Shown one piece after another: positions 1 to 20,000 of a stretch of 20,000 nt of DNA. How positions within the stretch are numbered: the stretch's first letter is position 1; each line of letters begins with the position of its first letter. The stretch is from an uncultured virus (IMG/VR IMGVR_UViG_3300006925_000013). Taxonomy: Duplodnaviria > Heunggongvirae > Uroviricota > Caudoviricetes. Location: positions 51,187 to 71,186 of the IMG/VR virus record IMGVR_UViG_3300006925_000013. One strand, given 5' to 3'. The notes below the pieces were generated by a model. That model worked only from the letters and a program-made list of their open reading frames with translations. It made no database searches and was not told the origin of the DNA. The translations under genes were made by a program, and so were the position numbers.

Positions 1-116
1 GATTACACATTGAAAGCGGTTGGAAAGATAAAGAAAAAGAGGGCAGTTGGTACGAAGGCGGTAACCCGCATAAAGACGATAGCCAAGAAACATATGATCC
101 TGAAGTAGATGATTGA
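1..116 (+). CDS. 3' end of a hypothetical protein (partial, ...LHIESGWKDKEKEGSWYEGGNPHKDDSQETYDPEVDD)
   Basis: Open frame from position 3 to TGA at 114-116; overlaps the next start. Confidence 0.55.
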   Translation, partial: LHIESGWKDKEKEGSWYEGGNPHKDDSQETYDPEVDD

Positions 117-204
117 GATACTGATATGGAGTTTAATAGTAATTACATGGGCATCAGTAGGATTACATGTAATAAAAGAGTTTGTGAGAAATCACATAGA
201 ATAG
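109..204 (+). CDS. 31-aa single-TM membrane peptide (MIEILIWSLIVITWASVGLHVIKEFVRNHIE), not in ORF track
   Basis: Manual translation; ATG overlaps the upstream gene end, TAG overlaps the AGGAG RBS of the next gene; hydrophobic N-terminal helix. Confidence 0.6.
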   Translation: MIEILIWSLIVITWASVGLHVIKEFVRNHIE

Positions 205-213
205 GAGAATGAA

Positions 214-624
214 ATGATAGAACCTAGTGTAAAGAGACCTAGTTTATTTAGAAGAACTGTAATGGGACTTGTAAAAGGCTGGAGACGTGTAATGGATGTG
301 AGATACAATCCATTAAGAGTAATTAAAGACCCAAGTTTACAAACATACTTTATGTTGGTATTGTTTACTGTATGGAGTGTGTTCTTTGGCTTCTTAGCCG
401 CAAACTACTTAGGATTCTTTGATTATAATACTGTTACTAGTATTATTATACATATTTCTATTTTACTACCATTAGCATTTACTAATGCAATCTTTGTTGA
501 TGCAGAACGTGATGGACACAAATGGTTAAAGGAATGGAAGGAAGAGCAAAATAGATATACCATAATAACTAATAGGTTGAAAAAGAAAAACCTAGTTATG
601 TGGGATCCAGGCAAGGAGGCGTAA
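214..624 (+). CDS. hypothetical membrane protein, two predicted TM helices
   Basis: AGGAG RBS upstream; hydrophobic stretches TYFMLVLFTVWSVFFGFLAA and SIIIHISILLPLAFTNAIFV. Confidence 0.8.
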   Translation: MIEPSVKRPSLFRRTVMGLVKGWRRVMDVRYNPLRVIKDPSLQTYFMLVLFTVWSVFFGFLAANYLGFFDYNTVTSIIIHISILLPLAFTNAIFVDAERDGHKWLKEWKEEQNRYTIITNRLKKKNLVMWDPGKEA

Positions 625-806
625 TGGCAATATCAGATGAGATGAGAGAACAACTAGAACAGATTGTTCAGTATGGTGATCAAATAAAAGCAATGTTCAA
701 AGAACAAGATGACGTTGACTATGAGATTGGTGACTACGATGAACCTATCACACAACTGTTAGGTCATATGAATGAAGTAATGGAAACAATTGACGGAGGT
801 TGGTAG
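624..806 (+). CDS. small acidic hypothetical protein (60 aa; start revised to ATG 624)
   Basis: AGGAGG RBS just upstream, TAATG stop/start overlap. Confidence 0.75.
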   Translation: MAISDEMREQLEQIVQYGDQIKAMFKEQDDVDYEIGDYDEPITQLLGHMNEVMETIDGGW

Positions 807-1231
807 TGAGAAGTATTTGGGTAACATTCAGTAAAGAGGGTATTCACAAGTACCCTGCCGCCTTGGAAGATCCTAATTTAGCAACAGGCGATTGGGACGA
901 TGTATCCTTTTTAGGATATCCACACAGACACATCTTTCACTTTAAGGTATGGCTTGAAGTGTTTCATGATGACAGAGACGTAGAATTTATACAGTTCAAG
1001 AGATGGATGGAAAGACTGTATGCACATGACACATTGCAATTAGATTACAAGAGTTGTGAAATGATTGCAGACGATTTAGCGAGTGAGATACAAGCAATGT
1101 ATCCTGATCGCTACATAAAGATTTCGGTAGCCGAGGATAACGAGAACGGTTGCGAAATGGAATACTTTGTTGAGGATCATGAGGAAGGCCCAGATCAAGA
1201 CTTAGTTGATGTATTTGAGAGTTTAAAGTGA
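806..1231 (+). CDS. queD: QueD/6-pyruvoyl-tetrahydropterin synthase-like T-fold protein (start revised to GTG 806)
   Basis: H...HRH putative Zn ligands (GYPHRHIFHFKV), RDVEF and SCEMIA segments typical of phage QueD-like proteins; GGAGG at 795-799; folE and queE nearby. Confidence 0.7.
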   Translation: MRSIWVTFSKEGIHKYPAALEDPNLATGDWDDVSFLGYPHRHIFHFKVWLEVFHDDRDVEFIQFKRWMERLYAHDTLQLDYKSCEMIADDLASEIQAMYPDRYIKISVAEDNENGCEMEYFVEDHEEGPDQDLVDVFESLK

Positions 1232-1803
1232 ACAATGTAATTGGTATTAATGGTTCTATACATCCGCTATACAGCGGTGCTTATATAGAAAAAAGTAATC
1301 TTGGTATTTTACATTTACCAAAGAATGCTTCTTCGTCAATAAAACGTGCATTAAAACCAATTACTGATAAAACCGAAATAATTTTAAAAGATCTTACTAT
1401 AGATAAATTTTGTGTAATATTAAGAGATCCAGTAGAACGATTTATAAGTGCTGTAAATATGTATTTGCACCCTAGAAAGATTACATCTAATTATGTAGAC
1501 ATTAGGAAAGAGGATAACAAATACGGTATATTTAAAAGCAACGATGCACACTTTTTTTCGCAAAATACTTTTATTGAGGGTTTGGACAAAAGTAAAATTG
1601 ATTTCTTTTGGTTAAACAATAATATAATTGATGATTTAAATAATTTTTATAATTTAAATATGGAACAAAATTATATAAATCGATTTAGTAAAATAGTAAA
1701 AAGTGTTGATATTGACATTATTAAAGATGTTTATGTAAAAGACTATGAGTTAATTGACTCTGTTAAGTTCGTTAATAAGGTAGACAATGGAAACATCAAT
1801 TGA
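1228..1803 (+). CDS. sulfotransferase family (Sulfotransfer_2-like) protein
   Basis: 5'-PSB-like HLPKNASSSI and 3'-PB-like LRDPVERFISA motifs; DAHF; C-terminal YVKDYEL. Confidence 0.75.
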   Translation: MNNVIGINGSIHPLYSGAYIEKSNLGILHLPKNASSSIKRALKPITDKTEIILKDLTIDKFCVILRDPVERFISAVNMYLHPRKITSNYVDIRKEDNKYGIFKSNDAHFFSQNTFIEGLDKSKIDFFWLNNNIIDDLNNFYNLNMEQNYINRFSKIVKSVDIDIIKDVYVKDYELIDSVKFVNKVDNGNIN

Positions 1804-2377
1804 TAACAAATATACAAATTGTATGCCAGGTGATTGTGTATACAACAAAAAAGAGGACATTGCATTCTTGTTAGTACCTAAATGTGCTACAAGTGTAATT
1901 AGAGATTTTGAAAAAACAAATAACGATTGGAAAAGAATTACATTATGGGAAGAAGAAAAATGCCCAAGTAGGTTTATTGTGATATTAAGAGATCCAGTAG
2001 AACGATTTATCAGTACTATTAATATGTACTTAGGTTGGAGAGAAGTAGAACCTCATACAAACTATGTTACTTTTAATTTTAGTGATGAAGGATTTTATTT
2101 AGAATCTAACGATGCACATTTTAAGCCACAAAAAAGTTTCTTAATTGATATGTTTGATATTATAAAAAAATATAATGCCAACCCTATCATAGATTATTTT
2201 TATTATAACAAAAATATTTATAATCAAATCAATGATGAATATGGTTTCAACATTGACGCAACAAAACGTTTGATGCAATCAATAGACATTGTTAATGACG
2301 TTAATAAATCAGTAGTCAGACAGGCTTATAGAGCCGATTACGATTTAATTAAATCTGTACAATTTAAAAACACATAG
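1787..2377 (+). CDS. sulfotransferase family protein, paralog of the upstream gene
   Basis: VPKCATSVI, LRDPVERFIST, NDAHFKPQ, YRADYDL motifs. Confidence 0.75.
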   Translation: METSIDNKYTNCMPGDCVYNKKEDIAFLLVPKCATSVIRDFEKTNNDWKRITLWEEEKCPSRFIVILRDPVERFISTINMYLGWREVEPHTNYVTFNFSDEGFYLESNDAHFKPQKSFLIDMFDIIKKYNANPIIDYFYYNKNIYNQINDEYGFNIDATKRLMQSIDIVNDVNKSVVRQAYRADYDLIKSVQFKNT

Positions 2378-2386
2378 GAGATAATT

Positions 2387-2569
2387 ATGACAGAGACACA
2401 TTTAAAAATTAAAGCACTTTTCGAAGAGTATGTAAGTGAAAACGAAAAATTTAAAGAAGGCCAAGGCGTAAAAGCATCGGCAACAAGAGCAAGGAAGGCA
2501 TTAATGGAAATTACTAAACTAGCGAAAGTTAGAAGAGGTGAGATTCAAGACGCAAAAAATAATGCCTAA
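2387..2569 (+). CDS. Hc1/histone H1-like small basic protein
   Basis: GVKASATRARKALMEITKLAKVRR resembles the Hc1-family core; AGGAG RBS. Confidence 0.65.
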   Translation: MTETHLKIKALFEEYVSENEKFKEGQGVKASATRARKALMEITKLAKVRRGEIQDAKNNA

Positions 2570-2726
2570 CATTAAACGTATTCCTTTCACTGAAAAGAAA
2601 GGAAACAAGGAGACAGTAGTCCAACCTACTAAATCTAAACCAGCAGGATCTCTTACAGATGTTGTTGATGAAGTTGAGGATTGGGGCGGACTTTTAGATC
2701 CAAAGGAGGAAAATAAAGATGAGTGA
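2562..2726 (+). CDS. small hypothetical protein (54 aa; start revised to ATG 2562)
   Basis: Fills the gap with short overlaps at both ends. Confidence 0.55.
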   Translation: MPNIKRIPFTEKKGNKETVVQPTKSKPAGSLTDVVDEVEDWGGLLDPKEENKDE

Positions 2727-3714
2727 TAAACCAACAGTAGTTATTACAGGCGGACTTGGTTTTATTGGTGCACAGGTAAGTAAAACTTTTGCAGGTGCTG
2801 GATATGACGTAATTGTTATAGATTCTAACACGAGCAGAAAGTGGACACTACCAGAAGGTGCTACTTTATTTCCACATGAATTTCAGGCTACAACTACAGC
2901 AGGTATACTCGAAATGTTTAAACCACAAGCGGTTATACATTTAGCGGCCAGTCATGTTGTTCCTGATAGTATTATTGACCCTGGCAAGTATTATAAAAAT
3001 AATGTGTCGGGTACTCAAGCACTATTAGATATGTGTGTTAAAGCAGGAGTTAAAAACTTTATCTTTAGCGGTTCTAGTAGTGTATATGGTGAAAGAGATA
3101 GCAGAGAACCATTTGCAGAAACTCTTACACCAACACCAATGAGTCCGTATGCAATGAGTAAGCACATGACAGAACTTATGTTAGAAGATTACAGCAAAGC
3201 ATATGGGTTAAATTATATTAGTACAAGATATTTTAATGCCGCTGGTGCAGACCCAGAAGGTAAAAATGGTTATACACAAGAACCAGCAACTCATGTAATG
3301 CCTATCATTATTGATAAAATTACAAATGACGAGGTATTTAATATTTGTGGCGATGATTACGATACTAAAGACGGTACTTGCATTAGAGATTACTGTCATA
3401 TACAAGACATAGCAAATGCTAAACTAAAAGCAGTAGAGCATTTAAGCAATGACGGTGAAAGTGGTATTGTAAACTTAGGCTCTGGTACAGGATTTAGTAT
3501 TCATGATTTAATAATTTCAGCACAAAACGTTGTTGGAAAAAGTTTAAAATATGAAGTAGGTCCTAGAAGAGCAGGAGATCCATCGTACTTATGTGGAGAT
3601 ATATCTAAAGCCAAAACTTTATTAGATTGGGAACCAACATATTCATTAGATGATATGTTTGCACATTCTAAGTTTTGGGTAGACAATAAAAACAAGGTAA
3701 TTAAAAATAAATGA
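2719..3714 (+). CDS. galE: UDP-glucose 4-epimerase (extended SDR)
   Basis: GGLGFIG Rossmann motif, HLAA, SSSVYG, YAMSK (YxxxK), RYFNAAGA, DGTCIRDYCH, RRAGD. Confidence 0.92.
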   Translation: MSDKPTVVITGGLGFIGAQVSKTFAGAGYDVIVIDSNTSRKWTLPEGATLFPHEFQATTTAGILEMFKPQAVIHLAASHVVPDSIIDPGKYYKNNVSGTQALLDMCVKAGVKNFIFSGSSSVYGERDSREPFAETLTPTPMSPYAMSKHMTELMLEDYSKAYGLNYISTRYFNAAGADPEGKNGYTQEPATHVMPIIIDKITNDEVFNICGDDYDTKDGTCIRDYCHIQDIANAKLKAVEHLSNDGESGIVNLGSGTGFSIHDLIISAQNVVGKSLKYEVGPRRAGDPSYLCGDISKAKTLLDWEPTYSLDDMFAHSKFWVDNKNKVIKNK

Positions 3715-4283
3715 TAGGAAGACGTAAATCAGTAAACGTTATTAATAGAACAGGTACACCTGTTATGTCAGTTGTCGGTGCAATAGGCAAAGGAGATGAT
3801 TTAAGTTTAATCAAAAAGAAATTTCCTGTAACTGATAAAGAAATAATAGATGTTATACATTTCTTTTGTAATAATGTAGATTTTGATCAAAGTCATTTGT
3901 CTGTGTTTAAAGCAGTTGAATTTGATGATAATAAAATATCAGTACAACTTGACGAAATATCTGCAGAATTCTACTTAAGAATGTTAAACAGATATATCTT
4001 TAAATATAAAAAAATAACTGATTTTGATGATATGCTATCAGAAGGTCTTAAAATGACATTTGGTGTTGTTTTAAACCTTAGTAGCAAGATTCTTGACGAC
4101 ACATATAATATATCAGGAGATAGCGAAGTGTTAAATCCTGTTTTAGATGCTGGATTTTATAAAGAACTTAAATTGTTTTTAGAATTTACTGGCAGAGATA
4201 TTGTAGAGGAGGCATCTAAAATAAACTTAGATGATTTTGATAAAGTGGACTTTGTTTTATTAGAAAACGACTTTGAAAGATAG
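3711..4283 (+). CDS. hypothetical protein, N-terminus resembles a DUF433 HTH
   Basis: ATGA overlap with galE; INRTGTPVMSVVGAIGKG...IKKKFP...EIIDVIHF pattern. Confidence 0.65.
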   Translation: MIGRRKSVNVINRTGTPVMSVVGAIGKGDDLSLIKKKFPVTDKEIIDVIHFFCNNVDFDQSHLSVFKAVEFDDNKISVQLDEISAEFYLRMLNRYIFKYKKITDFDDMLSEGLKMTFGVVLNLSSKILDDTYNISGDSEVLNPVLDAGFYKELKLFLEFTGRDIVEEASKINLDDFDKVDFVLLENDFER

Positions 4284-4313
4284 GTTGACATTGGCCACAA
4301 AAAATGGTATAAT
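4282..4313 (+). promoter_or_regulatory. sigma70 promoter TTGACA-17-TATAAT with extended -10 (TGn); predicts a leaderless mRNA
   Basis: TTGACA 4285-4290, TG 4305-4306, TATAAT 4308-4313; ATG at 4320 with no SD. Confidence 0.85.
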
Positions 4314-4319
4314 AAGAAC

Positions 4320-4808
4320 ATGGATAAACTATATTATAGTTGGGACGACTTAAACAGAGATTGTAGAATTATTGTGCGAGAAATGGCACATGAAAGTTAC
4401 AAGCCTGAAGTTATAATTGGTCCTGGAAGAGGTGCGTATGCCTTTGGTGTAATGATGAGTCATTACTATGAAGTGCCATTTGAAGCATTTAGATGGCAAA
4501 CTAGAGACGCACATATCGAAGATTCGGAGACTCTAAGACATATTTTATCTAAATACAATGATAAAACAGTTTTAGTTGTTGACGATATTAATGATACTGG
4601 AACAACATTACAAGGTATTGATAAGGTAATCACAGACTATGTAGATAGCACAACTAATAAGATGGCTTATGCACATCAGGATATTAGATATGCTACATTG
4701 TTTGATAAAGAGTCTAGCAGTTTTGACAAAGTTGAATTTACTGCTAACAATGTATTACCCGATCAAGAACGTTGGATAGTGTTTCCGTATGAGGAGTGGT
4801 GGAGATGA
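4320..4808 (+). CDS. type I phosphoribosyltransferase (xanthine/guanine PRT-like)
   Basis: PRPP-binding motif VLVVDDINDTGTT; GPGRG loop; C-terminal WIVFPYE. Confidence 0.88.
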   Translation: MDKLYYSWDDLNRDCRIIVREMAHESYKPEVIIGPGRGAYAFGVMMSHYYEVPFEAFRWQTRDAHIEDSETLRHILSKYNDKTVLVVDDINDTGTTLQGIDKVITDYVDSTTNKMAYAHQDIRYATLFDKESSSFDKVEFTANNVLPDQERWIVFPYEEWWR

Positions 4809-4999
4809 GAACAGCAGAAATAGTAAATGTAGATGGTACTGGTTACATAGTACATCTATTAAAAGACGGTGATGCTTTTGGTAAAATTGACGTTAGAGAT
4901 AAGTCGATACACTATGCACAGGATGTTGCAGAGAATTGGGAAAATGGTATCTTAAGGGAAGACAATGAGTACATCAAGAAGTTTGAAAAATCATCTTAG
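4805..4999 (+). CDS. hypothetical protein (64 aa; start revised to ATG 4805)
   Basis: ATGA overlap with the PRTase stop; GAGGAG upstream. Confidence 0.7.
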   Translation: MRTAEIVNVDGTGYIVHLLKDGDAFGKIDVRDKSIHYAQDVAENWENGILREDNEYIKKFEKSS

Positions 5000-5177
5000 T
5001 GTCTTAGAAGCAAGGCACAGAGAGTTAGATAAAGCAATTAACGAGGAGTATGATCATTATGATAATGATGAAATTGTTAAAAAGCACAAATTTCAGAAAC
5101 TTAAACTCAAGCAAGACATCGAACAACTTAAACATGAAATTTCTATAAAGGAGAAAGAAGAACATGGAAACAAGTAA
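4965..5177 (+). CDS. DUF465/YdcH-like coiled-coil protein
   Basis: LEARHRELDKAI...KFQKLKLKQDI pattern. Confidence 0.7.
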   Translation: MSTSRSLKNHLSVLEARHRELDKAINEEYDHYDNDEIVKKHKFQKLKLKQDIEQLKHEISIKEKEEHGNK

Positions 5178-5853
5178 AAAAATTAAACAAAGATTAGTTG
5201 AGGCAGGCAAAAGACATTGGGCCGGCGACAATATCTCTGACTTTATTGAAGACGGAGAGAAGCAACAACTGATTGACGAACTTGCGGTTAAGTTCGAGGA
5301 TGTATTACAAGGCTTGGTTATTGATACTGAAAATGATCCTAACAGTAATGATACTGGTAGGCGTCTTGCTAAAATGTATATTAATGAACTAATGGCTGGT
5401 AGATACGAAAACATGCCTAATGCAACTGCTTTCCCTAACGACAGCGAAGATAGATATGAAGGTATGCTGGTTGTAAGAAGTGAACTCACAAGTATGTGTT
5501 CACATCACCATCAGATTGTTAGAGGTGTGGCATACATTGGTATCATTGCCGCAGACAAACTAATTGGTTTGAGTAAGTACACTAGGATTGCACAATGGTG
5601 TGCGGCTAGAGGTACATTACAAGAAGAACTTGCTAACGACATTGTTAGAGAGATTCAAAAAGCAACAGGGGCCGAGCACTTAGGTGTGTATGTACAAGCC
5701 ACACATGGTTGCGTAGAGAACAGAGGTGTTAAGGCACATAGTAGTCTTACACAAACAACTGTATTAAAAGGCGCATTTAAAAATGACGCAGGTACAAAGA
5801 AAGAGTTTATGGATAACATTAAACTACAACAACAATATTCTTGCGATAAGTAA
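5164..5853 (+). CDS. folE: GTP cyclohydrolase I
   Basis: SMCSHH, IGLSKYTR, LQEEL, HGCVENRG motifs. Confidence 0.95.
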   Translation: METSKKIKQRLVEAGKRHWAGDNISDFIEDGEKQQLIDELAVKFEDVLQGLVIDTENDPNSNDTGRRLAKMYINELMAGRYENMPNATAFPNDSEDRYEGMLVVRSELTSMCSHHHQIVRGVAYIGIIAADKLIGLSKYTRIAQWCAARGTLQEELANDIVREIQKATGAEHLGVYVQATHGCVENRGVKAHSSLTQTTVLKGAFKNDAGTKKEFMDNIKLQQQYSCDK

Positions 5854-6740
5854 TGACATTAAAGTATAGCGAAACATTTTATTCAGCACAAGGGGAAGGC
5901 CAGTATGTAGGTATCCCTAGTCTGTGGATGAGATTCTTCCTATGCAATTTACAATGTAATGGCTTTGGACAAAAAGACCCAACAGACCCTAGCACATATG
6001 ATTTACCATATGAAAAATTAGATATCACAGACATCACTAATGTATTTGATTTACCTGTGTTTGAAAAAGGTTGTGATAGCAGTTACACTTGGAGTAAGAA
6101 ATATAAACATCTTATCACTGATAAAACTGTAGATGAAGCCGTAGACGAACTTACAGCACTTCTACCGCACGGTAAGTTTGTACACCCAGTTACACAACAA
6201 AACGCACACATGGTCTTTACAGGCGGCGAGCCAATGCTTAAAAACACACAGCCTGGCATGATGAACATTATAGAAGAGTTCAAACGCAGAGATAATATGC
6301 CAATGAACGTTACTGTGGAAACTAACGGCACCAAGCCTATCACAGATGAATTTGCTGATTGGGTACATCGTAATTATACAGGTTGGATAGGCAGAGAATG
6401 GTATTGGAGTTTATCGCCTAAGTTATGGAGTACTGCTGGTGAGAAGCCTAAGAAAGCAATACAGCCAGAAGTAATTGGTAGATATGCTGAAGTAAGTCCT
6501 AAAGGACAATTGAAGTTTGTTGTTAATGGCTCAGAAGCAAGTTGGCAAGAAGTGGAAGACAATGTAAAACTGTTTAGAGATGCTGGCTGTAATTTCCCTG
6601 TATGGATTATGGGAGTTGGCGGCACATTTGAAGGCTTAGTACAAACTGAAGCCACCATTGCCGATGAGGCTATACAACGTGGATACAATTATACAAGCAG
6701 AGTCCACGTTCATATATACGGAAATGCAATAGGAAAATAA
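5853..6740 (+). CDS. queE: 7-carboxy-7-deazaguanine synthase (radical SAM)
   Basis: ETFYSAQGEG, CNLQC...GCDS, FTGGEP, VETNGT, SLSPK, RVHV; translationally coupled to folE. Confidence 0.9.
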   Translation: MTLKYSETFYSAQGEGQYVGIPSLWMRFFLCNLQCNGFGQKDPTDPSTYDLPYEKLDITDITNVFDLPVFEKGCDSSYTWSKKYKHLITDKTVDEAVDELTALLPHGKFVHPVTQQNAHMVFTGGEPMLKNTQPGMMNIIEEFKRRDNMPMNVTVETNGTKPITDEFADWVHRNYTGWIGREWYWSLSPKLWSTAGEKPKKAIQPEVIGRYAEVSPKGQLKFVVNGSEASWQEVEDNVKLFRDAGCNFPVWIMGVGGTFEGLVQTEATIADEAIQRGYNYTSRVHVHIYGNAIGK

Positions 6741-6741
6741 A

Positions 6742-7155
6742 ATGGAAGAGTTTTTTCACAAACATATTATTAAATTTACAATTATAGTCACATTACCTTT
6801 ATGGGTAGCATGGGCATTTGCAGATGACAAAGTTATAGGGTATACTGAACACGGTATTCCTGTTACTAAAGATGCTTTAGAAATTAACACATTTAATTAC
6901 ACAAGAGTTAGAGGTTGGGAATGGAATGATGAGGAAAATATACTAACTCTAAGATTTACAAATAAGAAAAAAATAGATGTAGAGTTTTATAATAGATGCT
7001 GGGACATACAGTATGCTTCAGCCTTGCAATTCAACTCATGGGCAGGAACTACTTTTATTGGTAAGGGAGACAACATCACGCCTATAGGTTGGACAAATAA
7101 AGGAAAATATCCTTGTACAATAAAAAGTATGTATTTGGCGGTTGAGGAAGAATAA
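6742..7155 (+). CDS. exported/membrane-anchored hypothetical protein (DUF6491-like)
   Basis: Signal-peptide-like N-terminus ending AWAFA; two Cys (RCWDI, PCTIKSMY) spaced as I recall for DUF6491. Confidence 0.6.
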   Translation: MEEFFHKHIIKFTIIVTLPLWVAWAFADDKVIGYTEHGIPVTKDALEINTFNYTRVRGWEWNDEENILTLRFTNKKKIDVEFYNRCWDIQYASALQFNSWAGTTFIGKGDNITPIGWTNKGKYPCTIKSMYLAVEEE

Positions 7156-7160
7156 AATTT

Positions 7161-7313
7161 ATGTATAAGTGTTTTATCTGTAGCAAGGCCGTAAATTATT
7201 TAGATATAAAATATCATACAGCAGATAAAACTAAAATATTTTGTGGTGCTAGTTGTAGCCTAACATACTATCAACAATTAAAGGAGAAAGAAGATGGCAA
7301 AGATGAAGTTTAA
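7161..7313 (+). CDS. 50-aa TRASH/YHS-like zinc-finger protein, not in ORF track
   Basis: Manual translation MYKCFICSKAVNYLDIKYHTADKTKIFCGASCSLTYYQQLKEKEDGKDEV; CxxC...FCxxxC. Confidence 0.7.
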   Translation: MYKCFICSKAVNYLDIKYHTADKTKIFCGASCSLTYYQQLKEKEDGKDEV

Positions 7314-7707
7314 AGATATGATGGACCCTAAATTATGGTTCAAAAGCGAAAAGGATAGACGTATTGCTATTGCTAATAGAGATTTAACTGGCGGCGAGTT
7401 AGAAAAAGAACTTGCTACTATTGAAGATAAGCCTTATGTAAACGTATTGCAAATGGATGTTGATCCAATAAATCCTAAAAAAGGCTTTGTTGAACTTGAC
7501 TTTAACGAGCAATTTGTTACAATGTTACAGACAAACGGTTACAGTGGCAAAAGCGATGACGACATTGTAAATGCATGGTTTAACGATTTGTGCAGAACTA
7601 TACTGCAACAAGAAATGGCTGACATGGACTTTGGTATGCAGGATATGGCACCTAACAGTAATGATGTCATAACAGTAACAGACGAAGACAAAGAAGCGAA
7701 GGAATAA
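7294..7707 (+). CDS. hypothetical phage protein, coupled to RNase H
   Basis: AAGGAG RBS; TAATG overlap with rnh. Confidence 0.8.
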   Translation: MAKMKFKDMMDPKLWFKSEKDRRIAIANRDLTGGELEKELATIEDKPYVNVLQMDVDPINPKKGFVELDFNEQFVTMLQTNGYSGKSDDDIVNAWFNDLCRTILQQEMADMDFGMQDMAPNSNDVITVTDEDKEAKE

Positions 7708-8699
7708 TGAAATACATTTTAGTTGACACACTTAACATGTTCTTTAGAGCAAAACATGTGACTGCTCGTACTAGCGATATTGATATGAAAGTTGGTATGG
7801 CAATGCACATCATGTTTAATAGTGTAAAGAAAGTGTGGAGAGAGTTTGATGGTGATCATGTAATATTCTGTTTAGAAGGACGTTCATGGCGTAAAGACTT
7901 TTACGAACCTTACAAGAAGAATAGAAAGGTCACAATGGATCAAAGGTCTCCTAGTCAACAAGAAGAAGATGAAATATTTTTTGAAGCATACGATCACTTT
8001 GTTGATTACTTAAAGACTAAGACTAATTGTACTGTATTACATCAACCACAATCTGAAGCAGATGATTTAATTGCTATGTGGACACAAGAACACCCAAATG
8101 ACGAACACGTTATTGTTAGCACAGACAGTGACTTTTATCAACTTATAAGCAATAACATCAGTCAGTATAATGGTGTAACAGACCAAATAGTAAAGATAGA
8201 TGGCATATACGAAGCAAAGACTATGAAACGTGCTATTGATAAAAAGACACAAGAGCCTAAAGCAGTACCAGACCCTAAATGGTTACTGTTTGAAAAGTGT
8301 GTAAGAGGTGATACATCAGATAACATCTTCTCTGCTTTTCCAGGTGCTAGAAAGAAAGGCAGTAAAAACAAAACAGGTATGCTAGAAGCCTATGCTGATA
8401 TGGAACGTGGAGGCTTTGACTACAATAACTTTATGTTACAACGTTGGGTAGATCACAATGAGCAAGAGCACAGAGTAATAGATGACTTTGAACGTAATAA
8501 AATACTTATTGATCTTACACAACAACCAGATGAAATTAAAACTGCTATTAGAGAAGTATTTAACGAATCATCTAACAAAGACAAAGTGCAAAATGTAGGA
8601 ATACATTTTATGAAATTCTGTAACAAGTGGAATATGCCTAAACTTACAGATGCCGCAACAGAATTTGGAGAAATACTTAACGCATGTCAGAAACAATAA
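7707..8699 (+). CDS. rnh: T4 RNase H-like 5'-3' exonuclease (FEN/PIN fold)
   Basis: ILVD, SWRKDFYEPYKKNR, EADDLIA, VSTDSDFYQL, GDTSDNI motifs. Confidence 0.9.
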   Translation: MKYILVDTLNMFFRAKHVTARTSDIDMKVGMAMHIMFNSVKKVWREFDGDHVIFCLEGRSWRKDFYEPYKKNRKVTMDQRSPSQQEEDEIFFEAYDHFVDYLKTKTNCTVLHQPQSEADDLIAMWTQEHPNDEHVIVSTDSDFYQLISNNISQYNGVTDQIVKIDGIYEAKTMKRAIDKKTQEPKAVPDPKWLLFEKCVRGDTSDNIFSAFPGARKKGSKNKTGMLEAYADMERGGFDYNNFMLQRWVDHNEQEHRVIDDFERNKILIDLTQQPDEIKTAIREVFNESSNKDKVQNVGIHFMKFCNKWNMPKLTDAATEFGEILNACQKQ

Positions 8700-8863
8700 G
8701 AAAAATATGGGATGCCATTAAGTATGGTCCAGAGGAAACGTTGGTTACATTTGAATCACCTGATAAAGGTAAAACAGTATTTCAATGTACATCAACAACA
8801 AATAAAAGAACAGGACAAATAACAAGACAACGAGAGTTGATTAAGGAGAATAATGATGAGTAA
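8684..8863 (+). CDS. 59-aa hypothetical protein with FESPDKGKTVF motif, not in ORF track
   Basis: Manual translation; overlaps both neighbours and fills the gap. Confidence 0.65.
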   Translation: MSETIRKIWDAIKYGPEETLVTFESPDKGKTVFQCTSTTNKRTGQITRQRELIKENNDE

Positions 8864-9377
8864 AAAAGCAACAATTAAGAAGGTTGATGATGCAAGTTGG
8901 CTAGTAATAGATCAACATCGTGGGAACGTAGGTGTCTTATATCAAAATGTCCAAGGTGATTATGAATACTTGGCAAGTGATATTAAGGAAAAATTTAAAA
9001 GCGATCGAGCAGTAGAAAAGTACTTTGGTGCTAGAGTATTCCAGCAACAAACTGTTGAAAGTGCAATACAACCAGATAAAATGTTTATTGCAGGATTTGA
9101 AATACCTTTTCCATCACCTGAACTTATTACACCTGACCACCCTGAGTACACAAAAGATGTACCACTATTCAGTAAAACTGCAAACAGCGATGTATTGTAT
9201 GCGGCAGGTTGGTATGCTATTAACTTTGAGAAAGGTTGGAAACATGGTTACTGTCCTAAAGCAAGTACACTATTCCAATATGGCTACGAAGGCCCTTTTA
9301 AAACCAAGGATGAATTAAGATTCAGACTTAAAGAACTTAATAAGATCAAAAGAAATGAAATTAAAAACTCTGATTGA
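8853..9377 (+). CDS. hypothetical phage protein
   Basis: AAGGAG RBS; 174-aa ORF in the operon. Confidence 0.8.
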   Translation: MMSKKATIKKVDDASWLVIDQHRGNVGVLYQNVQGDYEYLASDIKEKFKSDRAVEKYFGARVFQQQTVESAIQPDKMFIAGFEIPFPSPELITPDHPEYTKDVPLFSKTANSDVLYAAGWYAINFEKGWKHGYCPKASTLFQYGYEGPFKTKDELRFRLKELNKIKRNEIKNSD

Positions 9378-9525
9378 GAATCTTAAATACTATAAGTCTA
9401 TCGGAAGTTCTGAAGTAACATTGGACATTAACGATTTACTTGAAGCATTACAAGACGTATCAAAAGTCGATGAGATAAAACCAAAGAAAAGCCTAACGTT
9501 GAATGCCGATGGCGGCAAGTTCTAG
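9355..9525 (+). CDS. 56-aa hypothetical protein ending DGGKF, not in ORF track
   Basis: Manual translation MKLKTLIENLKYYKSIGSSEVTLDINDLLEALQDVSKVDEIKPKKSLTLNADGGKF; fills the gap. Confidence 0.65.
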   Translation: MKLKTLIENLKYYKSIGSSEVTLDINDLLEALQDVSKVDEIKPKKSLTLNADGGKF

Positions 9526-9799
9526 TTTTTTAACAAGGCAACATGGTTTCGTGAGTTTTAACAAAGGTACATACAACGCCAAATATAAATACAATTACAA
9601 AATGCCTAGTTATGGTATTAATCATCATTACTTAAAATGGTGCGAAGATAATATAACAAATGGATTTGGTTGGTGGTTTAAAAGAACTGAGCCTTATATT
9701 ACCGAACCACACAAAGACGATAGGGCATTTGTAAGTTTTAAAACAAAAGAAGACCATGCTAAATTTACTTGGTATATGTTAAAGCAAAATGAAAATTGA
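9503..9799 (+). CDS. hypothetical protein (start uncertain: 9503 or 9509)
   Basis: ORF in the operon; KWCEDN...FGWWF...FTW aromatic pattern. Confidence 0.65.
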   Translation: MPMAASSSFLTRQHGFVSFNKGTYNAKYKYNYKMPSYGINHHYLKWCEDNITNGFGWWFKRTEPYITEPHKDDRAFVSFKTKEDHAKFTWYMLKQNEN

Positions 9800-10019
9800 A
9801 ATATATACAAAAACTACATGTCCTTATAGCACTATGGCAAAACAAGTGTTAGATCTTAATGGATATGAATTCACAGAAACAGTATTAGATGATGACGATA
9901 AACGCACACAATTCTACGAAAGTTGCGGAGATAACGTTAATACTGTACCACAAATATTCGTAGATGGAGAAAGAATAGGAGGTTTTCAACATCTTCTTAG
10001 GTCAAAACTAATTAATTAA
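9789..10019 (+). CDS. glutaredoxin (monothiol CPYS active site)
   Basis: IEIYTKTTCPYS, TVPQIFVDGERIGGF. Confidence 0.9.
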   Translation: MKIEIYTKTTCPYSTMAKQVLDLNGYEFTETVLDDDDKRTQFYESCGDNVNTVPQIFVDGERIGGFQHLLRSKLIN

Positions 10020-10067
10020 AGTATGTTTTAACTGTATTTTAGATAAATAAAAGTACAGGAGACATAC

Positions 10068-10382
10068 ATGAGTAGACCAAAACCAACAGTAATTTTAGAG
10101 CATCACGATACTACAAATTATAAAACAGAGCAGGTACTAGCGGCTGGAAACGTTTTTAGTGTGTTCTTTCAAGGTTCGCCAATTAATCTAAGAACTATGC
10201 ATTCTTACTTAGATTATCCTGGACCAAAGTATAAGAAAACTAGTTTTTCTAATCCTGGACATGCATTTAACTTAGCAGAGCGGCTAAACAAACAATTTAA
10301 CACAGAAGAATTTTGTGTAGTTAAATTAGAAAGTGGGCCTGTTGTAAGTGAAGATGAAGTCAAAAATGGCAATTCAAAATAG
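10068..10382 (+). CDS. hypothetical phage protein
   Basis: AGGAG RBS; 104-aa ORF. Confidence 0.8.
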   Translation: MSRPKPTVILEHHDTTNYKTEQVLAAGNVFSVFFQGSPINLRTMHSYLDYPGPKYKKTSFSNPGHAFNLAERLNKQFNTEEFCVVKLESGPVVSEDEVKNGNSK

Positions 10383-10770
10383 TTTACAATATAAAATAGT
10401 AGATAAAATCAAACAAGAATTAGATATTAGTCAGTATTCTGTACTTGACATTATGCCTTTGTTTTTTAAAAATCACAGGATTAGAGGTAACAAGGTTATA
10501 GGAGTTAGACTCACCAAGTACGGTTTAACACTTATGGAAAAGAGTTTTACTTGCTATAATTTTAAACTAGATAACTTTAAATTATCAAACAAAGCAGTAG
10601 TTAAACTAGATCAAACTATGCAATGGCCTTACTTTGTAGACAATAAAAAGTTAGTGCTATTCAGCGAAAAGGATTCTGTTATACTTAAACTGAAAGGTCA
10701 GAACTTGGAGAAATGGTTACAAGGTCTCCGCAAACCAAAAAATCCTACCAAAGACGATCTCTCTGAGTAA
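10366..10770 (+). CDS. hypothetical protein (start probably ATG 10366)
   Basis: ORF overlapping the end of the upstream gene. Confidence 0.7.
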   Translation: MAIQNSLQYKIVDKIKQELDISQYSVLDIMPLFFKNHRIRGNKVIGVRLTKYGLTLMEKSFTCYNFKLDNFKLSNKAVVKLDQTMQWPYFVDNKKLVLFSEKDSVILKLKGQNLEKWLQGLRKPKNPTKDDLSE

Positions 10771-10820
10771 ATATTAATGTACATTAACGTACATACACAC
10801 TGACACACAAGGAGAAAATT

Positions 10821-11033
10821 ATGTCACAAGGAAAAAGTGGGTTCGAACTACGAACCGATATCTTAGGAATGGCAATGGGCATGTTAGAAAATAACAGAGA
10901 CCAGGAAGTACATTCATTTTACAGTATCCCAGAAGATCACAGAGAAGGTAAATCAGCACCGGTTATCTGGATCTCTCCGGAGGAAGTAATCAATACAGCC
11001 AAAGAACTTTACGCATTCGTTAACGAAAAGTAA
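10821..11033 (+). CDS. small hypothetical phage protein
   Basis: AAGGAG RBS; followed by a terminator. Confidence 0.8.
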   Translation: MSQGKSGFELRTDILGMAMGMLENNRDQEVHSFYSIPEDHREGKSAPVIWISPEEVINTAKELYAFVNEK

Positions 11034-11050
11034 GTATTTAGGTACTGTAT

Positions 11051-11077
11051 AAAAAAAGGGTCCTAGGACCCTTTTTT
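11051..11077. terminator. bidirectional intrinsic terminator
   Basis: Perfect 26-bp palindrome AAAAAAGGGTCCTAGGACCCTTTTTT (11052-11077) between convergent genes, T-tract on both strands. Confidence 0.9.
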
Positions 11078-11088
11078 AGTGGTTGTGT

Positions 11089-11214
11089 CTACGATGCAAT
11101 TATATCTTGCACGTTTTCCATACGACCTGATTTCATCAGTGTATCTAATTTTTTCCAAGTGACCAATGCGAAACGATGAGTTGCACTGGCTACTATTCCT
11201 AAGGACTTCGCCAT
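11089..11214 (-). CDS. 41-aa protein MAKSLGIVASATHRFALVTWKKLDTLMKSGRMENVQDIIAS, not in ORF track
   Basis: ACAGGAGaataacATG on the minus strand; stop lies 11 nt before the bidirectional terminator. Confidence 0.7.
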   Translation of the reverse strand: MAKSLGIVASATHRFALVTWKKLDTLMKSGRMENVQDIIAS

Positions 11215-11283
11215 GTTATTCTCCTGTGATATTCTAACATAACTGCTAGTAGGTTTGCAGTAACTTCATCCCTATTGGGCTCT

Positions 11284-11323
11284 GTTACAGAATACCAAAC
11301 TCTATGTTACAATTATGTTACAA
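11284..11323 (-). promoter_or_regulatory. Pho-box/OmpR-family-like direct repeats with an extended -10
   Basis: Minus strand TTGTAAC-ATAA-TTGTAAC, then 11 nt, TATTCT (preceded by TGn), and a third CTGTAAC 22 bp on. Confidence 0.45.
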
Positions 11324-11369
11324 AAGTATTTATCATTTGTACGAAAATCATACAATTTTTACTGAAAAT

Positions 11370-11401
11370 AGGTTGACCAGTACCCCAAAATTTAGTATAA
11401 T
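11370..11401 (+). promoter_or_regulatory. early-type sigma70 promoter
   Basis: TTGACC 11373-11378, 17 bp, TATAAT 11396-11401. Confidence 0.85.
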
Positions 11402-11434
11402 ATATGCATAATTTGTAAAAAGGTAGGAGTTTTT

Positions 11435-11905
11435 ATGTACAAAGTATTTCAAATCAAGTTAAGTGACGAAGTTACAGATTTCGTTAATTCTAACGACAGA
11501 GGACACACAGGTGCCGCTGAAAAATATCCTGAGTATAACGCACACATGGAAGTGATGCGAGGTGCTGAAGGTTTCAAGGGAGAAATGTTTAATCATTATA
11601 CCCAAGTTTGTGAAGTTGCTCACTTTGAAGACAGCAACTTAGAAGAAGTATTCAAAATTTTGAATGGTTACTACTATGATGACGACACTGGTTTAGATCA
11701 GTGGTTCGACACATTCGTAAGTGGTTTCAAAATGAAGACGTTCACTAGGAAAGATGGTGAGGTTGTTACATATCGTGACATGCATTCTCTTTCAGTTGGC
11801 GACATTGTATTTGATTCAGTTGATGATTCATATCACATTGTTGATAGTTGGGGTTTTAAGGACATCACTTCTGATGTTCTTTCAGGAGTTCAACAAGTAG
11901 CATAA
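11435..11905 (+). CDS. YodL-like domain protein
   Basis: YKVFQIK N-terminus, LEEVFKILN, MHSLSVGDIV...YHIVDSWGFK match the YodL-like pattern. Confidence 0.7.
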   Translation: MYKVFQIKLSDEVTDFVNSNDRGHTGAAEKYPEYNAHMEVMRGAEGFKGEMFNHYTQVCEVAHFEDSNLEEVFKILNGYYYDDDTGLDQWFDTFVSGFKMKTFTRKDGEVVTYRDMHSLSVGDIVFDSVDDSYHIVDSWGFKDITSDVLSGVQQVA

Positions 11906-12120
11906 TGGAATACGTCGAATCTTTGGATTATAAAATCCGTTACTTAGATAAATTTAGTGCTAGGGCAGGTAAACATAATTGGATATCTGACCCTAAAACT
12001 TATTCTGATAGTGACGTTTTCCTTAGGTTAGATGAGTTACAAGCATTAGGCTACTTGGTTGAATTAACTTTTAATTTAAAAAATAAGAAAGAAAAGGTTG
12101 ACCTAGGTCAGGTTTTTTAG
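11905..12120 (+). CDS. hypothetical protein
   Basis: TAATG coupling; 71-aa ORF. Confidence 0.65.
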   Translation: MEYVESLDYKIRYLDKFSARAGKHNWISDPKTYSDSDVFLRLDELQALGYLVELTFNLKNKKEKVDLGQVF

Positions 12121-12126
12121 TATAAT
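12095..12126 (+). promoter_or_regulatory. early-type sigma70 promoter
   Basis: TTGACC 12098-12103, 17 bp, TATAAT 12121-12126. Confidence 0.85.
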
Positions 12127-12161
12127 ATATACATATTAAATAATTTCGTAGGAGTAATTAT

Positions 12162-13241
12162 ATGTCAGATAACATTCGAACAGTAAAACTAAGCAGGGCA
12201 AAGAACCACATCAAACGTGCTTTCTCTAAAAAACGTCCTGTATTCATTTGGGGTCCTCCAGGAGTTGGTAAGTCCGACGTACTGGCTCAGATCGCTGAAG
12301 AAGGTAACAACCTTTTAATTGATTTGAGAATGGCTTTGCTAGACCCAACAGATATCAAAGGGTATCCTTACAGAGATGAGGACACTAACAAAATGATGTG
12401 GGCGGCACCTGCCGAACTACCATCAGAAGAACTTGCTAGTCAGTATGAAACTGTCTTCTTGTTCTTAGACGAACTTAACTCTGCACCTCCAAGTGTGCAG
12501 GCAACTGCTTACCAGTTGATCCTTAACCGTAGGGTTGGACAATATGTATTACCAGATAACGTGGTAATTGCGGCGGCTGGTAATAGAGACACTGATAAAG
12601 GTGTTACTTACAGGATGCCAAGTCCTTTAGCAAACAGATTCCTTCACTTAGAAGTTGAAGTTAATCATGACGATTGGCAGTCTTGGGCAGTTGATAATGA
12701 CATCAACCCAGATGTTGTTGGTTACTTGGCTTTTGCTAAACAAGACCTTTTTGACTTTGATCCAAAGAGTTCAAGCAGGAGTTTTGCTACTCCTAGGTCT
12801 TGGGCATTCGTTAGCCAAATGCTAGAAGACAGTGACATGACTCATGAAGAGGAAATGGACATTGTAACTGGTTTGGTTGGTGAAGGTATGGCAATCAAGT
12901 TTATGAACCATAAGAAGAATGCTTCTAAACTTCCTAAGCCATCTGAAATCCTTTCAGGTAAGGTCAAGGAGTTGAAGAAACTTGAGATATCTTCTAAGTA
13001 TGCTCTTACAGTTGGTATGAGTTATGAGTTGAAGAACATTCAAGACAATGGTGAAGAGAAAGAACTCACAGAGGCTTTCAATAACTTCATTAACTTCTTA
13101 ATGGACAACTTCGAACCTGAGATGTGTGTATTAGGCTGTAAAATTGCATTGAGCGAGTATGACATTGATGTTGACTTTGCAGACGTAAAACGTATTGATG
13201 AGTGGGTTGATCGATACGGCAAATACATGAACATCGACTAG
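12162..13241 (+). CDS. MoxR-like AAA+ ATPase
   Basis: Walker A GPPGVGKS, Walker B LFLDE, AAGN sensor, LANRF Arg finger, TPRSW. Confidence 0.9.
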   Translation: MSDNIRTVKLSRAKNHIKRAFSKKRPVFIWGPPGVGKSDVLAQIAEEGNNLLIDLRMALLDPTDIKGYPYRDEDTNKMMWAAPAELPSEELASQYETVFLFLDELNSAPPSVQATAYQLILNRRVGQYVLPDNVVIAAAGNRDTDKGVTYRMPSPLANRFLHLEVEVNHDDWQSWAVDNDINPDVVGYLAFAKQDLFDFDPKSSSRSFATPRSWAFVSQMLEDSDMTHEEEMDIVTGLVGEGMAIKFMNHKKNASKLPKPSEILSGKVKELKKLEISSKYALTVGMSYELKNIQDNGEEKELTEAFNNFINFLMDNFEPEMCVLGCKIALSEYDIDVDFADVKRIDEWVDRYGKYMNID

Positions 13242-13296
13242 TTAGTCTCTGTGTCGCCAGTTACTCCTACAACCTACACTAAGCGGCACAGACTAA
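13242..13296 (+). ncRNA. candidate 3'UTR structured RNA with an anti-RBS loop
   Basis: Arms TTAGTCT(CT)GTGTCGC 13242-13257 and GCGGCACAGACTAA 13283-13296; loop contains TTACTCCTACAACCTAC. Confidence 0.5.
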
Positions 13297-13329
13297 GGGG
13301 GGATCTACAAGGTCCCCCCATCCTTTTTA
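13297..13329 (+). terminator. intrinsic terminator
   Basis: GGGGGGATC-TACAA-GGTCCCCCC stem-loop followed by ATCCTTTTTA. Confidence 0.75.
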
Positions 13330-13339
13330 TCCAAATAAT

Positions 13340-13371
13340 AGGTTGACCTCCCAGGTAATTTTTAGTATAAT
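13340..13371 (+). promoter_or_regulatory. early-type sigma70 promoter
   Basis: TTGACC 13343-13348, 17 bp, TATAAT 13366-13371. Confidence 0.85.
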
Positions 13372-13399
13372 ATAAGTATAGTTTGTAGGAGAACACACA

Positions 13400-14626
13400 A
13401 TGAACAATTTAGCACAAAATACAGATCAAGCAGTAAAGGACAGATTAATTACTGCTAGAGTGCAACTGCTTCTTAAGAATGGTTTCTTTGGTAACTTAGC
13501 AACTAGGTTACAATTACAAGAAGCATCAAGTTGGTGCCCAACTGCCGCAACAGATGGCAGATACTTTTTTTATAATACTGAGTTTATCAATTCGTTAGAT
13601 GATGACGAACTGATCTTTTTGATGGGCCACGAAGTTCTACATAATGTTTATGACCATATGGACAGACGTGGTAACAGAGATCCTCGTCTTTGGAACATAG
13701 CAAATGACTATGTTGTGAATATGGACTTAGTAGAAAACAACATTGGTAAGAGAATTACCAAAGTTAATATTTGTTTTGATTACAAATATCAGAACTGGAT
13801 TTCAGATGAGATCTATGATGACTTGTATGAAAATGCTGAGCATGTTACCCAAGAAACACTTGATATGCATTTGGACTATAGCGAGGAAGATGGCGATGGT
13901 CAAGGTGCACAAGGTAATGTAGATGGTGGTGATAAGCAAGATGGCCCACCAGCATATTCTAAGGAAGAAAGACAGCAGATCAACGACGAAGTTAAAGAAG
14001 CAGTAATGAATGCGGCCAAAGGTGCTGGTAATAAAGATCTTCCTAATGGTGTTAGGAAGATGATTAAAGATCTTACTAACCCTGAGTTAGACTGGAGAGA
14101 GTTACTTGCAACTAATATTCAAAGTGTTGTAAAGAATGATTTTACATTTATGAGACCTGCTAGAAAAGGTATTGCTGAAAGAGTATACTTACCAGGTATG
14201 GACTACGACACAGACTTAGATGTGTTCTGCTTTATTGATAGTTCCGGTTCTATGTCAGATGAAATGCTAAGAGACCTTCTAAGCGAAGTAAAAGGTTGCA
14301 TGGAGCAATACACTAACTTTAAACTTAGACTTTGTTTCTTTGATACATCTACATACACAATTCATGAGTTTGATTCAACTAACGTTGATGACATTTATGA
14401 CATTGAAATTGAAGGCGGTGGTGGTACTGAGTTTGATTGTATGTTTGATCGACTCAAAGAAGAAGACATTGTTCCGCAGAAGTTAATTGTATTCACAGAT
14501 GGTTACCCATGGGGTAGTTGGGGTGATGAAGACTACTGTGATACATTGTTTATTATTCATGGCTCTGGCTACGGTGGTAGAACTCCAGAAGCACCATATG
14601 GCGTATCAGTGAAGTATAAAGCATGA
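13400..14626 (+). CDS. DUF2201-type putative metallopeptidase with C-terminal vWA domain
   Basis: TAATDG, HEVLH (HExxH), WNIANDYVVN, MIDAS DSSGS, GGGGT, FTDG. Confidence 0.88.
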   Translation: MNNLAQNTDQAVKDRLITARVQLLLKNGFFGNLATRLQLQEASSWCPTAATDGRYFFYNTEFINSLDDDELIFLMGHEVLHNVYDHMDRRGNRDPRLWNIANDYVVNMDLVENNIGKRITKVNICFDYKYQNWISDEIYDDLYENAEHVTQETLDMHLDYSEEDGDGQGAQGNVDGGDKQDGPPAYSKEERQQINDEVKEAVMNAAKGAGNKDLPNGVRKMIKDLTNPELDWRELLATNIQSVVKNDFTFMRPARKGIAERVYLPGMDYDTDLDVFCFIDSSGSMSDEMLRDLLSEVKGCMEQYTNFKLRLCFFDTSTYTIHEFDSTNVDDIYDIEIEGGGGTEFDCMFDRLKEEDIVPQKLIVFTDGYPWGSWGDEDYCDTLFIIHGSGYGGRTPEAPYGVSVKYKA

Positions 14627-14958
14627 AGATTCACGTAAGTAAAAAATTAGGTGTAGGTGAACTAGAAGGTTTAAAAGGTACTCTAACCTATGAGAACCTA
14701 ATGAAAAACAAAATTTGCATTTATTCTAATACAATGGAAGACGACACTATATTTGATTTAGTGTCGCACTTCGATGAGCACGGGCAAGGTCTACTTCATA
14801 TGTCTACACTTGGTAGTGATAACATATGGAGAATTTACTTTGAGCATACAGGCGACATGCTCACATTCATAGAGTTAGCAAGAGCACCTAGTAAAAAACC
14901 AGATAATATAGGCAGTATTGAGTCAGTTGTAGTAAATACTACACATGACGCAGAATAA
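14623..14958 (+). CDS. hypothetical protein
   Basis: ATGA overlap; 111-aa ORF. Confidence 0.7.
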   Translation: MKIHVSKKLGVGELEGLKGTLTYENLMKNKICIYSNTMEDDTIFDLVSHFDEHGQGLLHMSTLGSDNIWRIYFEHTGDMLTFIELARAPSKKPDNIGSIESVVVNTTHDAE

Positions 14959-16018
14959 AAATCTATGGTCCTGTAATGAATGGGACACTCTCAAAGAAGT
15001 AATAATAGGAACGGCCGTAGACGCCAACATTCCACACGGAGACCTTTCGCACCACGCAACCAACTATGCCAACCTAAGTGCTGAACAGTATGCACAAATG
15101 CCTAAGGGTAGATACCCAGAGCATGTATATACCGAAGCAGAAGAGGACTTAGACGCATTGTGTAACGTTCTAAGCAACGATTTCGGTGTAAAGGTACATA
15201 GGCCTAACCTAAATGCTATAGACTTTACAGCGAACGTTAGCAACGGCTTATGGGACACAGACCAATATGAAGCATACTGTCCACGTGATAGTGTTACTGT
15301 GATAGGTGACAAAATCATAGAAGGTGCTATGAGTTTGAGAGCAAGGTACCATGAAACTTTTCTATTCAGAGACCTCTTTCAAGAGAAGATGATGGGTGGT
15401 GCCAATTGGTTACAGATGCCTAAGCCACGTTTACAAGATGATTTATTTAAAATACAGCCAGGCAGAGACCCAAGTGTAAACAACAATGAGCCTATATTAG
15501 ACCCTGCTAACCTCATACGCATGGGTTACGATATACTGTACCTTATATCCAATACAGGCAATGAAATGGGTGCTAAGTGGTTACAGAACGCACTAGGACC
15601 CGAATTTCGTGTACACATGATGCATGACTTATACAGTTGGGCTCATGTTGACAGTACAATTATGCCACTACGACCTGGACTAGTTATTCTAAATGCCAGT
15701 AGGGTTGATGCAGACAAGGTGCCAGCAATATACAAAGGTTGGGATATTATTTGGTATGACGAAGATATGTGTGTAGGGCAACCATGTTTAGAAGATTATG
15801 CTCCAGCAAGTAGTTGGATAGGTATGAATGTACTCAGCATAGACCCACAGCATGTATTAGTACCAAGTGATGAGATACACTTAATGAAGGCAATGGAAAA
15901 ACACGGTGTAACACCAGTGCCAGTTCAAATGCGTCATATGAGAACACTAGCAGGTGGTCCACATTGTGTGAGCCAGGACTTAGTTAGAGAAGGCAAACTA
16001 GAAAGTTACTGGAAATAG
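14945..16018 (+). CDS. amidinotransferase (glycine/inosamine-phosphate amidinotransferase family)
   Basis: NEWDTLKEVIIG, CPRD, SNTGNEMGAKWL, HVDST, IGMNVLS, GGPHC catalytic Cys. Confidence 0.9.
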   Translation: MTQNKNLWSCNEWDTLKEVIIGTAVDANIPHGDLSHHATNYANLSAEQYAQMPKGRYPEHVYTEAEEDLDALCNVLSNDFGVKVHRPNLNAIDFTANVSNGLWDTDQYEAYCPRDSVTVIGDKIIEGAMSLRARYHETFLFRDLFQEKMMGGANWLQMPKPRLQDDLFKIQPGRDPSVNNNEPILDPANLIRMGYDILYLISNTGNEMGAKWLQNALGPEFRVHMMHDLYSWAHVDSTIMPLRPGLVILNASRVDADKVPAIYKGWDIIWYDEDMCVGQPCLEDYAPASSWIGMNVLSIDPQHVLVPSDEIHLMKAMEKHGVTPVPVQMRHMRTLAGGPHCVSQDLVREGKLESYWK

Positions 16019-16020
16019 CA

Positions 16021-16050
16021 GTTGACTTTACCCCTTATTTTTAGTATAAT
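16021..16050 (+). promoter_or_regulatory. early-type sigma70 promoter
   Basis: TTGACT 16022-16027, 17 bp, TATAAT 16045-16050. Confidence 0.85.
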
Positions 16051-16080
16051 TATAGTATATTAAGTAGTTGAGTAGGAGTT

Positions 16081-16851
16081 ATGGAACTTAATTTAGAAGG
16101 TTACAAAGGTTTACTAGTAGTGGGCGATGTTCACTCAGTATTCTCTGACTTTGCTACTTCATATTCATATGCTCGTAAACACAATTTATATTACTTGCAA
16201 TTAGGTGATATATTAGATTACGGTCCAAAGCCTTTAGAAACCATGTTACTAGCAAAAGAAATACTTGATGCTGGACACGGTACTATTATACAAGGTAATC
16301 ACGATAACAAACTTTATCGTTGGGCAAAAGGCAATGACGTTAAATTAGGCAAACCTCAAAGAGATACTCTTGCAAGAGTAGACTTTGGTATAGATCTTTT
16401 TAAAGATTTAGTATTAGAAGTTGCATCTCAGCAACCGCTTTATGCTACTTACAAAGACTTTTTCTTTACACACGGTGGTGTACACCCTGAGTTTTGGGAA
16501 ACAAAAAAGATAACCAAGAAGTCTATGGAAAGTGTATTCTTATACGGTCAAGTTGATAACTCAAAGCAGGTTGAATACAACGGTCAAATGTATGCTCATA
16601 GAGTTTACGACTGGGCAGAAGCAATACCTAAGGGTAAAATAGTATTTGTTGGACACGATAGATCACCATTACAAAGTGAGCCTAACTTTGAAGACAACTT
16701 AAAAATGCCTTTAGTGTATTGGACAAAAAAAGAAGAAAGAGTAGTTTTCCTAGATACAGGTAGTGGCAAAGGCGGAACACTTAGTGGTGCCAAAATGACC
16801 TTTAATAACTACAATCAACTAGGAATTGAGACCTTTTTATCGTTCACTTAA
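16081..16851 (+). CDS. calcineurin-like metallophosphoesterase (PrpE/ApaH/Pnkp-phosphatase-like)
   Basis: GDVH, GDILDYGP, GNHD, THGG, VGH, LDTG motifs. Confidence 0.88.
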   Translation: MELNLEGYKGLLVVGDVHSVFSDFATSYSYARKHNLYYLQLGDILDYGPKPLETMLLAKEILDAGHGTIIQGNHDNKLYRWAKGNDVKLGKPQRDTLARVDFGIDLFKDLVLEVASQQPLYATYKDFFFTHGGVHPEFWETKKITKKSMESVFLYGQVDNSKQVEYNGQMYAHRVYDWAEAIPKGKIVFVGHDRSPLQSEPNFEDNLKMPLVYWTKKEERVVFLDTGSGKGGTLSGAKMTFNNYNQLGIETFLSFT

Positions 16852-16899
16852 AAACATCAGTTAATAAATAATACTTGTAAATTACCATTGGAGGAAAAA

Positions 16900-17190
16900 A
16901 TGGCAGATACAGAAAACACAGAGATTGTAAACGAAGAAGTTGAACAATCAGTAGAAGGAGATGCACCTGAGCAACAACAGGCTTCACTAAGCCTTGAGGA
17001 ACTCAATGCATTATTACAAATCGTTGATTTAGCAGTAAGCAGAGGAGCATTTAGGGGTGCAGAAGCATCACAAGTAGGTGCTGTTTTTGATAGGTTAAAT
17101 AATTTTCTTAGCATAGTTGCACAAAGTCAACAAGCAGAAGCAGAAGCAGATGCACCAGCAGAGGCAGAGGCTCCTGCAGAAGGAGAATAA
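16900..17190 (+). CDS. acidic hypothetical phage protein (start revised to ATG 16900)
   Basis: GGAGG RBS; helical core IVDLAVSRGAFRGAE. Confidence 0.8.
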   Translation: MADTENTEIVNEEVEQSVEGDAPEQQQASLSLEELNALLQIVDLAVSRGAFRGAEASQVGAVFDRLNNFLSIVAQSQQAEAEADAPAEAEAPAEGE

Positions 17191-17191
17191 T

Positions 17192-17827
17192 ATGGCTAAA
17201 GTAATGAAACACGTTGCTAAATGGAATGACCGTAAATGTCTAGTACTTTTTAGAGAAGTACCAGGCGAGCCTGAAAACGCACTATTAATTATGACTGGCG
17301 AACTTGGTACTACACAACACGACGAAATCGTGTCTGTTGTAGACAGCGATGAAGCACAGGCAAATAGTGACTTAGCACAGGTACTTAACGGTAGAAACTT
17401 TAGTGATGGCAGAATTATGCTACAGGCTATTCACAGTGATGGGATGATTACAAAGGCACCAGTAAGTGAAGTTATAATGTGTCCTACCCCAACTGATGAA
17501 GTTCCTTTAGCAGAACTAAATAAGTCTATTTCACAGATTGAAGAAGGTAAAGAAAACGAGAAACCTCAATTTGCAGACACATCGGAAATTGATGCAGTTA
17601 ATCAAGTTGAAAGACCTAGACAGTTATCAGAAAGAGAAGCAGACGAACAGTTAGGAATTGCTAAAGGTTTATTGGAACAAGCGGATATGATTGAACAAGA
17701 TATTGAAAGAGTTCAACAACAGATGATCGCAGATGCTAACAGTAAAAGAGAAGAAGCATACGCAAGAGCACCTGAATTAAAGCCAAAGCCAAAACCAGGC
17801 AGACCAAAGAAGACAGCAATTAAGTAG
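17192..17827 (+). CDS. hypothetical protein with a C-terminal AT-hook-like tail (start revised to ATG 17192)
   Basis: AAGGAG RBS; ends KPKPKPGRPKK. Confidence 0.8.
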   Translation: MAKVMKHVAKWNDRKCLVLFREVPGEPENALLIMTGELGTTQHDEIVSVVDSDEAQANSDLAQVLNGRNFSDGRIMLQAIHSDGMITKAPVSEVIMCPTPTDEVPLAELNKSISQIEEGKENEKPQFADTSEIDAVNQVERPRQLSEREADEQLGIAKGLLEQADMIEQDIERVQQQMIADANSKREEAYARAPELKPKPKPGRPKKTAIK

Positions 17828-17833
17828 GGAGTT

Positions 17834-18151
17834 ATGGGCCAAAGGAAAATAATCCTTACTCACAATTCCCAACTTAGCAACTTCGACCAACTGTTGAAAG
17901 ACATTTTTACGACAGAGATACCTAATGTCTTTGTCGATGAGATTATTTTGACTGATAAGAACGGAAATATTAGTAAGAAAACCGGCAAGGAAATTGATGG
18001 CCCTATACCATTAAATCCAAGTGTAGATTCACCTCTCTCAAAAATATGGAATCAAGAAACCACATCAGTAGAAGTTTTTCTTAATATTCAAAAGGTAGAA
18101 AAATTTGTTACGATGGAAACAAAAAAGTTATTAGATAAATTTGACGAATAA
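17834..18151 (+). CDS. hypothetical protein
   Basis: GGGAG RBS; 105-aa ORF. Confidence 0.7.
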   Translation: MGQRKIILTHNSQLSNFDQLLKDIFTTEIPNVFVDEIILTDKNGNISKKTGKEIDGPIPLNPSVDSPLSKIWNQETTSVEVFLNIQKVEKFVTMETKKLLDKFDE

Positions 18152-19053
18152 TGTTTTACCTACCTGAACAAGATTTACTTTTTATACACATACCTAGAAC
18201 AGGCGGAACGTCTTACAAAAGATTTTTAGAAAATTACGGCACTAACACAGACATAGAATTGTTTGACAATCACAGTCCTGTGCAAACTGCATGTTATTTT
18301 TTAGACAATGCAGATGCAAATACTAAACTATCCATTGTTAGAAATCCTTATGCTAGAGAAGTAAGTTTATGGAGATTTGGTAGAGCAGGTGCATTAGCGG
18401 CTTCTGATATGACATTCGAGTATTGGTGTCGTTGGAGGTTCCAAGGCAGACCTAAAGATGCATCTAACTTACTCACATACTTAGATCCTGTAACTGTAAC
18501 TGCTTTATGGGGTATGCATAAAACACCACAGATACTTTACTTAGTTGATGAAGATGCAAAATTACGAGTAGACTACATAGGCTGTTTTGAACGTTATGAA
18601 GAAATTTATGATTTCACTAGAAAGAAGTTCCACGAGGATTACGGATATGTAAAACATGTTGCAATGCAAAATGGAACTCCATGGACAAGGAAACTAAATC
18701 AAAGCGAAATGGATTGGCGTCTAATTTATGAACAACAAGAAAATACACAAGAAGTATTAGATATGGTGTATGAGTTTTATGATTGGGACTTTGAAACATT
18801 TGGTTACAACAAAGACTGGATGAATGAAGATGATTCCCCAAGTCGTAATATAGGTGAAATGCCAAAGCCTAGTTCAGATCCTTATATAGATATGATGTCA
18901 GATTGGCCACTTAAACAATTTTATGGTGATCGAAGAATATTACTTGCTGATGCATTAAGTTATAGATTCATGCCAGAAGGCAAAAATAGAGGTGTATTCT
19001 TACAAAACACTATCGGTCTTAAGATAGGTGATGTTACACTAAGAGAGGACTAG
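18151..19053 (+). CDS. sulfotransferase family (Sulfotransfer_2-like) protein
   Basis: FIHIPRTGGTS, IVRNPYAREVS, VDYIGCFE, YDWDFETFGY. Confidence 0.8.
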   Translation: MFYLPEQDLLFIHIPRTGGTSYKRFLENYGTNTDIELFDNHSPVQTACYFLDNADANTKLSIVRNPYAREVSLWRFGRAGALAASDMTFEYWCRWRFQGRPKDASNLLTYLDPVTVTALWGMHKTPQILYLVDEDAKLRVDYIGCFERYEEIYDFTRKKFHEDYGYVKHVAMQNGTPWTRKLNQSEMDWRLIYEQQENTQEVLDMVYEFYDWDFETFGYNKDWMNEDDSPSRNIGEMPKPSSDPYIDMMSDWPLKQFYGDRRILLADALSYRFMPEGKNRGVFLQNTIGLKIGDVTLRED

Positions 19054-19295
19054 TGCCACTAGATCAGAGTGCCCATGACCCAACCCAACCAAGATATTCA
19101 AACTGGTACAAAGTATTTGCATGGAAGCCTCGCACATTAACAAATGGCAAAAAAGTTTGGCTTAAATTCATATATAAAAGAACTATAATCATTGACTGGA
19201 TGCCACCTACATATCCTGCCAAAAAGTATTTTAATACACAATACACCGATATAAATGGTGTAATTAAAGACAAATTAGGCCAAAAAAACCGGTAA
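19053..19295 (+). CDS. hypothetical protein (GTG start)
   Basis: GAGGA RBS, TAGTG overlap; FAWKP...KKVWLK pattern. Confidence 0.65.
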   Translation: MPLDQSAHDPTQPRYSNWYKVFAWKPRTLTNGKKVWLKFIYKRTIIIDWMPPTYPAKKYFNTQYTDINGVIKDKLGQKNR

Positions 19296-19298
19296 AAA

Positions 19299-19330
19299 AG
19301 GTTGACCTCGACCCATTATTTTAGTATAAT
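19299..19330 (+). promoter_or_regulatory. early-type sigma70 promoter
   Basis: TTGACC 19302-19307, 17 bp, TATAAT 19325-19330. Confidence 0.85.
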
Positions 19331-19365
19331 AGTTGTATAAATTAAAAAGGTAGGAGATTTTAATT

Positions 19366-19884
19366 ATGCAAACTTTAGTAATAAACACCCAATACAGAGA
19401 GAACTATGCCGCTCATGATGATAATTATGAGCATGGTGTAAGTGAGGCTCACTGGAAGTATAAGGGTGGTAGCACTTATTTTGTTACTGATCTTACTTCT
19501 GAGCAAATCAACAAGATTGCTCATAAAGGTATCCCTACCTTATCCAAATTGATCGAATACTCGAATGAGGCTTCAGAAGAATATATCCTGGATTGGGAGA
19601 TCCGTGACCTTGGTAAAAATGGCGACGGCAAAGGTCCAATTTGCGAACCATGGGAAACTCCAGTAGAATTTTACTGGGGCGGAGACCGTTGGTTATGTCG
19701 TACCCATCACACTCCCAATCCTGAATATAGCCACTGGAACCGTGCTATCATAGGCAAGGCTGAACAATGGATACCATTACCTGAGCAGGGTAGATCAGAC
19801 TACAAATGTCAGTACAAGACCAAGAATGGTTGGTTTGATCAAAAAGATGCTCAACTGAAAAAAGAAGTGCAGGAGGCGGCATAA
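19366..19884 (+). CDS. hypothetical early protein
   Basis: GTAGGAG RBS behind an early-type promoter. Confidence 0.8.
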   Translation: MQTLVINTQYRENYAAHDDNYEHGVSEAHWKYKGGSTYFVTDLTSEQINKIAHKGIPTLSKLIEYSNEASEEYILDWEIRDLGKNGDGKGPICEPWETPVEFYWGGDRWLCRTHHTPNPEYSHWNRAIIGKAEQWIPLPEQGRSDYKCQYKTKNGWFDQKDAQLKKEVQEAA

Positions 19885-20000
19885 TGATTAAAGAAAGAAA
19901 TACAACTGTTCTTGCAAGTGACTATCAAAGCACTGAGCAACTTAAAAAATTTGTTAAGCATTGTACTGGTGCTAAAATGACACCAGTGAAAGGTAAGGAA
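19884..20000 (+). CDS. 5' end of a hypothetical protein (partial, MIKERNTTVLASDYQ...)
   Basis: AGGAGG RBS, TAATG overlap, frame open to the window end. Confidence 0.7.
   Translation, partial: MIKERNTTVLASDYQSTEQLKKFVKHCTGAKMTPVKGKE

Follow-up and report, generated by a model that had tools for sequence, protein, structure and literature searches.

What is the function of a hairpin that directly follows the stop codon of a phage ATPase gene and whose loop is complementary to the ribosome-binding site (RBS) of the same gene? The hairpin lies in a stretch of 20,000 nucleotides, here called the window, which corresponds to bases 51187-71186 of a 71-kb contig from IMG/VR. The contig is estimated to cover 19% of the genome and is therefore a fragment of a jumbo phage; its source is an uncultivated marine jumbo phage. 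The G+C content of the window is 36%, and the long open reading frames (ORFs) are on the plus strand. The following features of the locus are considered:

12098-12126, plus strand: promoter-like site of the AAA gene, TTGACC-N17-TATAAT, with 11 of 12 consensus matches; predicted only, its position is conserved in relatives.
12148-12157, plus strand: RBS of the AAA gene, GTAGGAGTAA, a perfect 10-nt complement of loop bases 13261-13270.
12162-13241, plus strand: AAA+ ATPase gene, 359 aa (PHROG 1297 'ATPase'; weak match to Pfam AAA_5; MoxR-like according to the annotation of relatives).
13248-13292, plus strand: 3'UTR hairpin, with 13248-13257 paired to 13283-13292 and three inner base pairs (RNAfold).
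13260-13277, plus strand: core of the anti-RBS loop, GTTACTCCTACAACCTAC; 13 of 13 aligned relatives show no variation at 13260-13275 and almost none at 13276-13277.
13297-13328, plus strand: intrinsic-terminator-like hairpin (13297-13319; 10 bp, 7 of them G-C) and U run (13324-13328).
13343-13371, plus strand: promoter-like site of the DUF2201 gene, positioned after the anti-RBS loop and ahead of the loop's candidate downstream target; in relatives the hexamers are invariant and the spacer is variable.
13376-13394, plus strand: leader and RBS of the DUF2201 gene, complementary to loop positions 13260-13279 at 17 of 19 positions, with one bulged A.
13400-14626, plus strand: gene of a protein with DUF2201_N (putative metallopeptidase) and VWA-like domains, 408 aa (Pfam E = 2.7e-41 and 1.3e-10).

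Transcription presumably starts near 12133 for the AAA gene and near 13378 for the DUF2201 gene. The DUF2201_N/VWA-like protein is the usual partner of such ATPases, and the order of the two genes, AAA followed by DUF2201, is preserved in distant relatives. The pair is common in large phages: 857 records of the phage collection match the ATPase and 805 match the DUF2201 protein. All relatives come from uncultivated viral contigs and metagenomes and, judging by the record names, many of them from marine or other aquatic samples.

The predicted structure of the region is simple. The AAA ORF ends at 13241; the hairpin begins 7 nt past the stop codon and ends 4 nt ahead of the terminator. In the RNAfold structure of 13235-13335 the 10-bp stem (13248-13257 with 13283-13292) is followed by a bulged C at 13258 and by inner pairs of 13259-13261 with 13278-13280, 13 bp in total, leaving an open loop of 16 nt (13262-13277) in which the computed probability of being unpaired is 0.84-1.0. 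This confirms the original prediction of a hairpin with an exposed loop just past the AAA stop codon, followed by a terminator. The stem is bulged as had been described, and its length is 13 bp (10 + 3), not 14. The fold energy of the same region, terminator included, is -37.6 kcal/mol (z = -4.86), and none of 200 shuffles was as good. The terminator, whose stem is conserved and whose loop is variable in relatives, would end both the AAA mRNA and any RNA derived from its 3' region. It is separated from its U run by a spacer of 3-4 nt, and therefore may be leaky. No Rfam family matched the window at the gathering score, and a search of 13150-13450 at E up to 10 produced only two chance matches, both on the terminator. 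A tRNA-like or intron fragment was rejected, as there is no Rfam or ARAGORN signal at the site.

The motif GTAGGAG occurs five times on the plus strand of the window, each time 5-9 nt upstream of a start codon and behind a near-consensus TTGAC(C/T)-N17-TATAAT site, and once on the minus strand, where it coincides with the loop. All matches of the loop to the five early RBSs listed in the original prediction were found: 12148-12157 over 10 nt, 13383-13391 over 9 nt, both 11423-11430 and 16072-16079 over 8 nt, and 19350-19356 over 7 nt. At 36% G+C about 0.7 copies of CTCCTAC per strand are expected in 20 kb (hand estimate) as compared with the one seen, so the 7-mer alone is at chance level. The whole 71-kb contig contains 13 forward and three reverse copies of GTAGGAG, one of the reverse copies residing inside a tRNA-Glu gene. 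The minus-strand GTAGGAG of the window is 30 nt from the nearest ATG, and a gene start on that strand was rejected. Complements of at least 10 nt were seen in 9 of 2652 cross-lineage RBS/3'UTR pairs (see below), and thus a 10-nt match of the loop to its own RBS is rare.

Among the 114 ORF starts of the contig, the best duplex partner of the loop is the DUF2201 leader (-20.6 kcal/mol), and the second best is the AAA RBS, which forms a 12-bp duplex (-17.4 kcal/mol). The leader (13376-13394) is also the top partner of the loop on the entire plus strand of the contig (RNAduplex), the next distinct site having -18.6 kcal/mol. In the reverse direction, the loop is only the fourth best partner of the DUF2201 leader in the contig, so the duplex energy alone is no outlier; what stands out in this candidate contact is the adjacency of the loop and the leader together with their joint conservation. 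An ungapped search of the contig for the 18-nt complement of the window loop with up to three mismatches returned only the loop itself, the real matches being shorter or bulged. Contact of the loop with a distant 5' site makes a pseudoknot, which is beyond scoring by the folding tools.

Close relatives, with DUF2201 proteins 82-100% identical to that of the window, were found in 15 IMG/VR loci and 10 metagenome loci. When 13 of them were aligned, variation, with insertions and deletions, was seen in the loop's 3' part, in the terminator loop and in the promoter spacer. The segment 13360-13394, which starts shortly before the -10 element and extends to the end of the DUF2201 leader, is invariant; for the leader itself this holds in 15 of 15 relatives. 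Changes in the stem are limited to U-A/U-G swaps (L014 and L015; loci are given by number) and to replacement of C-G with U-G (L012). Such one-sided changes keep the pairs through G-U wobble, which fits an RNA of the plus strand and not of the opposite strand. In a strand-asymmetry test comparing the plus-strand RNA with the opposite strand, the score of 12 of 18 shows no clear preference. A DNA-level inverted repeat flanking the gene was rejected, since it leaves unexplained the G-U-only changes in the stem and the fact that the complementary stretch is placed in a loop. Within the clade of the window the loop and its candidate targets are invariant, and hence the covariation signal described below comes solely from other clades.

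In relatives at about 50-60% protein identity (52-57% for DUF2201) a hairpin occupies the equivalent place directly 3' of the orthologous AAA gene. The stems of these hairpins are wholly unlike that of the window and the loops are larger (23-28 nt), with two or three CCUAC-like repeats; the core GUUACUCC is retained. The 8-nt core GTTACTCC is invariant in all 29 of 29 hairpins from four stem types. At 46% DUF2201 identity the order AAA, terminator, promoter, DUF2201 is kept and the first hairpin is absent. The hairpin is found past the AAA stop codon even in loci with a further gene between AAA and DUF2201 (L181, L183, L187, L202, L204, L206). As it persists after AAA when the next gene differs, it belongs to the AAA mRNA. 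Of the 37 occurrences in IMG/VR of the 17-nt loop motif of the other clades, 34 are on the same strand as an AAA homolog and less than 120 nt past it. With a loop pattern of only 14 nt, too short for this purpose, 4 of 82 matches follow an AAA gene.

The unrelated stems could not be brought into register by MAFFT, and arms derived from the folds and a covariance-model alignment were used instead. In a scripted test, the pairs of 13 distinct stems are 98.9% canonical and none of 5000 shuffles of partner arms was as good, the test being partly circular since the arms were taken from folds. When 16 distinct sequences were aligned with the covariance model, both members changed in 10 of 10 pairs, and 93.4% of the cells were paired. 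This alignment, itself fitted to the model, has a covariation score of 0.955; shuffling gave 0.264 (0 of 500), and sliding the partners gave no more than 0.25. Covariation in related phages, proposed as a check of the original prediction, is thus observed for the stem, in all ten pairs, and is accompanied by conservation of the loop core in all 29 hairpins.

A covariance model (R1) seeded from five sequences of other clades finds 18 hairpins in related loci. R1 gave no score to the hairpin of the window, neither with default filters (E up to 1) nor after the filters were switched off (E up to 10), and therefore the window form is treated as a divergent subtype. The two forms are alike in their position between the AAA stop codon and the terminator, in a loop of at least 16 nt and in the core GUUACUCC. 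There are also intermediate loops: those of L188 and L248 share 17 nt and 11 nt with neighbouring types. The position, the architecture, the 8-nt core and the intermediate loops link the hairpin of the window to those of the other clades, and their presumed homology depends on the position and the 8-nt core. A stem-anchored pattern scan of IMG/VR produced mostly chance matches; among the 120 listed, 12 have the loop, and all of these are this locus in close relatives. A DNA search of the cultured-phage collection gave no match, and in the one cultured relative inspected, a Pseudomonas phage similar to PA5oct whose AAA protein is 50.6% identical, the terminator is plain and there is no complementarity (-6.0 kcal/mol).

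The relationship between the two ends of the mRNA was analysed in a scan centred on the ATPase, in which the RBS and the 3'UTR of the same gene were read across lineages (best 80 loci per scan). At least 153 loci with a complete gene gave 112 distinct RBS-plus-3'UTR combinations, which form 52 clusters of 3'UTRs. The measure was the longest perfect complement between the RBS region (25 nt) and the 3'UTR (90 nt) of the same gene, with start codons assigned by a simple rule. Averaged over the 52 clusters, the longest complement measures 6.56 nt in own pairs as against 5.48 nt in cross pairs, a difference reached in 0 of 20000 permutations, with clusters that are not phylogenetically independent. 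Complements of at least 8 nt are found in 16 of 52 own pairs as compared with 97 of 2652 (3.7%) cross pairs, again in 0 of 20000 permutations and for the same non-independent clusters. Mean duplex energies behave in the same way (-11.2 for own and -9.13 for cross pairs; 0 of 20000).

The complementary pairs differ in sequence between lineages. The RBS GUAGGAGUAA is matched by UUACUCCUAC in the 3'UTR in the window, L175 and L271. The other pairs are GGAGUAAC with GUUACUCC, GGAGUAACAUA with UAUGUUACUCC, AGGUAGGU with ACCUACCU, GGUAGGAG with CUCCUACC, GAAAGGAGUA with UACUCCUUUC, and AGGAGUGAUGUA with its 12-nt complement (L291). Some lineages have no hairpin with a big loop, and the complementary stretch is situated a few bases past the stop codon (CCCAGGAG with CUCCUGGG, CUGAGGAG with CUCCUCAG). 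By the 8-nt criterion the element is missing in 36 of the 52 clusters of 3'UTRs, including the 46%-identity relatives with the same gene order and the inspected cultured relative, and so is dispensable for the AAA/DUF2201 pair.

The same test for the DUF2201 RBS gave a weaker result: 5.76 as against 5.34 nt (181 of 20000 permutations), with some start codons possibly wrong, and complements of at least 8 nt in 7 of 41 (12 of 20000 permutations). In five records of 64-250 kb the 17-nt complement of the loop, with up to three mismatches, matches only RBSs within about 1.2 kb of the loop; these records contain six non-self matches, and the control with the reversed pattern gave none.

The most probable explanation, to which we assign a probability of roughly 0.6, is a conserved anti-RBS element in the 3'UTR that acts on the AAA mRNA itself and on the partner gene, in a manner similar to icaR. 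The loop most likely throttles translation of both genes. The stem would hold open a pyrimidine-rich, anti-Shine-Dalgarno-like loop in the AAA 3'UTR, and the loop would pair with the RBS of its own mRNA over 10-12 bp, covering the Shine-Dalgarno (SD) box and most of the spacer. In the clade of the window it may also pair with the first 17 or so nucleotides of the DUF2201/VWA mRNA, where the SD box would again be covered, and the leader of the partner gene is thus a candidate second target. The paired sites would be closed to 30S ribosomal subunits and the duplex could perhaps be a substrate of RNase III, the result being that the output of the two partner proteins is limited and coupled. The contact could be intramolecular, linking the 5' and 3' regions as in icaR, or intermolecular, involving either the full-length mRNA or a processed 3' fragment; read-through transcripts are a third possible setting. 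We infer both that the loop pairs with the RBS in vivo and that this pairing represses translation. As regards the anti-RBS switch of the original prediction, its function is supported by the covarying stem, the conserved loop and the covariation of the loop with the RBS, whereas silencing of a whole regulon has no specific support. Autoregulatory pairing with the RBS of the AAA gene, mentioned there as an alternative, is favoured by the 16 of 52 own matches as compared with 97 of 2652 cross matches.

A more specific scheme, possible but held only tentatively, is that the element acts on completion of the transcript and also adjusts stoichiometry. The AAA RBS would be free during transcription and the loop would close on it once the 3' end has been made, so that each transcript would give a fixed burst of ATPase regardless of its lifetime. 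In addition, whether part of the mRNA or of a 3' fragment released from it, the loop would titrate the 5' end of the VWA/DUF2201 mRNA and in this way set the ratio of ATPase to adaptor. If true, this would be a conserved 'closed loop' of mRNA in a virus of bacteria, with 5'/3' covariation across dozens of lineages.

A hairpin followed by a terminator is the usual build of 3'UTR-derived sRNAs. One possibility, rather unlikely in our opinion, is that a stable sRNA of about 90 nt is derived from the 3'UTR and represses in trans all early genes with the GTAGGAG RBS, shutting off the early regulon. The terminator would be shared with the parent mRNA, the conserved loop is predicted to be single-stranded, all five GTAGGAG RBSs of the window match it by 7-10 nt, and some clades have two genes with an identical leader matching the loop. 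However, the original prediction that the early genes would be the best targets holds only for DUF2201 and AAA, the top two of the 114 ORF starts. The other three early RBSs have in common with the loop only the 7-8-nt GTAGGAG(T) core and form weaker duplexes (-11.8 to -15.9, as compared with -17.4 and -20.6). Their leaders vary between the -10 element and the SD box in 15 of 15 loci, whereas the loop is fixed. Other SD-bearing starts in related loci have a complement of at least 8 nt in only 11 of 156 cases, which is near background even though the DUF2201 starts are included in this count, and in the larger genomes the near-complementary sites are confined to the neighbourhood of AAA. Finally, GTAGGAG and the promoter pattern TTGAC, 15-19 nt, TA[T/G]AAT are not tightly linked: seven GTAGGAG sites of the contig are not preceded by such a promoter, and seven such promoters are not followed by GTAGGAG. 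Silencing of the early regulon, the headline of the original prediction, is thus not favoured.

Known 3'UTR-derived sRNAs, CpxQ, SroC, DapZ and others, are reportedly set free by RNase E and mostly regulate unlinked mRNAs together with Hfq. The element described here is similar in its location between the stop codon and the terminator, in the conserved single-stranded seed and in having RBSs as predicted targets. It differs in that its best predicted targets are the parent mRNA and the neighbouring gene.

A second alternative is insulation against read-through. In phage T4, the RBSs of e, soc, 49 and I-TevI are said to be sequestered by helices in read-through transcripts, with an internal promoter within the helix. 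Likewise, the loop might mask the DUF2201 RBS only on transcripts that pass the terminator, whereas transcripts from the internal promoter (13343) would lack the 5' arm and hence be translated. There is indeed a promoter-like site between the two arms (13260-13279 and 13376-13394), the inferred start at about 13378 is inside the 3' arm, and invariance in the loop stops at the place corresponding to the predicted beginning of the leader transcript. The minimum-energy fold of 13225-13450 (-49.1 kcal/mol) forms exactly the helix of the loop with the RBS, so that on a predicted read-through transcript the RBS is masked as in T4, and the spacer ahead of the U run suggests that the terminator may be leaky. 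However, the hairpin is kept after AAA in the six loci where DUF2201 is not the next gene and there is no such promoter; the element thus persists without the downstream gene. Across lineages the complementarity to the DUF2201 RBS is weaker than that to the AAA RBS (at least 8 nt in 7 of 41 as against 16 of 52), and in L291, L303, L308, L318, L320 and L283 the DUF2201 match is absent despite a strong match to the own RBS. The T4 helices are local and serve to keep early and late expression apart, whereas here the arms are interrupted by a terminator. The two promoters belong to a single consensus type, which gives no sign of a temporal switch. Insulation of this kind is therefore unlikely.

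The loop could also belong to a protein-binding or stabilising 3'-end element, for instance a site of an RNA-binding protein of the phage or the host or a barrier to 3' exonucleases; its CCUAC/CUCC-rich sequence would then be kept for this role, the fit to the RBS being a side effect of its pyrimidine content. Loops with two or three CCUAC-like repeats might be taken as typical of protein-binding RNAs, and the position just ahead of the terminator suits a role in stability. Moreover, the loop is constant even where the AAA RBS changes: in L014, L015, L167 and L171 the RBS is altered (GGAGCAA) and the loop is not, and the match falls from 10 to 8 nt. On the other hand, such an element leaves unexplained both the joint change of the 3'UTR and its own RBS in lineages with differing loops and the unstructured anti-RBS stretch after the stop codon in L303, L308, L318 and L251, and we consider this explanation improbable as well. 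Chance, that is, an ordinary stabilising hairpin that happens to carry CTCCTAC, is very improbable: one CTCCTAC per 20 kb is close to the hand estimate and several equally good duplex partners of the DUF2201 leader exist elsewhere in the contig, but it is disfavoured by the conservation, the covariation of the stem, the linkage to AAA and the permutation tests.

To our knowledge, very few cases of control of the own RBS by a bacterial 3'UTR have been described, icaR being the textbook one, and none has broad comparative support. A limited full-text literature search found no phage example of such control in print. In icaR of Staphylococcus aureus, pairing of the 3'UTR with the SD box blocks formation of the initiation complex and yields a substrate of RNase III (Ruiz de los Mozos et al. 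2013, PMC3868564). The two systems are alike in the anti-SD motif of the 3'UTR, complementary to the SD box of the same mRNA; in the phages the complement is 10-12 nt and covaries across lineages. The UCCCCUG motif of icaR is part of a 3'UTR described as long (over 100 nt; PMC3868564), whereas the phage motif forms the loop of a covarying hairpin. Also, icaR is a bacterial gene and the present one a phage gene, for which the evidence comes from sequences only and which has a second, better predicted target on the neighbouring partner gene.

Antisense RNAs of temperate elements provide another parallel. The c4 RNAs of P1 and P7 and the CI RNA of P4 reportedly come from the same transcript as their downstream targets and function as immunity repressors with dedicated processing. 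As in these systems, the loop of a phage hairpin RNA is complementary to a site, RBS included, that follows at a distance of about 100 nt on the same DNA strand. No likeness to c4 or CI RNAs in sequence or structure was found, and there was no Rfam match.

Contacts between the 5' and 3' regions of one mRNA are reportedly formed by hok and other type I toxin mRNAs, which fold back into locks. Such locks are also reported for a type I toxin mRNA of H. pylori (PMC6733600), and an interaction of the 5'- and 3'-UTRs is reported for hbs of B. subtilis (PMC5737220). According to a recent preprint, distant anti-SD-like 8-mers pair with RBSs in vivo in Bacillus subtilis and are depleted from genes (Gill et al. 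2025, PMC12697547). As selection normally acts against such stretches, one that has been conserved is probably functional rather than neutral. The common theme of these systems is that pyrimidine-rich anti-SD-like stretches hundreds of nucleotides away pair with the RBS, cut translation and speed decay. The B. subtilis and toxin examples are engineered substitutions or toxin-specific locks, whereas the element considered here is naturally conserved, presented by a loop, and located on an ATPase mRNA.

In this phage gene family the 3'UTR and the RBS change together over many lineages, and evidence of this type usually establishes RNA-RNA contacts. If confirmed, the element would be a new structured RNA motif absent from Rfam. 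It would also mean that phages dose a widespread ATPase/VWA pair, whose role in jumbo phages is unknown, via 5'-3' contacts of mRNA. Finally, its hairpin with a programmable loop would be a small, naturally occurring module with which translation could be tuned from the 3' end.

An exact 17-nt complement of the loop of the other clades was observed in three contigs, in the leader of an ORF of 280 aa. This ORF has no PHROG match and no homolog in the contig of the window or in the five larger records, and no link to phages with the AAA gene was found; in a database of this size, chance alone should give a few 17-mer matches.

Relatives are present in four metatranscriptome runs. One assembled Logan contig spans 12597-13391, with DNA carry-over possible and with contigs giving neither ends nor levels. 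A second assembled contig, to which the possibility of DNA carry-over also applies, starts at 13320, and the letters next to this position we take to be adapter-like.

Promoter-like sites of a single near-consensus family, (A)GGTTGAC(C/T)-N17-TAGTATAAT, are distributed over the window as listed here.
Window 11373, 12098, 13343, 16022 and 19302 (also 4285): promoter-like sites of this family.
Each site is followed by a short leader, often with (G)TATAG at its start and GTAGGAG, the ribosome-binding site (RBS) of the early-promoter genes, at its end. By our reading, GTAGGAG is 2 nt longer than the pairing reach of the standard 16S tail. The gap upstream of the 11373 promoter contains a symmetric hairpin (window 11050-11079) consisting of an A-run, a G/C stem and a U-run and resembling a bidirectional terminator. 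Its match to R1, the covariance model of the big-loop hairpin in the 3'UTR of the AAA gene of other clades, was judged spurious.

A further anti-RBS/RBS pair was observed outside the window, at contig positions 6696-6759 (L037:1496-1559 in locus coordinates).
Anti-RBS AATTACTCCTAC: 40 nt 5' of the RBS.
RBS GTAGGAGTAATT: serves the gene with the start at contig 6760.
The two sequences are predicted to form a local 12-bp hairpin in which the Shine-Dalgarno (SD) sequence is buried (predicted fold -20.6 kcal/mol, z = -2.9). The same RBS ranks third among the predicted targets of the 13260 loop, that is, the anti-RBS loop core of the hairpin downstream of the AAA ATPase gene.

The loop and its surroundings vary in other lineages. 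Directly after the AAA stop codon, eight loci (L176, L181, L187, L191, L229, L230, L232, L236) carry an SD-like GGGAG(A/G)GG, which lies within a small hairpin (GCCUAAGGGAGAGGC), occurs in clades with the CUCCC loop and is complementary to loops of this type. It could be an internal decoy or an alternative partner of the loop. In L192, L271, L314, L390 and L396, an additional small stem-loop is nested in the big loop 5' of the GUUACUCC core, and the core is still unpaired. Finally, the 3'UTR is complementary to the start of the leader, not to the SD, in L258, L290, L304, L305 and in L262, L267, L307, the pairs being CUAACUAUA with UAUAGUUAG and UUUCUAACUGU with ACAGUUAGAAA. The 5'-3' match is retained in these lineages, its position being shifted along the leader.

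An exact 17-nt complement of the loop motif of the other clades was found within the 5' leader in three IMG/VR contigs (L326, L339, L357), directly 3' of a small hairpin and approximately 45 nt upstream of the start of a 280-aa ORF with no PHROG hit. A tie between these contigs and the AAA-bearing phages was sought and none was established; the leader complement could be a trans target or a chance match.

The DUF2201_N/VWA-like protein (window 13400-14626) is assigned to PHROG 1314, labelled 'HNH endonuclease', a name found on many RefSeq phage records. The label is apparently wrong, as Pfam shows no HNH domain in this protein, and looks like a propagated annotation error.

The phage contig also encodes two tRNA genes outside the window.
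Contig 145-219: tRNA-Glu(TTC).
Contig 1283-1358: tRNA-Ala(TGC).
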